From Clostridiales bacterium (GTDB taxonomy: Bacteria; Bacillota; Clostridia; Oscillospirales; CAG-272), in contig DURE01000022.1 in assembly GCA_012837425.1 (NCBI GenBank), forward strand, positions 21,067 to 85,066: DNA of 64,000 bases. Direction: 5' to 3'. Positions 1-64,000 of this stretch are shown piece after piece; positions within the stretch are counted from its first letter, which is position 1; each line of letters begins with the position of its first letter. The notes under the pieces are model-generated. The model had not been told where the DNA came from and ran no database searches. It was given only the letters and a program-made list of their open reading frames with translations. The translations under genes and the position numbers were made by a program.

Positions 1-66
1 GGGGATTTTACAGCTTGCTTTATAACTCACAGTTCGACCAGTAATTTCGGCCTGACAAATTGGAGC

Positions 67-95
67 TTGACAAAAAAGGGTTATAGGTATACTAT
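67..95 (+). promoter_or_regulatory. putative sigma-A type promoter upstream of ktrB
   Basis: TTGACA at 67-72 and TACTAT at 90-95 with a 17-nt spacer, about 55 nt upstream of the ATG at 153. Confidence 0.4.
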
Positions 96-152
96 ATAGC
101 AGACGGGAATTTATAACAATATCCGCATTCGGTCAGGGTAGGCGAGGCTGGG

Positions 153-1508
153 ATGAAAAGCAAAATTCAGCAGGGTAAAAGGCGCCGCGGAACCGGCATT
201 ATTGCCGCCGGTTTTCTGTTGGTCATTCTTGCCGGCGCTGTACTGTTGATGCTGCCGGTCTCCTCAGCCGACCGGAGCTTTACAAATCCGCTCGATGCCG
301 TCTTCACCGCCGTTAGCGCTACCTGCGTCACCGGGCTTGTCACGCTCGACACGGCGACACACTGGAGTCTTTTCGGGCAGATTGTTATTCTTATCATGAT
401 TCAGACCGGCGGGCTCGGGTTTATGACGGTGGCGGTGCTGCTCTCAATGTTGGTCGGGCGGACGGTCACGCCCCGGGAGCGTATGCTGCTCGGGATGTCC
501 TTCAGTCTCGGCAGGTATGAAAAGCTCAGCGATATACTTAACAGAATAGTGGTGGGCACATTCTGTTTCGAGCTGGCAGGCGCGCTGCTGCTCTCGACCA
601 GGTTCATACCCCGCTTCGGATTCCTGGACGGCATATACAAAAGCATCTTTCACTCGGTATCGGCCTTCTGCAACGCGGGTTTTGACCTTTTAGGCGGATA
701 TGACGGTATGTCACAGACCTTCGGGGGAGACCTTGTGGTCTGTGTCACGCTGATGCTGCTTGTTGTGGTCGGCGGCATCGGCTTTGTTGTATGGGACGAC
801 CTTGCCGACAGGATACTGAAAAAAAGGCGGCTGCCGGTCTATTCCCGCCTTGTTCTGATTGTCACCGCGCTACTGCTCGCCGTCGGCACGGCAGCTTTTG
901 CAGCACTTGAATGGCATAACCCCGGGACTATAGGGGGCCTTCCGGCAGGCAAAAAGCTGCTTTTTGCGGCTTTCCAGTCGGTCAATCTTCGCACCGCCGG
1001 ATTTACAATCATAAATCAGGCGCATTTGTCGGAGAGCTCGCAGCTTCTCTCGGTTCTTCTGATGTTCATAGGCGGGGCCTCGGGCTCCCCCGCCGGGGGC
1101 GTCAAGGTGGCGACCGTAGGCGTCCTGTTCTATACAATCTGGTCAGTTTCAATCGGCAATAAAGACGCGGTCCTGTTCGGGCGGAAAATTTCGGCCGAGA
1201 GCTTTACGCGCGCGGTGGCCGTGGTCGGGTTTCAGTCGACACTGATATTTGCCGGGGCTCTTGCTATTCTGGCCTCGAAGGACTGCAGCATCATGGACGC
1301 CGTGTTTGAGGCCACCTCGACTGTCAGCACTACAGGGCTGACACTCGGAATCACGCCGGCGCTCGGCTGGGTGGGCAAGGCCGCGGCAATGCTTATGATG
1401 TACCTCGGACGCGTAGGCATTTTAACCGTGACATACTCGGTTATGTTCAGCCTGCGCGAGAGCCGGTCTACCATAAGCTACCCGGACGCCAATATGCTCA
1501 TAGGCTGA
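153..1508 (+). CDS. ktrB: potassium uptake protein, TrkH/KtrB family membrane subunit
   Basis: 451-aa polytopic ORF with repeated pore-loop-like segments (QTGGLGF, RTAGF, GGASGSPAGGVKV, STTGLT). RBS GGCGAGG lies just upstream. It is followed 30 nt later by an RCK-domain partner. Confidence 0.9.
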   Translation: MKSKIQQGKRRRGTGIIAAGFLLVILAGAVLLMLPVSSADRSFTNPLDAVFTAVSATCVTGLVTLDTATHWSLFGQIVILIMIQTGGLGFMTVAVLLSMLVGRTVTPRERMLLGMSFSLGRYEKLSDILNRIVVGTFCFELAGALLLSTRFIPRFGFLDGIYKSIFHSVSAFCNAGFDLLGGYDGMSQTFGGDLVVCVTLMLLVVVGGIGFVVWDDLADRILKKRRLPVYSRLVLIVTALLLAVGTAAFAALEWHNPGTIGGLPAGKKLLFAAFQSVNLRTAGFTIINQAHLSESSQLLSVLLMFIGGASGSPAGGVKVATVGVLFYTIWSVSIGNKDAVLFGRKISAESFTRAVAVVGFQSTLIFAGALAILASKDCSIMDAVFEATSTVSTTGLTLGITPALGWVGKAAAMLMMYLGRVGILTVTYSVMFSLRESRSTISYPDANMLIG

Positions 1509-1537
1509 TCCGGTAATTTTAATGGGGGAGTAATTAT

Positions 1538-2191
1538 ATGAAAAGCTTTTGCGTCATAGGGCTCGGGAAATTCGGCCAGTCGCTCGCCGAAACTCTTGCC
1601 GGGGCGGGGTGCCAGGTTATGATAATCGACACCGACGCTGACAAGGTCACTGCCATGGCCGACATCGTAACCAACGCGGTCATCGGTGACCCGACCAACG
1701 AGTCAGTGCTCCGCGCGGCCGGAATCAGCGACTACGAGTGCGCCATAGTCTGCCTGACCTCGAATATCAACGCAAATGTGCTGCTCACAATTATACTAAA
1801 GGAGCTCGGGGTAAAAAAGGTGGTCGCGCGCGCGCTCAACGAGGGGCACCGGAAGGTGCTCGAACGCATTGGCGCCGACATGATAGTTTTCCCCGAGCAG
1901 GATATGGGCGAGAAGCTCGGCTATATGCTGACAAGGGACAATGTGACCGACTTTATCGAGTTTTCGGGGTATAAGATAATTGAGCTGGCCGTGCCCGGGG
2001 ACTGGCTGGGCAGGAGTCTGGTCGACCTTGAGCTGCGCCGTAACTTCAGCGTGAACGTCGTGGCGGTGTCGCTTGCCGACGGCAGTGTGGATGTCCCGCC
2101 CCAGCCGACCCGGGTATTTACGCCCGGGGACAAGGTCACGATTATAGGAACCGATAAGGATATTGACAGGCTGATGAAGCAGCTTAAATAA
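1538..2191 (+). CDS. ktrA: potassium uptake regulatory subunit, single-RCK KtrA/TrkA-N type
   Basis: 217 aa with an N-terminal Rossmann motif (VIGLGKFG) and a C-terminal RCK_C-like region. GGGGGAG RBS upstream. Its size fits KtrA rather than the double-RCK TrkA. Confidence 0.88.
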   Translation: MKSFCVIGLGKFGQSLAETLAGAGCQVMIIDTDADKVTAMADIVTNAVIGDPTNESVLRAAGISDYECAIVCLTSNINANVLLTIILKELGVKKVVARALNEGHRKVLERIGADMIVFPEQDMGEKLGYMLTRDNVTDFIEFSGYKIIELAVPGDWLGRSLVDLELRRNFSVNVVAVSLADGSVDVPPQPTRVFTPGDKVTIIGTDKDIDRLMKQLK

Positions 2192-2197
2192 GATAAA

Positions 2198-2236
2198 GCC
2201 GCCGTAAAGCAAGCTTCCGGCGGCTGCAAATTTTTA
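2198..2236 (+). terminator. probable rho-independent terminator after ktrA
   Basis: GCCGCCG (2198-2204) pairs with CGGCGGC (2218-2224) and is followed by a T-rich tract. Confidence 0.5.
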
Positions 2237-2288
2237 TAGTATACGCAAGGCCCAAAGGCCGCTTATTAATTTAAAGCTGAATAAAATT

Positions 2289-3431
2289 CTATTCTTCCAC
2301 ATAGGACTGTTTGAGCAAATCCGGCATATTGTCGAGCATATTCTCGATAAATATCCCGTACCCGCGGGTTGGGTCGTTTATGAGCACATGCGTCACTGCT
2401 CCGATGATGCGGCCGTTCTGGATAATCGGGCTGCCCGACATGCCCTGTATAATACCGCCGGTTTTTTCGAGCAGGGCCGGGTCGGTCACGGTTATGGTAA
2501 AGCACTTGTTTGAGTCCGACCCGGTGTTTATCGCCGAGATCTCGACAGTATATTTGCTAACACTGTTTGTGTCAAGCGTGCACCAGATATAGGCCTCGCC
2601 CTCCTTGACCTGACATTTTGAGGCGGCGGGCAGCGGGTCTTCGGGGATGCTTTTGGGCAACTCGTTGAATACGCCGTACACACCGTGTTCGGTGTTGCCC
2701 AGAAGGGTCCCGCATTTGCCCGAGCTGAAATAGCCCTTGATCTCTCCTGGGTCGCCCGGCAGCCCGCGCGTCAGCCCGCTGATTGTGACCGCCGTGACTA
2801 TACCGCGCTGCATGGGAATCAGCTCTCCGGTTTCGCTGTCACAGATGCCGTGTCCCAGCCCGGCAAAGGAGTAGTCGGAGGGGACAATGAAGGTCACAGT
2901 GCCTATACCGGCCCCGCTGTCGCGCACCCATATCCCGGTTTTATACCTGCCGTCGGCCTCGCTGTATACCGGGGTCAGAGTGACGGTATATTCGCGGGAA
3001 TCTCTCATATAGGTCAGTGTTACAGGCTTGCCGCCGCTTTTTTCGATTGTGGCGGTGAGCTGGGCCGCACAAAGCAGCTCATCGCCGTTTATCGCGGTTA
3101 TTATATCCTTAACCCGGATACCTGCGCTGTATGCCGGGTTTTGCGCGCCTGTGCCGTTGTTTATATCACAGAAACCGACGACGACCACTCCGTCGGTGAA
3201 AAACTTGACTCCGAATGGCATACCGCCGGGATATAGCTTGATTGAATTAATGTTTTTTGAAGCCGCCGGGGTACCGAAGCCGAAATCGTCGATATAAATC
3301 GATGCAAAAAGCGAGCCTCCGGCGGGCTCACCCGCAGCCCCGCCGCTGACATTGAAAAGGCCGGTAAGCGCCGAGGTCAATATCAGCAGGGAGGCAAAGA
3401 GGGCGGCGACTTTTTTTGTTTTGTTAATCAT
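2289..3431 (-). CDS. spoIVB: SpoIVB peptidase (S55 sporulation signalling protease)
   Basis: 380 aa with an N-terminal signal anchor and a PDZ-like middle. The C-terminal block QGMSGSPIIQNGRIIGAVTHVLINDPTRGYGIFIENML closely matches the Bacillus subtilis SpoIVB catalytic-Ser region. Confidence 0.93.
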   Translation of the reverse strand: MINKTKKVAALFASLLILTSALTGLFNVSGGAAGEPAGGSLFASIYIDDFGFGTPAASKNINSIKLYPGGMPFGVKFFTDGVVVVGFCDINNGTGAQNPAYSAGIRVKDIITAINGDELLCAAQLTATIEKSGGKPVTLTYMRDSREYTVTLTPVYSEADGRYKTGIWVRDSGAGIGTVTFIVPSDYSFAGLGHGICDSETGELIPMQRGIVTAVTISGLTRGLPGDPGEIKGYFSSGKCGTLLGNTEHGVYGVFNELPKSIPEDPLPAASKCQVKEGEAYIWCTLDTNSVSKYTVEISAINTGSDSNKCFTITVTDPALLEKTGGIIQGMSGSPIIQNGRIIGAVTHVLINDPTRGYGIFIENMLDNMPDLLKQSYVEE

Positions 3432-3935
3432 GGGGATTTACCTTCGTTCTGGGGATTTGTAATCGCGGTGGAGCAGCTTCCGGCTTTTTCATCTTATGCC
3501 ATAAAACATGGCGATACCGCCTGAATGCTCCGATATTAATTTGTGTCGCCATGGCGGCTTTGATGTTTAACAAATTTATTTCTACAAGGCAATATTTTTT
3601 TGCGCCTGAGCAAAAAATATGTACATTTTTATTGACTGTCCGGATACATAAAGCTATTGTCGCTTTACAGATAAAAACAAATCAAACACCGTTAATGAAA
3701 CCGAGGCAGCATAATACCGCGCGAGCCGTAACTTCCCTTGAGTAAATTCGTCAAGCTGCGGGTTGGAGTGCAATTCTGATACTACTGTTGACCAAAATGT
3801 GCGTCGATATGCTGTAGCGCGCCCATTTATCATGAAAAAATCGGCAATAATTCTCATTTCCTTATAAATAATAATATCGGCTCCCCGGGATATTTTCATT
3901 CAGAAAAAATACTTGTATATACCGGCCCGAAAACA

Positions 3936-3970
3936 ATAAAAAGGCTCCGGATAATTTCCGGAACCTTTTT
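3936..3970. terminator. bidirectional hairpin terminator downstream of the HPr-like gene
   Basis: GGCTCCGGA (3943-3951) pairs with TCCGGAACC (3957-3965) with one mismatch. An A-run lies on the left and a T-run on the right. Confidence 0.6.
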
Positions 3971-4056
3971 CCAGCAGTTGATTTTTAAGTTTTTTGGAAC
4001 TTTTCTCAAAAGCCACAGAACAGGGGTGAGGGGGAAAACTCCCGCAATTTTGATTG

Positions 4057-4287
4057 TTATTCTGCGATATAGGGCTTAATCGCTTCGAGAAGTCCGTCGG
4101 CATTCCCCGAATGTATTGTCAGAGTTATGGGCGAGAGCAAATCAAGGCTGAAAATACCTATAATTGATTTCGCGTCAACGACATAACGACCCGATGAGAG
4201 GTCGATATCCCCGTCATAAGCGGTTGCTATACCCACAAAATTCTGCACGTCGCGGATTGTAGACAATTGAATCTTTACGCTCTTCAT
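4057..4287 (-). CDS. HPr-family phosphocarrier-like protein lacking the His15 phosphorylation site
   Basis: 76 aa from an internal ATG at 4287, with AAGGAGGA 8 nt upstream. It aligns by eye to HPr: TIRDVQN where HPr has GIHARPA, and DAKSIIGIFSL where HPr has NLKSIMGVMSL. The longer 142-aa track ORF has no RBS. Confidence 0.7.
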   Translation of the reverse strand: MKSVKIQLSTIRDVQNFVGIATAYDGDIDLSSGRYVVDAKSIIGIFSLDLLSPITLTIHSGNADGLLEAIKPYIAE

Positions 4288-4410
4288 CTGTAAATCCTCC
4301 TTCAATGGGCCGGTGTTTTTCAGTCGGCCGGGAAACGGCCGCCCCGCCGGGAACCTTTGCTCAATTATTGTAGCATTATTTTCATGGTTTGTCAATGATT
4401 TAAGACAAGC

Positions 4411-4439
4411 TTGACAAATAAAAACATGTACTCTATAAT
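4411..4439 (+). promoter_or_regulatory. consensus sigma-A promoter for the 4478 ORF
   Basis: TTGACA (4411-4416), exact 17-nt spacer, TATAAT (4434-4439). Confidence 0.7.
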
Positions 4440-4477
4440 TGTTGTAGTGAACTATTGACAGTTTTTCGGGTGGTGTT

Positions 4478-4882
4478 ATGAGCAAGGGAAAAAGCCGCGA
4501 GGGCCGCCGATACCGGGACGCCGAGCTTGCCTTCAGGCGCTATGCAGGGTACGGGCTTGACCGGCGTCGGCGTGGGCTTGACATGTTTGAGGTCTGCGAC
4601 GCCATACGCGGCCTGTGCAGCGGGCAGAGCGCATATGACATGCTGGCGGTATACGATACCCTGCGGCTGCTTGCGGCCGCAGGGCAGGAAGAGTGCGCCG
4701 AGGCGGTTCGGGCGGTCTACTTTGCCGGCGGCGGGCGCAGGCCGCGGCGCAACGACGTCACCTTCAGAGTAAGGCGGCATGCCTATGAGACGAGCTTTGA
4801 CGAGAGAACAGTCTACCGGCAGCTCCGGCGGGCCAAGGAGATGTACCGGCTACTCAGATACGGCAGCTCCGGCCGGGAATAA
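4478..4882 (+). CDS. hypothetical basic protein with a C-terminal sigma-70 region-4-like HTH
   Basis: 134 aa, Arg-rich. The C-terminal segment SFDERTVYRQLRRAKEMYRLL resembles a sigma region 4 or ArpU-type HTH. A perfect promoter lies about 40 nt upstream. No family was recognised with certainty. Confidence 0.5.
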   Translation: MSKGKSREGRRYRDAELAFRRYAGYGLDRRRRGLDMFEVCDAIRGLCSGQSAYDMLAVYDTLRLLAAAGQEECAEAVRAVYFAGGGRRPRRNDVTFRVRRHAYETSFDERTVYRQLRRAKEMYRLLRYGSSGRE

Positions 4883-5061
4883 AGGCATTCGGGCAGCGCT
4901 ATGGCTGAGGCACCCGGAATCCGGCCGGATTTATTTTTCGCTTGCGCCGGGAGCCGTGATGTGATAGAATTATAATAATTCCGAGGAGGATACCCCGCCG
5001 CCGGAATTTTGCGGCAGCGCCGGCCGGGGTGCGAATTTTTATGTGAAGGGGAGGGGAGTAT

Positions 5062-6459
5062 ATGCTGTTTGCGTCGGCTGCGTTTTTGTTTATATTTCTG
5101 CCGCTGGCGCTGGCACTATACATGCTGGTTTCGGAAAGCATAAAAAAGCATGTGCTCCTTTTGTCCGGCTTGCTTTTTTATGTTTTCGCCAATCTTGCCA
5201 CCCCGCTTACCATACCTATATTTGCGACGGTTTTTCTCATAACCCATTTTGCGGGGGGGTATGTTGCGAAAACCGGCAACCGGGCGCTGACCTTTTGCGT
5301 CGTGTTTTTTGATGTCGCTGCATTTGTTGTGCTGCGGCTGCTCTATGAGTCACAGGAAATAAATTTCAGGTTCCCGCTGGGGGCCGCGATATATCTTTTG
5401 GCCTCGGTGTCGTATATACTCGACATCAGGCGGGGTGACTGCAGCCCCGGACGACCGACAGACACGCTTTTGTATCTCAGCTTTTTCCCGGTAATCGTGG
5501 CCGGGCCGGTGATAAAATACAAGGACTTTGTCAAATATATCGGCGACATAAAAATCAGCATTGCCAATTTCGCCGGCGGGGCACGGCTTTTTATGGCCGG
5601 GTTCATTGAGACGGTTGCGGTGGCGGCGGTGATGGGCGAGGCCTACAAAACCATTGTTGAGCTGAGCGGGCACAGCCTGAATGTGGCCCTCGGAGTGCTC
5701 GCCGCGGTGCTGGCGATGATCTCGGGATTTTTCACGGTAGCCGGCTGGACCGACATAGGCACCGGTATTGCAATGATGTTTGGGATTATGATTCCGCGGG
5801 ACTGCGGGTTTGCCCCCGGAGCATTGACCCCGCTCGGGCATTTTCAGAGGATTCTGCGCGGGCTCCGGGGCTGGCTTGACGATTATATAATCGCCCCTGT
5901 AACACGGGTGACAAGGCTCAGGGGGAAGCCGGCGGAGGCGCTCGGTGTGTTTTTGCAGGTAGTCCTGGTAGCGCTTTGGCTCAGAACCACCTCAGCAATG
6001 CTATATGTTGCGCTGGTTGTGGCGGGTATGGCCGCTCTTTCCCGTGTGACCGGTTATGATGAAGCCATGGGAAAAAAGCGCTACCTCTGGCCGGTCGGCT
6101 GGCTGCTTGCCACCGCGCTTATGTCTGTCTTTTGGACCTCGGCGACACTGTCGGGGGCGGGCGGGCTTTTGGCGATGCTCGGGAAGCTCAGTATAACACA
6201 GGATTTCCGGACCTACTATATCTATATCTCGCTCTCGGGCTGGGAATTCATATCGGTGGCGGCAGCTGCATTCCTTTTGATTGTCCCGGTGTCCTTTTTT
6301 CAGGAGCCGATACTGACGCATACACCGAAAGGGCTCCGGACAAGTATTGAGGCGCTTTTTATGCTGGTGCTGATTTGTGCCTTTGTATTTAGTATTTTGT
6401 ACTTCATGCCGCAGTACCCGGGGTTTGCTGTCCGCATATCCGAGTATTTTGCCTTCTAA
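5062..6459 (+). CDS. MBOAT family membrane O-acyltransferase homologue (AlgI/DltB/PatA-like), with catalytic His positions apparently substituted
   Basis: 465-aa polytopic protein with an N-terminus MLFASAAFLFIFLPLALALY and a block LSFFPVIVAGPVIKYKDF typical of AlgI/DltB. Strong RBS GGGGAGGGGAG. See findings for the His-to-Leu observation. Confidence 0.8.
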   Translation: MLFASAAFLFIFLPLALALYMLVSESIKKHVLLLSGLLFYVFANLATPLTIPIFATVFLITHFAGGYVAKTGNRALTFCVVFFDVAAFVVLRLLYESQEINFRFPLGAAIYLLASVSYILDIRRGDCSPGRPTDTLLYLSFFPVIVAGPVIKYKDFVKYIGDIKISIANFAGGARLFMAGFIETVAVAAVMGEAYKTIVELSGHSLNVALGVLAAVLAMISGFFTVAGWTDIGTGIAMMFGIMIPRDCGFAPGALTPLGHFQRILRGLRGWLDDYIIAPVTRVTRLRGKPAEALGVFLQVVLVALWLRTTSAMLYVALVVAGMAALSRVTGYDEAMGKKRYLWPVGWLLATALMSVFWTSATLSGAGGLLAMLGKLSITQDFRTYYIYISLSGWEFISVAAAAFLLIVPVSFFQEPILTHTPKGLRTSIEALFMLVLICAFVFSILYFMPQYPGFAVRISEYFAF

Positions 6460-6484
6460 AACCTATCAAAAGGAGGGGTGGGAC

Positions 6485-8719
6485 ATGTATAAATCAAAGT
6501 CGGTCGGCGTTGTCTGTGCGACGCTCTTTGTCGGGGTGCTTCTGTCCTGCGCCACCTATTTCGGAATAACCGCTGTCATGCGCCGGGGGGACAGTGACGG
6601 CAGTGCCTCGCGGGCAGAGGGAATATCCTTTGTGCGGTTTTCGGATTCCTTCTACGACAATGAAAACCTTAAAAACTTCATCGGCAGGTGCGAATACCTG
6701 CTCTTCGGCAGTCTGGGCAGCCCCGACATTATACTTGGCAAAAACGGCTTTTTGTTTGACGCGGGAACCGGGGAAAACGGTTACAACTATCTTGAGGACT
6801 ATCTCGGCCTTGGCCAGTTTTATGAGCTTGAGGCGCTTGCAAACACCATAAACATGAGATACCTCGCTTACAAAAATCAGGGGGCTGACTATCTGCTTGT
6901 CGTGATACCGAACGCCCAGACGGTGTACTCTGATTATATGCCCTCCTATATAGGGCCGATAAGCAGCGGCACAAACCTGGGACTTCTCACAGCATACCTC
7001 AAAGACCAGGGATATGACTTTTTCCTCGATGCAAAAGAAGCGCTTGCCGCAGCCCGGCAGAGCGACATGAGGGCGCCGCTCTACAACAACACCGAGAACT
7101 CGCTCAACTCGCTCGGCATTGGTTATCTCTTCGCGGCGGTCTGCGATAAACTCAAAACCCTCTACGGGGTGGAGTGCAGCCATGCCGATGTCAGGGCGAT
7201 GGGGCTGTACACCGGCCTGGCCGACGGCAAGACGCTTGCCCGCAGGGCAGGACTTGGGTCGGTCATCAAAAACAATTCCGTATCGCTCTGGAATAGCGAA
7301 ACCGTCGGGTATTCGAGCGAGAACTATTACGGCAGCATGGTAAAGACCCTGCTTGACAGCAAGTATCTCAGCGAGGCCAATAATAAGACGCTACTGCTCG
7401 AATTTACCGACGAATGGGACAGAATCCAGCTTATGCCCTTCTTTTCCAACACCTTCGGGGAAGTGATATACAAGTCCAACCAGCAGTACAGCAGCATAAT
7501 AGTGAGGAATCTAAAGCCCGACATCGTGGTTCAGTTCGTCCACGAGTATGAGCTGTACGACCTAATCGACCCAAACGTGACCCAGACTTACAATGCGGGG
7601 CTCAGACCCGACATAAAGCCCTATGAAACCTCAAAGCCTATCTGCGTGGCGCAAAGCCGGATTGCCGAGAACAAATTCTGCATCGCCGGGCAGACCGAAA
7701 ACAACGCATATATCACGGTATCGGGTGAAAACATCGGAAGTATCAGCCAGTATGCTGTCGGCAAGCTCTTCTTTATTGAGGTTGACATCGGGGACAGCTC
7801 GACCGAGACCGTGAAAATCACGGCTACTGTCAAGGGGAAAACCCCAAGCGAGCCGGTATATTTGAAACTGAGCCGCAGCAGCGCCACAAAGGCCAGAACC
7901 GTAGCGGTCGGAAAGGATTCGGAGCTGTATTCCTCCGACTACGAATGGTTGAATTTCCTCTCGGACACGCAGCTTGAAGCGCTGCGTGCCGGGCTTGAGC
8001 AGAGGATTAACAAGGCGCGCGAGCTAAGCCGAAGGGACACCGAATTTATATATATGATAGTTCCCGACAAGCTGGCGGTCTACCCTGAAAACGCGCCCGA
8101 CTCGCTTGCCGGAGTGAGGGAGTCGGTTGAGAATTATAAGGCAATGGCAAAGAGCCTGTATGAGAGCGCCGGGGCGACGGCTATCGACCTTACCCAGGAG
8201 CTGCGTGACCGCACCGTGCTTGAGCGGCTTTTCTACCAGACCGACACACTCTGGACCAACTTCGGCGCCTATGTGGGGTACAACTCGCTGGCCAGCAAAA
8301 TTTCAGAGAAATTTGAGAGTGTTAAGGTTTTTAGTCCGAACAGCTTCAGCTACACGCCGAAGGAAACAATCGGCGGCGAGCTGGTCACAAGGCTGGGCAT
8401 CGACGGGGCGGTTATCAGCGAGCCCTATCTTGAAATGAAGCTCAGTCCCGAGTTTTCTGAGGGCGTTCATTACGCCTACAGCGGCGACGGCGGCTTTGAC
8501 ATAAGACGGGCTTTCATTTCCTACGGGGGTGACAGCTCGCTGCCGGTGGCGGTAATAATGCGCGATGCTTTTGGCACCGAGATGCTTGAGAATCTGGCGG
8601 TGCACTTCAGCAAAATGATAGTTCTGGCCGAGGGGCAGTTCAGCGTGGGCGATGAGCTTATTGCCGGGCAGCAGCCCGATTATATTATCACCATCCGCTC
8701 AAACGGCGAGATAGGCTGA
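6485..8719 (+). CDS. membrane-anchored protein with two AlgJ/AlgX/DHHW-like SGNH modules
   Basis: Start chosen at ATG 6485 (RBS AAAGGAGGGG); the track ORF start at 6377 overlaps the MBOAT gene. N-terminal TM helix. Module 1 contains GKNGFLFDAG, LLVVIPNAQTVYSDYMP and LYNNTENSLNSLG. Module 2 contains FIYMIVPDKLAVYPENAP and FYQTDTLWTNFGAYVGY. Confidence 0.65.
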   Translation: MYKSKSVGVVCATLFVGVLLSCATYFGITAVMRRGDSDGSASRAEGISFVRFSDSFYDNENLKNFIGRCEYLLFGSLGSPDIILGKNGFLFDAGTGENGYNYLEDYLGLGQFYELEALANTINMRYLAYKNQGADYLLVVIPNAQTVYSDYMPSYIGPISSGTNLGLLTAYLKDQGYDFFLDAKEALAAARQSDMRAPLYNNTENSLNSLGIGYLFAAVCDKLKTLYGVECSHADVRAMGLYTGLADGKTLARRAGLGSVIKNNSVSLWNSETVGYSSENYYGSMVKTLLDSKYLSEANNKTLLLEFTDEWDRIQLMPFFSNTFGEVIYKSNQQYSSIIVRNLKPDIVVQFVHEYELYDLIDPNVTQTYNAGLRPDIKPYETSKPICVAQSRIAENKFCIAGQTENNAYITVSGENIGSISQYAVGKLFFIEVDIGDSSTETVKITATVKGKTPSEPVYLKLSRSSATKARTVAVGKDSELYSSDYEWLNFLSDTQLEALRAGLEQRINKARELSRRDTEFIYMIVPDKLAVYPENAPDSLAGVRESVENYKAMAKSLYESAGATAIDLTQELRDRTVLERLFYQTDTLWTNFGAYVGYNSLASKISEKFESVKVFSPNSFSYTPKETIGGELVTRLGIDGAVISEPYLEMKLSPEFSEGVHYAYSGDGGFDIRRAFISYGGDSSLPVAVIMRDAFGTEMLENLAVHFSKMIVLAEGQFSVGDELIAGQQPDYIITIRSNGEIG

Positions 8720-8758
8720 AAAAGCAAAAGGGCGGATATAATCCGTCCTTTTTGCTTT
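8720..8758. terminator. bidirectional terminator between the DHHW-like gene and trxA
   Basis: Long imperfect hairpin AAAAGCAAAAGGGCGGAT/ATCCGTCCTTTTTGCTTT with A/T-rich flanks on both sides. Confidence 0.7.
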
Positions 8759-8774
8759 GGTTTGTACTACAGAA

Positions 8775-9098
8775 TCAGAGTCCAAGTGCTTTGAGGAGGC
8801 TGGCTTTGTCGCGGTAGCCCACCGACCGGGCAGCAGGCTGGCCGCCTCTGAACAATATTACCGTGGGAATATTGTGAACCGCATATCTGCCCGCAAGCCC
8901 GGGCTCATTGTCGACATTGACCTTCCCGACCTTTATATCGCTGCGCTCAGCGGCTATCTCCTCGATTACCGGGCCGAGCATGCGACAGGGACCGCACCAG
9001 GGCGCCCAGAAGTCGACCAGTACTGGCTTATCCGAATTCAGCACCTCGGAGTCGAAATTCTGATTTGTTATTATCAGTTCTGTTTTTATTCCTTCCAT
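8775..9098 (-). CDS. trxA: thioredoxin
   Basis: Contains the WCGPC active site (VDFWAPWCGPCRML). The start at 9098 gives 107 aa with an AAAGGA RBS. An alternative upstream ATG at 9260 would add a 54-aa low-complexity extension and overlaps the upstream gene's stop. Confidence 0.85.
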   Translation of the reverse strand: MEGIKTELIITNQNFDSEVLNSDKPVLVDFWAPWCGPCRMLGPVIEEIAAERSDIKVGKVNVDNEPGLAGRYAVHNIPTVILFRGGQPAARSVGYRDKASLLKALGL

Positions 9099-9252
9099 TG
9101 CATTTACATCCTTTTCTTTTATGTTGTTTTCTTTGGTTTCGTTTGTTTGAGCGTCGGTTTTGTCTCCGGCACTCCCGCCGTCCGGAGAGGTGCAGTCACA
9201 GGGCTGAAAAAGTCGCAGCACTTCGGCAAGGAGTTCGGCTATTCGGTTTCGG

Positions 9253-9453
9253 CTATTCATTGTATTTATAGTAAAGCATACAGTGGCAGAAGCCCTCAAA
9301 TCCAGGGTCGGCCATCTGCTCGCGGAATTCGCGGCATATGCATTTTGTGTCCTCGGTCTGCTCCCTCTTGCAGGGGCAATAGCCGCCGGTACGCCTCAGG
9401 CCCTCCCGCACAACCCGGACTATATCTTTGTTGTCGTTGAGTTTAATCGGCAT
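9253..9453 (-). CDS. ferredoxin-thioredoxin reductase catalytic-subunit-like mini protein
   Basis: 66 aa from ATG 9453 (RBS GAAAGGAAGG). Its cysteine pattern CPC-x9-CIC-x15-CHC corresponds to the FTR catalytic-chain CPC...CxC...CHC arrangement. Confidence 0.65.
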   Translation of the reverse strand: MPIKLNDNKDIVRVVREGLRRTGGYCPCKREQTEDTKCICREFREQMADPGFEGFCHCMLYYKYNE

Positions 9454-9614
9454 GGCATAAGCCTTCCTTTCATGTATTATTGCCGCTCTGGCTTTGTGCG
9501 ATACGCGCCGCACCCGCCAAAACAACCTTAGTTTTGGCAATTCCTTTTTACTAATTTATGCGGTGTCGGGCTGATTATATCCTGTTTTTTATGATTTGTA
9601 TGTAACAAAGCTAC

Positions 9615-10430
9615 TTAAGCGGTTATCACGGAAACCCCTATCTCGCGCAAGCGCGAGGCGACCTCGGCGGGTATGGCGGTGTCGGTAACAATACAGTTGA
9701 TGTTCGTAATCGGCGAAAAGCTGACAAGCGGGGTTTTCCCCAGCTTTGAGGAGTCGACTAGCAGGAATTTTTGCTCGGAATTTTTGAGTGCAAGCTGATT
9801 TATCCGGGCGGTTCCGAAATCCGAGGCGAGAACTCCGGCCTCCTCGCTAAAGCCGTCGGCTCCGATAAAGCACTTTGTAAACCTTAAATTGCGCAGTAAC
9901 TCCTCGGTCAGATAACCGTAAAAATCGCGCTTGCCCTCGCGGTATTCCCCGCCGATAAGGTTTATTTTCATATAGCTCTTGAGCATTTCAAGGTTGGCGA
10001 GCGAATGTGTGAACACGGTGACGCTCGAGTATTTTTTGTGCAGCTCGTCGTAGAGGCGGGAGGAGGTGTCGCGCGCCTCGGTTATCATCCGGTTGATTTC
10101 GGCAGAGAGGGCCATGACCGTGGTACCCGAGTCAAGAAAGATAACGTCGCCGGGCTTGATGAGCTGTTCGGCGGCATGGCCTATTCGCACCTTCTCGTCG
10201 GGGTTAACCAGCCTTTTGGGCTCAAAATAGCCGCCGGATGCCAGCGAGTCGTTGTAGCATATCCCGCCATAGACCCGGATTGCCAGGCCCTCGGCCTCAA
10301 GCTGGGCAAAAAGGCGCCGTACGGTCGATTCCGACACATCAAGGACCTTCATCGCCTTTTCAATTGTCAGCTTTTTGGTGGTGCGCAGCATCTGCATAAC
10401 CGTCTGTTTTCTCAGTTCACTGTGCTTCAT
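9615..10430 (-). CDS. DeoR family transcriptional regulator
   Basis: 271 aa with an N-terminal wHTH (LTIEKAMKVLDVSESTVRRLFAQLEAEGL) and a C-terminal DeoR sugar-binding domain (IFLDSGTT..., CFIGADG). Confidence 0.85.
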   Translation of the reverse strand: MKHSELRKQTVMQMLRTTKKLTIEKAMKVLDVSESTVRRLFAQLEAEGLAIRVYGGICYNDSLASGGYFEPKRLVNPDEKVRIGHAAEQLIKPGDVIFLDSGTTVMALSAEINRMITEARDTSSRLYDELHKKYSSVTVFTHSLANLEMLKSYMKINLIGGEYREGKRDFYGYLTEELLRNLRFTKCFIGADGFSEEAGVLASDFGTARINQLALKNSEQKFLLVDSSKLGKTPLVSFSPITNINCIVTDTAIPAEVASRLREIGVSVITA

Positions 10431-10740
10431 TGTGTGCCGTCCTTTTTTGTAATCCGCAGGCCTTCCTTTGACCGGAAATGTCAGGAAAAGGCCATCGTCC
10501 TAGGCTTTATTATAGCACCGACTCTGCAGGATGTCAATATACACATGATTGTTATGACGAAATCAATCAGCCAGGCGGCGTTGCAGTAGTAGTTTTGCCC
10601 GGAATTATGACAGAATGAAAGAAAATATCATCAAATTGAGCGAGCAAACCTGCGCTGTAGCAGAGATTTTATCAAAAACAACATATAATAATGTCACTGG
10701 TTTTCTTGTGTGACAAAAGTACGGAATAATAGAGCCGGGA

Positions 10741-10760
10741 TATGATAAAATTCTATCATA
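10741..10760 (+). promoter_or_regulatory. candidate operator overlapping an extended -10 element upstream of copA
   Basis: Inverted repeat TATGATA-N6-TATCATA (10741-10760) overlaps TGaTAAAAT (10743-10751). A second inverted repeat, TGTCAC-N12-GTGACA, lies at 10692-10715. No match to the CsoR or CopY boxes I know. Confidence 0.3.
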
Positions 10761-10794
10761 CTCAAGCAATTGTACCGGAGGTTGGTGGGGCGCA

Positions 10795-13041
10795 TTGAAA
10801 AAAATCAGATACAATGTCAAGGGAATGAGTTGCGCCTCCTGCGTTGCTTATGTCGAGCGTGCCGCCGGAAAAGTGTTGGGCAAGGAAAATGTCACGGTAA
10901 GCCTTCTGACAAACACACTTACCGTAAGCGCCCCCGATGACGCCAGGGAGGATAAGCTTTATGGCTTGCTCAGCCGCGCCGTAAAGGCTGCCGGGTACTC
11001 AATAAGCCCGGCTGACGGGGCCGGCGCCGCCGAGACCAAAACCAGCCGCCAGGGGCTTTACTGGTCGGCCGGGCTGACGGCGCTCCTGATGTATGTTTCG
11101 ATGGGGAGCATGATAGGTTTGCCGACCCCGGCCGTATTTGACAAGCCGTTGGTTTTTGCCGCAGCCCAGCTTGCCCTGACCATTCCGGTGCTGGCAATAA
11201 ACTTCGGTTTTTTTAGAGACGGTTTTGCCGCGCTTTTTCGGCTTGCCCCAAATATGGACTCGCTGATCGCTCTCGGCTCGGGCGCCGCTTTTGTCTACGG
11301 GCTTTATGCCGTAATTGCCATTGTCTACGGTAGCGCCACGGGCAACCATGAGCTGGTGCACGCGCACTCGCATGATTTGTACTTTGAATCAGCGGCGGCT
11401 ATACTTACGCTGGTGACGCTCGGCAAGACGCTTGAAGGCCGCGCAAAAGACCGGGCTGCCGGCGCGGTGAGAAAGCTGGCGGGGATGATGCCCGAGTCAG
11501 CGGTTGTCGAGCACGACGGGGTCGAGGCAATCCAACCGGTGTCCGAAATTGCCGTCGGCGACATTGTCATTGTTAAGGAGGGCGACACCATTCCGGTTGA
11601 CGGCAGGATTGTCTCGGGTAGTGGAGCGGTCAACGAGTCGGCGCTCACCGGCGAGAGTCTGCCGGTTGAGAAGGGCGAGGGAGAGCGCGTCAGTGCGGTT
11701 ACCGTCCTTATCGGTGGTTATATAAAAATCCGGGCCGAGAAGGTTGGCCGGGATACGGCGCTCTACCGCATTATCAGCCTGCTTGAGGAGGCCGCCGCGT
11801 CACGAGCGCCGATCTCACGGCTGGCCGATAAGGTAAGCGCGGTTTTTGTGCCGATAGTAATCGGGATAGCCATAGTTACCGCGGTGGTCTGGCTGGCTAC
11901 CGGGGCGGGTATAGGTCCGGCGCTGCGCTCGGCGGTGTCGGTGCTGGTGATATCCTGTCCCTGCGCGCTCGGGCTTGCCACGCCGACCGCCATAATGGTG
12001 GGGACCGGCCGGGGAGCCGAGTTAGGTATTCTCATTAAGAGTGCCGAGGCGCTTGAGAGGCTGCATTCGGTCAGATACTTTTTCACTGATAAGACCGGAA
12101 CGCTGACCGAGGGCCGGCCTGAAGTAACAGATATAATTTCCTTCGGAACAACCGAGGAGGAAGTATTGAAGTGGGCATATGCCGCCGAGTCGCTCTCCTC
12201 TCACCCGCTGGCCGGCGCGGTCTGCCGGATGGCCGAGAGCAGAAGGGTTGAGAGGCCAGATGCCCGGGACTACCGGGCTGCACGCGGAAAAGGAATCAGT
12301 GTCGACACTGACGAAGGTAGGGTTTATGTCGGCAAGCCCGAATACCTTGCCGAAAACGGGCTGACCGACACCGGCGGCGAGGTGACAGGGCGGCTCGAAG
12401 AGCTCGAGAGCCAGGGCAAGACTGCGGTCTGCGTGGCGCTGGGAGGCAGGACAATCGGAGTTGTCGGGATAGCAGACAAGCTCAGGGCAGACAGCGCCGA
12501 GGCGGTCGCCGAACTGCGGGCGCGGGACATTTGGGCCATAATGCTGACCGGCGACAATGAGAGGACCGCCGGAGCGATTGCCCGAATGTGCGGAATCGAG
12601 GAATACTATGCGGGGCTTATGCCCGAGGACAAGGAGCGGATAATCCGAGAGCGCTCAAAGCTTGGCGTCACCGCGATGGCGGGAGACGGCATCAATGACT
12701 CACCAGCGCTGGCGGCAGCCGATATAGGGATTGCGGTCGGGGCCGGGACCGAGGTCGCTATTGACTGTGCCGACGTGGTGCTCTCCGAAAACTCGCTTTG
12801 CGACGCTGTCACCGCGATAAGCCTGTCGTCGGCGACAATGAAAAACATCCGCGAAAACCTGTTCTGGGCGTTCATGTACAACACTGTCTGCATCCCTGTG
12901 GCGGCGGGGGTTCTGTACCCGGTGCTCGGTATCACCCTGTCGCCCATGATTGCGGCGGCGGCGATGAGCTTCTCCTCGCTCTGTGTTGTGCTCAACTCGC
13001 TGCGGCTGCGCAGGATGAAAATTTACACAAGGAAAAAATAA
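10795..13041 (+). CDS. copA: copper-translocating P1B-type ATPase
   Basis: 748 aa with a TTG start. N-terminal HMA domain (GMSCASCV), CPC transmembrane motif ([11 protein letters not shown]), phosphorylation site DKTGTLT, and a [10 protein letters not shown] hinge. Confidence 0.95.
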
Positions 13042-13076
13042 GCCGGCAAAGCCCGGCATAAAACGGAGGGACAAAT

Positions 13077-13292
13077 ATGTTCGGCAAAACTGTTGAATAC
13101 GAATTTGCGGTCGGCGGCATGAGTTGCGGTCACTGCGAGGCAAGTGTGGAGCGGGCGCTGCGCGGAGTAAAGGGGGTAAAGAGCGCTGTTGTCGACCTTG
13201 AGGGCGGCTTGGTGAAGGTGACCGCAAAGGTCTCAGTTGACTCCGAGAGCCTCAGGCAGGCGGTAAGGGACGCGGGGTATGATGTAAACTGA
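13077..13292 (+). CDS. copZ: copper chaperone, HMA domain protein
   Basis: 71 aa with the GMSCGHCEASVERAL metal-binding motif, immediately downstream of copA. Confidence 0.85.
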   Translation: MFGKTVEYEFAVGGMSCGHCEASVERALRGVKGVKSAVVDLEGGLVKVTAKVSVDSESLRQAVRDAGYDVN

Positions 13293-13430
13293 GACCATCG
13301 GCGGCCGGCAGGGTGCTGTGTTGAAATATTTTTTTTGAAGGTATGGAAATTGCACCCGGAATGAGGTATAATGATTACAGGGGTAGGCGGCTACACGAGA
13401 AAAAGAAAACCGGTATGAAGGGACAGGTAT

Positions 13431-14306
13431 ATGGACGGCAGATTCAAGGGTATTTTCCCGGCGCTGCTCACGCCCTTTGACAGGGACGACAACATAAACA
13501 AGCAGGCGCTGGCGCAGCTTATTGAGCGGAACATCAGGGCCGGAGTCAGCGGCTTTTATGTCGCGGGCAGCACCGCCGAGGTCTTCATGTTGACCGAGAG
13601 CGAGCGGTATCAGGTATATGAAACGGTGGCCGAGGTCGCGGGGGGCAGGGTCAGGCTTATCGCGCACATCGGGGCCATATCGACCAAACAGGCGGTTGAA
13701 TACGGCAGGCTTGCCGGCTCGCTCGGGTATGACGCGGTCTCGGCAGTGCCCCCGTTCTATTATAAATTCACCAAAGAGCAGATAAGGCGCCACTACTTCA
13801 CCATAGCCAGCGAGGTCGGGCTGCCGGTGCTGCTTTACAATTTCCCGGACAACTCGGGTGTGAGTTTTGGCTTTGAGGATTTTGCAGGCTTTCTTAAAAA
13901 CCCCGAATTTATTGGACTCAAGCACACCTCAAGCGACTACTTTATGCTGCAGCGCATAAAGGAGGCCTTCCCCGACAAGCTTGTCTACAACGGGTATGAC
14001 GAGATGTTTATTTGCGGCCTTGCAACCGGCTGCGACGGCGGGGTCGGGAGTACATACAACTTCATGGCCGACAAGTTCATCAGAATGATGGAGAAATACC
14101 AAAAGGGCGACACCGCCGGGGCATATACCGAGCAGCGGGTTGTAAACCGCATTATCGGAACGCTGAAAAAGGTCGGGGTCATGGAGGGCACAAAAGAGCT
14201 GCTCTGCCAGCTCGGCATTGACTGCGGGCGGGCGCGCAGTCCCTACTCGGTGCTCGGAGAGCAGGAGCGCAGGTTTATTGCCGCGGAGGTTCTGCCGCTG
14301 CTTTGA
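13431..14306 (+). CDS. nanA: N-acetylneuraminate lyase (DapA/NanA family)
   Basis: 291 aa, collinear by eye with E. coli NanA: ALLTPFD, GSTAE, LIAHIG, DAVSAVPPFYY, LYNFP, Schiff-base Lys in GLKHTSSD, LVYNGYDEMF and GGVGSTYNFM. Confidence 0.8.
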   Translation: MDGRFKGIFPALLTPFDRDDNINKQALAQLIERNIRAGVSGFYVAGSTAEVFMLTESERYQVYETVAEVAGGRVRLIAHIGAISTKQAVEYGRLAGSLGYDAVSAVPPFYYKFTKEQIRRHYFTIASEVGLPVLLYNFPDNSGVSFGFEDFAGFLKNPEFIGLKHTSSDYFMLQRIKEAFPDKLVYNGYDEMFICGLATGCDGGVGSTYNFMADKFIRMMEKYQKGDTAGAYTEQRVVNRIIGTLKKVGVMEGTKELLCQLGIDCGRARSPYSVLGEQERRFIAAEVLPLL

Positions 14307-14382
14307 TTTTGCCGGGCACAATGCGTTTCATTAAAGCCCCACCGGCGGAGATATTAATTTAAGCATACAGAGGAGTGATAAC

Positions 14383-14571
14383 ATGAAAGCATCTATTGAC
14401 CGTGAGGGCTGCATTGCCTGCGGGCTCTGCGCCGAAATCTGTCCCGAGGTCTTCCGCATGGCCGACGACGGGTTGGCCGAGGTTTATGTCGACACGGTGC
14501 CAAAGGAGGCCGAGAATAGCGCAGTTGAGGCTCAGGACAGCTGTCCGGTGTCGGTTATCAAGGTAGAATAA
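14383..14571 (+). CDS. small single-cluster ferredoxin
   Basis: 62 aa with CIACGLCAEICP and a distal CP (DSCPVSVI), as in mono-cluster 4Fe-4S/3Fe-4S ferredoxins. Confidence 0.8.
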   Translation: MKASIDREGCIACGLCAEICPEVFRMADDGLAEVYVDTVPKEAENSAVEAQDSCPVSVIKVE

Positions 14572-14582
14572 GAATAAGCGCT

Positions 14583-14615
14583 AAAAAACAAAGGAAGGGC
14601 CCTTCCTCTGTTTTT
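14583..14615. terminator. bidirectional terminator between the ferredoxin and AraC genes
   Basis: Palindrome AGGAAGGGCCCTTCCT (14592-14607), flanked by an A6 run on the left and a T5 run on the right. Confidence 0.6.
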
Positions 14616-14616
14616 C

Positions 14617-15480
14617 TTATGTCTGTCGGTTTTTGCTCAGCTTGCGGTACTCAAGCGGTGTCAGGCCGACAATCTGTTTGAAAATCCTGTGGAAAAATGC
14701 GGTGTTCGAGTATCCGACCAGCCGGCAGATTTCCTCAACCGGCAGCTCGGTGTCGCAGAGCAGGGCACAGCTGTTGGTGACCCGCACCTTCTGCAGATAT
14801 TCCGAGAAATTCATGCCGGTGCCGGCTTTGAAGCACTTGCTGACATAGGGCAACGAGTAGTTTATGCTGCGGCAGAGCTCGGACAAACTGAGCTGCTGCG
14901 CATAATTGCACTCGATTTGATCTGCAAGCCAGCCGACAAATTCGCGTTGAGGCCGCGCCGGCAGCGGCTTTATGACGCTCTGCAGCATCGGTATGAGCAC
15001 CGACAAAAGCTCCGCGCGGATATACTCCTTGAAGCCGGGGCGCCCGGTGCGCCAGGCTTCAAGCATCCTTGTAAACTTGGTTCTTATTTCGCCGTCGTTG
15101 TCGTGAAAAACCATTCCCGCAGGGTTTTTGGTGAGCTGCGACGGGTTGAAGTTGAGCAGCCGGTGGCGCATGAGCGTCTGAAAAGTGTCATCAGGCCGCG
15201 CGCCGGTGTCAATCAGGCGGGGAGAGAAGAGGACATTTATAATAGGCAGCTCACGCTCCGAGGCCCGGCGGTATTCGTGGTCCTGCCCGATGTCAATAAG
15301 AAAATAATCACCTGAGCTGATTATGTAATGGCTGCCGCAAATTATCTGTTCGGCCCGGCCGCCCAGCACGTAGACCATCTCAAAATAGTCGTGCGTGTGT
15401 GGCTCAACAACCGCGCCGTAGCCGGTTGTGACCATTACCAGGTGTTTGTTGTGCAGGTCGGCCTTAAAATACTTCTTCAT
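14617..15480 (-). CDS. AraC family transcriptional regulator with an N-terminal cupin domain
   Basis: 287 aa with a cupin-like N-terminus (HTHDYFEMVYVLGG) and a C-terminal double HTH (LSLSELCRSINYSLPYVSKCFK..., VGYSNTAFFHRIFKQIVGLTPLEYR). Confidence 0.88.
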   Translation of the reverse strand: MKKYFKADLHNKHLVMVTTGYGAVVEPHTHDYFEMVYVLGGRAEQIICGSHYIISSGDYFLIDIGQDHEYRRASERELPIINVLFSPRLIDTGARPDDTFQTLMRHRLLNFNPSQLTKNPAGMVFHDNDGEIRTKFTRMLEAWRTGRPGFKEYIRAELLSVLIPMLQSVIKPLPARPQREFVGWLADQIECNYAQQLSLSELCRSINYSLPYVSKCFKAGTGMNFSEYLQKVRVTNSCALLCDTELPVEEICRLVGYSNTAFFHRIFKQIVGLTPLEYRKLSKNRQT

Positions 15481-15751
15481 TTTTGTTCCATGTTAAAATC
15501 GGTTGTTAATAGATTAAAATACAGTCTTGTCAAACGTTTCAATCCGAAACTATAATTATATATGGATAAGGGGCTTATGACAGGAGATTTCTTCTGCGTT
15601 GTGGTGGTTTCCGAATTATGTCGTCCAAGGTCGCTCAAACATATTATAGCATAACCACCAAAAAAGTCAAGCCGGGTGCATAAAATGACAGAAAATTTAG
15701 GTTATTCATCATACAGCCGGCATAATACTGATTAAGATGGGGGAGTACGTG

Positions 15752-17221
15752 ATGAAGAGGTTTTTTTGCTTTGCTGTTGCAGCGCTGTTGCTGTTTGCCA
15801 CCGTGGCCTGCGTGAGGCCGCCCGAGGATGAGAAGGTTAACGGTACCACGACCGCCGCACTCGAGAGCACAACCGGGCCCGAAGAAACCGAGTTTCGGGC
15901 TTTCGACACGGTTGAGCGGGCAGATTACAACGGATACACCTTCCGCATACTCTACCCTCAGGCCGACCAGTGCTATACCGATTTCTTTGCCCCGGAGCTC
16001 AACGGCGCGATAACCAATGACGCCATTTTCGGGCGCAACCTGATGGTGCAGGATGCGCTCGGCATAGAGATCGATATAAAGTGGCAGAGCTACACTCAGG
16101 TCAACACCGACCTGCAGACCCAGGTGACCTCCGGACTTGCCGACTACGATATGTACGGCGGCCACCGGACCTCGCTGGCCTTGAGCTACGGCGGGTATCT
16201 TTACGACTTTTATGATATGAGCGAGCTTAACCTTGAGGGCGAATGGTGGGACCCGGCCTGGGTGAAGACCATGTCGTACGACGGCTCGATTTACACGCTG
16301 GTCGGGGACATCAGCATATCCAGCCTGCTCTTTGTGTCCTCGCTCTGTTTTAACAAGCAGCTCTTTGAGGACAACAACCTAGAATACCCCTATGAGCTGG
16401 TGCACAGCAAAAAGTGGACATACGAGGTGCTGTACAACACAATAAAGGACTACGGCAACGACCTCAACGGCGACGGGAAGATGACCTATAACCAGGACAG
16501 ATACGGGATTGTCGGCTGGGGCACCGAGGCCGGCTACTCGCTCTTTTACGCCTCGGGGTTTACCTTTGTTTCAAAAACCCTGGACGATAAATTTGAGATT
16601 AACGTCAATGCCGAACGCCTGAACTCGATCATGGACCGGGTATTTGAAATCTGGACCACCAGCGGCTCATATTTCAACAACTCGGGCACCACCGCCGAGC
16701 ACCCCTACCCCTTCTCGGTATTTACAGACAACCGCGCGCTCTTCTGCGACTCGGTGCTCTCAAAGATTGGCACCTTCCTCACCGGCATGGAGTCGGACTA
16801 CGGTATTCTGCCGCAACCGATGTTTGACGAGTTTCAGGAGAACTATTATTCCTACACCGGATACACCATACCGGTCACAATGGTGCCGGCCAACTGCCCT
16901 GACCCCGAGCGCACCGGTCGGATTATTGAGGCCTTCTGCACCGCCTCGTACGACGAGGTGACCCCTGATATGTACGAGATTGTCACCGCGGTGAAGAACG
17001 CGCGCGACGCCGAGTCGAGCGAGATGATAGAGATTATCATCCGCAACAAGTTCTTCGACCCGGCGCACTGGTATGTCATTCAGGGCTACGGGACCTTATC
17101 GCGAGACATCATAGCCAGCGGGAACAACAACATTGCCTCAAGGCTCAAGACAATTGAAAAGGTGGCGCAGAAGAACCTTGACACCATAACCACTGCCTTT
17201 GAGGAGCTGAAGCAAAAATAA
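15752..17221 (+). CDS. extracellular solute-binding lipoprotein (ABC-type sugar SBP), with no adjacent permease genes
   Basis: Start at ATG 15752 (RBS GGGGGAG). Signal peptide with lipobox LLFATVAC. The roughly 490-aa size and composition are typical of large family-1 SBPs. Confidence 0.7.
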   Translation: MKRFFCFAVAALLLFATVACVRPPEDEKVNGTTTAALESTTGPEETEFRAFDTVERADYNGYTFRILYPQADQCYTDFFAPELNGAITNDAIFGRNLMVQDALGIEIDIKWQSYTQVNTDLQTQVTSGLADYDMYGGHRTSLALSYGGYLYDFYDMSELNLEGEWWDPAWVKTMSYDGSIYTLVGDISISSLLFVSSLCFNKQLFEDNNLEYPYELVHSKKWTYEVLYNTIKDYGNDLNGDGKMTYNQDRYGIVGWGTEAGYSLFYASGFTFVSKTLDDKFEINVNAERLNSIMDRVFEIWTTSGSYFNNSGTTAEHPYPFSVFTDNRALFCDSVLSKIGTFLTGMESDYGILPQPMFDEFQENYYSYTGYTIPVTMVPANCPDPERTGRIIEAFCTASYDEVTPDMYEIVTAVKNARDAESSEMIEIIIRNKFFDPAHWYVIQGYGTLSRDIIASGNNNIASRLKTIEKVAQKNLDTITTAFEELKQK

Positions 17222-17227
17222 CAAACT

Positions 17228-17257
17228 AAAAAGAGGCTCTCAACGGGAGCCTTTTTT
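17228..17257 (+). terminator. rho-independent terminator after the SBP gene
   Basis: AGGCTC/GAGCCT stem followed by T6. Confidence 0.7.
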
Positions 17258-17339
17258 AGTTTAATCACGGGGAACTATTGAATTATCTCGTCCGCTTATG
17301 TTATACTAAACTCAAAATATATTATCAGGCGGTTTATAT

Positions 17340-18206
17340 ATGGCATATGTAAGTACGGCAGATATGCTCACGCGGGCGCTTGAGGGCGGGTATGCCGTCG
17401 GCGCGTTTAATATTGAAAACATGGAGACGGCGATGGCAACTGTCGCCGCCGCCGAGGAGCTGAGGTCCCCGGTTATTCTGCAGACTACGCCCTCGACCGT
17501 AAAATATGCGGGACTCGGGATGCTGCGGGCAATCGGCTTTGCGGCGGCGGCCCACGCCACAGTTCCGGTGGCGCTGCACCTTGACCACGGTGATAGCTAT
17601 GAGCTGGCCGCCTCGGCTATTGAGGCGGGGTATTCCTCGGTTATGATAGACGGCTCCAGTCTTAGCCTTGATGAGAACATCTCGCTCACCCGCCGTGTGG
17701 TGAGTGCTGCCCGGCAGGCCGGCATTCCGGTCGAGGCTGAGCTCGGGCGGGTGGGCGGCAAGGAGGACAGTTATGACGGAGGCGAGGGCGGTTATACCGA
17801 TCCGGCCGACGCGGTGGAATTTGTACGGGCGACCGGCGTCGGCTCGCTTGCCGTGAGTATAGGAACGGCACACGGGTTCTACAAATCGGCGCCAAAGCTC
17901 GATGTCGAGCGGCTGCATGAAATAAAAAAGCGGCTGGTGGCCGCCGGGCTTGACCTGCCGCTGGTGCTGCACGGCGCCTCGGGACTGTCGGACGACGCTA
18001 TAAGGGAGTGCATCGCCGGGGGGATATGCAAGGTAAACTTTGCGACAGAACTCCGCGGGGCCTACACCGCCGGGGTAAGACAGGCCCTAGATGACCCGGC
18101 GGTATATGACCCGAAAAAGTTTGGCAGGGCCGGCATGGAGAGGCTGAAAGAGTCGGTTAGGGCCAAAATCCATGTCTGCGGCTGCACCGGGCGGGCCGAG
18201 GGCTGA
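17340..18206 (+). CDS. fba: class II ketose-bisphosphate aldolase (fructose/tagatose-1,6-bisphosphate aldolase family)
   Basis: 288 aa with GYAVGAFNIENMET, SPVILQTTPS, LHLDHG, EAELG, HG..K and LVLHGASG, collinear with B. subtilis FbaA. Substrate specificity is not determinable by eye. Confidence 0.85.
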   Translation: MAYVSTADMLTRALEGGYAVGAFNIENMETAMATVAAAEELRSPVILQTTPSTVKYAGLGMLRAIGFAAAAHATVPVALHLDHGDSYELAASAIEAGYSSVMIDGSSLSLDENISLTRRVVSAARQAGIPVEAELGRVGGKEDSYDGGEGGYTDPADAVEFVRATGVGSLAVSIGTAHGFYKSAPKLDVERLHEIKKRLVAAGLDLPLVLHGASGLSDDAIRECIAGGICKVNFATELRGAYTAGVRQALDDPAVYDPKKFGRAGMERLKESVRAKIHVCGCTGRAEG

Positions 18207-18246
18207 CGCCGGGCGGCTGAAACTGAGACGCCCGGCGGAATTTTTA
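18207..18246 (+). terminator. rho-independent terminator after the aldolase gene
   Basis: CGCCGGGCG (18207-18215) pairs with CGCCCGGCG (18229-18237) and is followed by GAATTTTT. Confidence 0.7.
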
Positions 18247-18249
18247 GGC

Positions 18250-19116
18250 TTACTGCATGGCCTCTGCCATCAGCTCGGCCATTCTTTTGAGGTTGTCGAT
18301 ATAGTCTGCAGCCAGCGGGGAGAGCCTGATGGTCGCGCCCCCTATTTCCTCGGCAAAGGCGGCCGCCTGACTGCTGTCTATCTCCTCCTGATAGAATATC
18401 ACCTTGATGTTTTCGGCGCGGGCAAGCTCAACCATCTCGCCAAGGCGCTTTGCCGTCGCTTCCTTGCCCTCGTCCTCAAGCGCGTACATAATTATCCCGT
18501 AGTCTTCGGCAAGATACCCGAAGGCCGGGTGATACACTATTATTTTCGGGTTTTTAACGTCCGCGAGGGCTGAAGCTATTGTAGTGTCAAGCTCGTCAAG
18601 CCGGCTCATATATGCGGCGGCGTTGTCTTTGTAGGTCTTCTCATTTGCCGGGTCAAGCAGGCTCAGCTCGCGCGCGATGACTTCAACCATCACCTTCACG
18701 CGTCTCGGAGAGAGCCAGATGTGCGGGTCGCGCTCGCCCGAGGGAAAGCTGCGCTCGGGGTAAACCGCGGCCACCTCCTCATGAAGCGCCACAATTTTTA
18801 CATTCTCGGGCACATGCGGCAATATACCGGTCTCGGCGGGAACGCCTATGGAAAAATAAAGTGCGGCGCGCTCAAAGCTCATCATGTCGGAAGGCGTCGG
18901 CTCGTAGTTTTCAGGGCTGTATCCCGGCGGGATAAGCGTGATTAGCTCGGCAAGCTCACCGGCGACCGCCCGGACAAAGGTTGCCTCGGGCAGGATGCTC
19001 ACGGCAATAGTTGGCCTGCCGTCGTCGGTCTGATTTTTTTCGCAGGACGCCAAAAGGGGCATAATTGCAAGAAAGGCCGCAAATACCGCGGCGACAATAC
19101 GTCTTGTGTTTTTCAT
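18250..19116 (-). CDS. metal-binding lipoprotein, ZnuA/TroA/PsaA-type ABC substrate-binding protein (orphan)
   Basis: 288 aa with lipobox LLASC. Motifs DPHIWLSP and HPAFGYL are typical of cluster A-I metal SBPs. RBS AAGGAG. A 33-nt gap separates it from zupT, with no terminator between. Confidence 0.8.
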   Translation of the reverse strand: MKNTRRIVAAVFAAFLAIMPLLASCEKNQTDDGRPTIAVSILPEATFVRAVAGELAELITLIPPGYSPENYEPTPSDMMSFERAALYFSIGVPAETGILPHVPENVKIVALHEEVAAVYPERSFPSGERDPHIWLSPRRVKVMVEVIARELSLLDPANEKTYKDNAAAYMSRLDELDTTIASALADVKNPKIIVYHPAFGYLAEDYGIIMYALEDEGKEATAKRLGEMVELARAENIKVIFYQEEIDSSQAAAFAEEIGGATIRLSPLAADYIDNLKRMAELMAEAMQ

Positions 19117-19149
19117 ACAGACTCCTTGTTTTTATACGAACAGCGGAAA

Positions 19150-19938
19150 TCACCCCAGCGCGACGTCAAGCACCATCATAAGTGAGAAGCCGAGCGCGGT
19201 GCTTATGGTGCCTATGTTGCTGTGCTCGCCGGTCTGTGCCTGAGGAATCAGCTCCTCAACCACGACATAAATCATAGCGCCCGCCGCAAATGCGAGTATG
19301 TAGGGGAGGGCCGAGGTTATTATTGAGGTGAGCAGGAGGGTAAGAATCGCACCTGCCGGCTCGACGACGCCCGACATGAAGCCATAGACAAAAGCGCGGG
19401 TTCTTGATATTCCGCTGCCGACAAGCGGCATCGAGATTATCGCGCCCTCGGGGAGGTTTTGCAGCGCAATTCCGATGGAGAGCGCGAGTGCGCCGGCGGT
19501 TGAGATAACCGTATCACCCGAGAGCATTCCCGCGAAAACCACCCCGACGGCCATGCCCTCAGGCAGGTTGTGGAGCGCGACCGCCAGCACCAGCATCAGC
19601 GACCGGCCGGCATTTGACTGTGTGCCCTCGGGTTTGTCGGCATCGGCATGCAGGTGGGGGATTGCAATATCGAGCAGGAGCAAAAAACCTATCCCGGCCA
19701 AAAATCCGATAAGCGGGGGCAGCCATTCGGGCAGACTTCCTTTCCCCGACATCTCGATAGCCGGTATCAGCAGCGACCAGACCGAGGCCGCAATCATAAC
19801 TCCCGAGGCAAACCCGAGCAGCGCTCTGCGGGCTGTCATGCTCATTTCTTTTTTCTGAAAAAATACCGCCGCCGAGCCGAGCGTGGTCCCGACAAGGGGG
19901 ATAAAAATTCCAAGAAGAATTGTCAGCGTATCACTCAT
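19150..19938 (-). CDS. zupT: ZIP family zinc/metal transporter
   Basis: 262-aa polytopic protein with two HNLPEG-type motifs (ALHNLPEGMAVG, ALQNLPEGAI) and a C-terminal GEHSN, as in ZupT. Confidence 0.88.
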   Translation of the reverse strand: MSDTLTILLGIFIPLVGTTLGSAAVFFQKKEMSMTARRALLGFASGVMIAASVWSLLIPAIEMSGKGSLPEWLPPLIGFLAGIGFLLLLDIAIPHLHADADKPEGTQSNAGRSLMLVLAVALHNLPEGMAVGVVFAGMLSGDTVISTAGALALSIGIALQNLPEGAIISMPLVGSGISRTRAFVYGFMSGVVEPAGAILTLLLTSIITSALPYILAFAAGAMIYVVVEELIPQAQTGEHSNIGTISTALGFSLMMVLDVALG

Positions 19939-19973
19939 ATTCTCACTCCGAAAGCCTGTGGCCTTATAATATC

Positions 19974-20002
19974 ATTTTACCAACAAAGGAATAATAAATC
20001 AA
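19974..20002 (-). promoter_or_regulatory. putative sigma-A promoter for the zupT-SBP operon
   Basis: On the minus strand, TTGATT (20002-19997), 17-nt spacer, TAAAAT (19979-19974). I could not recognise a Zur box. Confidence 0.45.
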
Positions 20003-20058
20003 GCGTTTTTTATCCATCCGGGATAAAAGCAAAAACAATAAAGAAACGGAGAGCAAGA

Positions 20059-20916
20059 ATGGAACAAAAAACACTTTCCCCCGGAGCCGACCTGCGCATT
20101 TTGACCTCAAACGCCCTCTTTGACAAAACTGCCGAAGCGCGCGCCGGGCTTCTCTATGAGAACATCAGGTATTACAACCCCGACATCATCGGATTTCAGG
20201 AGATTAACGAGGTGCTGCACAAGGCTCTGATAAGCCGGCTTGAGGAGCTCGGCTATGCCATGGTCAGCGCCTGGCCCGATGAGGGTCGGCGGCGGGATTT
20301 TGAGCTTGAGTCGTTGTCGGCCAAATACCCGAGTGTCAATTATTTTCCGATTCTCTACAAAAAGAGCCGGTTTTGCGAGCTTGAGTCGGGCTTTTATATG
20401 TACCGCTCAACCTGGACCCAGACAAAGGGAGTTACATATGCCATTCTGTCCGAGAGCTCAAGCGGCAGGCGCTTTGCGCATATAAACACGCACGCGGCGG
20501 TCATAACAAGCTGGTATAAGATAGAAAACCTCACTTCCGGCCTTGGCGAGCAGTGGCGGCTTGACAACAGCAGCCAGATTTTAGAGACCAAAGCCGAGAT
20601 AATCGAAAAATACGGCGACATTCCGATATTTCTCACCGGGGATTTCAACAGCAACGAAAAATCAGCCTCGTATGCCGCATACATCGCGGGGGGATTTGAA
20701 AACTCAAAGTACAAGGCCGAGCACTCGGCCTCCCGCAATATCGGAAGCTTTCACAGAGTAGGCGAAATGCCGCCGGCAGGCGAGGACACCCTGCCAATAG
20801 ACCACATATTCGTCACGCCGGACATCAGGGTACTGGTTCACAGCATTGAGACTACTCAAAGTGTGCTCGACTCAAGCGACCACTGCATGGTGTATGCCGA
20901 TGTTTTGCTGGCATAG
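20059..20916 (+). CDS. endonuclease/exonuclease/phosphatase (EEP) family protein
   Basis: 285 aa from ATG 20059. Contains LRILTSN, GFQEINE and a C-terminal SDHCMVYADV (the SDH motif of EEP enzymes). The track ORF's 5' extension is antisense to zupT. Confidence 0.75.
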   Translation: MEQKTLSPGADLRILTSNALFDKTAEARAGLLYENIRYYNPDIIGFQEINEVLHKALISRLEELGYAMVSAWPDEGRRRDFELESLSAKYPSVNYFPILYKKSRFCELESGFYMYRSTWTQTKGVTYAILSESSSGRRFAHINTHAAVITSWYKIENLTSGLGEQWRLDNSSQILETKAEIIEKYGDIPIFLTGDFNSNEKSASYAAYIAGGFENSKYKAEHSASRNIGSFHRVGEMPPAGEDTLPIDHIFVTPDIRVLVHSIETTQSVLDSSDHCMVYADVLLA

Positions 20917-21080
20917 CCCATGGGGGTTCTGTGCTCAGACAGGCCGCAAATAATGGATTTTGCAGGGAAGGATGAAGCTGGAATTTTTCGAAACCCGGAA
21001 CATTTACAGGTTTTTGCGCGTCTTATAAAATCAGGATTTGCCGAGCCTTGACAATGAATATTTGAAAGGACGGTCTGACC

Positions 21081-24000
21081 ATGAAGCCTTTTTTCTCAAA
21101 TAAGCGATACTTTTGCCGTACCCTGTGCATTATAATATGCATGACGATGCTTTTGAGTGTGTTTTCCTCATGCAAATCAAAGCCAAACAAGGAAGATGGG
21201 TTTAGCTTCAACGGCAGCGCTTATATGACCGACGGGGTCACCGACCTGCCCGAGGCGCTCTCCGAGGTGTCGATTACGGCGACCGGCTCGCCCTCCTGCA
21301 TTATACCGACCGACGCGACCTTCAAAATAAAAACCTCGGGCAAAACCGATGTAGAAACCCTGTCGGGCTACATATCGGTAACGCCGGAGGTAAACTTCAC
21401 GGTAAGCGCGAAATCGGGGACAGAGTTTTTGCTCACCCCCCTGCCGGGCAGCCTTGAGAAGGGCAGGGTTTACCGCTTTATGGTGGGAGACCCCGAAAAC
21501 CCGGTCTACAGCTTTGCCTTTCAGACCGAGAGCGAGCTAGTTGTGCGGAGCGTGCTGCCGGCTGACCTTGCGACAGGTGTCCCGCTTGACACCGGAATTG
21601 AAATCGCCTTCACCGAGGTTGTCAGGAATGTCAAGCCCGAAAAATACATCACGGTATCCCCCGAAACCGCCGGGCGCTTTGAGTTTTACCCCGACGGCAA
21701 GACGGTGGTTTTCGTACCCGAGGAAAACCTTTCGGAGAACACGGTTTATACCGTCAGAGTGAAAAGCGGCATGAAGTCGGAGTCGGGCAAGCGGCTTGAG
21801 GTCGACTTTGAGTCAAAATTCCGCACCGGAGTGACGGTTGCAGCCCAGAATAAAAGTACAATCACAATAAATCAAAATACCGGAAAGACCATATTCGCCA
21901 CCGGCGAATACCCCACGTTTTATTACGACGTTTATTACTACTATTTCCTTAACAATGTTGAGCCGCAGCACAACGACGTGTCGGTCATGCTCTACCGCTA
22001 TTCTGATGCCAAAGAAGCGATTGAAGCAATGAAGGCATACGAGGCGGTCCGCGGCGACTACTTCCAGACCGGCGGGAGCTATATTTTCCCGACGCAGGGG
22101 CTTACAAAGGCCGGCGAATATAAAATCACGCCGGCTGTCAAAAGCCGCTACAACTCCGATTATGTGCGCCAGATGTATTTTTCGCTCCCGCAGACAGGGG
22201 CCGGGATTTATCTTATTAACTACACCGTCTCGGGTACTTGGCGCACGGAGTTTGAAAAAACTTTTCAATTGATATTTCAGGTCACCGACCTGCGCGTTCA
22301 CACCCAGAGCTGCGACGGCGGCACCCTCTTTTGGGTAAACAATCTCTCGGGCACCCCGGCGGCGGGAGCGAGCATTGAGGCTGACTGTTTTAACCGCATT
22401 GAGTCCTGGAATACCGAGGGCGGCCGGGCCGCCTACACTAATGTGTCGGGCACCACCGACGCCGACGGCCTCTGCCTTATCAGAAACGGGGAGAGAAGCG
22501 CGGCGTATGTGAAGGTGTCGGCGGGCGGCGACGAGACGATTGTAACCCTGCGCTGCGCCGAAGATATAGTTCAGAAGTATTACTGCAAATATATTTATAC
22601 CGACCGCGCGGTTTACTTTAAAAACGACACGGTAAACTATTGGGGGGTTATCACCCCCGGCGGCGAGGAAACCCTGCCGGCGCGGCTTTATGTCTATGTC
22701 GGCAGCATACCATACGGGAGTGTGGCGGTGGCGCCCGACGGCAGCTTTTCGGGCAGCCTGCCTATCGAGGACTACGCCGGGTCGGGCTATTATATCAGGT
22801 TCTGCAGGGACGACGCCACACTTGTCACCAAAAAGTATATCCGGGTGACACAGGAGGATAAGCCGGTTTACCGGGGGACTGTTGCCTTTGACAAGCTCTT
22901 TTATGAGTACGGCGACACCATAACCGCAACTCTTACCGCCTCTTTCTTTGACGGCACGCCGGCCCCGGGGCTGCAGTTTAGCGTCAAAGTACGGATAAGC
23001 GCCCCGCAGTCGACTTCGCAGAAGTTCGAAGTATTAACCGAGGCCGACGGCACGGCAAAGATTACCCTTAATAATACGAGATTTACGTCGGACTCCAGAA
23101 CATACCCGATAACCGTCTACATCGATGCCAAGCTTATAGGCTTTGAGACGACAAGACTTCGCATGTACAATTCGGTTTTGTACTTCCACAGCGACGTCCA
23201 GTTGCGCGCCGTCAGGAAGAGCGCCGACTATTCTGAGGCATACCTTAATAAAACCGACACCTCAAGGATCAAGACCGCCGCCGACCTCAATAATCTCTCA
23301 AACCTCATATACGGCGAGCCTGCCGGGGGCAGCGCGACAATAAGCCTTGTCAAGCGCGAGTTTTACAGGGCCAGCCAGGGCACCGAATATGACCCGATAA
23401 CCAAGACCACATATCATCGCTATACAACCAAGACGAGAGATACAACCATTAAAACCTACAAAGAGGATTTCAAGAACGGGATAATACGGCTCGAGCACTA
23501 CGAGGTTTCGGGCTTTGAGGGCTACTATTTCTACACGGTTGAGTATTATAATGCCAAAAACAACACCACTTTTTCTGTCAGTATAAATGCCGTTAAGAGT
23601 GCGTCTGCAAGAGGAAACGATTTCCCGATTAGTTGGTACAACTACAACTTAGGACGAAATGACTCGGCTTATTCGGTGGGCGAGCATGTAATCATAAGCT
23701 ACCAATATGACAAACAGCCGGTGACCGGCAGGGTGCTCTTTACGGTTTATGACTCAAAGGGGCTAGTACAAAAAAGGATTGTCAACGACGGGAAAATTGC
23801 ATTTACCTTTACCGAGGATATGGTGCTTTTCTGCCGGGTATATGCCGTTACGCTTGACGCAGGAGAGTATCGGGTTCAAAGCATCACGCCGACATACGAT
23901 TACGCCTCTGACAACACGTTGAACATCGAAATACTCCCCGACAAGAATATATACAAGCCCGGGGAGCGCGCGACGGTTATAATCAAAGTCTCCGATAAAA

Positions 24001-26294
24001 ACCGGCAGCCGGTCAGCGGTACGGTTCTGCTCTCGGTGGTGGATGAGGCCTGCTTTGCGCTGGGAAGAGAGCAGTATCTTAGCCCGGTGGAGGATTACTT
24101 CTCTCCGACTATTAACGGCAATTTTTACACGCCCTATTATTACAGCGTTAGCTCGTCCTATGAATATTTTTATCAGTCGAGCAGCCCGATTGTGACGGTC
24201 TGGGTTGACAGCCGCTTAAATATTTTCAATGAGGCAGGTCTGTCAGGCGGCATTAGGTCAGCGGCCGGTTCCATGGACTCGCCCGCAGAGGCGGAAATGG
24301 CGTATTATGCCTCGGAACCCGAGGTCTATATCCGCGAGGTCTTTCTGGATAACCCGGTATTCAACGCGGTAAGTATCGGGGCAGACGGCATCGCCGCGCT
24401 CAGCTTCACGGTACCCGACAACATAACCGAGTGGCGGTTCACCGCGCTGGCAACAGCCAATATCGACTCACCGCAGGCCTCGCGCCGCATGTTAGGGAGC
24501 GCGACAACAGACGTTATCTGCACGCTGCCATACTTTATCAATGTCTCGTCCGTCAGCTATTACCTTGTGGGCGATGATGTCACGGTCTCGGCCCGGTCGT
24601 CGGGCAGGGCGCTTGTCGGGGCCGGCCCGGTAAGATACAGCGCGATTATTACAGACGAGACCGGCAAGACAATCAAAACAAAGCAGGCTGAGCTGAAGCC
24701 CCAGGACACGGCATGGTTAAACTTCGGCAGCCTTCCGGCCGGCGACTACAGCGTTACCGTCACCGCCTTCTGCGGGGAATACAGCGACGGAGTAAAGCTT
24801 AGCTTCGACGTCCGGGAGAGCGGCAATGTCGTTGATATCCGCCGCGATATCACGGTTGACAAGATAAAGAGCATAAAGCCGCTGGCCTATCCGGTGACGC
24901 TTTCCTTCTATGAGTCGAGCTGCGAGCTGTATCTCAGAGCGGTCAACTTTATAAGATGGAACTATGTAATAAGCAGAAGCGACGCGCAGGCGGCCTACTA
25001 TGTCGCGCTTTCGGCCTCCGAAGCCCTGTTCGGCTCAAACCGCACCGACGGGCTGGCCGAAATCAGAGAGCGGCTCTCGGCGAACCGGGGAGGACTTGTT
25101 TCGCTGCTCGACTACAGCGAGGGCGACATCTCGCTGACCTCGAAAATCTGCGCGATTGCCCCCGAGGCACTGACAGAGCAGCTCAAAGCCAGCATAATCG
25201 GGGTGTTGCAGGCCTATTTAGGCGGCGGGGAATACCTCGACGATACCGAGCTCTGCGCCGCGCTGCTCGGGCTTGCGGCGCTCGCCGAGCCGGTGCTCGA
25301 TGTGCTCTACAATGTCGCCTCGGTCGCCGCGGCATATTCGGTCGAGGCAAAGCTCTATCTTGCGGCGGCATTTGCCTATATCGGCGACTTCCCGGCGGCA
25401 AAAGTGATTTACGCGGCGGTAAAATCCGAGTATCTATCCGAGAACGAGGCAAAAGAGCTTTATATCAGGGGAGAGGGCACAGAGGAGCAGATAAAGCTTA
25501 CCGCGCTGGCGCTTGTGGTGGCCTCAAGGCTCAACCGCACCGACGCCGAGGGGATGGTGAAATACCTGCTCGGGCATGTCTCGGGCGCCGAGTATTACGA
25601 GCTTGAGATGGCGGCCTATGTGAGGTTCTTCATGCCGACAGAGCGGGTGGAGTCAACCTTCTCGTACCGCTTCGCAGGTGGTGAGGTCCAGACCATAACC
25701 CTGAGGGCCGGCGGAGCCTATGCGCTCACACTTACCAGGCACGGCTTTGAGACGCTTGAGATTGTCGGCGCCGACCCTAATATCCGCGTCCGCGCCGCCT
25801 ACTTCGGCAGCCCGGCCGACGCGCTCGAGGGCAGAGAGCAAACCGAAACTATTAGCGTACAGAAAACCATCACCCCGTATGACGAAAAACTGGGGCTGTA
25901 TCTGGTCACTCTGAACTTTAGCGGCAAAACCGACCGGGCACATCTTTGCTTCAGCATTTCGGACAGCATTCCGACCGGCGCGAGGTTTGTATCGAGCGTC
26001 GTGTTCGATAAACCATACACGACACTGCGCAGCAGGACATCGGCCTGGCTCTACAATACCGGAGGCCAGCAGATGCGCGGTGGTATCTCGATATGGACGC
26101 CAAATAGCAAGTGGAATGACAAATTTGATGAATACACTTACTCGGGCAGCGTTTCATACCTCATCCGGGGCGCGGTGATCGGAGATTTTATTGTCGAGGA
26201 GGCGCTGATCCGCAGCAACCTCACCGGCAGTTACGCCACTACCGAGAGGATGAAGGTTACGATCAAAGAGGATAAATGGGTTATCAAGCAATGA
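21081..26294 (+). CDS. alpha-2-macroglobulin family lipoprotein with N-terminal Ig-like domains and no canonical thioester
   Basis: 1737 aa with lipobox LSVFSSC. Contains SbsA-type Ig-like repeats (VRSVLPADLATGVPLDTGIEIAFTE...YTVRVKSG) and an MG-domain-like block YKPGERATVIIKVSD. VPDNITEWRFTALA matches the human A2M VPDTITEWKAGAF block. The position aligned to GCGEQ reads SSCELY. Confidence 0.75.
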   Translation: MKPFFSNKRYFCRTLCIIICMTMLLSVFSSCKSKPNKEDGFSFNGSAYMTDGVTDLPEALSEVSITATGSPSCIIPTDATFKIKTSGKTDVETLSGYISVTPEVNFTVSAKSGTEFLLTPLPGSLEKGRVYRFMVGDPENPVYSFAFQTESELVVRSVLPADLATGVPLDTGIEIAFTEVVRNVKPEKYITVSPETAGRFEFYPDGKTVVFVPEENLSENTVYTVRVKSGMKSESGKRLEVDFESKFRTGVTVAAQNKSTITINQNTGKTIFATGEYPTFYYDVYYYYFLNNVEPQHNDVSVMLYRYSDAKEAIEAMKAYEAVRGDYFQTGGSYIFPTQGLTKAGEYKITPAVKSRYNSDYVRQMYFSLPQTGAGIYLINYTVSGTWRTEFEKTFQLIFQVTDLRVHTQSCDGGTLFWVNNLSGTPAAGASIEADCFNRIESWNTEGGRAAYTNVSGTTDADGLCLIRNGERSAAYVKVSAGGDETIVTLRCAEDIVQKYYCKYIYTDRAVYFKNDTVNYWGVITPGGEETLPARLYVYVGSIPYGSVAVAPDGSFSGSLPIEDYAGSGYYIRFCRDDATLVTKKYIRVTQEDKPVYRGTVAFDKLFYEYGDTITATLTASFFDGTPAPGLQFSVKVRISAPQSTSQKFEVLTEADGTAKITLNNTRFTSDSRTYPITVYIDAKLIGFETTRLRMYNSVLYFHSDVQLRAVRKSADYSEAYLNKTDTSRIKTAADLNNLSNLIYGEPAGGSATISLVKREFYRASQGTEYDPITKTTYHRYTTKTRDTTIKTYKEDFKNGIIRLEHYEVSGFEGYYFYTVEYYNAKNNTTFSVSINAVKSASARGNDFPISWYNYNLGRNDSAYSVGEHVIISYQYDKQPVTGRVLFTVYDSKGLVQKRIVNDGKIAFTFTEDMVLFCRVYAVTLDAGEYRVQSITPTYDYASDNTLNIEILPDKNIYKPGERATVIIKVSDKNRQPVSGTVLLSVVDEACFALGREQYLSPVEDYFSPTINGNFYTPYYYSVSSSYEYFYQSSSPIVTVWVDSRLNIFNEAGLSGGIRSAAGSMDSPAEAEMAYYASEPEVYIREVFLDNPVFNAVSIGADGIAALSFTVPDNITEWRFTALATANIDSPQASRRMLGSATTDVICTLPYFINVSSVSYYLVGDDVTVSARSSGRALVGAGPVRYSAIITDETGKTIKTKQAELKPQDTAWLNFGSLPAGDYSVTVTAFCGEYSDGVKLSFDVRESGNVVDIRRDITVDKIKSIKPLAYPVTLSFYESSCELYLRAVNFIRWNYVISRSDAQAAYYVALSASEALFGSNRTDGLAEIRERLSANRGGLVSLLDYSEGDISLTSKICAIAPEALTEQLKASIIGVLQAYLGGGEYLDDTELCAALLGLAALAEPVLDVLYNVASVAAAYSVEAKLYLAAAFAYIGDFPAAKVIYAAVKSEYLSENEAKELYIRGEGTEEQIKLTALALVVASRLNRTDAEGMVKYLLGHVSGAEYYELEMAAYVRFFMPTERVESTFSYRFAGGEVQTITLRAGGAYALTLTRHGFETLEIVGADPNIRVRAAYFGSPADALEGREQTETISVQKTITPYDEKLGLYLVTLNFSGKTDRAHLCFSISDSIPTGARFVSSVVFDKPYTTLRSRTSAWLYNTGGQQMRGGISIWTPNSKWNDKFDEYTYSGSVSYLIRGAVIGDFIVEEALIRSNLTGSYATTERMKVTIKEDKWVIKQ

Positions 26295-26314
26295 AGTAAA
26301 CTAAAGAAGCCCGG

Positions 26315-26344
26315 CCCGGCGGGGAAAGCCCCCCGCCGGGCTTT
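26315..26344 (+). terminator. GC-rich hairpin after the A2M-like gene
   Basis: CCCGGCGGGG (26315-26324) pairs with CCCCGCCGGG (26331-26340). The tail is weak (CTTT). Confidence 0.5.
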
Positions 26345-26380
26345 AGTGTGGGATAATATGGATTTGGGCGAGAAAAAAGA

Positions 26381-26409
26381 TTGACTTTTTAAATAACTTA
26401 TGCTATAAT
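26381..26409 (+). promoter_or_regulatory. near-consensus sigma-A promoter for citrate synthase
   Basis: TTGACT (26381-26386), 17-nt spacer, TATAAT (26404-26409). Confidence 0.65.
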
Positions 26410-26456
26410 ACTAAATATGCAACATATAACCGCCGACCGGAAAAAGGAGGATTTTT

Positions 26457-27830
26457 ATGGCGGGTGAGAAAAGAAACTATTCGGAGATAACACCCGAGAT
26501 AAGGAAACTGAGCGAGCTTTGCATTCGCGACGGCTATATCGAGCCGTCGATGTATCAGAAATATAACGTTTTTCGCGGGCTCCGCAATCTTGAGGGCAAG
26601 GGCGTGCTTACCGGTCTTACCGAGATATCCGAGGTGTACGCGAAAAAGGTTATGGGGGATAAGGAAATACCCTGCCGCGGCAAGCTCTATTACCGCGGGT
26701 ATGATATAGAGGACCTGGTTGCCGGGTTTATGAGCGAGAAGCGCCTTGGCTTTGAGGAGATAACCTACCTCTTGCTTTTCGGCGAGCTGCCGACCGCCAC
26801 TGAGCTTGAGGAGTTTTGCCGGATACTGGCAAGCTACCGCTCGCTGCCCACCTCTTTTGTGCGCGACCTTATCATGAAGGCGCCGAGTGAGAATGTGATG
26901 AACTCGATGGCGCGCAGCGTGCTTACTATGTATTCCTACGACCGCAATCCCGAGGACACTTCAATACAGAATGTGCTGCGGCAGTGCCTGCAGCTTATCG
27001 CCGTTTTCCCGATGCTGGCAATTTACGGCTATCAGGCATATGACTATTATATCGACGGCAGCCGGAGCTTTTTCATCCACGAACCCGACCCCTCTCTTTC
27101 AACCGCCGAGAACATACTTCACATGCTGCGTATTGACTGCAAATACACAAAGCTTGAGGCAAGTGTACTCGACCTGTCGCTGGTGCTGCATGCCGAGCAC
27201 GGCGGCGGCAACAATTCGACCTTCACAACCCGGGTGGTATCCTCATCGGGGACCGATACATACTCGGCTATCGCCGCCGCCCTAGGCTCGCTCAAAGGTC
27301 CTAAGCACGGCGGGGCGAACATCAAGGTCAGCCAGATGTTTGCAGATATAATGAAAAACGTGAAGGATTGGGAGGACTACGAGGAAATCGAGAGCTACCT
27401 GCGAAAGATACTGAACAAAGAGGCTTTTGACAGGAGCGGGCTCATTTATGGTGTCGGGCATGCTATATATTCGGTGTCAGACCCGAGAGCGACTATCTTC
27501 CGACGCTTTGTCAAAAAGCTGTCAAAAGAAAAAGGAAGGCAGGAGGAGTTTGACCTCTACGCCGCGGTCGAAAAAATCGCGCCGAAGCTGATTGCCAGCG
27601 AGCGGAAGATGTATAAAGGGGTCAGCGCCAACGTGGACTTCTTTTCGGGATATGTATATGAGATGCTCGGACTTCCTGTTGAGCTGTACACTCCTATCTT
27701 TGCAATAGCCCGGGTGTCGGGCTGGAGCGCCCACCGGCTCGAGGAGCTGATAAACGGAAGCAAAATCATCCGCCCGGCATACAAGAACGTGCACCCGAGG
27801 CGTGATTATGTGCCTATCTCGCAGCGCTGA
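26457..27830 (+). CDS. gltA: citrate synthase (citrate/2-methylcitrate synthase family)
   Basis: 457 aa with HAEHGGGNNSTF, LKGPKHGGAN, GVGHAIY and VDFFSG, the hallmark citrate synthase blocks. Confidence 0.9.
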   Translation: MAGEKRNYSEITPEIRKLSELCIRDGYIEPSMYQKYNVFRGLRNLEGKGVLTGLTEISEVYAKKVMGDKEIPCRGKLYYRGYDIEDLVAGFMSEKRLGFEEITYLLLFGELPTATELEEFCRILASYRSLPTSFVRDLIMKAPSENVMNSMARSVLTMYSYDRNPEDTSIQNVLRQCLQLIAVFPMLAIYGYQAYDYYIDGSRSFFIHEPDPSLSTAENILHMLRIDCKYTKLEASVLDLSLVLHAEHGGGNNSTFTTRVVSSSGTDTYSAIAAALGSLKGPKHGGANIKVSQMFADIMKNVKDWEDYEEIESYLRKILNKEAFDRSGLIYGVGHAIYSVSDPRATIFRRFVKKLSKEKGRQEEFDLYAAVEKIAPKLIASERKMYKGVSANVDFFSGYVYEMLGLPVELYTPIFAIARVSGWSAHRLEELINGSKIIRPAYKNVHPRRDYVPISQR

Positions 27831-27835
27831 GCTGC

Positions 27836-27927
27836 GGGACTCCGCCCCGCAGCCCGCTGGGAACACTTGCAGGGGGCCTGCCCCTGCACCCCCGCTCAAG
27901 GGGCTTTTTTGAAAAAAGCCCCTTGAG
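27836..27927. repeat. GC-rich intergenic repeat, copy A (two core units plus a 33-nt palindrome)
   Basis: Core CCGCCCCGCAGCCCGCT lies within 27836-27858, with a variant TGCCCCTGCACCCCCGCT at 27878-27896. It runs directly into the palindrome CTCAAGGGGCTTTTTTgAAAAAAGCCCCTTGAG (27895-27927). Confidence 0.7.
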
Positions 27928-28082
27928 AATCCCCAAAAACTTCCCAAACTTAATCGCTAATAAAGCAGCGCGGGAGCCCATATCCCGCGCTTTGCTGCCT
28001 GTAGCCTACTGACTGCCTTGGGGAAAGCAGCGCTCGTCCCCGGCGCGCCCGCCGGCATAGGTAATGCATGATTACTGAGCAA

Positions 28083-28135
28083 TAAAACAGCGGGGCTGAC
28101 GCAAATCAACCTGATATGCGTCAGCCCCGAATTTT
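28083..28135. terminator. bidirectional terminator downstream of pck
   Basis: GGGGCTGACGCA (28092-28103) pairs with TGCGTCAGCCCC (28117-28128). The flanks are AATAAAA on the left and GAATTTT on the right. Confidence 0.75.
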
Positions 28136-28146
28136 GCATGGAGCAA

Positions 28147-30039
28147 TTACCCTTTGTAAACACCCGGCAGAATCTCGTCGCCGTATTTTTCTCTGGCGGC
28201 GGCAATTTTTGCAATGGCCGCATCCCAGTAGTCGAATATTTCCTTTGGTGTGTTGGGGTCGGTCTTGGCAAAGAAAGCCTTTGTGCGCCCGAGTTTCTCT
28301 ATCCACTTAGTGCAGCGGAAGGTGAAGAGATAGTCATATGTTTCCCTGGCGAAGTCCTCATTTAAATACTTATCAAAGAGCATAACAAGGTCTTCATACT
28401 TCGGAATCTTACCGGTGGGTGTCTCATAGGCGTCAAACTCGCCGTGAATCCGCCCCTCGGCCCAGTGCAGCCATACCTTCTTTGCGAGCTTGCCGGTGAC
28501 GAATTTCCCATCGGGGCCGCGCATGAAGTAGTTGGTACTAAATATCTTCGGGACCTCGCGCATCCCCTCGGCGAACCTTATATTGTTGATTGTATACTGG
28601 CTGAGCGGGTACGAAACAAAGTCGATATTGGCCATGGGGTTTGAGACCCTGACTCCCTCGGCGCCGAGCGTGGCGCTTGTGGTCTCGGACTCAAGCGTGC
28701 AGGCTTTGAGAAGTATGCCGTCCTTCCAGCTTGGCGATTCTTCAACAGGGACTGTGGTGTCGCTGTCGCGGCCGCCATAGAGTATGCCCTCGACCATCAC
28801 TCCGGTTTTGGACTCAAAGCCCTCTTTGTCTATGTTGTCAAGATAGTCAAGCCGCATGGTGTAGCGGGCATTTCCGTGTGCTATGTCGACCACGTTTCCA
28901 TCTGAATCCTTTACGCCCCGGTGCCACTTGCCGAAGTGGTTGCGGCCTAGCTCGGGCGCCTCGACACCCATGCCCAGCCAGTAGGGCATACCGTCGGGAC
29001 CCATCAAGACATTCGAGAAGATGACCTCCTGGTCCTTCATCAGGTTTTTGAAAATTACCGGGTCATCCTTGGCGTTGACGTCCTTGATGATGCCGAACAT
29101 CCCGCTCTCGACGTTGACCGCGCGGAATTCTCCGTCTATGTTGCGGAAATATGCGATGTCGTCGCCGACAATCAGCTCGCCGGGGATCATGGCGGTTGAG
29201 GTCTTGCCGCAGGCCGAGGGGTATGCGCCGCAGAAATAGGTCTTGCGGCTTTTCTCCTCATTGACAGCGGCCATGACGAACATGTGCTCGCAAAGCCAGC
29301 CCTCCTGCCCTGACTTGTTAATAGCCAGGCGCATGGAGTGCTTTTTCAGACCAACCGAGTTGCCGGCGTACTGGTTGTTCATCGAATAGACGATATTGTT
29401 CTGGGTGTCGATATAGACCCTTCTTTTGTCAAGGTCAACCGAGTTTTTGTTCTCGTCGAGCCGGCCGGCCGAGTGTATGAAGCGGAAGAAGTCGTCCTTC
29501 TCGGAGTCCTTCATCTTTAGGAAATGATTGTAGGCCGAGCGGTAGAGGATGTATTCCGAGTGAGCGACATACCAGCTGTCGGTAAACTGCACGCAGGGTA
29601 TGGTAAAGGGACTCTCTGTCGGGCCCTCCGAGAAAAAAAGCACGACGGCCTGCTTGCCCCTCATAATGCCGGCCGATATATCAAGAATTTCCTTGAGGCC
29701 GGTCTCATACTCAAGCGAGTTGAGGGCCTTCATGCGCTCAAGGTTTTCTTTATACACAAGATACTTTGTGGCGTTTTTGTCGCGGCCCTGGTCGTTGTAG
29801 CTATCCCAGTGTACTGTGTGGTTGGGATAGCGCATGGCCGTCTCCTCGCCTAGTGCCAGCGCCTGCCGGCGCACATATTGCATGTCTTCTTCGCTGTCGT
29901 TGCAGACGTATATCGAGTCGGGGTCGCAGTGCTCAGCGAAAAAGCCGATGAATTCCATGACTTTCGGGTTGCTCAACGCGACAAGTCTATTATAGCTCTC
30001 AGAGCTCATTTTGCTCCTGAGCAGCTTTTCATATTCCAT
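28147..30039 (-). CDS. pck: phosphoenolpyruvate carboxykinase (GTP)
   Basis: 630 aa from ATG 30039 (AGGAG 8 nt upstream; the track start at 30048 is a GTG inside the RBS). Kinase-1a-like motif YPSACGKTSTAM. The length and blocks are typical of GTP-PEPCK. Confidence 0.9.
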   Translation of the reverse strand: MEYEKLLRSKMSSESYNRLVALSNPKVMEFIGFFAEHCDPDSIYVCNDSEEDMQYVRRQALALGEETAMRYPNHTVHWDSYNDQGRDKNATKYLVYKENLERMKALNSLEYETGLKEILDISAGIMRGKQAVVLFFSEGPTESPFTIPCVQFTDSWYVAHSEYILYRSAYNHFLKMKDSEKDDFFRFIHSAGRLDENKNSVDLDKRRVYIDTQNNIVYSMNNQYAGNSVGLKKHSMRLAINKSGQEGWLCEHMFVMAAVNEEKSRKTYFCGAYPSACGKTSTAMIPGELIVGDDIAYFRNIDGEFRAVNVESGMFGIIKDVNAKDDPVIFKNLMKDQEVIFSNVLMGPDGMPYWLGMGVEAPELGRNHFGKWHRGVKDSDGNVVDIAHGNARYTMRLDYLDNIDKEGFESKTGVMVEGILYGGRDSDTTVPVEESPSWKDGILLKACTLESETTSATLGAEGVRVSNPMANIDFVSYPLSQYTINNIRFAEGMREVPKIFSTNYFMRGPDGKFVTGKLAKKVWLHWAEGRIHGEFDAYETPTGKIPKYEDLVMLFDKYLNEDFARETYDYLFTFRCTKWIEKLGRTKAFFAKTDPNTPKEIFDYWDAAIAKIAAAREKYGDEILPGVYKG

Positions 30040-30266
30040 AACAAACACTCCTTTGATAATACGATACTTAAATTATAACACTTGGCATTTTTGTTTGTCA
30101 ATTATTATAATATGAGAAAAGAATGCGGTTTTGGCACCGGTATTTATGGAAAATGAATATTAAAATAAAAAACCTGCAAATTTGCAAGCCACAAGGCCGG
30201 TTTTTTCGGTATAAGCGGCCATATCATGAAATAATAGAATTACAAAGCTTCACAAGCGAGGCCTTG

Positions 30267-31463
30267 CTAAAACCCGGGCGGCTCGGCCTGCGGGAGGAAT
30301 TCGCCGAAAACATCGGTGAATAAATCCCGGCAGTAGGCGTAGGAAAAGAGAGGGTCGCGCTCGCGGACAAAGGAGTTGGCGACGGCCAGCGCCTCGGAGT
30401 AGTCCGAGAAGGGGTATACGGTTATCCCGGCATAGCCGCCTGTAAGGTGTGTGACAAGCGGAACAACGCAGGCGTCCTTTATTGTCACAATTCCCTCTTC
30501 GTCTTTTTCGATTGTGATCTTAGCCATGCCCCCGAGCATCCGGCTGCAGACCCCGGCCCCGCGCTCGGCGGTCGAGTTTACAAAGTTGCCGAGCGAAAAA
30601 TAGACCAGCATTTTGTGCCCATCGTCTCTTGAAAACCACTTCACCGGCTGGATTACGTGCGGGTGGGTCCCGATGACAAGGTCGGCGCCGCATTCAAGGA
30701 AAATCCGGCACCAGTGCTTTTGCTCCTCGGAGGGTTCATGCAAATATTCTGCCCCCCAGTGCGGACATATGACAACAAAGTCGGCGAGCTCACGCGCCCG
30801 CGCGGTGTCTGCCCTGACCTTTTCCTCGTCGAGCAAGCTGACAATATAGGGCATGCCGGCCGGGGGGGAGATTCCGTTTGTGCCGTAAGTATAATTCAGC
30901 ACGGCAACCCTCAGCCCGCTGCGCTCGACAATGCAGATTTTGGAGGCTTCCTGCTCGGTGAGTGCGGTGCCGACTATCCTTACATTGGGGTAGTACTCGG
31001 CCCAGTATTCGCGGCAGATGCGCACGCCCTCCTCGCCCCGGTCAAGCGTGTGATTGGTCGCCTGGAGCACCACGTCAAACCCGGCCTCGGCCACCGCGTC
31101 GGCCACCTGTTGCGGGGCGTTGAACATGGGGTATCCCGACAGCCCGAGCCCCTCCCCGGCGAGCGGGGTCTCCTGATTGATAATGGCAATGTCGGCTGAG
31201 GATATTTCGTCTCTGACACAGGTGAAAAGGTGACTGAAGTCGTAGCTGCCGTCGGGGGCCTTGCCGCTCTCCTGCACCAGCCGGTGCATGAGCAGGTCCC
31301 CGACCATGACAATAGTGACCTCCTCGTCGTCAAACTCATCTGCCGGGGTTTCAGCCCTAATTGTCTCGGGCTGAGGCTCCGGGGGGCAATCTGCGCCGGC
31401 GGCGCAGGCGCCAAGGCAGGTTAAGAGCAGTATCAGGCATACTAATTTTATCGTTGTTTTCAT
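30267..31463 (-). CDS. CapA/PGA_cap family metallophosphatase-like lipoprotein
   Basis: 398 aa with lipobox LLTCLGAC. Contains MVGDLLMH, ADIAIINQETPL and VLQATNHTLDRG, typical of CapA-family proteins. Confidence 0.8.
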   Translation of the reverse strand: MKTTIKLVCLILLLTCLGACAAGADCPPEPQPETIRAETPADEFDDEEVTIVMVGDLLMHRLVQESGKAPDGSYDFSHLFTCVRDEISSADIAIINQETPLAGEGLGLSGYPMFNAPQQVADAVAEAGFDVVLQATNHTLDRGEEGVRICREYWAEYYPNVRIVGTALTEQEASKICIVERSGLRVAVLNYTYGTNGISPPAGMPYIVSLLDEEKVRADTARARELADFVVICPHWGAEYLHEPSEEQKHWCRIFLECGADLVIGTHPHVIQPVKWFSRDDGHKMLVYFSLGNFVNSTAERGAGVCSRMLGGMAKITIEKDEEGIVTIKDACVVPLVTHLTGGYAGITVYPFSDYSEALAVANSFVRERDPLFSYAYCRDLFTDVFGEFLPQAEPPGF

Positions 31464-31552
31464 GGCTTACTCTGTTTTTGCATCATTTGCGTTTTTTATA
31501 ATAGCATCTGCCCCGGCAGACAAAAAAATTCAGATTTTTTACCGAAAAACTC

Positions 31553-31583
31553 TTGACATTAACGTAACGTAATAGTTTACTAT
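31553..31583 (+). promoter_or_regulatory. MerR-type promoter with a 19-bp spacer
   Basis: TTGACA (31553-31558), 19-nt spacer containing the imperfect dyad ATTAACGT-A-ACGTAAT, then TACTAT (31578-31583). An over-long spacer is the signature of MerR-family activated promoters. Confidence 0.6.
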
Positions 31584-31601
31584 TAAGCAGGAGGTGTGAA
31601 A

Positions 31602-32366
31602 ATGGACTATACAGTGTCAAAACTGGCGAAAATGGCGGGGGTGAGCCGGCGTACGCTGCGGTTTTACGATGAGATAGGGCTGCTGAGTCCCGCCCGCGTG
31701 TCACAAAACGGGTATCGGGTGTACGGCCGGGCTGAGGTAGACCTTTTACAGCAGATTCTTATTTACCGCGAGCTGGGCGTGCCGCTCGAGAAAATCCGGA
31801 GCATTATTGCCGCGCCGGGGTTTGACAGGGCGGCGGCGCTGCGCGAGCACCTTACCGCGCTCAACGCCCAAAAAGCAAAAATCGAGTCGCTGATAAAAAA
31901 CGTGGAGCGAACAATAAGAGTTATGGAAGGAGAGATTGATATGTCAGACGAGGAGAAATTCGAGGGCCTTAAAAAGAAGCTCATTGAGGAAAACGAGAAA
32001 AAGTACGGCAGGGAAGTCCGGGAGAAGTACGGCGAGGACGCGGTAAAGGAGTCTAACCGGCGGCTTGCCGGAATGACACCCGGGCAGTGGGCGCGGCAGG
32101 AGGAGCTCTCGCATAAAATTGCCGGGCTGCTTGCCCGCGCGATGGAAACAAACGACCCCGGCTGCCGGGAGGCGCAAAAGGCCTGCGAGCTGCACAGTGA
32201 GTGGCTCTGCATGTTCTGGAAACCCGGAACATACTCAAAGGCGGCGCACCGGGAGCTGGCGCAGATGTATGTCGAGGACGAACGCTTTCGGGAAAATTAT
32301 GAAAAAATCAAGCCCGGCTGCGCCGAGTTCTTCAGGGATGCAATTGATATTTACTGCGCCGAATAA
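31602..32366 (+). CDS. MerR family transcriptional regulator with a TipAS-like C-terminal domain
   Basis: 254 aa from ATG 31602 (AGGAGG 7 nt upstream). The N-terminus YTVSKLAKMAGVSRRTLRFYDEIGLL is a MerR HTH. The C-terminal half resembles the TipAS antibiotic-recognition domain. Confidence 0.85.
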   Translation: MDYTVSKLAKMAGVSRRTLRFYDEIGLLSPARVSQNGYRVYGRAEVDLLQQILIYRELGVPLEKIRSIIAAPGFDRAAALREHLTALNAQKAKIESLIKNVERTIRVMEGEIDMSDEEKFEGLKKKLIEENEKKYGREVREKYGEDAVKESNRRLAGMTPGQWARQEELSHKIAGLLARAMETNDPGCREAQKACELHSEWLCMFWKPGTYSKAAHRELAQMYVEDERFRENYEKIKPGCAEFFRDAIDIYCAE

Positions 32367-32367
32367 A

Positions 32368-32408
32368 AACACCGCCGGCAGGACAATGTCCTGCCGGCTG
32401 AATTTTAT
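32368..32408. terminator. bidirectional terminator between the merR-like gene and the ABC exporter operon
   Basis: GCCGGCAGG (32374-32382) pairs with CCTGCCGGC (32390-32398). The flanks are A-rich on the left and T-rich on the right. Confidence 0.75.
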
Positions 32409-32419
32409 ATAAGGCGTGC

Positions 32420-34348
32420 TTACTCCAGCTCAAAGACTCCGGTGTAGAGCTGATAATAGGTGCCCCTCTCGGCTATCAGCTTTTCGTGGCTGCCGCGCTC
32501 GATGATGCGGCCGTTCTCAAGGACCATAATCACGTCGGAGTTCATGACGGTTGAAAGCCGGTGAGCGATAACAAAGACTGTCCGCCCTTCCATGAGCTTA
32601 TACATTCCGCGCTGTACCGCCGCCTCAGTGCGGGTGTCGATTGAGGAGGTCGCCTCATCGAGAATCATGACCGGCGGGTCGGCCACCGCAGCGCGGGCAA
32701 TTGCGAGAAGCTGCCGCTGCCCCTGGGAAAGATTTGCACCGTTGTTTGTCAGCATGGTGTTGTACCCGTCGGGCAGGCGGGTGATGAAGTCATCAGCACC
32801 CACGAGGGCTGCCGCGGCGCGACAGTCGTCGTCGCCGGCGTCAAGCCGCCCGTAGCGGATATTTTCCATAATAGTGCCCGAGAAAAGGTCGGTGTCCTGC
32901 AGGACTATGCCGAGTGAGCGCCGCAGGTCGGCCTTTTTTATTTTTTTTATGTCTATGCCGTCGTATGTTATCTGACCGTTGGCCTCGTAAAAGCGGTTTA
33001 ATAGGTTGGTTATGGTGGTTTTGCCGGCACCGGTCGCGCCCACAAAGGCCACCTTCTGGCCGGGTCTGGCGTAGACCGATATCTGGTGGAGCACCGGCTT
33101 GTCGGGCTCGTAGGCAAAATCCACATTGACAAGCTCGACATTCCCCTCAAGCTTTACATATTTTACGCCCCCGTCCTCCTGCGGGCACTTCCAGGCCCAG
33201 AGCCCGGTGCGGACCGGGGACTCGGAAATCTGCCCGTCGCCGCTGATTTTGGCATTGACCAGAGTCACCGGACCATCGTCAACCTCGGGCGCCTCAGCCA
33301 TGAGGGTAAACACCCGGTCGGCCCCGGCCAGACCCATAATAATTGAGTTCAACTGCTGCGAGAGCGTGTTTATATTGCCGGTAAACTGCTTTGTCATGTT
33401 GAGGAAGGGCACTATTATGCTGATGCCGAGCGGCATCCCCGAGAAGCTGAAATTCGGCACCTTTGCCAGCATGAGCAGGCCACCGACAAGTGCGACAAGC
33501 ACATACAGCACATTGCCGATATTGAAGATAATCGGCCCGAGCATGTTTGCATATGTATTTGCCCTGCGGCTGTCGAGGTAAAGAGCGTCGTTCAGCTCGT
33601 CAAAGCCGGCTTTACTTTCCTCTTCATGGCAGAAAACCTTGACCACGCGCTGACCGTTCATCATCTCCTGAATGTAACCCTCGACGTGCCCGAGCGCTGC
33701 CTGCTGCCGCACAAAGTAGCGGGCCGAGCCGCCACCCACCTTTCTTGACACAGTGACCATCGCGACAACGCCAAGCAGCAAAAGCAAGGTCAGCCAGCCG
33801 CAGTAGTACATCATTATGCCAAGCAACACCGAGACTATCATTCCCGACTTGAGGAGTTGCGGAAGCGATTGCGAGACAAGCTGACGCAGCGTGTCGATGT
33901 CGTTGGTGTAATGGCTCATGATGTCGCCGTGCTTGTGCGTGTCGAAATACCGGATAGGTAGGCTCTGCATACCGTCGAACATGGTGCGGCGCAGCTTAAA
34001 GAGAAAGCCCTGCGTGATGTATGCCATGAGCTGCGTGTAGAGCAGCATTGAAAGCAGTGAGAGAAGGTAGAACGTGGCAAGAATCATTACCTGCGGGAGT
34101 ATAAGCGAGAAGGCGGTCTCCCAGTCACCCAAGGCATAGTTCTGCTCTATAATTTGGATTATCTTCTGTATAAAAAGCGAGGGAATAGCCGAGACCGCCG
34201 AGGAAAAGAGGATACAGGCCATAGTCACCGGGAGCAGGACCGGGTAAAACTTAAAAAGGGTTTTGATAAGCCGGGGGAAAGTGCCTTTTTTGGCCTTCGG
34301 CCTTGAGTGAGGCTTGGCACCCGGCATGGCCTTTGCTTCAGCCGACAT
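32420..34348 (-). CDS. ABC transporter, fused permease/ATPase (type I exporter), subunit B
   Basis: Start at ATG 34348 (GGAGG 8 nt upstream). Six-TM domain followed by an NBD with Walker A GATGAGKTT, signature LSQGQRQ and Walker B ILDEATS. Confidence 0.9.
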   Translation of the reverse strand: MSAEAKAMPGAKPHSRPKAKKGTFPRLIKTLFKFYPVLLPVTMACILFSSAVSAIPSLFIQKIIQIIEQNYALGDWETAFSLILPQVMILATFYLLSLLSMLLYTQLMAYITQGFLFKLRRTMFDGMQSLPIRYFDTHKHGDIMSHYTNDIDTLRQLVSQSLPQLLKSGMIVSVLLGIMMYYCGWLTLLLLLGVVAMVTVSRKVGGGSARYFVRQQAALGHVEGYIQEMMNGQRVVKVFCHEEESKAGFDELNDALYLDSRRANTYANMLGPIIFNIGNVLYVLVALVGGLLMLAKVPNFSFSGMPLGISIIVPFLNMTKQFTGNINTLSQQLNSIIMGLAGADRVFTLMAEAPEVDDGPVTLVNAKISGDGQISESPVRTGLWAWKCPQEDGGVKYVKLEGNVELVNVDFAYEPDKPVLHQISVYARPGQKVAFVGATGAGKTTITNLLNRFYEANGQITYDGIDIKKIKKADLRRSLGIVLQDTDLFSGTIMENIRYGRLDAGDDDCRAAAALVGADDFITRLPDGYNTMLTNNGANLSQGQRQLLAIARAAVADPPVMILDEATSSIDTRTEAAVQRGMYKLMEGRTVFVIAHRLSTVMNSDVIMVLENGRIIERGSHEKLIAERGTYYQLYTGVFELE

Positions 34349-36083
34349 GGTCCTCACCTCCCTTTATCTGCTGTGAGTAGATTTCGTGGTATATTTCGCT
34401 TGATTTAAGCAGCTCATCATGTGTGCCGCAGGCCACAATCCGGCCGCCGTCCATGACTATTATCCGGTCGGCGTCCATGACCGAGGCCACCCGCTGGGCA
34501 ATGATTATTTTCGTAGTCTCGGGCATATATTCCCGGAAATTTTTGCGGATCTGCGCGTCGGTTCGGGTGTCGACAGCGCTGGTCGAGTCGTCGAGAATCA
34601 GGATTTTCGGGCGTTTGAGCAACGCCCGCGCGATGCAGAGCCGCTGCCGCTGCCCACCCGAGACGTTGGTTCCGCCCTGCTCGATTACAGTGTTATACCC
34701 TTGCGGGAAGGAACTAACAAAACCATCGGCCATGGCAAACTTGCAGACCTTATGCAGTTCCTCGTCGGTGGCATTCTCGTTACCCCAGCGCAGATTGTCT
34801 TTTATTGTGCCCGAAAAGAGCAGGTTTTTCTGAAGCACCATCGAAACCTGACCCCGCAGCGCGGCGATGTCGTACCGGCGCACGTCAATTCCCCCGACCA
34901 AAACGCTGCCCTCGGTGACGTCGTAGAGGCGTGGGATGAGCTGCACCAGCGTCGATTTGCCCGAGCCGGTACCGCCAAGAATTCCGATTGTCTCGCCGGA
35001 TTTTATTTTAAGGTTTATGTCCGAGAGGGTGGGTCGCTCGGCGCGCTCAGAGTACTTAAAGCTCACCCCGGCAAACTCGACAGAGCCGTCGGGCACCACG
35101 GTTTTCGGGTTTTCGGGGTTCTTCATTGCCGGCTCCTCGTCGAGCACCTCGGCAATCCGCCGCGCAGAGGTCGCCGATATGGTAATCATAACATAAATCG
35201 CCGCCAGCGACATGAGCGAAAACAGTATCTGTGCGCCGTAGGTAAGCATGGCCGAGAGCTGGCCGACGTCAATATTCTGACCTCTCCCGGTTATGACTAA
35301 CTTTGAGCCAACCAGAAGTACAAATACCATATTGAAGTAAAAACAAATCTGCATGAGCGGGTTTGAGAGTGCCACAATGCGCTCAGCGCGGGTGAAGTCC
35401 CGCCGGATACCCTCGGCGGCCGCGGCGAATTTCTGTTTTTCGTATTCCTCGCGCACAAAGCCCTTGACCGTGCGCGCCGCCCTGACATTCTCGGCAATTG
35501 ATTCGTTGAGTGTGTCGTATTTGCCGAAAACCCGCCTGAAGGCCGGCATAGTAAACTTGGATATCAAAAAGAGCCCGAAGCCGAGCAGAGGGACGACCAC
35601 TACAAACATGGTCGCCAGCGCCCCGCCCATGATATTGGCCATTATTATCGAGAAAATGAACATCAGAGGCGCGCGGACGGCAATCCGGATTATCATCATG
35701 AAGGCCATCTGGACATTGCTCACGTCGGTGGTCATGCGGGTGACAAGAGACGAGGCCGAGAATCTGTCAATGTTCTCAAAGGTAAATGTCTGCACGCGGT
35801 AGTATATGTCGCGCCGCAGGTTCCGGGCAAATCCCGTGGAGGCTCTGGCGGCGGTAAGGCCGGCGGCGGCCCCGAAGAAAAGCGAAACGAACGCCATGGC
35901 GAGCAATATCCCGCCGTATTTCAGCAGAACCTCAAATTCGCAACCTGCCTTAATCTGGTTTATCAGCTCTGCCATGGCGTACGGAATCAGGCAGTCAATA
36001 ATCGCCTCGCCGGCGATAATCAGAGGGGTGAGTAGGGTGACGGTCTTGAATTCCCGTATGCTCCCGGTAAAACGCTTTAGCAT
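34338..36083 (-). CDS. ABC transporter, fused permease/ATPase (type I exporter), subunit A
   Basis: Start at ATG 36083 (AAGGAA RBS), 20 nt after the upstream stop. Walker A GGTGSGKST, signature VSGGQRQ, Walker B ILDDSTSA. An 11-nt overlap with the partner gene suggests a heterodimeric exporter. Confidence 0.9.
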   Translation of the reverse strand: MLKRFTGSIREFKTVTLLTPLIIAGEAIIDCLIPYAMAELINQIKAGCEFEVLLKYGGILLAMAFVSLFFGAAAGLTAARASTGFARNLRRDIYYRVQTFTFENIDRFSASSLVTRMTTDVSNVQMAFMMIIRIAVRAPLMFIFSIIMANIMGGALATMFVVVVPLLGFGLFLISKFTMPAFRRVFGKYDTLNESIAENVRAARTVKGFVREEYEKQKFAAAAEGIRRDFTRAERIVALSNPLMQICFYFNMVFVLLVGSKLVITGRGQNIDVGQLSAMLTYGAQILFSLMSLAAIYVMITISATSARRIAEVLDEEPAMKNPENPKTVVPDGSVEFAGVSFKYSERAERPTLSDINLKIKSGETIGILGGTGSGKSTLVQLIPRLYDVTEGSVLVGGIDVRRYDIAALRGQVSMVLQKNLLFSGTIKDNLRWGNENATDEELHKVCKFAMADGFVSSFPQGYNTVIEQGGTNVSGGQRQRLCIARALLKRPKILILDDSTSAVDTRTDAQIRKNFREYMPETTKIIIAQRVASVMDADRIIVMDGGRIVACGTHDELLKSSEIYHEIYSQQIKGGEDHVG

Positions 36084-36102
36084 ATATAAACAATTCCTTA
36101 CT

Positions 36103-36999
36103 TTAGCCTGAAGTGATGCGGCTGCGCTCGACAAGGTCAATCAGGTGCCCTCCGACCTCGGCCATAAAGCGCAGAGCCGTTGGGAAAAACTCGTCGTCAT
36201 AATTTCCGAGGAAGGAGCCCGCGGCCTCAAAGGTGAGGTCGCCGGTGTAGTCAATCTCGCCGAGCGCCCCGGCGATTTTGTCCCAGTGCATTTTGCCCAG
36301 GCCCGGAATGAGGTGCTGGTCGTCGCGGTAATTGTTGTCGTGGACATGCAGCGACTTGAGCCGGTCATGCCCGAGCGCGCGTATGATATCCTCGGCCTCT
36401 CCGGCACCCGCAATCAGCCCGACATGCCCGAGGTCAAGGCAGGCGACAATATACTCGCTGTCAAGCGTGTCTATGTAGCGGATAAATTCCTCGGCGCACG
36501 AGCAGGTGTCGTCGACCGGGTGCCGCCGCAAGGGGTCGGTCTGCCACATGTTCTCAATGGCGATTTTTACCCCGTACTCCCGGGCATACGGGATTAAGCG
36601 GCGGTAGTAGTTCATATTCAGCTCGAATATTTCCTCCTCACGCCCGGCAAACACAAAATGGTGCAGCGGGTGTACAACCGCAATTTCGGCGCCGAGGATG
36701 GCGGTTATCTCAAGCGAGCGGGTAATTTTAGGGAAAATTACATCCTCAAAGTTGGTATCCCAGTCCTTGAATTTAAAGGGAGCGTGGGTTTGATTAAATC
36801 CGATTCCGGCAGCAGCCGCGCATTTTCGGATGTATTCGGCCTCTTTGCGGTATTGCTCGCCCGACAGAGGAGCCTCGTCATTGCAGAGATGATGGAGCGA
36901 GTAGTCCATTGCCGTGAATCCGGCTTTTTTCATAAGCACGGCGGCCTTCTCAATCCCAAATCTTTTCTCGATGTAAGATGTGTTGTTTGACAGTTTCAT
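36103..36999 (-). CDS. sugar phosphate isomerase/epimerase (xylose isomerase-like TIM barrel)
   Basis: 298 aa with conserved His/Glu/Asp pattern blocks (VVHP, IAIENM, LDLGH, HVHDN) typical of AP_endonuc_2/TIM-barrel isomerases. Confidence 0.75.
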   Translation of the reverse strand: MKLSNNTSYIEKRFGIEKAAVLMKKAGFTAMDYSLHHLCNDEAPLSGEQYRKEAEYIRKCAAAAGIGFNQTHAPFKFKDWDTNFEDVIFPKITRSLEITAILGAEIAVVHPLHHFVFAGREEEIFELNMNYYRRLIPYAREYGVKIAIENMWQTDPLRRHPVDDTCSCAEEFIRYIDTLDSEYIVACLDLGHVGLIAGAGEAEDIIRALGHDRLKSLHVHDNNYRDDQHLIPGLGKMHWDKIAGALGEIDYTGDLTFEAAGSFLGNYDDEFFPTALRFMAEVGGHLIDLVERSRITSG

Positions 37000-37226
37000 A
37001 ATTCACCCAAAGAAAAGAAGCAGTTTGAATTAACACGAGGTTCCGGCTTCTATTTGTAAATTGTATATCTAATTGACATGCAAGTCAATACCAAAACCGA
37101 TTTTTCACCAAATTTACGATATGTCGTAGGCAGCCCCGGAAAGTTAATATTTATCGGTCATGGCGCATAAAGGCCGGGGGCGCCGTGTAATAATGATGTT
37201 GAAAGAAAATTTATGGGAGATGTGAT

Positions 37227-37322
37227 ATGAGCATCCTGGTGTTTTTGGGCGGAGCGATGTTCGGAGGTACTATAGGGACGCTGTTTTTGTGTTTCTTTAT
37301 AGCGGGCAGAGATGAAAAATGA
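37227..37322 (+). CDS. possible 31-aa hydrophobic micropeptide
   Basis: ATG 37227 is preceded by GGGAGATG. It translates to MSILVFLGGAMFGGTIGTLFLCFFIAGRDEK, a single TM helix with a charged tail. It is not in the ORF track because it is under 60 aa. Confidence 0.3.
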   Translation: MSILVFLGGAMFGGTIGTLFLCFFIAGRDEK

Positions 37323-37544
37323 TCGCATTTGGCGAAGGGGGGCGGATTTGGAACTTAAAATTTCAGCCCCGGCGCATAAATCCCCGTTATATACAAACAC
37401 TAACAGAGCAAGCAGAACCGCTCTAAAACAGCTCTTATAGGAGACGGGCTTTGCGGCGCTGCCGCCGGGTGTGAGGGCCGGAAAATCCGGTTCTACCGGG
37501 GCGCCTTAAAGCTTGAGATGCAAGAAAGGAATGGTCAAATATGT

Positions 37545-38102
37545 ATGAAAGCAACAGGAATTGTTCGTCGCATTGATGATCTGGGCCGTGTAGTAATTCC
37601 CAAGGAAATCCGCCGTACAATGAGAATACGCGAGGGAGACCCACTTGAAATATATACCGACCGCGAAGGAGAGGTAATATTCAAGAAGTATTCGCCGATA
37701 GGCGAGCTGGCTTCGTTTGCCGCACAGTATGCCGATACCCTCCATAAAACCTGCTCGCTGGCGGTGGTTATATGTGACAGGGACGCCGTAATAGCCTGTG
37801 CGGGTGTTCCCCGGAAGGAGTTTAACGACAAGCAGCTGTCCGATGAAATGGAGGCCATTATCGAGAGTCGCGCACTCTACATGTGGCGCGAGGGAGCCGA
37901 CAGGCTTCCGGCCATATCCGACAATGATAACTATTATATCAGCTGCGCCATGCCGATTATAAGCGAAGGGGATTTAATCGGCTGCGTGGCCTCTGTAGCG
38001 GATGTAAACGGTGAGCGTCCGCGGGATATTATCGGCAGCGAGGTCGAATCAAAGCTGATTCAGACCGCCGCGGGATTCCTCGGCAGACAGCTTGAAAGCT
38101 GA
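37545..38102 (+). CDS. spoVT: stage V sporulation protein T (AbrB-family regulator)
   Basis: 185 aa from ATG 37545. The N-terminus MKATGIVRRIDDLGRVVIPKEIRRTMRIREGDPLEIYTDREGEVIFKKYSPIGEL is almost identical in pattern to B. subtilis SpoVT. C-terminal GAF-like domain. Confidence 0.93.
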   Translation: MKATGIVRRIDDLGRVVIPKEIRRTMRIREGDPLEIYTDREGEVIFKKYSPIGELASFAAQYADTLHKTCSLAVVICDRDAVIACAGVPRKEFNDKQLSDEMEAIIESRALYMWREGADRLPAISDNDNYYISCAMPIISEGDLIGCVASVADVNGERPRDIIGSEVESKLIQTAAGFLGRQLES

Positions 38103-38260
38103 GCTTAATAACCGGCCGGGATAAAACCTCCCGGCCCTCGGCAGAATGCCGGGCATCAAAACTGGGGCTGTCGCAGATATCGCGGTTTTGGGACGGGAGA
38201 AATCCCGCCCCAAAACCGTATAAGCGCGCGGAGCGCTGTCCCCGTCCTGCTTTTTCTTCG

Positions 38261-38285
38261 GGAACTCCGCCCCTCTGCCCCCGCT
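38261..38285. repeat. GC-rich intergenic repeat, copy C (core only)
   Basis: GGAACTCCGCCCCTCTGCCCCCGCT resembles copy A (GGGACTCCGCCCCGCAGCCCGCT). A strong nearby hairpin lies at 38184-38217 (GGTTTTGGGaCGGGA/TCCCGCCCCAAAACC). Confidence 0.5.
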
Positions 38286-38423
38286 TTGTGGCGCGCCGGG
38301 TCGTCGCGCCCAAAAAAATATTGTGCGGGCAAAGAAATGAACATAAATAATTGAGGTTGTATAATAGCAAAAGCCCGTCCGGGACTCGGGCGGGCCCATG
38401 CAAAAGGAAATGCAATATGAAGG

Positions 38424-38876
38424 CTAAGAATACATATTGTTGGTCTGCATATAGTCGTATATCAACTTGCCGTGGGTCTGCTCTTCCTTTTGGATATGGT
38501 TGAGCACATTTCGGACATTCTGGTCCCGAAATTCAAATATGCAGGTGTCATACATGTGCGAGACATGCTTTTCCATCGACAACAGGTCGGTGCAGATATA
38601 GCTGTCGTTCTTTTTCTTTTCATCCTCGGTGGTGCCGTAGACCGCTTTGAAGGTGGGCTGCTGCTGGCTGTCCTGGCCGGGCTGCGGGACGGTGCCGCCC
38701 TCAATCTGGGTTATCGTATCATAATGGCCCCGTTCAACCTTGGCTATCCCGCCAAGCAGGTCCCTGAGCTGCGGGTCGGCCGCCGCCTGGGCATGCCTGG
38801 TGTATTTGTCGGCGCAGAGCTTTTCCTGGCCCTTTAGGTCCTTGAGTAGTTCGGTTTCTTTTTGGGAAAACTGCAT
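38424..38876 (-). CDS. spore coat protein, CotF-like
   Basis: 150 aa with two Coat_F-like helical repeats (ETELLKDLKGQEKLCADKYTRHAQ... and CTDLLSMEKHVSHMYDTCIFE...). Confidence 0.65.
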   Translation of the reverse strand: MQFSQKETELLKDLKGQEKLCADKYTRHAQAAADPQLRDLLGGIAKVERGHYDTITQIEGGTVPQPGQDSQQQPTFKAVYGTTEDEKKKNDSYICTDLLSMEKHVSHMYDTCIFEFRDQNVRNVLNHIQKEEQTHGKLIYDYMQTNNMYS

Positions 38877-39128
38877 TTATTTATCCTTTCCGCCGCATGA
38901 GGCGGCATTTAGTTTTACGTGTTTTATTATACTCCGATATGTAAAAATTATTCTATGCGAATGCGGCGTGACTTTGTCGAAAAAATAACAATAAAAAGCC
39001 GTGTCGGACGGCAAATTTTTAGCGAGTTACGACATTGAAGTTTGCACCGGTATGTGATACAATGACAGCGGAAAGCCAACACCCGACAGGACAACCAAAA
39101 AGGCTTTTTGAAAAGAGGAATTTGCAAA

Positions 39129-39863
39129 ATGTACGAACTGATGCTTGATACCGCAAATCTGAGTGACATAAGGGAAGGCATTGCCGCCTGGCCTATCTCG
39201 GGAGTGACCACCAACCCCAGCATTCTCAGGAAAGAGGGGGATATTGATGTATACTCGCGACTGGCTGAAATAAAAAAGCTGTGCGGGAGCCAGCGCAGCC
39301 TTCATGTTCAGACCGTTTCAACCACTACCCGGGAAATTATTGAGGAGGCGCGTTTTATTCTCGACAGACTCGGGTGTGATGTGTATGTTAAAATTCCGGT
39401 CAGTGCCGCCGGGCTCCCCGCTATAAAAACCCTTGTGAGCGAGGGCGTGAAGGTTACCGCCACCGCGATATACACCACTATGCAGGGCATACTTGCCGGG
39501 CTTGCCGGCGCCGACTATATAGCTATTTACCTCAACCGCATGGAGAACAACTGCATCGACCCGTTTGTTGTCATCAGCGAGATACGCAGCTTTCTTGACG
39601 GTATGAACAGCCGGTCAAAGATTCTGGCGGCAAGCTTCAGAAACATATCCCAGGTCACTAGCGCCTTTGCAAGTGGCGCCAAAGGGGCGACGGTCGGGGC
39701 GGAGATTATTAGGGCCGCGCTCGGAATGCCGAGCATCAACGCCGCAATCGAGGCCTTCATGGAGGATTTCGAGGCAATCCACGGCGCAGGCCAGACTATG
39801 ATGACAATAACAAAAATGAAAAAAGCGGCTGTCAATTCAGCCGCTTTTCTAAGGCTCAAATAG
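39129..39863 (+). CDS. transaldolase / fructose-6-phosphate aldolase family protein (TalC/MipB-type)
   Basis: 244 aa from ATG 39129. Contains LDTANLSDIRE, GVTTNPSIL and the Schiff-base Lys context VYVKIPV. The C-terminal roughly 25 aa run through a terminator hairpin. Confidence 0.85.
   Translation: MYELMLDTANLSDIREGIAAWPISGVTTNPSILRKEGDIDVYSRLAEIKKLCGSQRSLHVQTVSTTTREIIEEARFILDRLGCDVYVKIPVSAAGLPAIKTLVSEGVKVTATAIYTTMQGILAGLAGADYIAIYLNRMENNCIDPFVVISEIRSFLDGMNSRSKILAASFRNISQVTSAFASGAKGATVGAEIIRAALGMPSINAAIEAFMEDFEAIHGAGQTMMTITKMKKAAVNSAAFLRLK
39818..39850. terminator. bidirectional terminator embedded in the 3' end of the transaldolase-family CDS
   Basis: GCGGCTG (39825-39831) pairs with CAGCCGC (39838-39844), with an A-run on the left and a T-run on the right. 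The convergent spoVAC stop lies only 5 nt beyond the transaldolase stop. Confidence 0.65.
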
Positions 39864-39868
39864 GGCAA

Positions 39869-40315
39869 TCAGAACAGACCGACAATCCAGTATATGACCC
39901 CGTAAATAGCTCCGGCCAGCGAGCCGTAGAGCAGCACCGGGCCGGCTACCGTGAAGATTTTCGCGCCGACGCCGATCAGCGGACCCTCGGTGAAGCTGTC
40001 TATCGCGGGGGATACCACGGCGTTGGCAAAGCCGGTTATAGGCACAAGCGTCCCGGCGCCGCCGAATTTTGCTATCTTGTCAAATATGCCGAGCCCGGTC
40101 AGTATTACCGTGATGAAAATCAGGGTCACCGCGCTCAGCGTGCCGGCGTCCTCCCGCGACAGGCCGCACAGGCCCGAATAGGCCTGAATTAATGCCTCGC
40201 CGAAAAGACAGATAAGCCCGCCGACCAGAAAGGCGCGAACGCAGTTTTTTACGGTGGGCGATTTGGGCGCCCGCGCGTCGGCGTATTTTCTATAATTCTC
40301 CTTGCTGATATTCAT
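39869..40315 (-). CDS. spoVAC: stage V sporulation protein AC
   Basis: 148 aa from ATG 40315 (GGGGGGAG RBS). MNISKENYRKYADARAPKSPTVKNCVRAFLVGGLICLFGE and later TGFANAVVSPAIDS match the SpoVAC pattern. Confidence 0.88.
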   Translation of the reverse strand: MNISKENYRKYADARAPKSPTVKNCVRAFLVGGLICLFGEALIQAYSGLCGLSREDAGTLSAVTLIFITVILTGLGIFDKIAKFGGAGTLVPITGFANAVVSPAIDSFTEGPLIGVGAKIFTVAGPVLLYGSLAGAIYGVIYWIVGLF

Positions 40316-40412
40316 ATATGCGCTCCCCCCTTGCACCGTCCTGACGGTATAATTATCTCCCGTAGTTATAATATTATACATCTACAGATATACTTGCGCG
40401 GAGGACGCGCGC

Positions 40413-40463
40413 GGGGCGCCGCCCCGCACCCCGCTCAAGGTTTTTTTTGAAAAAGCCCCTTGA
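40413..40463. repeat. GC-rich intergenic repeat, copy B (core plus degenerate palindrome)
   Basis: GGGGCGCCGCCCCGCACCCCGCTCAAGG is followed by TTTTTTTTGAAAAAGCCCCTTGA. The 17-nt core differs from copy A at one position. Confidence 0.65.
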
Positions 40464-40524
40464 ATTGAAAGCTTAGTAAAACAAAAAACGCAGCGGTGTG
40501 TCGAGGTTGTCGCACCCTGCAAAT

Positions 40525-40570
40525 TAAGAAAACATTACAACGGCTGCGGGCTGAAACTTCAGCCCGCAGC
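40525..40570 (-). terminator. rho-independent terminator after mgtE
   Basis: GCTGCGGGCTG (40543-40553) pairs with CAGCCCGCAGC (40560-40570). A U-rich tail follows on the minus strand. Confidence 0.65.
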
Positions 40571-40577
40571 AAGTTTA

Positions 40578-41921
40578 CTATAATATCCCGAGCATTGCCG
40601 AAGCAATACCAAAATAAATCAGCAGCGCCAGCGTATCGACAATTGTGGTAATCAGCGGGCTGGCCATCACCGCCGGGTCAAGCCTTATCAGCTTTGCCAG
40701 AAGCGGCAGCACTGCCCCCACCAGCTTTGAGGTTATGACCACAAGCAGAATGGTCAGGCACACAATCAGGGCAATGTTGACCGGCGCCCGGTCAATAAAA
40801 AGCGCTTTTATGAAGGCGGCGGCAGAGAGCGTTGCGCCGCAGAGCAGGGAAACCCGGATTTCCTTCCATACGACCGGTATTAGGTTTTTGAATTCTATCT
40901 CGCCGAGCGATATGCTGCGTATTACTGTCACCGAGGCCTGCGAGCCGGCGTTGCCGCCGGTGTCCATGAGCATCGGGATAAAGGCGGCAAGAATGACATA
41001 CATCCCGAGTGCATTTTCATAATGAAGTATGATTCTGCCGGTGAAGGTTGCCGAGACCATCAGAAGCAGCAGCCAGGGTATTCGCTTTTTGAAAATTGAA
41101 AACACGCCGGCCTTCAGATACGGCTTGTCGGCCGGTGTTACGGCGGCCATCTTTGAGATGTCCTCGGTAGCCTCGTTTTCGAGCACGTCCATCGCGTCGT
41201 CAACCGTAACAATGCCGACCAGCCTCCCCTCGCTGTCGACCACCGGCAGGGCCAGAAGGTCGTATTTTGCTATGAGCATGGCGGCGCTCTCCCGGTCGTC
41301 GGTGGTCAGCACCGAGGCGGGGTTGGGGTCTATGAGAGTGCTGATTCCCACGTCCGGGTCGCCGAAGAGCAAGTCGCTGAGCTCCAGCGTGCCGATGAGT
41401 TTCCTGCCGCCATCTACGACATAGAGCGTGTAAACCGTCTCCTTGTCATAGCCGGTTTTGCGTATGTGGGCTATTGCCTCGTTGACCGTCATGTCTCCCC
41501 TCAGCGTCGCATACTCCGAGGTCATGATACTTCCGGCGCTGTCCTCGGGGTAGGCCAGGAATCTGTTGATTGTCGCCCGGGTCTCGGGCGAGACGCTTTG
41601 CAGCACCCGCTTTACCACATTGGCCGGCAATTCCTCAAGCATATCGACCACATCGTCGGTAAAAAGCTCCTCGGTTATCTGGGTAAGCTCGCTGTCGGTA
41701 AGCGCTGAGATTATCCGCTCCTTGTTGTCGTTGTCAAGCTCGGCGAAAATCTCGGCGGCCGTGTCCTTTTTGAGCATACGAAAGACCGCGGGCTGCTGCG
41801 GCAGCGGCAGTCCGGCAAGGAATTCGGCCGCGTCTCTGGGGTAGAGCTTGTCAAGCTCCCGCATGAAGGCCGTATATTTCTTTTCGTCGAGCAGCTGTCT
41901 TAAGGTCTCAAAGTTTTCCAT
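40578..41921 (-). CDS. mgtE: magnesium transporter MgtE
   Basis: 447 aa from ATG 41921 (AAAGGAG 7 nt upstream). N-domain, tandem CBS domains (IMTSEYATL..., LPVVDSEGRLVGIVTVDDAMDVL) and a C-terminal 5-TM MgtE domain with DTGGNAGSQ. Confidence 0.92.
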   Translation of the reverse strand: MENFETLRQLLDEKKYTAFMRELDKLYPRDAAEFLAGLPLPQQPAVFRMLKKDTAAEIFAELDNDNKERIISALTDSELTQITEELFTDDVVDMLEELPANVVKRVLQSVSPETRATINRFLAYPEDSAGSIMTSEYATLRGDMTVNEAIAHIRKTGYDKETVYTLYVVDGGRKLIGTLELSDLLFGDPDVGISTLIDPNPASVLTTDDRESAAMLIAKYDLLALPVVDSEGRLVGIVTVDDAMDVLENEATEDISKMAAVTPADKPYLKAGVFSIFKKRIPWLLLLMVSATFTGRIILHYENALGMYVILAAFIPMLMDTGGNAGSQASVTVIRSISLGEIEFKNLIPVVWKEIRVSLLCGATLSAAAFIKALFIDRAPVNIALIVCLTILLVVITSKLVGAVLPLLAKLIRLDPAVMASPLITTIVDTLALLIYFGIASAMLGIL

Positions 41922-42085
41922 GAAGGCGCTCCTTTCGGTAGTTGGGGCTGGCGCCGGCTGCAAAAATGCCGCAGGCGGTCTGTTCCGGTGGCTCTTTGCG
42001 ACCGGTATTCGCGTACCGACAATCTTATTATATCAGATATTTAAGTGCACTAAAAATCTTTTCTGAAAAAAGCCGGATACCCCGG

Positions 42086-42118
42086 ACATAAAAACGCCCC
42101 CGGCGCGGCCGGGAGCGT
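42086..42118 (-). terminator. rho-independent terminator after groEL
   Basis: On the minus strand, AACGCTCCCGG...CCGGGGGCGTT is followed by TTTTAT. Confidence 0.75.
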
Positions 42119-42139
42119 TTTATGCGACTTTTCGCAGCA

Positions 42140-43780
<1,641 letters not shown>

Positions 43781-43791
43781 TCAATAATGAA

Positions 43792-44079
43792 TCAATATTC
43801 AACAATAGCCAGAATGTCGCTCTGACGCACGATGTTGTACTCGACTCCGTCGCATTTGACCTCGGTTCCGGCATATCTGGAAGTGATAACCTTGTCGCCT
43901 GCCTTTACGGTCATCTTGACCTCTTTTCCGTCGACCAAACCGCCCGGACCTACTGCAACGACCTCGGCGACCTGCGGTTTTTCCTGTGCCGCCGCGGTAA
44001 GAATAATTCCGGCTTTTGTTTTTTCTTCTGCCTCGACGAGTTTGACTACAACTCTGTCGGCAAGTGGGATAAGTTTCAT
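43792..44079 (-). CDS. groS: co-chaperonin GroES
   Basis: 95 aa: MKLIPLADRVVVK...GIILT...AEVVAVGPG. Confidence 0.97.
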   Translation of the reverse strand: MKLIPLADRVVVKLVEAEEKTKAGIILTAAAQEKPQVAEVVAVGPGGLVDGKEVKMTVKAGDKVITSRYAGTEVKCDGVEYNIVRQSDILAIVEY

Positions 44080-44142
44080 TTTTGCTGTTCCTCCTGATAA
44101 TAATATTTTCCATTGTTATTAAGGATACAATAGTGAAGCATG

Positions 44143-44169
44143 TTGGCACTCCAAACACCGGAGTGCTAA
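44143..44169. promoter_or_regulatory. CIRCE operator (HrcA binding site) upstream of groES
   Basis: TTGGCACTC-N9-GAGTGCTAA, with one mismatch to the consensus TTAGCACTC-N9-GAGTGCTAA. It lies between the putative promoter and groES. Confidence 0.9.
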
Positions 44170-44181
44170 TTAACTGTGATT

Positions 44182-44210
44182 ATTTTAATACTAAAGCCCG
44201 AAAAAATCAA
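44182..44210 (-). promoter_or_regulatory. putative sigma-A promoter of groESL
   Basis: On the minus strand, TTGATT (44210-44205), 17-nt spacer, TAAAAT (44187-44182), immediately upstream of CIRCE. Confidence 0.55.
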
Positions 44211-44477
44211 TACCATAACGCTAATGTTCACAAAATATTAACAATTTTTAATGTTAGCCTTCAGGTCTGCTAAGCTTCAACCTGCAAAGTAATATCAGGC
44301 CGGGCTGCGGCATAAGAATTTGACAGGTGAGAGATTCGGAAATATCTAAAGTCTCACACCGCGCCGGCATGTTCCGGCCGCCCCAAAACGAAAAAATCGG
44401 CGACACACAAGGCTTCCGGATATTAATGAGTGGCAAGCGGCTGTTTTTTACATTGTTTCCAGTCCTGGAGGAAATTT

Positions 44478-45881
44478 GTGCTTGAGTTTTTTAACAGATA
44501 CATATTCGGAGTCATAGTGCCGCTCGGCCTCATGGCCGCGGGGGTGTTCTACGCATGGCGCCTGAGGGGGCTATACCTGCGGCACCCCGGGGTGATAATC
44601 CGCGGGATGCTCGGCCGGGGCGGAGGGGTAGGCATGCCGCCGGGGCGCGCCTTGTCGCTGGCACTGGCCGGAACGCTGGGGGTGGGAAACATCGTCGGCG
44701 TCGCCTCGGCTATTTACCTCGGCGGGTTCGGCGCGGTGTTCTGGATGTGGGTAAGCGCGCTGGCGGCGATGCTCCTCAAATACGCCGAGACCGTGATTGC
44801 CCTGAACCACCGGCGGCTCGGGGGTGACGGGCTGTACCACGGCGGCCCGATGTTTTATATCAGGGATTTTTTCGACTCGCGCGGCCTTGGCTTTGCCGGG
44901 CGGCTTTTGGCAGTGGTGTTTGCATTGCTTTGTATAATCGACTCGATGGCGATGGGCTGCGTTATTCAGGTCAATGCGGTGACAAGCGCATTTTATGGCG
45001 TCATGGGGCTTGACACGGCGCTCTGCGGCGGTGTTTTTACATTTCTTGCGGTGGCCGTGATTGTCACCGGAGCGCGGGGCATCTCGGAGCTTACCGAGCA
45101 GCTGGTACCCCTTATGACAATAATTTATATAGTGCTCTCGCTGGCGGTCATGCTGGCGCGGCCGGGCGAGGTATTTCGGGCCTTAGGAAAAATATTTGCC
45201 GGCGCGCTTGCTCCTGCAAGCGCCGGCGGGGGTGCTGTGGGGTATGTGATTTCGCGCGGGGTAAGGTTCGGGGTGATGCGCGGGCTGATGTCAAACGAGG
45301 CAGGCTGCGGCACTGCGCCGATAGCTCACGCCGGCTCGAGCGCGCGCTATCCCTCCGAGCAGGGGTTCTGGGGGATTTTTGAGGTCTTTGTGGACACAAT
45401 ACTGCTCTGCAGCATGACTGCAATAGTCGTGATTATCGGGTACGACAAGGCCGCGGTGTTCGCCGAGGACTCGATGATGATGACCCTGACGGCCTATTCG
45501 TCGGTGCTCGGCGGCTGGTCGGAATATTGCATGTGCGCGATGGTGCTTTTTTTCGGGTTTGCCACCGTCATTTGCTGGGCGCATTACGGGATGGAGTGCG
45601 TAAGATACTTATCCGGGAGGAAAGTGTGGATATATCTTTTTATCGCCGCCTACGGTCTGGCTATGCTCTGGGGTGCGGTCAGTGAGCCGGGCGGGATATG
45701 GGGGGCCGCCGACCTTGCGCTCGGTGCGATGACCCTGCTCAATCTTTGCGTTATCTGCCCGATGAGCCGGGAGGTGATGAGGCTTACCGAGGATTATATC
45801 AGAATGAGCCTTGACAGGCAAAGCCAAAGGAAGGCTGCAGGAATGGCTCACAGAGGCAGGCATAATAATTCTCCGCCCTAA
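44478..45881 (+). CDS. sodium:alanine (alanine/glycine:cation) symporter family protein
   Basis: Start chosen at GTG 44478 (GGAGG 6 nt upstream). Polytopic protein with AGCS-family blocks (LAGTLGVGNIVGVA, GAVFWMW, MSNEAGCGTAP). Confidence 0.85.
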   Translation: MLEFFNRYIFGVIVPLGLMAAGVFYAWRLRGLYLRHPGVIIRGMLGRGGGVGMPPGRALSLALAGTLGVGNIVGVASAIYLGGFGAVFWMWVSALAAMLLKYAETVIALNHRRLGGDGLYHGGPMFYIRDFFDSRGLGFAGRLLAVVFALLCIIDSMAMGCVIQVNAVTSAFYGVMGLDTALCGGVFTFLAVAVIVTGARGISELTEQLVPLMTIIYIVLSLAVMLARPGEVFRALGKIFAGALAPASAGGGAVGYVISRGVRFGVMRGLMSNEAGCGTAPIAHAGSSARYPSEQGFWGIFEVFVDTILLCSMTAIVVIIGYDKAAVFAEDSMMMTLTAYSSVLGGWSEYCMCAMVLFFGFATVICWAHYGMECVRYLSGRKVWIYLFIAAYGLAMLWGAVSEPGGIWGAADLALGAMTLLNLCVICPMSREVMRLTEDYIRMSLDRQSQRKAAGMAHRGRHNNSPP

Positions 45882-45923
45882 CGGGGAATAGGAAACAGAA
45901 TTGTTTTGGTCGACATTCCCGAA

Positions 45924-47138
45924 TTATAAAATTCTGAACCGTTTTATAAACGGCAGACCGCAGGCCGCCGCCCTTGCATCGGCCTCTTTTTCGGTCAGAG
46001 TCTCAGAGACAAAGGCCATTCTGCCATTGTCGCGCACCACATCCCCGAGGTTGCCGAAGCACTCCTCGAGCTTGTCGACACCGCCCGGGGTGTCGGCAAA
46101 GATAAAGCAGGAGCGGCAGGAGCATCCGCCGAAGTCGGCGATGTCGCAGGCCTCGGCGGGGTCCCAGTGAAGCTTTCTTGCCGGCGCGCCGATATTGAAT
46201 GCAATATCTGCGATGTCGGCGACCACCGCGCTGGCGGTGGGCAGCCGCCCGGCGCCCGGGCCGTAGAACATGACCCGGCCTATCAAATCGCCCTCTACCA
46301 AAATGCCGTTGAAAACGTCACTCACGCCAAAGAGCGGATTGCCCTCCTCGACAAAATGCGGGGCGACCATTGCAAATACCCGGCCGTTCACAAGCTCGGT
46401 GTGGGCCACAAGCTTAATGGCGCAGCCGAAGGCGGCGGCAACTCTGATGTCGTCCTGCGTGATGCCGGCAATGCCCTCGGTGTGGATGACATCGGGGTCG
46501 ACCAGCTTTCCGAAGGCCAGCGCCGCAAGTATGACAATCTTGCGGGCGGCGTCGGCGCCGCTTACGTCGCTTGCGGGGTTTGGTTCCGCATAGCCGAGTG
46601 CCTGTGCCTCGGCGAGCGCATCCCGATAGCTTGTTTTATCGCGCTCCATGCGGGTCAGGATATAGTTTGTGGTGCCGTTCAGGATGCCGCTGACCGAGAT
46701 TATTCCGTTGGCTGCCAGGTCGTTTATAAGCGGGCGGATAATAGGAATCCCGCCCCCGACGCTTCCCTCAAACAGGTATCGGACGCCCTTTTCGGCGGCG
46801 ATTTCAAGCAGCTCGGCGCCGAACTTCGCCACCACCTCCTTGTTCGGGGTTACGACATGCTTTCCCGCCATTAGCGCGGCCTTCGTGAACTCATACGCGG
46901 GGTGTAAGCCGCCGAGCATTTCAGCGACGATTTTTATTTGGGGGTCGTTCAGTATTATATCGAAGTCCCGAACTATGCGGTCGCGCCAGGGGCTGCTTGG
47001 AAAGTCGCGGCGGTCGAGTATATATTTGATGCTTATCGGGCAGCCGACATAGCGCTCAATCTGGGCTCCGTTCTCCGAGAGCACCTCGGCCGTGCCCGAG
47101 CCGATATTTCCGAATCCGAGCAGAGCAACACTTATCAT
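45924..47138 (-). CDS. hom: homoserine dehydrogenase with a C-terminal ACT domain
   Basis: 404 aa with N-terminal LLGFGNIGSG NAD binding, a central GILNGTTNYIL block and an ACT-like C-terminus. Confidence 0.9.
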   Translation of the reverse strand: MISVALLGFGNIGSGTAEVLSENGAQIERYVGCPISIKYILDRRDFPSSPWRDRIVRDFDIILNDPQIKIVAEMLGGLHPAYEFTKAALMAGKHVVTPNKEVVAKFGAELLEIAAEKGVRYLFEGSVGGGIPIIRPLINDLAANGIISVSGILNGTTNYILTRMERDKTSYRDALAEAQALGYAEPNPASDVSGADAARKIVILAALAFGKLVDPDVIHTEGIAGITQDDIRVAAAFGCAIKLVAHTELVNGRVFAMVAPHFVEEGNPLFGVSDVFNGILVEGDLIGRVMFYGPGAGRLPTASAVVADIADIAFNIGAPARKLHWDPAEACDIADFGGCSCRSCFIFADTPGGVDKLEECFGNLGDVVRDNGRMAFVSETLTEKEADARAAACGLPFIKRFRIL

Positions 47139-47294
47139 TTCGCATTACCGTCCTTGAGTAGAAAAGCTGAAAACATAGATGGAATGATTATAACACATTT
47201 TATTCCTCAGTGCAAACAAAAGTATTGAAATAATGCCAAAAACATGATAAAATAAGTCACAAAACAAGGGTTTTTCCGGCGAAAGGAGGTGCAA

Positions 47295-47843
47295 ATGAGC
47301 TCACCGATAGGCAGCAAGAACAACGTCAAGATTTTTGTGCTGTATCTTATGGAAAACATAGGATACCCGCTTGATTTTGTTACCATAAACGACATTGTCA
47401 TGCAGACCGATTATGTCCTGTATCTTGATTTTGCCGAAAGCTTTAACGAAATGCTCGACGCCGGGCTTATCGAGGAGCTGAAAAACCGGGTGGGCGACCC
47501 CGAGTATGCCGTGACCGAAAAGGGTAGGTGCGTCGCCCGCGAGCTGCAGAGCGACATTCTGCCCTCCATCCTTGACCAATCGCTTGCCTGTGCGCTGCGC
47601 TACATAGACTTCAGCCGCAGGGGCATAGAGGCAAACTGCACCATAGAGCCGCGCGAGGACGGCAGATATGACTTTTGCTGCTCATTTGAGGAAAAACGCA
47701 ACAAGATTTTCAGAATATCGCTTGTGGTCGATTCGCTCGAGCGCGCAAAAAGGATGAAGGACAACTTCATAAACCGCCCTGAGGTCATCTACCGCGGAGT
47801 GTTCGCTCTGCTTGCCGGGAATGTGAACTATCTTTTTAACTGA
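47295..47843 (+). CDS. hypothetical protein, DUF4364-like (putative winged-helix)
   Basis: 182 aa from ATG 47295 (AAAGGAGG 5-6 nt upstream). The N-terminal pattern KIFVLYLMENIGYPLDFVTINDIV recalls DUF4364 proteins of Clostridia. The family call is from memory only. Confidence 0.45.
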   Translation: MSSPIGSKNNVKIFVLYLMENIGYPLDFVTINDIVMQTDYVLYLDFAESFNEMLDAGLIEELKNRVGDPEYAVTEKGRCVARELQSDILPSILDQSLACALRYIDFSRRGIEANCTIEPREDGRYDFCCSFEEKRNKIFRISLVVDSLERAKRMKDNFINRPEVIYRGVFALLAGNVNYLFN

Positions 47844-48042
47844 AGAGCAATCAATACCTTCAATATTCGTGATTAATTGTGAACAAATTGTAAATTTTTT
47901 TGCATGCTGCCTTGGACTTATTAGGAAAAACCACATTTTTATTAGGCAGAATGTGCAATTTCCAAAGGTAAAAATTGTAACGATTATACATGAAAAATGC
48001 GAATGCGAGCGCAACACATGGAAAATAATACCAGCTCGGGTC

Positions 48043-48070
48043 TTGACATTATTATTTTTGGTGATATAAT
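48043..48070 (+). promoter_or_regulatory. sigma-A promoter with an extended -10 upstream of the sigma factor gene
   Basis: TTGACA (48043-48048), 16-nt spacer ending in TGa, TATAAT (48065-48070). Confidence 0.65.
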
Positions 48071-48133
48071 GAAAATGTCAAAAAGTAATGATGTGACAAG
48101 TATTTTTGCTGTTTTACAGGAAGCGGCTGTTGC

Positions 48134-48727
48134 ATGAGTCAAAAAAACAATCCGGACAAAACGGCGGTACTTGGGCTGATTGCCGAAGTAAAAAAGGGTG
48201 ACCAAGCCGCTTTTGACCGGCTGCTTGGGCTCTATGAGCCGATGATAAGGTCAACGGTGAGTCAGTTTGCCAAAGACAAGCATGACGCCGAAGACCTCCG
48301 TCAGGAAGCGCTGGCGGTGTTTTACCGGGCTATTCTGACATTTGACACAAAACAGCCGGGTGTGGAGTTCGGGCTCTATGCCAAGATATGTGTTACAAAC
48401 GCCCTTATAACACAGGCACGCGCGGCGCGGCGCCGGGCGGGAAACACCGTGGCCTCCCTTGAGTATAGCGATTATTTCAGATACCGGGCGGAGGACGATA
48501 ATCCGGCCGGTCTGATTATAGAGAGGGAAAACGAGAAGGCGCTGCGCAGGTTTATTGAAAAGAATCTTTCAAAATACGAAAACAGGGTGTTTACCTTGTA
48601 CATATCGGGTCTGACCTCGGCTGAAATATCCCAGAGGTTGTCGCGGCCTGAAAAATCGGTTGACAACGCATTATACCGCATTAAGCGGAAACTTCGCACT
48701 CTCCTGGAGAAAAACGGGCATATGTGA
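48134..48727 (+). CDS. sigma-70 family RNA polymerase sigma factor (SigH-like, regions 2 and 4)
   Basis: 197 aa with region 2 (FDRLLGLYEPMIRSTV...EDLRQEALAVFYRAILTFD) and region 4 HTH (LTSAEISQRLSRPEKSVDNALYRIKRKL). The middle FGLYAKICVTNALITQARAARR resembles the SigH pattern, but the genomic context is not that of canonical sigH. Confidence 0.8.
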   Translation: MSQKNNPDKTAVLGLIAEVKKGDQAAFDRLLGLYEPMIRSTVSQFAKDKHDAEDLRQEALAVFYRAILTFDTKQPGVEFGLYAKICVTNALITQARAARRRAGNTVASLEYSDYFRYRAEDDNPAGLIIERENEKALRRFIEKNLSKYENRVFTLYISGLTSAEISQRLSRPEKSVDNALYRIKRKLRTLLEKNGHM

Positions 48728-48959
48728 TTTGTGTGAACTATATTTTAATTATCTCGGTTAAAAACGGGCTCTTCCGTACCTGCTCAGGTGTCGGCCGGTG
48801 TGTCCTTTTGCGCCGATTTAATAAAAAACATCGCAGACATTTCGATTTTACAGTATATGCCCGGATAGCTTAAATAGAGCGTTGACAGGTTTCAAAGGTG
48901 TCGGTTTAAATCCGTCTCAGGGTAATCAATCCATATTTCAAAGCGAGGTTCAAAAGGCG

Positions 48960-49292
48960 ATGTTTGACGAAGAAGTAAATGTTGGGGCAACTGTTGAGCC
49001 CGAGTATGAGGACGAGACCCTTGTCTGCAAGGAATGCGGAAACGAGTTCGTGTTTACTGCCGGCGAGAAGCGCTTTTATGCTCAAAAAGGTTTTCAGAAC
49101 AAGCCGAAAAGCTGCAAGCCCTGCCGGGATGCAAAGAAAAACGCGGGCAGAGCCCCCCGTGAGTACTTTACAACCGTCTGTGCTGATTGCGGCGGTGAGG
49201 CCAAAGTGACATTCCAGCCTTCAAGCGACAGACCCGTATACTGCAGCGCCTGCTTTGAGGCAAGAAAAAAGGCACAGCAGGTAGTTCAGTAA
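48960..49292 (+). CDS. zinc-ribbon domain protein (two CxxC...CxxC units)
   Basis: 110 aa from ATG 48960, with CKECGNEFVFTAGEKRFY...CKPC and CADCGGEAKVTFQPSSDRPVYCSAC. Confidence 0.7.
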   Translation: MFDEEVNVGATVEPEYEDETLVCKECGNEFVFTAGEKRFYAQKGFQNKPKSCKPCRDAKKNAGRAPREYFTTVCADCGGEAKVTFQPSSDRPVYCSACFEARKKAQQVVQ

Positions 49293-49352
49293 TCCAAATC
49301 GGTATCATGGACGCGCGTGTCGCGTCTCGGTGATATAGATAGGTAGTCGGGA

Positions 49353-49393
49353 CCTACGGCCGCAGGTGCATGCACCTGCGGCTGTAGGTTTTT
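49353..49393 (+). terminator. rho-independent terminator after the zinc-ribbon gene
   Basis: CCTACGGCCGCAGGTGCA/TGCACCTGCGGCTGTAGG long hairpin followed by T5. A second small hairpin lies at 49399-49425. Confidence 0.8.
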
Positions 49394-49429
49394 ATATTCC
49401 GGCCTCAATTATGCCGGGCGTTTTTGTGC

Positions 49430-50152
49430 TTATTCAAGTATGTTTGTGGTTATCATGTCGACACCAAAGCCGATAAGTTCCAGAGCGCGGGCGGGGTCGT
49501 CAACCGTCCAGCAGTTCAGGGTAATCCCGGCAGCCTTGATGGCGGCGGTGTTTTCGGCATTCAGCGCTTCGTGTTTTATATCGAGGTCAAGCTTATGTTC
49601 GAGCAGCCGCCCTATAAGCGAGTCTTCATAGGTTGATATGAGGAACTGGGCCGGCTGCTCGGGGTACTTCTTACGCAGTATTACAAGATTGTCAAAGTTG
49701 AAGGATATGAAAATCACCCCGTGAAGATAGCCTAGCGCTTCTGCGGTGTCGCATATGCGGTATATTTCATCTTCGGTCATCGCGCCCTTGAGTTCAAGTA
49801 CGGCAACCTTGCCGTATTTTTTGTTTATCAGGATATATTCCTCAAGCGTGGAGATACGCAGGTCATTTCTCGATTTTGTCCCGTCAATATCGGTGAGCAC
49901 CAGCGAGCGCAGGGTGTCGAAGGTTGACTCTTCGACCACCAGGCTGTCGATACCTATGCGGGCGGTGGTTTTGTCGTGGAAGAGGACGAATTTTTTGTCG
50001 AGTGTGCGCCGGATGTCGGTTTCGATGCCGTAGTAGCTGCGGTTGGCGGCGGCCACAAAGGCCGCGTTGGTGTTCTCTCGCTCGATTCCCGAGAGCCCCC
50101 GGTGAGCGATAAGTTTGACATTCTTTTTTTCGGGGATTTTAATGGTGTCCAT
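49430..50152 (-). CDS. glycerophosphodiester phosphodiesterase family protein
   Basis: 240 aa with LIAHRGLSGIERENTNAAF and GIETDIR, the GDPD catalytic blocks. Confidence 0.85.
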   Translation of the reverse strand: MDTIKIPEKKNVKLIAHRGLSGIERENTNAAFVAAANRSYYGIETDIRRTLDKKFVLFHDKTTARIGIDSLVVEESTFDTLRSLVLTDIDGTKSRNDLRISTLEEYILINKKYGKVAVLELKGAMTEDEIYRICDTAEALGYLHGVIFISFNFDNLVILRKKYPEQPAQFLISTYEDSLIGRLLEHKLDLDIKHEALNAENTAAIKAAGITLNCWTVDDPARALELIGFGVDMITTNILE

Positions 50153-50381
50153 GGCGGCTTCCTTTCATGTTTTCGGTAAATTTATACAGCTTAGTATAGC
50201 ACAGGCCGCCCTTTTTGTCAACGCCAAAGAAGTCCCTGCAATAGCCGGCAATTCAAAAAGTTTGTCCGGGACAGGTCTACAAAGGAGGGCAGGGCAATAT
50301 ACTGTAGTGTACCGAAGAGGAGCGGCAGACCGGTGTGGCGCCGCAACTCAGGCCGACACACAAGGAGAGGCAAAGGAAAGG

Positions 50382-51314
50382 ATGCGGACAGTAATAATCA
50401 ACCGCGAGGAGGAAAAAACCATCCCCGCGTCGCTTGAGAACCTGCTGCCTTTCCGTCTTACAGACGCGGTTAGAAGGGCGGCAGAGCAGCCGGAGGTAGG
50501 GATTGTTGAGGAGATAAGGCTCAGACGCGGCAGGTGCGCGTCTTTGACCTCGGGAGGCCGGAACATAATCCTTGACGTGGTGCTGGGCGGCGATGAGATG
50601 GAGGGCGTGATGAACCGGCTTTGCGGCGGTTCGCTCTACGCCTACAGCGACACCATCTGCCGCGGCTACATAACCCTCGCCGGCGGTGTCCGTGCCGGCA
50701 TATGCGGGCGGGCTGCCATAGACAACGGGCGGATAATCGGGGTTAGCGAGGTGTCGTCGATTGTTCTCCGCCTGCCTCACCGCACGCCCGGGGTGGGGGG
50801 CGAGCTCTGCCGGCTGCTTGTGTCCTTGGGGCTTAGCCGCGGGGTACTGGTGTATTCTCCTCCGGGAGTCGGCAAGACCACGGTGCTCAGAGGCGCCGCG
50901 GCTCAGCTTGCGTCGGGCTCTTGTCCCCTGCGTGTCGCCGTTGTGGACACGCGCGGGGAGCTTTGTGTGGGGCTGGACATGGCCATGCTGACAATTGACA
51001 TACTCTCGGGTTATCCCCGGGGAGAGGGGATAGAAATAGCCGCGCGGACACTCGGCGCTCAGGTGATAATCTGCGACGAAATAGGTGATACCAAAGAGGC
51101 CGAGGCTATTATGAACGTGCATAACTGCGGCGTGCCCCTGCTGGCCTCGGCCCACGCCGCGCGGCTTGAGGAGCTGATGAAAAAGCCGGGGATAGCGGTT
51201 CTGCACAAAAGCCGGTGCTTCGGGGTCTACGCCGGGCTGCGCCGGGTGGCTGGGCGGCCCTTCGTCTATAATTACGACATATCGGGCTGGGAGGCGGCGG
51301 ATGAGCTTTTATAA
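50382..51314 (+). CDS. spoIIIAA: stage III sporulation protein AA (ATPase)
   Basis: 310 aa from ATG 50382. Contains EIRLRRGR, Walker A SPPGVGKTT and Walker B-like VIICDEIG. It is the first gene of an eight-gene spoIIIA cluster. The track's 5' extension lacks support. Confidence 0.9.
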   Translation: MRTVIINREEEKTIPASLENLLPFRLTDAVRRAAEQPEVGIVEEIRLRRGRCASLTSGGRNIILDVVLGGDEMEGVMNRLCGGSLYAYSDTICRGYITLAGGVRAGICGRAAIDNGRIIGVSEVSSIVLRLPHRTPGVGGELCRLLVSLGLSRGVLVYSPPGVGKTTVLRGAAAQLASGSCPLRVAVVDTRGELCVGLDMAMLTIDILSGYPRGEGIEIAARTLGAQVIICDEIGDTKEAEAIMNVHNCGVPLLASAHAARLEELMKKPGIAVLHKSRCFGVYAGLRRVAGRPFVYNYDISGWEAADELL

Positions 51315-51792
51315 GGCGGCCGGGGCGGTGCTGCTGCTTTTCGGCGGGGTCAGCTTAGGACGAGCCCTGTGCCAGAAGATTGAGGCAGGTTTTGCCCAGA
51401 CCGAGGGCTTTATTGCCCTTCTCAAATACATTCGCAATCAGATAGACTGCTACCTCATGCCGGTCGACAAAATCCTTGCCGGCTGCGACCCGGGGATTCT
51501 TGAGACCTGCGGTGTTAGCGCTGACGCCGACCTGTCGGTAATACACAGCTTTTCCGAATTGCTCGACTGCTGCGAACTCTGCATATCCGAGGTGTTGGCA
51601 GAGCTGCTCCGGAAATTTGCAGGCGAGCTGGGTACAAGCTATCGGGACACGCAGCTTAAAATCTGCGATTATTACATAGGAAAGCTTACCGCCGAGCGCG
51701 ACCGGTTGCAGGCCGAGCTTCCTGCGCGCCGGAAGATGATAATGACTATATGCATCTCTACTTTTGCCGGCGTTGCCGTTATTATGATATAG
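51301..51792 (+). CDS. spoIIIAB: stage III sporulation protein AB
   Basis: 163 aa with an N-terminal TM segment. Operon position and size match. Its start overlaps the spoIIIAA stop. Confidence 0.8.
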   Translation: MSFYKAAGAVLLLFGGVSLGRALCQKIEAGFAQTEGFIALLKYIRNQIDCYLMPVDKILAGCDPGILETCGVSADADLSVIHSFSELLDCCELCISEVLAELLRKFAGELGTSYRDTQLKICDYYIGKLTAERDRLQAELPARRKMIMTICISTFAGVAVIMI

Positions 51793-51872
51793 TATAAAAA
51801 TACACCGAACGCCAGGCTATTGCTGCCGGTTCTGTCCGGAAAACAGTCGGGCGGCGGAGGGAATTTTGTAAA

Positions 51873-52067
51873 ATGGGAATTTCACTAATACTTAAGGTGG
51901 CGGGCGTTGGCCTGCTGGTCTCGGCGGCCCTTCAGGTGCTGCCCAAAGCAAGCCGGGAAGAATATTCGCCGTATGTCATTTTAAGCGGCTTTGTCGTGGT
52001 GTTGCTCATGCTCCTGCCCGAGATAGGCGAGCTCTTCGACACGCTGCGCGGCATTTTCGGATTCTGA
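51873..52067 (+). CDS. spoIIIAC: stage III sporulation protein AC
   Basis: 64 aa with two TM helices. MGISLILKVAGVGLLVSAAL... parallels B. subtilis SpoIIIAC. Confidence 0.85.
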   Translation: MGISLILKVAGVGLLVSAALQVLPKASREEYSPYVILSGFVVVLLMLLPEIGELFDTLRGIFGF

Positions 52068-52459
52068 TGGAAAGCTGGCAGATCTGCGGCGTTGCGCTGC
52101 TCTTTACCATGGCGGCGGTGGTTGTCCGTCAGCTGCGCGCTGAGTTTGCCCTCCCGGTCCGGCTTGCCGGGACAGTGGCGTTGCTCGGGATTGCCGTAGC
52201 TGTTGGAGTTCCGCTTTTTGATTACCTCGGGCGGATGATTTCGGCGTCTGCTCTCTCGGAATACGCTGCGATACTTATAAAGGCGCTGGGAATTGCCATG
52301 CTCACACATATAACCGCCGAGGTCTGCCGGGACTGCGGGGAGAGTTCGGCGGCCTCATATGTGGAGCTGGCCGGAAAGCTTGAAATACTTCTGCTGAGCC
52401 TGCCTCTCGTTGCTTCTATCCTTGAGACGGCGGCAGAGATACTTAACTGGCAGACATGA
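52067..52459 (+). CDS. spoIIIAD: stage III sporulation protein AD
   Basis: 130-aa multi-TM protein with a TGATG start/stop overlap with spoIIIAC. Confidence 0.85.
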   Translation: MESWQICGVALLFTMAAVVVRQLRAEFALPVRLAGTVALLGIAVAVGVPLFDYLGRMISASALSEYAAILIKALGIAMLTHITAEVCRDCGESSAASYVELAGKLEILLLSLPLVASILETAAEILNWQT

Positions 52460-53601
52460 AAAGGATTTTTAAAGCAGCGGCGGCACTGGCCACTGCAATT
52501 ATCCTCGCCACAGCTCTCGCCCCGGCTGCGTCGGCGTCGGACTATGAGGCCTATGGCGAGGAGTACGAGCAGATGCTCGACGGCATTCCCGAGGATATTG
52601 CGCGGCTGCTTCCCGACGGTATTTTCTCGGACAACCCGGAGGAAATATACGGTGCGGTCAGCGAGATAAGCGGTTTTCGGTACATATTCAGGACTGCGGC
52701 AGAGCTCTCGGGGGTCAGGCTGGGCAACGCACTGCGGCTCTTTGCCCTTTTGCTCGGACTGCTGGTCCTCTCGGCGCTCTTGCGCTCGGTGCGGGAGCTG
52801 GTCAAATCTCCGGCGCTATCGCAGGCCGTGTCGCTCTGCAGCATGTCGGCGATTCTCGCGGCGGTGGTCTCGGTGCAGTACGAAATGCTAAGTGCAGTGT
52901 CCCGCTTTCTCGACCAGCTCAACCTCATGGCAAACTCGATGATTCCGATAATGGGCGCGCTTTATGCAATGGGGGGCAATGTCTCGGCGGCAGTGGTAAA
53001 CAACAGCGCGATGATGATTTTTCTGACGGTGACCGAGAACATCTGCAACCGCACGGTGATACCGGTCACGGCTATTTGCCTTGCGCTGGCGCTGGTGTCG
53101 GTTTTTGCGCCTACTATCGATCTTCGGGGTATCACGGCGGTAATCAAGAGAACCTATACCTTTATCATCGGGTTTGTCATGACCCTGCTTATCACCGTGC
53201 TGGCCGCGCAGTCGACCTTAACGGCCGCGGGCGACAGTCTTGCTGCCCGGGCGGCGAGATTTATGGCCGGCAGCTTTATCCCGGTGGTCGGAGGCTCGGT
53301 CGGCGAGAGCCTGAAGACAGTCGCCGGCAGCATCGAGTACATCCGCGCCTGCGTCGGGGTGGGAGGCATCATCATTATAATACTGCTGCTCCTGCCGACC
53401 CTGCTCTTGATTGCCGCCACGCGGCTGGCCTTCATGGCGGCCGGCACGGTGTCAAAGCTGCTCGGCTGCAGCGAGGAGTCAAATCTTCTGGGCGAGCTGA
53501 CCAACATATACGGCTACCTGCTCGCCGTGGTCTGTTCCTGCTCGGTGCTCTTTATATTTGCCCTGACGCTGCTGGCAAGAACCTCAGCGGCCATAGGGTA
53601 G
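52456..53601 (+). CDS. spoIIIAE: stage III sporulation protein AE
   Basis: 381 aa with a signal peptide plus multiple TM helices. Operon position and size match. Confidence 0.85.
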   Translation: MKRIFKAAAALATAIILATALAPAASASDYEAYGEEYEQMLDGIPEDIARLLPDGIFSDNPEEIYGAVSEISGFRYIFRTAAELSGVRLGNALRLFALLLGLLVLSALLRSVRELVKSPALSQAVSLCSMSAILAAVVSVQYEMLSAVSRFLDQLNLMANSMIPIMGALYAMGGNVSAAVVNNSAMMIFLTVTENICNRTVIPVTAICLALALVSVFAPTIDLRGITAVIKRTYTFIIGFVMTLLITVLAAQSTLTAAGDSLAARAARFMAGSFIPVVGGSVGESLKTVAGSIEYIRACVGVGGIIIIILLLLPTLLLIAATRLAFMAAGTVSKLLGCSEESNLLGELTNIYGYLLAVVCSCSVLFIFALTLLARTSAAIG

Positions 53602-53647
53602 GTCAGAATCACCGCGCAGTGCGGGCGGGCGGAGAAAGGAGTATGAC

Positions 53648-54130
53648 ATGCGCGAGTATCTTATGAGCGTTATCGGCGCGGCGCTTCTGGTCGGGGTGGT
53701 AGGCATGATAATTCCGGCTGGGGCCGGCGAGGGGCTGAAAAGGCATGTCGGGCTTGTCGGCTCGCTTTGCGTGCTCTGCATTCTGATTTCACCGGCGACA
53801 AAGGTGCTGGGCACTCTGTCCGAGTTCTCGGAGGGCGGCTGGTCGGGTTGGTTTGAGGAGAGCGGTGAGGAATATAGCCGGAAGTATTCGGATTTTCTCC
53901 TGTCGGTGGGCAAGGAGAACATCGAGCGGGGCATTGTGGCCCTGCTCGGCGAGAAGTTCGGGATTCCCGAGAGCGAATGCTCGGTGACGGCCGAGGTGCG
54001 GGAACGGGACGGCGAGCTTGAGGTGGTGCGGGTTACCGTTGTTCTGACTGGTAAATCGGTGCTCCGCGACCCGTATGCCATCGAGGCTTACATATCCGGC
54101 CTTCTGGGCTGCGAATGCATAGTTAAATAG
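53648..54130 (+). CDS. spoIIIAF: stage III sporulation protein AF
   Basis: 160 aa with an N-terminal TM pair then a soluble domain. The call rests mainly on position and size. Confidence 0.7.
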   Translation: MREYLMSVIGAALLVGVVGMIIPAGAGEGLKRHVGLVGSLCVLCILISPATKVLGTLSEFSEGGWSGWFEESGEEYSRKYSDFLLSVGKENIERGIVALLGEKFGIPESECSVTAEVRERDGELEVVRVTVVLTGKSVLRDPYAIEAYISGLLGCECIVK

Positions 54131-54149
54131 GAAAAGGGAGACTGGCATC

Positions 54150-54674
54150 ATGACACTTCAGGGCGGCATAAACAAGGGAGCCGACAAAAAAATACTGTCA
54201 AAGAAAAACCGGAACATGCTGTTTCTGGCCTGCTGTGTGCTGCTCGGGATAACGCTTCTGCTTTATGGCAGCGGAAAATTCGGCGAAAAACCCGCAAAGT
54301 CCGAGAAGAACGACCAGTATTACCTGCTTGAGCAGTATATCTCGGATTTGGAGGAGAGCATCACAAGGCTCTGCTCGAATGTCTCGGGGGTGTCGGACGT
54401 GCGGGTGGCGGTGACATTGGAGAGTGGCTTTGAGTATGTGTACGCCACCGATTCAAGGACGCGGCCCGACGGAGCTGTTGAAATTAAGTATATAACCATA
54501 GGCAGCGGTAGCAGCGAGGTGGCGGTGTATATCACCGAGAAGCTGCCCGAGATAGCCGGTATAGGCATAGTCTGCCGCGGGGGCTCCGACCCGGCCATAC
54601 AGCAGAAGCTGCTCGCGCTGATAAGCGCGGCGTACAACGTCAAAACGAATAAAATTTACATAACCGGAACATAA
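54150..54674 (+). CDS. spoIIIAG: stage III sporulation protein AG
   Basis: 174 aa with an N-terminal TM segment and a C-terminal ring-building-motif-like domain (GVSDVRVAVTLESG...GIGIVCRGG). Confidence 0.8.
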   Translation: MTLQGGINKGADKKILSKKNRNMLFLACCVLLGITLLLYGSGKFGEKPAKSEKNDQYYLLEQYISDLEESITRLCSNVSGVSDVRVAVTLESGFEYVYATDSRTRPDGAVEIKYITIGSGSSEVAVYITEKLPEIAGIGIVCRGGSDPAIQQKLLALISAAYNVKTNKIYITGT

Positions 54675-54760
54675 AATTGCCGTGCTTGGCATACCGGGGG
54701 CAAAGCTCAAATATAATGTACCACAACATTGAATACCGATTATTTTGGAGGTAAGTTGAA

Positions 54761-55342
54761 ATGGTTTACGAGGAAGAGGTAAGGACATCGCCGCTGAAAA
54801 ATTTTGTCAATAAAATAGGCAAGCGCAACCTGATTATCATCGGGGTGGTGCTGCTTATCGGAGTTGCGGTCTGGGTAAATTGGATGATTTTTTCGGGCAA
54901 CGACCCGGGTTATACGGGGTATGACAAGAATTCGGGGATGGACACAAACTACGGCGTCGATACCGAGGCAAATGTTGAGGACACCGGCTCAAATCTCGAC
55001 AGCTACTTTGCGTCAACCCAGATAAGCCGTCAGCGGGCAAGGGACGAGGCGCTCGAGGTGCTGCAGAGTGTGGTCGACAATGCCTCGGCCGACGAGGTCA
55101 CAAGAAATCAGGCGCTCGCCGATATCAGCAAAATAGCAAAGGACATGGAGGCCGAGGCCAATATTGAAACGCTGATAGTCGCCAAGGGCTTTGCCCAGTG
55201 TGTGGCGGTGGTAAACGGCGGCATGGCCACCATTGTGGTCGAGGCCGAGAATCTCACACCCAGCGATATTGCGATAATCAACGAAATTGTCTATGACCAG
55301 ACCGGTATCAAGCCGATAAACATAACTATCACCAAAAAGTAA
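54761..55342 (+). CDS. spoIIIAH: stage III sporulation protein AH
   Basis: 193 aa with an N-terminal TM segment and a C-terminal YscJ/FliF-like domain (EANIETLIVAKGFAQCVAVVNGGMATIVV). Confidence 0.8.
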   Translation: MVYEEEVRTSPLKNFVNKIGKRNLIIIGVVLLIGVAVWVNWMIFSGNDPGYTGYDKNSGMDTNYGVDTEANVEDTGSNLDSYFASTQISRQRARDEALEVLQSVVDNASADEVTRNQALADISKIAKDMEAEANIETLIVAKGFAQCVAVVNGGMATIVVEAENLTPSDIAIINEIVYDQTGIKPINITITKK

Positions 55343-55353
55343 GCGGGGACCTG

Positions 55354-55387
55354 AAAAACCGGAAGTCAAAAGCTTCCGGTTTTTTTC
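55354..55387 (+). terminator. rho-independent terminator after spoIIIAH
   Basis: CCGGAAG (55359-55365) pairs with CTTCCGG (55373-55379) and is followed by T7. Confidence 0.85.
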
Positions 55388-55393
55388 GGTTTT

Positions 55394-56473
55394 TTGGCAG
55401 GGCTAGCATCTGGAAGGAGTGAGTTTGTTACGGAAACCGGTTTTTTTGCCGCCTCGAACAGCGGCAGGGGGTTCAAAAACTATTTCGGGCAGGTATTCGG
55501 CCGGGCCGACCGGATATTTGTGGTCAAGGGCGGGCCGGGCACCGGTAAGAGCCGTTTTATGCGCGAGGTCGCCGGGCATGCCGAGGCGGCCGGCTGGCAG
55601 GCCGAGTATTATTACTGTTCCTCCGACCCGGCCTCGCTTGACGGAGTTTTGCTCAGAAAACAAGAGAGATCGGTGGCGATAATCGACGGCACGCCGCCGC
55701 ACCCCTGGGAACCGGCGCTGCCCGGGGTGAGGGAAGAACTGGTAAACCTCGGCGAGTTCTGGGACTCGGCAAAGCTATCGGCGGCAGGTGGGGAAATCCG
55801 CGCGTTGACAGAAAAGCGTACGGCCCTCTGGCGTATGACCTACAGGTGGCTTGCCGGCTGTCTTGACATGTGCGAGGCGATAAAGTCGGTGGGTGCCGCC
55901 TGTCTTGACTCAGGCGCTCTGCGCGCCGGGGCCGAGGCGATTTTAGCCGGGGTTCCTGACGGGGAAAAATGGAGCCTGCGGCCGGCCTTGATCTCGGCGG
56001 TCAGCATGGCCGGTAGCGTGTACTCGGAGCATTTCATCAGGTGTGCCTCCACTCTCTTTGTGATAAAAGACAGATACATGACGTCGCACATACTGCTCGG
56101 TGAGGTACTGAGGCTGGCCGAGGCCAAAAAGCTGTCACTGCTTGTGTCATATGACCCTGTTGACGCCGACCGGGCCGACGGGATTTATATCGAGGACAGC
56201 CGGGTGGCGCTTGTGGTTTCGGAATTTAATTTCGGCCGGGAGTGCATAAACATCGACATGGATGAGTTTATAACACCCCCCGACAAAAAGATGAGAGCCC
56301 GGGCTGAATACGCCGAGCGCTGCCGGGCGGCTATGCTCGCGGGAGCGATCGATGTGCTGGGCGAGATTCGGGACTGCCACTTTCAGCTTGAAGAAATCTA
56401 CACCTCGGCAATGGATTTTGAAGCGAAGGAGACCTTTACCCGGGAATTTTGTGAGGAGAATTTTCCTATATGA
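55394..56473 (+). CDS. P-loop ATPase of unknown function (resembles the Firmicute PRK06851-type family)
   Basis: 359-aa track ORF from a TTG with no RBS. Contains Walker A KGGPGTGKSRFM and an N-terminal FFAASNSGRGFKNYF. The start is uncertain; see the finding on the T7 tract at 55441-55447. Confidence 0.6.
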   Translation: MAGLASGRSEFVTETGFFAASNSGRGFKNYFGQVFGRADRIFVVKGGPGTGKSRFMREVAGHAEAAGWQAEYYYCSSDPASLDGVLLRKQERSVAIIDGTPPHPWEPALPGVREELVNLGEFWDSAKLSAAGGEIRALTEKRTALWRMTYRWLAGCLDMCEAIKSVGAACLDSGALRAGAEAILAGVPDGEKWSLRPALISAVSMAGSVYSEHFIRCASTLFVIKDRYMTSHILLGEVLRLAEAKKLSLLVSYDPVDADRADGIYIEDSRVALVVSEFNFGRECINIDMDEFITPPDKKMRARAEYAERCRAAMLAGAIDVLGEIRDCHFQLEEIYTSAMDFEAKETFTREFCEENFPI

Positions 56474-56497
56474 TTGCCGGAGCGGACTTTATATGCT

Positions 56498-56535
56498 AAA
56501 ATAAAAGGGACGGCAGCACCGTCCCTCTTATTTTT
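56498..56535. terminator. bidirectional terminator between the ATPase gene and ackA
   Basis: GGGACGG (56507-56513) pairs with CCGTCCC (56519-56525), with A-rich left and T-rich right flanks. Confidence 0.75.
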
Positions 56536-56540
56536 GAAAA

Positions 56541-57803
56541 TTATTTTTTCCCGAGTTCCGACACGATTTTGGCGGTATCACGGGCGATTACTATCTCCTC
56601 GTTGGTGGGAATCATGTAGACAAACACCTTTGAGGTGTCGGTGGAGAGCTTGAGTACATTGGGCTGGCGCACGGCGCGGTCGTTGGCTTCCTTGTCAATT
56701 TCAATCCCGAGGAAAGAGAGCCCGGAGCAGACCTCTTCGCGCAGGCGCGGGTTGTTCTCGCCGATGCCGGCGGTAAATACAATGGCGTCAAGGCCGTTCA
56801 TGGCGGCGGCATATGCCCCGATATATTTCTTAATCTGGTAGTGTAGAATTGAGAAACAAAGCCTGGCGCGGTAATAGTCGGGGCGGGGGTTGTCGGGGTC
56901 GGGCGGCGCGTTGGGACCGGCCAGAATTGCCCGTTCGATGTCGCGCGCGTCGTTATAACCGGTAATTCCGAGGAAACCGCATTCCTTGTTCATGTATTCG
57001 TTCATCCGGTCGGGAGTAAATCCCTTCTTATCCATGATGTATGTAACTATGGCGGGGTCAATGGAGCCGCAGCGGGTTCCCATTTCAATGCCGTCAAGCG
57101 GGGTAAATCCCATCGAGGTGTCGATTACCTTCCCATCGCGTATAGCCGAGATTGACGAGCCGTTCCCGAGGTGGCAGGTGACAATCTTTGTATCCTTTGT
57201 CTTGCCGGCTTTGGCAAGTATGTCCTGCATCACCCCCGAGACATAGCGGTGGCTTGTCCCGTGGGCGCCGTAGCGGCGGATTTTGTATTTTTCATACATG
57301 TCGTATGAGACGGGATAAAAGTATGCCTCCTCGGGCATTGTCCGGTGGAAGGCGGTGTCGAACACCAGCACCTCGGGCACCTGGGGCATGACCTCAAGAC
57401 AAGCTTTGATACCCATCAGGTGGGCTTCGGTGTGCAGGGGGGCAAAATCGCGGCACCCTTCAAGTTCTTTGATAACCTCGGGGCTCACCAGCACGCTTTC
57501 AACGAAAAAGGGGCCGCCGTGAACCACGCGGTGACCTACCGCATCTATTTCGGCCATCGAGCCAATACAGCCGAACGCCGGGTCGGTCAGCATATCGACA
57601 ACTATGCGCATCGCGTCGGCATGATTGCTCATCGGCATTTCCTTCTGATACCTTACACCTTTGATGAGCTGCCTGTGGTCGATTTCGGAACCTTCCTGAC
57701 CTATGCGCTCGCAAATCCCCCTTGCAAACACTACCTCGGTATCCGAGTCAATAAGCTGATACTTCAGAGAGCTGCTTCCCGCGTTGACAACAAGAACCTT
57801 CAT
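56541..57803 (-). CDS. ackA: acetate kinase
   Basis: 420 aa from ATG 57803. Contains MKVLVVNAGSSSLKYQL, VGHRVVHGG and AGIGENN. Confidence 0.95.
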   Translation of the reverse strand: MKVLVVNAGSSSLKYQLIDSDTEVVFARGICERIGQEGSEIDHRQLIKGVRYQKEMPMSNHADAMRIVVDMLTDPAFGCIGSMAEIDAVGHRVVHGGPFFVESVLVSPEVIKELEGCRDFAPLHTEAHLMGIKACLEVMPQVPEVLVFDTAFHRTMPEEAYFYPVSYDMYEKYKIRRYGAHGTSHRYVSGVMQDILAKAGKTKDTKIVTCHLGNGSSISAIRDGKVIDTSMGFTPLDGIEMGTRCGSIDPAIVTYIMDKKGFTPDRMNEYMNKECGFLGITGYNDARDIERAILAGPNAPPDPDNPRPDYYRARLCFSILHYQIKKYIGAYAAAMNGLDAIVFTAGIGENNPRLREEVCSGLSFLGIEIDKEANDRAVRQPNVLKLSTDTSKVFVYMIPTNEEIVIARDTAKIVSELGKK

Positions 57804-58008
57804 TTTATTGAGTTTTTCCTCCGAGAAATATGCAAAAAAATATCCGGCAGAATCAGCCACTCTGCCAGGCAGCCGGCGATGCTGCGCTGCGGCACAAAAA
57901 TACGCCTCATCTATTATATCATGTTTAAATCGAATTTACAAGGAAAACATAAAAAAATCCGCAAAATATAAGGCGGCTTTGATGTCGCTGGAGGCAAAAG
58001 GGAGAGTT

Positions 58009-59202
58009 ATGAAAATCACGGGAGTTGTCTGCGAGTTCAATCCCTTTCACAAGGGGCACGAATATCTGCTCAGGTCGCTGCGCGCGCGGGGGGCCGAGCT
58101 CATTGTCTGCGCCATGAGCGGCAGCTTTGTTCAGCGCGGGGAGCCGGCAATAGCCGACAAATATTCGCGCGCGGCGATGGCCGCCCTGTGCGGGGCTGAT
58201 GTCGTGGTCGAGCTGCCATATCCTTTTTCTGCGGCAAGCGCCGAGTACTTTGCGGCGGCGGGGGTGGCGGTGCTTAGCGCTTTGGGGGTCGACACGCTGG
58301 GGTTCGGCAGCGAGTGCGGCGATATTGAAGCGATGAACGAGGCCGCCGAGGTGGTCTCGGGCAGGGATTTTATTGAATGCTACCGCCGGCGCTGCCTTGG
58401 GGGCGAGGGTGCGGCGGCAGCTTATTTCGGAGCCTTCAGGGAAGTGGCCGGGTATGACATGCCGTCGGGGTCAAACGACATTCTCGGGCTTGAGTATATC
58501 AAGGCGGCGAGGCGGGCCGGGTCGGGGCTGGAATTTGAGACTGTAAAGCGGGTAGGCTCGGCCTACAGGAGCGGGGAGGTCGACAGTGAGCTGCCCTCGG
58601 CCAGCGCCGTTCGCAGGCTGATACTGACTTCGGGAGTCGAGAGTGTGAGCCGGTATATACCCAAGGCGGCAATGCGTCAGCTTACGGCGGCCCTTGAGCG
58701 CGGGTTGGCCCCGGCCGACATAAAATTTGCCGAGCGGGCTATATTGTCGCACTTGAGACTCGGCAGCCCCGGGGTCTTCAGAGAAACCGCCGAGGGGGGC
58801 GACGGGCTGGGTGGCCGGCTTCACAGGGCGGCGCTTTGCTCTGTTGGGTTTGACGAGCTGCTCGGCCGCGCCTCGGCCAAGAACTACACCGACACCAGGC
58901 TCCGCCGAGCGGTGCTGTTTTGTCTGACAGAGGTCAAAAAAGCCGACCTCAAAGGCCGGCCTGCGTACACCCTGCTGCTTGCCGCAAGTCGGCGGGGACT
59001 CGAATATCTGAAAAAAATCCGCGGGAAAACCCATATCCCCATAATAACCAAGCCGGCAGACGTGCGGGCGCTGGGCGAGGGGGCGGCAAGGCAGAGATAT
59101 TTGGCCCAGAAGGCCGAGGCGCTCTGGACGCTGATGTTGCAGTCGCCGGCGCCGGCAGGTGAGCTGACAAGAGCAAGGCCGGTGATTTTGCGGGGTGACT
59201 GA
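58009..59202 (+). CDS. tmcAL: tRNA(Met) cytidine acetate ligase (YlbM/TmcAL family nucleotidyltransferase)
   Basis: 397 aa from ATG 58009 (GGGAGAG RBS). MKITGVVCEFNPFHKGHEYLL...MSGSFVQRGEPAIADKYSRA...ELPY parallels B. subtilis TmcAL. Confidence 0.85.
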   Translation: MKITGVVCEFNPFHKGHEYLLRSLRARGAELIVCAMSGSFVQRGEPAIADKYSRAAMAALCGADVVVELPYPFSAASAEYFAAAGVAVLSALGVDTLGFGSECGDIEAMNEAAEVVSGRDFIECYRRRCLGGEGAAAAYFGAFREVAGYDMPSGSNDILGLEYIKAARRAGSGLEFETVKRVGSAYRSGEVDSELPSASAVRRLILTSGVESVSRYIPKAAMRQLTAALERGLAPADIKFAERAILSHLRLGSPGVFRETAEGGDGLGGRLHRAALCSVGFDELLGRASAKNYTDTRLRRAVLFCLTEVKKADLKGRPAYTLLLAASRRGLEYLKKIRGKTHIPIITKPADVRALGEGAARQRYLAQKAEALWTLMLQSPAPAGELTRARPVILRGD

Positions 59203-59272
59203 GGCTTTTGGCTGCTGCCAGGTCAGGCTGTCACAAAAAACAGGCAGCCAAATCTTGTGACTGCCTGAGCCT

Positions 59273-60043
59273 TTATTTGATGATAAAGTTCCTGAAAATC
59301 AGGCCGAGTATGAGTATGTGCACCGGGTAGAAGAGATAGAAAGAATACTGTATGACCTTCTGTGCGGCGGGTGACTTCGGGGTGTATCCGCGCCGGCCGT
59401 TGCACAGGAGTATTGGGACCAGCGCGAGCGCGGCGAAAAGCTGCATACGCTCCCAAGGCTTCACGGTCAGCGATAAGGGGCGCGAGCCGACAAGCGAGCG
59501 CCAGAGCCCGTTGCCTGCGGCGATTATGTATTTTCGGGCGGCAAAGACAAGGCAAGAGGCCGAGAGGGCCGGTTTATTTGACCCGGCAAGGTAAAAGAAG
59601 AATATGAGGAGCACGCCCTCGGCGCCGTAATCTGTCCCCAGATGTTGCGCGGTAAACGACGCCAGTGCCACCGGCAGCGGGGAGAGATATTTTATCACAT
59701 TGCCGGATTTTAGCATCAGGTCAAATAGAATCAGACCAAGCAGGCCGAGCGAGAGGGTATAGTAGACGTTGTTAAAGGAGAAAAAGGACACCCGCCCCAA
59801 AAAGCAGTAGTGGTATGGCGCCTCCGAAATTATGCCGAGTACCAAAAGGCGCACAAGATACCTGTATTTATTACTGGTTTTCCTATACCCGAAGGCTATC
59901 AGGTAGCAATAAATCGGAAAGGCAATGCGGCCGACGGCACGCATAATATCCCCGTACTGGGCAAAGCCGAATCTTGAAAAATAGCCGATATGGTCAATCA
60001 GCATCGCAAGACATGCGATAAGCTTAAGTACAAGCGTGCTCAT
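59273..60043 (-). CDS. TraX family membrane protein
   Basis: 256-aa polytopic protein whose N-terminus LKLIACLAMLIDHIGYF is the TraX family signature. Confidence 0.8.
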   Translation of the reverse strand: MSTLVLKLIACLAMLIDHIGYFSRFGFAQYGDIMRAVGRIAFPIYCYLIAFGYRKTSNKYRYLVRLLVLGIISEAPYHYCFLGRVSFFSFNNVYYTLSLGLLGLILFDLMLKSGNVIKYLSPLPVALASFTAQHLGTDYGAEGVLLIFFFYLAGSNKPALSASCLVFAARKYIIAAGNGLWRSLVGSRPLSLTVKPWERMQLFAALALVPILLCNGRRGYTPKSPAAQKVIQYSFYLFYPVHILILGLIFRNFIIK

Positions 60044-60330
60044 TTGTCGACACCTGAAGTGTATGTTTCCCGCAAAAGATTGCTGTCCATAAAATCTCCT
60101 CTGTGTTGGTCTTTCCTGTATTATACAATATCGTAATAAACCCTATTACTTGAAGTGCTTTTTCTGATAGAGTGTTGGATACAGGGGCAAAGTGCTTATG
60201 CTTTATCCCGGGCAAATTTTATTTTACTATTATAACAATCCCCATAGCGTAAATTATAAGGTTTGATTATCTCATTACAGTACAGTGCTAATTTATATTT
60301 CCTGCATTGACCATCTGAATTATGTAATTA

Positions 60331-60676
60331 TTAATTGCAACAGTTGCTTGACTGTATTTTGAACGAGGTTTTATTAAGCTGCTCCCAAGAATCCAACAAG
60401 GGGGATGTTCCATCTTCGTATTTTGATTTATCTTCAGTATTTAGAATATCCTCAAAGCTTTCATACGCTTTTTCTAAAAACGGTTTAAAATCTTCGTTAT
60501 AAAAATTGAGGCAAGCTATGACCTGCGTATAGTAGGTGAGTGTATAGTATTTTTCATTGGGACTCCCTTTGAGTTCTTCCCACGATTTGTACTGGCTTAA
60601 ATAATCAGATAGAAGCGCAACAATTTCTTGTTTTTTTATTTTTTTGAATATATATTAAACAGTTTGACAATCTCAT
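60331..60676 (-). pseudogene. AT-rich small ORF interrupted by a frameshift in an A7/T7 homopolymer
   Basis: A 107-codon open frame (60334-60654) has no start codon. An ATG at 60676 is one frame off and joins it if the T7 run at 60631-60637 (A7 on the coding strand) loses one base. The composition is strongly AT-rich compared with the flanks. Confidence 0.45.
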
Positions 60677-60894
60677 TATTAAATCATTTTACCGAATCCC
60701 TTTATTGCAATATCAACGCCAACTATATTATACCAGAAAACCGCATCGGAATAAAGGACATAACTCAAAAAAGAAAAAATATTGATATATGTGGCTTTAT
60801 CTGATATAATAAGACCGGGGCTGGAAGTATACGGAAAAGGGTGCTGAGCGGAAGCCCGGCCGGCGCCCATACAAAAACGAAAGGAGCCGGAAAG

Positions 60895-61785
60895 ATGCGG
60901 ATTGGCGAGAAAATCAGGCGCATCCGCACAGCAAAGGTCATGACCCAAAAGCAGCTTGCGGGGGACAGGATTACGCGGAATATGCTCAGCCGGATTGAGT
61001 GCGGCGTGGCAACCCCCTCGCTTGAGACCCTCTTGTATATTGCCGAGAGGCTGAATGTCTCCCCCGGCTATCTTCTGGCCGAGGGGGAGGACGAGCGGAT
61101 GTATCTGAAAATGTACCGGATTGAGAACATAAGGCGGGCATTCAGGGGCGGCGAGTTTGAAATCTGCCGGGATTTATGCCTTGCCTCCGGCCTTGAGGGC
61201 GATGACGAGATAAACCTGGTTTTGGCTGAGTGCTGCGCGAAAATAGCCAAAGAAAGGTTTAGGGAAGGCAAGCTCCGCTCGGCGGTGCGCTACTTTGAGG
61301 AGGCGGTCGAGTATGCCGGCAGGAGTGCCTACGACAGCGGGACAATACCGGCAGAGGCCGGGGTGTACCTGAGGTACATGCGGCGCATTTCCACGACGCT
61401 GGGGGGAGAGCTGCCCGGGCGAAAGGTCAGCGACGGGCTGGCCTTCGGCGATCCTTTTTGTGTTTATGTCCTTTTGCTCGAGAGACTTGCAGACCGAGCG
61501 GACGGGAGTGAACCTGTATTGCCCGGTTATGAAGATACCTCAAATCTTCTTGCCGCACATATAAAGGCAAGCGCGGCCATGCAAAAGGGCAGATACCATG
61601 AGGCGCGGGAACTTTTGCTCGGTATTCTAACCTCGGACAGCACCGCTCCCGACCCCTTCTACTACAATGTCTTTTTCGACCTTGAGATTTGCTCGAAAGA
61701 AACAGACAACTACCGCGGCGCCTACGAATATGCCGCCGGCAAGGTGAGCCTGCTTGAGAGAATGCTCTCTGAGGCCGAAAGCTGA
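60895..61785 (+). CDS. XRE-family HTH regulator with a TPR-like helical C-terminal domain
   Basis: 296 aa from ATG 60895 (AAGGAG 8 nt upstream). The N-terminus IGEKIRRIRTAKVMTQKQLAGDRITRNMLSRIECGVATPSLETLLYIAERLNVSPGYLL is an XRE HTH. The remainder is helical-repeat-like. Confidence 0.8.
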   Translation: MRIGEKIRRIRTAKVMTQKQLAGDRITRNMLSRIECGVATPSLETLLYIAERLNVSPGYLLAEGEDERMYLKMYRIENIRRAFRGGEFEICRDLCLASGLEGDDEINLVLAECCAKIAKERFREGKLRSAVRYFEEAVEYAGRSAYDSGTIPAEAGVYLRYMRRISTTLGGELPGRKVSDGLAFGDPFCVYVLLLERLADRADGSEPVLPGYEDTSNLLAAHIKASAAMQKGRYHEARELLLGILTSDSTAPDPFYYNVFFDLEICSKETDNYRGAYEYAAGKVSLLERMLSEAES

Positions 61786-61792
61786 TAGAGCC

Positions 61793-62221
61793 ATGAAAAG
61801 GCAGATTGCGCTTTTGGCCGTTCTTTTAGGCTTTGCCGTTATCCTGTCGGGCTGCTCGGAGTATTCGTCGTCAGGCGGCGATTTTCACGCGGGCGAGACG
61901 CTGACCCCCGCCCGACTCGCTGAGATATCCGAGAGCATAGCGGCAGGGTCGGAAAAAACCGGTACTACGACCCCGAAAGAGACAAAGCCTCCCGACACCG
62001 ACGGGGAGGGAAATATTATTGTGTATTGGACCAAAAGCGGGAGCGTCTGGCATTCCGCCCGGGCCTGCGGCTCGCTGGCCAATTCCACGGCAGTAGAGAG
62101 CGGAACTGTTGAGCAAGCAGAGAGGGCAGGGAAGTCGCGTGCCTGCCAAAGGTGCGGCCCGCCCGGCGGGGATACAGGCAACACAGACACGGCCGGAGCG
62201 TCAGAGCCGGGGGAGAGTTGA
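61793..62221 (+). CDS. small secreted lipoprotein with a C-terminal Cys/His motif
   Basis: 142 aa from ATG 61793, with lipobox VILSGC and a low-complexity linker. The C-terminus is VYWTKSGSVWHSARACGSL...AERAGKSRACQRC (WH-x4-C ... C-x2-C). Confidence 0.6.
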   Translation: MKRQIALLAVLLGFAVILSGCSEYSSSGGDFHAGETLTPARLAEISESIAAGSEKTGTTTPKETKPPDTDGEGNIIVYWTKSGSVWHSARACGSLANSTAVESGTVEQAERAGKSRACQRCGPPGGDTGNTDTAGASEPGES

Positions 62222-62238
62222 TTTTAGCCGGCTACCGC

Positions 62239-62267
62239 TTGATTTTTCGCAAATTCTATGTTATAAT
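62239..62267 (+). promoter_or_regulatory. near-consensus sigma-A promoter for smpB
   Basis: TTGATT (62239-62244), 17-nt spacer, TATAAT (62262-62267). Confidence 0.65.
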
Positions 62268-62319
62268 TACCGTGGCGTGGTGTGTCATGCAGCACATACT
62301 TTGAGAGGAGAGAGCCATC

Positions 62320-62793
62320 ATGTCGGCCAAAAAGGGCGTTATGGTTATAGCTCAGAACAGAAAAGCCCGACACGATTATTTTGTGGACGACAATTACGAG
62401 GCCGGCATAGCGCTTTGTGGTACCGAGGTCAAGAGCATCAGGGCCGGTGCTGTCAACCTCAAGGATTCGTACTGCACGATAAAGAACGGCGAGCTCTACG
62501 CCGTTGGAATGCACATCAGCCCGTATGAAAAGGGAAATATCTTCAACCACAACCCTCTGCGCGACAAAAAACTTCTCATGCACAAAAAGGAAATATTAAA
62601 GCTTGCAGGGCTGGTCAACCAGAAGGGATACACCCTTGTGCCGCTCTCGCTTTATTTTTCGGGTTCGCGCGTCAAGCTTGAGGTGGGACTCTGTCGCGGT
62701 AAAAAGCTCTACGACAAGCGCGAGACCATAGCAAAAAAAGAAGCTGAGCTCGAAATCGAGCGGCGAATGCGAAACCGGAGCCGGGACGTCTGA
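62320..62793 (+). CDS. smpB: SsrA-binding protein
   Basis: 157 aa with IAQNRKARHDYF, GTEVKS, and a basic C-terminal tail. GAGAGGAGAGAG RBS. Confidence 0.95.
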   Translation: MSAKKGVMVIAQNRKARHDYFVDDNYEAGIALCGTEVKSIRAGAVNLKDSYCTIKNGELYAVGMHISPYEKGNIFNHNPLRDKKLLMHKKEILKLAGLVNQKGYTLVPLSLYFSGSRVKLEVGLCRGKKLYDKRETIAKKEAELEIERRMRNRSRDV

Positions 62794-63093
62794 TGGATAA
62801 CATTAACTTATGAGCTTAGGAATTTTCTTGACGGCGAGGGAAGGCTGAAGATATACCCGGCAAAGCAGAAATATAAAATCCTCTCGCTGTTCTACCTTGC
62901 CTCAAAATTTAAGGCGGGCAGGATTTACACCGAAAAGGAAGTCAACCTGATTCTAAATCAGTGGCACACATTCGGGGATTGGGCGATGCTCAGGCGCGAA
63001 CTCTATGACAAAGGGTTTTTGTGTCGCAAACCCGACTGTACCGCCTATTGGCTGGAGGAAAAACAGCCGACAATTTCGTCATTCGGGCTTTAA
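62793..63093 (+). pseudogene. DUF2087-like ORF with an apparent 1-nt frameshift after codon 6
   Basis: ATG 62793 overlaps the smpB TGA (TGATG) and reads MDNINL-stop. The next frame (62812-63093) encodes ELRNFLDGEGRLKIYPAKQKYKILSLFYLASKFKAGRIYTEKEVNLILNQWHTFGDWAMLRRELYDKGFLCRKPDCTAYW, a DUF2087-type sequence without its own start. Confidence 0.6.
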
Positions 63094-63110
63094 ATGGAGG
63101 TCTCCAGAAA

Positions 63111-63638
63111 ATGAATTTTTATGAGCTGATGAACAAAAGGCGCTCTGTCCGCGGGTTTACCGAAAGAGAGCTTACAGACGACGAAATCTCAATGTTGCTT
63201 GAGGCCGCAACGGCGGCGCCCAACGCCTGCAACTATCAGTCTTGGCACTTCTATGTCGTGCGCGGCAGGGAGAAGATAAGCGGCTTTGTACCGACGATTT
63301 ACCGCGGCGAGTGGTTCCGCAGCTCGGCGATAGTTTTTGTTGTCTGCACTGATGCGGAAAAACTCGGGGCGCGGTTCGGTGAGCGCGGGACAGACCTATT
63401 TGCAATTCAGGACACCGCCTGCGCGGTTGACCACCTGATGCTCATGGCGGCCGGGCTGGGGCTGGGGAGCTGCTTTGTCGGCGCCTTTGACGAGGTCGAA
63501 TGCCGCAGGTATCTCGGCATTCCCGAAGGCCGGCGGCCGGTGGCTCTGGTCCCGGTGGGCGAGCCTGCGACCGACACCCCCAAAAGGCCGAGAAAACCGA
63601 TTGGCGAGGTCGTGACCTTTGTGGGGGAGGATAGCTGA
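63111..63638 (+). CDS. nitroreductase family protein
   Basis: 175 aa from ATG 63111 (GGAGG 10 nt upstream). Contains RRSVRGFTERELTDDEISMLLEAATAAPNACNYQSWHF, the nitroreductase N-terminal signature. Confidence 0.85.
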   Translation: MNFYELMNKRRSVRGFTERELTDDEISMLLEAATAAPNACNYQSWHFYVVRGREKISGFVPTIYRGEWFRSSAIVFVVCTDAEKLGARFGERGTDLFAIQDTACAVDHLMLMAAGLGLGSCFVGAFDEVECRRYLGIPEGRRPVALVPVGEPATDTPKRPRKPIGEVVTFVGEDS

Positions 63639-63720
63639 GACATTTCGCAATTATTCAAAAAAACCGACTGAAACGCCGCCCGGATGCCCAAAATAAATGT
63701 GGTATCTGAGTATTATATAT

Positions 63721-64000
63721 GGGGGCGCAATGGTTTCGACGGGGATTCTGAAATACGGTAAGCGGGTAGAGCCGGGTAACTCTTAAACTGCCCAAGACAA
63801 ATTAAACGCGAACGATAAAGTCGCACTGGCCGCGTAAGCGGTGCCGCTGCCATAAGGCAGCCCGTTCCTCCCGGGAATACCGCGGCCCGGGACTGAACGT
63901 CAGCTAGCGGTGAACGTGAATACGGATATGCCGTCGGCCGTATTCATGTACAAGACGGCTTACCGGGCAGGCAGCCTGTATGCCGGCGGCCTGCAAGGGA
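63721..64000 (+). ncRNA. ssrA: tmRNA (ssrA), 5' portion truncated by the window end
   Basis: Starts GGGGGCGCAATGGTTTCGACGGGG, the canonical tmRNA 5' acceptor/tRNA-like arm. The tag reading frame GCGAACGATAAAGTCGCACTGGCCGCGTAA (63808-63837) encodes ANDKVALAA-stop. Confidence 0.9.

Follow-up and report, generated by a model that had tools for sequence, protein, structure and literature searches.

In the known relay of MBOAT/SGNH pairs, the acyl group passes from acyl-CoA by His-assisted transfer to a C-terminal Tyr, then to the Ser of the SGNH protein, and finally to the polymer. Pairs of this kind are encoded by adjacent genes in Firmicutes, namely PatA1/PatB1, which serves SCWP O-acetylation in Bacillus cereus, and the clostridial CcsH/CcsI (MBOAT plus DHHW), and Gram-negative counterparts are PatA/PatB and AlgI/AlgJ/AlgX of peptidoglycan and alginate O-acetylation. 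The triad of PatB1 is Ser337, His202 and Asp200, and its sequence blocks include KDS and TDHHW (PMC9487903). It was reported that PatA needs both His315 and the Tyr of the FxYxxF acyl-shuttle motif defined in that work, and that the His315Ala variant is dead (bioRxiv 2024.09.17.613324).

The window, the whole stretch of 64,000 nucleotides analysed here, carries a two-gene operon (5062-6459 and 6485-8719) whose products belong to a conserved clade derived from the bacterial MBOAT/SGNH polymer O-acyltransferase pairs of the AlgI-AlgJ and PatA1-PatB1 type. In this clade, the residues needed for the known relay have been lost, while the two folds and the membrane topology persist, the genes remain paired and selection on them is still purifying. 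Like PatA1/PatB1 and CcsH/CcsI, the pair consists of adjacent genes, one for an MBOAT protein and the other for an extracytoplasmic SGNH-like protein of the DHHW/AlgX type that is anchored in the membrane and circularly permuted, and an MBOAT with an SGNH-like partner is also the arrangement of PatA/PatB and AlgI/AlgJ/AlgX. Unlike PatA1/PatB1 and CcsH/CcsI, it lacks the catalytic His of the MBOAT, its partner has two modules joined by an Ig-like linker, and no polysaccharide synthase genes were seen near the pair; an AlgF-like gene is also absent, in contrast to AlgI/AlgJ/AlgX. We found no published description of a His-less MBOAT/AlgX-like pair. The features of the first gene are as follows.

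5062..6459, + strand: His-less MBOAT-like membrane protein of 465 aa with the MBOAT fold, the ORF being present as first described
5854..5856, + strand: Leu265 codon, second conserved MBOAT residue (DltB His289), from the profile alignment
5980..5982, + strand: Leu307 codon, invariant catalytic His (DltB His336, PatA His315), from the profile alignment
6439..6456, + strand: C-terminal hexapeptide SEYFAF, a remnant of FxYxxF (the acyl-shuttle motif) that still has the Tyr

The ribosome-binding site of this ORF is GGGAGGGGAG, six bases 5' of the ATG. The protein scored 25.3 bits against Pfam MBOAT, just under the gathering threshold of 27 bits, with only aa 135-244 covered. A 13-member family profile matched DltB (6bug) at E 9e-11 in HMMER, and the AF2 model (pLDDT 91.8) found DltB at TM 0.61-0.69 in Foldseek. 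DltB is the closest solved structure as well as the best curated sequence model, and a Dlt-type (teichoic acid D-alanylation) identity was considered and rejected, as TIGR04091 gave 40 bits against a cut-off of 375. Homologues of dltA, dltC, dltD and dltX were not found among the neighbours scanned or called, and, unlike in DltB, two additional C-terminal helices are present, which are those of acetyl-CoA-type MBOATs. The preliminary description had taken the pair for an acylation module of the AlgI-AlgJ/AlgX, PatA-PatB or DltB type; profiles and predicted structure agree with the kinship to AlgI-AlgJ/AlgX/PatB1, while its Dlt part has to be given up.

In the HMMER family profile, R-I-L265-R-G stands opposite R-W-H289-M-S of DltB, and A-L-W-L307-R opposite G-F-W-H336-G, so that both His residues of DltB are Leu in the window protein, exactly as an earlier alignment by eye had read them; the same His-to-Leu change separates it from PatA. 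The DltB His289 column holds His in 100% of 76 canonical MBOATs and F, L, M, N or Y in the His-less clade, where the Leu307 column holds F, I, L, Y or V. One could suppose that the pair is an ordinary acetyltransferase whose His loss is an alignment artefact, another His being catalytic, as the protein has five His (30, 62, 204, 260 and 420), one of which, His260, precedes Leu265 by five residues. The preliminary description had itself named His260, in GHFQ, as a candidate for a catalytic position. Most relatives have Tyr at this position and canonical MBOATs have Phe, which indicates that His260 is not a substitute; none of the five His is conserved, and in the family alignment of 62 sequences no column has more than 24% His. 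Moreover, the HMMER profile alignments made independently to DltB, AlgJ and PatB1 are consistent among themselves and fit the high-confidence models, and the C-module positions 587, 589 and 695 of the partner vary among orthologues. The artefact reading is already contradicted by these data, and we regard it as highly improbable.

Many other canonical MBOAT invariants have also been lost, namely S109, F110, Q221, D225, N247, W261, W264, G281/282, G304, G308, W316 and G317. The segment GFIETVA takes the place of the canonical G-L-x-K-K, so that the basic pair after G-F/L, which is Lys at frequencies of 0.89 and 0.99 in canonical MBOATs, is Glu-Thr in the window subfamily; this Lys-Lys pair may bind CoA, and conserved Arg residues have been described as lining a putative CoA pocket (bioRxiv 2024.09.17.613324). 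Asn247 is replaced by Asp, which is found in 60% of the His-less clade, and Arg308 replaces the canonical Gly after the lost His, with R or K at this position in 55 of the 78 His-less sequences. The hexapeptide at the C-terminus retains its Tyr as in PatA. Unlike in PatA, this Tyr is not conserved in the family: it is present at position -4 in 71 of 72 canonical proteins versus 19 of 69 His-less ones, being His, Phe, Asp or Gly in relatives and kept in the window subfamily. Its retention in SEYFAF would suit residual or altered chemistry, a point against a pseudo-enzyme.

The second gene encodes the partner protein, with the following features.

6485..8719, + strand: membrane-anchored tandem AlgX/DHHW-like protein of 744 aa (Pfam ALGX, 73 bits)
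6497..6580, + strand: N-terminal transmembrane anchor, aa 5-32, a predicted helix with the hydrophobic sequence KSVGVVCATLFVGVLLSCATYFGITAVM
6707..7609, + strand: N-type SGNH-like module, aa about 75-375, triad equivalents Glu204, Ser206 and Glu310
7085..7108, + strand: NNTENSLN, aa 201-208, in place of the block V motif TD(T/H)HW
7406..7420, + strand: TDEWD, aa 308-312, in place of the block I motif GDS/KDS, Glu310 being at the nucleophile position
7622..7879, + strand: Ig-like beta-sandwich linker, aa about 380-465, with region 386-463 predicted as all beta-strand
7892..8716, + strand: C-terminal AlgJ/PatB1-like module, aa 470-744, triad equivalents Asp587, Leu589 and Ala695
8240..8254, + strand: TDTLW, aa 586-590, in place of TDTHW/TDHHW
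8561..8575, + strand: RDAFG, aa 693-697, in place of KDSF/GDSF, Ala695 being at the catalytic Ser position

This ORF opens at ATG 6485 and has its stop codon at 8717-8719, with AGGAGGGG ahead as its ribosome-binding site; the mechanical ORF opens at GTG 6377, and homologues start at MYKSK. Both genes have the intact frames and strong ribosome-binding sites that had been noted, and the length of 465 aa was correct, while the partner has 744 aa and not 745. Its AF2 model (pLDDT 84.6) gave Foldseek matches with E-values between 2e-10 and 1e-7 to AlgJ, AlgX, PatB1 (5v8d, E 1.5e-9) and the DHHW protein 4nzk (E 2.3e-9), and AlgJ 4o8v was the best sequence and fold match of the C-module. Weak matches of the linker to 7dm0, a Bap-like surface protein, came from profile comparison.

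The tandem arrangement proposed from the sequence was recovered by hhalign, in which the two modules aligned with a probability of 99% (E 2e-18) and N-T-E204-N-S206-L of the N-module stood opposite Q-T-D587-T-L589-W of the C-module. TDTLW aligned with TDTHW/TDHHW of AlgJ 4o8v and PatB1 5v8e by phmmer and profile alignments. These results bear out the reported replacement of the name-giving His by Leu589 in the C-module and by Ser206 in the N-module, so that, with the MBOAT, all four expected His positions are replaced (Leu, Leu, Leu, Ser). Neither module retains the catalytic Ser either: its place is taken by Glu310 in TDEW and by Ala695 in RDAF (PatB1 has KDSF), and in the predicted structure Glu310 sits where strand 299-307 ends and helix 310-321 begins. 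The Asp-x-His...Ser triad of AlgJ/AlgX is absent, and the triad and the KDS and TDHHW blocks of PatB1 are all replaced.

The two modules differ in rank. The conserved core partner is the N-type module, whereas the C-module occurs as an accessory that is limited to some subfamilies. A His-less MBOAT adjoins an N-type module in all 30 loci with a readable partner gene, which cover three subfamilies. The N-type signature NNTEN-x-x-N is conserved in about 33-35 of 35 N-type modules and maps to the loops forming the groove of the PatB1/AlgJ active site (DSSP positions and block definitions of PMC9487903); together with IPN-x-QT, (E/D)W-D and HE/E354 it makes up a set of strongly conserved candidate groove residues. 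As an observation on the C-module, one relative (P0072, locus L045) keeps the full Asp-x-His...Ser triad there, which would likewise suit residual or altered chemistry and counts against a pseudo-enzyme.

Both His residues were absent from 78 of the 160 nearest MBOAT cluster representatives, and the His-less clade comprises at least 78 clusters at 50% identity. Many uncultured gut Clostridia conserve the gene pair, and purifying selection acts on it: dN/dS is 0.13-0.27 in the MBOAT-like gene and 0.07-0.16 in the partner gene (N-type module 0.09-0.14, C-module 0.12-0.15). Decay toward pseudogenes could be read from the Pfam MBOAT score below threshold; it is already contradicted by the dN/dS of 0.07-0.27, the intact frames with strong ribosome-binding sites, dozens of intact orthologues with identity down to 23%, and identical copies on many independent contigs (one, P0022, has 16 member sequences on 19 contigs), and we give it next to no probability. 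It had been proposed that the pattern is not simple decay, and the loss of the residues in a whole clade with both genes under selection strongly supports this. The alternative named with it, orthologues that keep the His with relaxed selection in this genome, does not hold. Conservation under purifying selection despite the loss of catalytic residues suggests that the module was repurposed for another job rather than broken.

As to what this job is, we somewhat favour a conserved pseudo-acyltransferase module whose groove still binds a ligand. Acyl transfer would have been abandoned, with the MBOAT-like protein acting as a membrane platform. The polar groove of the extracytoplasmic N-type module may bind a cell-envelope glycan or a similar ligand, and the Ig-like linker and the degenerate C-module may extend or scaffold this contact. 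The pair would have no catalytic output but a structural or regulatory one (binding, positioning or sensing), as suggested by the analogy to HHATL (mammalian Hedgehog acyltransferase-like), an MBOAT-fold protein in which the invariant His is Leu and which has been viewed as a non-catalytic negative regulator and termed the sole known exception (PMC5831804). HHATL represents the same kind of evolutionary outcome; it is eukaryotic, not closely related, and one protein rather than a pair, while in the present case inactivation of the partner enzyme went in step. In contrast to a sole exception, the bacterial His-less clade has at least 78 clusters.

It is possible, and we think less probable, that the pair remains an active enzyme with rewired chemistry, modifying an envelope polymer with other residues. 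In the N-type module, the carboxylates Glu204, Glu/Asp310 and Glu354 would then make up a site of hydrolase or transferase type or a metal site, and Asp247, Arg/Lys308 and the terminal Tyr of the MBOAT-like protein would move a different donor. Glu204 is invariant, and Glu/Asp310 and Glu354 are very strongly conserved, at the former Asp, Ser and ER-motif positions; the Asp at 247, the basic residue after the lost His, the Tyr of the window subfamily and the strong purifying selection on both genes agree with such chemistry. In a parallel Ruminococcus lineage, Asp and Ser are kept and the His is Lys or Arg, where a Ser-Lys dyad is possible, so the family tolerates catalytic rewiring. On the other hand, the most distant subfamily has Ala for Ser206 and Arg or Tyr for His353, some members carry Ser or Asn at position 310, the terminal Tyr is gone from most of the clade, and the Lys-Lys pair is Glu-Thr in the window subfamily. 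His-independent MBOAT catalysis also has no known precedent, and the His315Ala variant of PatA is dead. The acidic residues at the former triad positions fit a new catalytic site as well as a binding site, and in this respect speak against a pseudo-enzyme.

The genes upstream of the pair and the signals flanking it were also characterized.

4057..4287, - strand: HPr-like protein of 76 aa (Pfam PTS-HPr, 24.1 bits), divergent from small134
4367..4439, both strands: divergent promoter-like region, consensus matches only
4478..4882, + strand: small134, a basic 134-aa protein with a possible C-terminal HTH, co-conserved with the pair
8726..8752, + strand: terminator-like hairpin immediately 3' of the partner gene, with a stem of 12 bp and a T-run after it

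Under the pseudo-enzyme reading, the basic protein of about 130 aa and the HPr-like protein are probably regulators or cytoplasmic partners. They might instead belong to a transmembrane sensor, in which a glycan of the envelope or of the host is detected by the extracytoplasmic pseudo-SGNH modules and the signal passes through the MBOAT-like protein to small134 and/or the HPr-like protein in the cytoplasm. The gene for small134 adjoins the pair in the window and in L001-L012, L018, L020-L023 and L042-L044, and it has moved from upstream to downstream of the pair between loci with adjacency kept. In L020, its start overlaps the partner stop (9748 versus 9751), which implies co-translation of the two. 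Conservation of the HPr-like protein is high; in the alignment its His15 loop is missing and the Ser46 motif is kept. However, the HTH matches of small134 are weak, and comparison with DNA-binding families and solved structures gave no significant match; none of its 254 family members has a Pfam match. Both proteins stand beside the core pair in some subfamilies and are absent from two His-less subfamilies, and TrkA/TrkH travel with the locus too, so that gene order inherited within one clostridial lineage could account for some of the linkage. In addition, small134 may be no more than the operon regulator. We consider the sensor unlikely. Among the neighbour genes scanned or called, no carrier-protein or ligase family was found near the pair. 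The promoter-like region reads TTGACA-17-TATAAT on the + strand (4411-4439, 12 of 12 matches) and TTGACA-17-TACAAT with an upstream TG on the - strand (4395-4367).

The region contains two co-directional ORFs, and their description as a compact two-gene unit was borne out by the reading frames, the ribosome binding sites and a hairpin after the second gene. The MBOAT-like gene comes first, with GGGAGGGGAG standing ahead of it. The mechanical ORF of the partner opens at GTG 6377, 36 codons upstream (6377-6484), so that the 3' end of the MBOAT-like gene lies within it. ATG 6485 is indicated as the real start by the ribosome binding site AGGAGGGG, located seven bases 5' of this codon, and by the N-termini of all homologues. 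The features of the locus are as follows.

4057-4287, minus strand: HPr-like protein, 76 aa
4367-4439: two divergent promoter-like sites, separating the gene of the HPr-like protein from that of small134
4478-4882, plus strand: small134, a basic protein of 134 aa
5062-6459: MBOAT-like protein, 465 aa
6485-8719: AlgX/DHHW-like partner, 744 aa, stop codon at 8717-8719
8726-8752: terminator-like hairpin (12 bp and a T-run) after the partner gene

The MBOAT-like protein scored 25.3 bits against Pfam MBOAT (PF03062), below the gathering threshold of 27 and over aa 135-244 only; several of its relatives do have a precomputed PF03062 match. A single-sequence search against solved structures returned a spurious designed protein as its sole match, and a family profile was required. 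The profile of 13 orthologues matched DltB (6bug) over residues 8-327 with an E of 9e-11. The AF2 model, for which 62 relatives were given as input (pLDDT 91.8), shows the multi-pass MBOAT fold, and Foldseek retrieved DltB 6bug (E 4.9e-9, TM about 0.61-0.69) as well as PORCN and HHAT. The locus differs, however, from the Dlt D-alanylation system: the protein reached 40.2 bits against the DltB equivalog TIGR04091, the cut-off of which is 375, and the pair is neighboured by the HPr-like gene, small134, thioredoxin and spoIVB rather than by dltA, dltC, dltD and dltX. No second, canonical MBOAT was found within the window.

In the HMMER alignment with DltB, R-W-H289-M-S-L-S-F-W-F-R-D-F lies opposite R-I-L265-R-G-L-R-G-W-L-D-D-Y, and G-F-W-H336-G lies opposite A-L-W-L307-R. 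The invariant catalytic His (DltB His336, PatA His315), found in 100% of the canonical, His-containing neighbours, is Leu307 in the MBOAT-like protein, and the second conserved His/Asn/Asp position, 30-50 residues upstream (DltB His289), is Leu265. The position of Asn247, which is Asn in 100% of the canonical neighbours, is occupied by Asp, and G-F-I-E-T stands in place of the conserved basic pair G-L-x-K-K.

Word-indexed searches found 14 close homologues of the MBOAT-like protein and about 60 tandem partners, all of them intact. An exhaustive profile search collected 20,851 MBOATs; among the best 160 scorable at both His columns, 78 lacked both residues, 76 had both and 5 were mixed. In a 62-sequence alignment of the His-less group, with identity down to 23%, no column held more than 24% His, so a relocated catalytic His is ruled out. 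This includes the His of GHFQ, which had been named in the preliminary description as a possible substitute and which is Tyr in most relatives. On these alignments, the loss of His is a family trait and not an accident of the window genome. The His-less group has also lost S109, F110, Q221, D225, W261, W264, G281/282, G304, G308, W316 and G317, and has gained F441, P450-Q451 of an 'MPQYP' motif and an R or K after the lost His. It has kept the structural invariants P14, G107, S117, D121, R124, F142-P143, G148-P149, G173 and G180, together with G228, D231, G235, G241, Y275 and P279.

All MBOAT proteins are described as having the invariant His, which is essential in PatA and DltB (bioRxiv 2024.09.17.613324). 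Anderson, Schultz, Walker, Clarke and colleagues reported auto-acetylation of PatA on the invariant Tyr of a C-terminal FxYxxF motif, a reaction dependent on the 'universally conserved' His315, and showed the motif to be common to other bacterial MBOATs (bioRxiv 2024.09.17.613324, PMC12148441). The canonical proteins of our set end in NPFIYFRF, and Tyr stands at position -4 in 71/72 of them, against 19/69 in the His-less clade. The MBOAT-like protein ends in SEYFAF, with the Tyr kept and the first Phe changed to Ser, and several close relatives end in F-K-Y-F-x-F; in these proteins a probable relic of FxYxxF is visible. In the same subfamily the terminal Tyr is replaced by His in the homologues P0011, P0012, P0014 and P0083 and by Phe in P0084, and the tails in the sister subfamilies read PFRDIIF, PFWDIAL or PFLNLYI.

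The adjoining gene encodes a membrane-anchored extracytoplasmic SGNH-like protein, as in a PatA-type relay. This partner scored 73.2 bits against Pfam ALGX (PF16822; threshold 26.5) and 15.1 against DHHW (PF14286), below the threshold of 25, and its sequence also matched AlgJ 4o8v. The AF2 model (pLDDT 84.6) was divided as follows.

aa 5-32: N-terminal TM helix
aa about 75-375: SGNH-like N-module
aa 386-463: all-beta Ig-like domain
aa 470-744: second SGNH-like module (C-module)

The partner has a circularly permuted SGNH-like fold, as its Foldseek matches were AlgJ, AlgX, PatB1 and the DHHW protein 4nzk, at E values from 2e-10 to 1e-7. The profile search of the N-module by sequence against solved structures gave no match, and its homology was established instead by Foldseek and by hhalign against the C-module. 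The latter alignment had a probability of 99% and an E of 2e-18, and the tandem is therefore a true internal duplication.

Neither module retains the canonical triad. In the C-module, block V Asp-x-His of AlgJ (RTDTHWT) and PatB1 (KTDHHWN) lies opposite QTD587-T-L589-WT, and block I of PatB1 (K-D-S-F) lies opposite R-D-A695-F, with no nucleophile Ser. In the N-module, the N/C hhalign puts Glu204, Ser206 and Glu310 at the positions of Asp, His and Ser, respectively, within T-E204-N-S206-L at block V and T-D-E310-W at block I. MAFFT moves the nucleophile position by one residue, to Trp311, and there is no Ser in either register. As for the block II oxyanion residue (Arg359 of PatB1 DxRY, Tyr of AlgX block III), no Arg was aligned by eye in either module, in an alignment to PatB1 domain 2 that is weak (E 24). 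The earlier count, in which none of the four expected His is left (Leu stands at three of the positions and Ser at the fourth), was thus confirmed by the profile alignments to DltB, AlgJ and PatB1 and by the N/C hhalign. The losses exceed that count, as both nucleophile Ser, Asn247 and the basic pair are replaced as well.

Our main argument comes from the relay as a whole. Three consecutive stations, the MBOAT His, the terminal Tyr and the SGNH Ser, are unconserved in the His-less clade, which argues that the ancestral chemistry has probably been abandoned. The pair would no longer perform an acyl relay. A precedent for such a non-catalytic reading of a His-to-Leu MBOAT is HHATL, which is regarded as a non-catalytic regulator and was described as the only known exception (PMC5831804). 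In such a pair the MBOAT-like protein would serve as a membrane platform.

The N-type modules carry a signature of their own. I-P-N-x-Q-T, N-N-T-E-N/D-S-x-N, (E/D)-W-D and F-x-H-E were found in about 33-35 of the 35 modules scored, which came from subfamilies (a) and (b) and the tandem members of (c). The most distant members have Ala for Ser206, Arg/Met for Trp311 and Arg/Tyr for His353, but retain Thr203, Glu204, Asn205, Asn208 and Glu354. A new clade-wide catalytic pair of Ser206 and His353 was considered and rejected, since these two residues are Ala and Arg/Tyr in the most distant subfamily. The groove of the N-type module is probably still functional, because the conserved polar residues lie on the loops that in PatB1 carry blocks V and I and the substrate-contacting Lys (PMC9487903); the loops were placed from the DSSP positions of the AF2 model and the PatB1 description in that paper. 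Its composition, rich in Asn, Gln, Glu and Trp, suggests carbohydrate binding. The pair could alternatively have been rewired around a new active site. Carboxylates stand exactly at the two former triad positions and at Glu354, an Arg or Lys follows the lost His, and Asn247 has become Asp, all of which a new active site might show. We hold this reading to be the less likely one.

The C-module is accessory. Its motif drifts among orthologues (TDTLW, TGGIW, TDMML, SNEKL, TGTGL and others), and one tandem partner, P0072 (locus L045, 2903-5176), has a C-module with the full canonical triad (LTDSHLS and HDSYGS). The MBOAT beside it (L045, 1418-2830) is still His-less, with LWLKT and a terminal FRYLVL.

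Nei-Gojobori dN/dS was calculated for the window genes against their orthologues in the related loci L003, L004, L002 and L006. The values were 0.13-0.27 for the MBOAT-like gene and 0.07-0.16 for the partner. Within the partner, the N-module gave 0.09-0.14, the C-module 0.12-0.15 and the Ig linker 0.14-0.19. In the least saturated comparison, between L003 and L004 (dS about 0.26-0.30), the ratios of the two genes were 0.23 and 0.13, respectively. Purifying selection acts on both genes, and on the degenerate C-module too. Together with the clade-wide conservation this agrees with the view that the locus is not decaying, and the cautious earlier reading of a conserved pseudo-enzyme or scaffold pair, or of different chemistry, is supported by the clade-wide loss under such selection.

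Related loci were found with the 13-sequence alignment in GTDB genomes and metagenome contigs. They fall into three His-less subfamilies, organised as follows; the MAGs concerned are all of uncultured Clostridia/Eubacteriales, and their sources are anaerobic digesters and the guts of animals and humans.

Subfamily (a), the window type, L001-L012: HPr-like (divergent), small134, MBOAT-like, tandem partner of about 740 aa
Subfamily (b), L013-L023 and L042-L044: single-module partner of 370-430 aa (N-module profile E 1e-66 to 1e-94); small134 directly downstream in L018, L020, L021, L023 and L042-L044 and upstream in L022; HPr-like gene upstream in L020, L022, L023 and L042-L044
Subfamily (c): tandem partner in L045/L046, single N-type partner in L047, L050 and L051, without small134

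In subfamily (b), small134 was not detected in L013-L017 and L019; in L020 its start overlaps the stop of the partner. The contigs of L048 and L049 in subfamily (c) end ahead of the partner gene, and in L045 and L046 there are DUF2975 and HTH_26 genes upstream. The core common to all three subfamilies is the His-less MBOAT strictly paired with an N-type module. In subfamily (b), the HPr-like gene and the MBOAT are separated by a gene for a surface-type protein (513-546 aa), which has a signal peptide, is anchored by a C-terminal TM segment and matches Glug faintly (L020, 5251-6792, minus strand; L042, 2229-3836; L043, 1168-2760; L044, 2348-3988); this gene is not in the window. A sporulation link through spoIVB was rejected, as this gene lies near the pair only in the window and L002.

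The small134 protein had no significant match to Pfam, NCBIfam, PHROGs or solved-structure profiles. Its family has 254 members, all from Clostridia MAGs, and each of the contexts examined placed it beside a His-less MBOAT/AlgX-like pair. The C-terminal stretch RVRRLAxExxCDERTVYRxLxxAKxLY resembles the helix pair of an HTH or of sigma region 4, the HTH matches being weak. Compared with B. subtilis HPr, the HPr-like protein has a three-residue deletion that removes the GIHARP loop and His15, and it keeps the Ser46 motif KSIIGIFSL. It is about 80% identical across relatives and accompanies the His-less pair in two subfamilies. The plus-strand promoter-like site is a perfect 12/12 (TTGACA-17-TATAAT), and the minus-strand site matches 11/12 with an upstream TG.

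TrkH/TrkA potassium-uptake genes adjoin the locus in the window (153-2191), in L020 (10235-12286) and in L042-L044, that is, in the window lineage and its sister subfamily, with differing orientations. This synteny is unusually persistent. The support for a possible signalling role of the pair through small134 is weak: no family or structure matched small134 significantly, some subfamilies are without it, and TrkA/TrkH, too, accompany the locus, which shows that lineage synteny has a part in the conserved neighbourhood.

We tentatively suggest that the pair may be a new functional class on an acyltransferase scaffold. It could be a glycan-sensing or -binding transmembrane module communicating with its dedicated cytoplasmic protein of 130 aa, or else an enzyme whose chemistry at the former triad site is based on carboxylates. 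On either view, no bacterial MBOAT lineage before it would have been found to work without the 'universally conserved' His. A rule held to be universal is broken by a large bacterial clade under purifying selection, in which the triad of the SGNH partner was lost in step, and the clade offers a natural experiment on uses of the MBOAT/SGNH scaffold besides acyl transfer. In a non-exhaustive search of full-text literature on bacterial His-less MBOATs, DHHW proteins and pseudoenzymes, no description of the clade or of such MBOAT/AlgX-like pairs was found. Publicly, these proteins are named 'hypothetical', 'AlgI' or 'AlgX-related alginate O-acetyltransferase', and the latter labels predict an activity that they are unlikely to have. 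Judged from its residues, the pair should not be filed as an acetyltransferase, because the scaffold and gene logic are those of an MBOAT-SGNH acyltransferase but the defining catalytic features are absent. The pair defines a testable system, which also includes small134 and the HPr-like protein where all four components are present, and which occurs in uncultured Clostridia that are abundant in guts and digesters.

A distinct degenerate lineage was observed in Ruminococcus spp. (L025-L037 and L041; R. flavefaciens is L033). In its MBOAT the first His is still there (RWHIQ), but Tyr replaces the invariant catalytic one (FWYTF, MWYSF) and the C-terminal FxYxxF is absent. The single-module partner keeps Asp and Ser (SDT[K/R]W, KDSF) with Lys/Arg for the triad His, and could have a Ser-Lys dyad. 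Ruminococcus is a genus with cultured species, and this lineage may be experimentally tractable. Other substitutions at both His columns, such as W-N-I-S with W-Y-G and R-W-R-K with W-F-G, were seen in the otherwise canonical-looking MBOATs P0140, P0141, P0145, P0146, P0163, P0183, P0195, P0199, P0203 and P0209, which suggests that bacterial MBOATs have lost the catalytic His repeatedly and independently. Three proteins in the same set of matches (P0146, P0164 and P0183) are long forms, of 760-772 aa.
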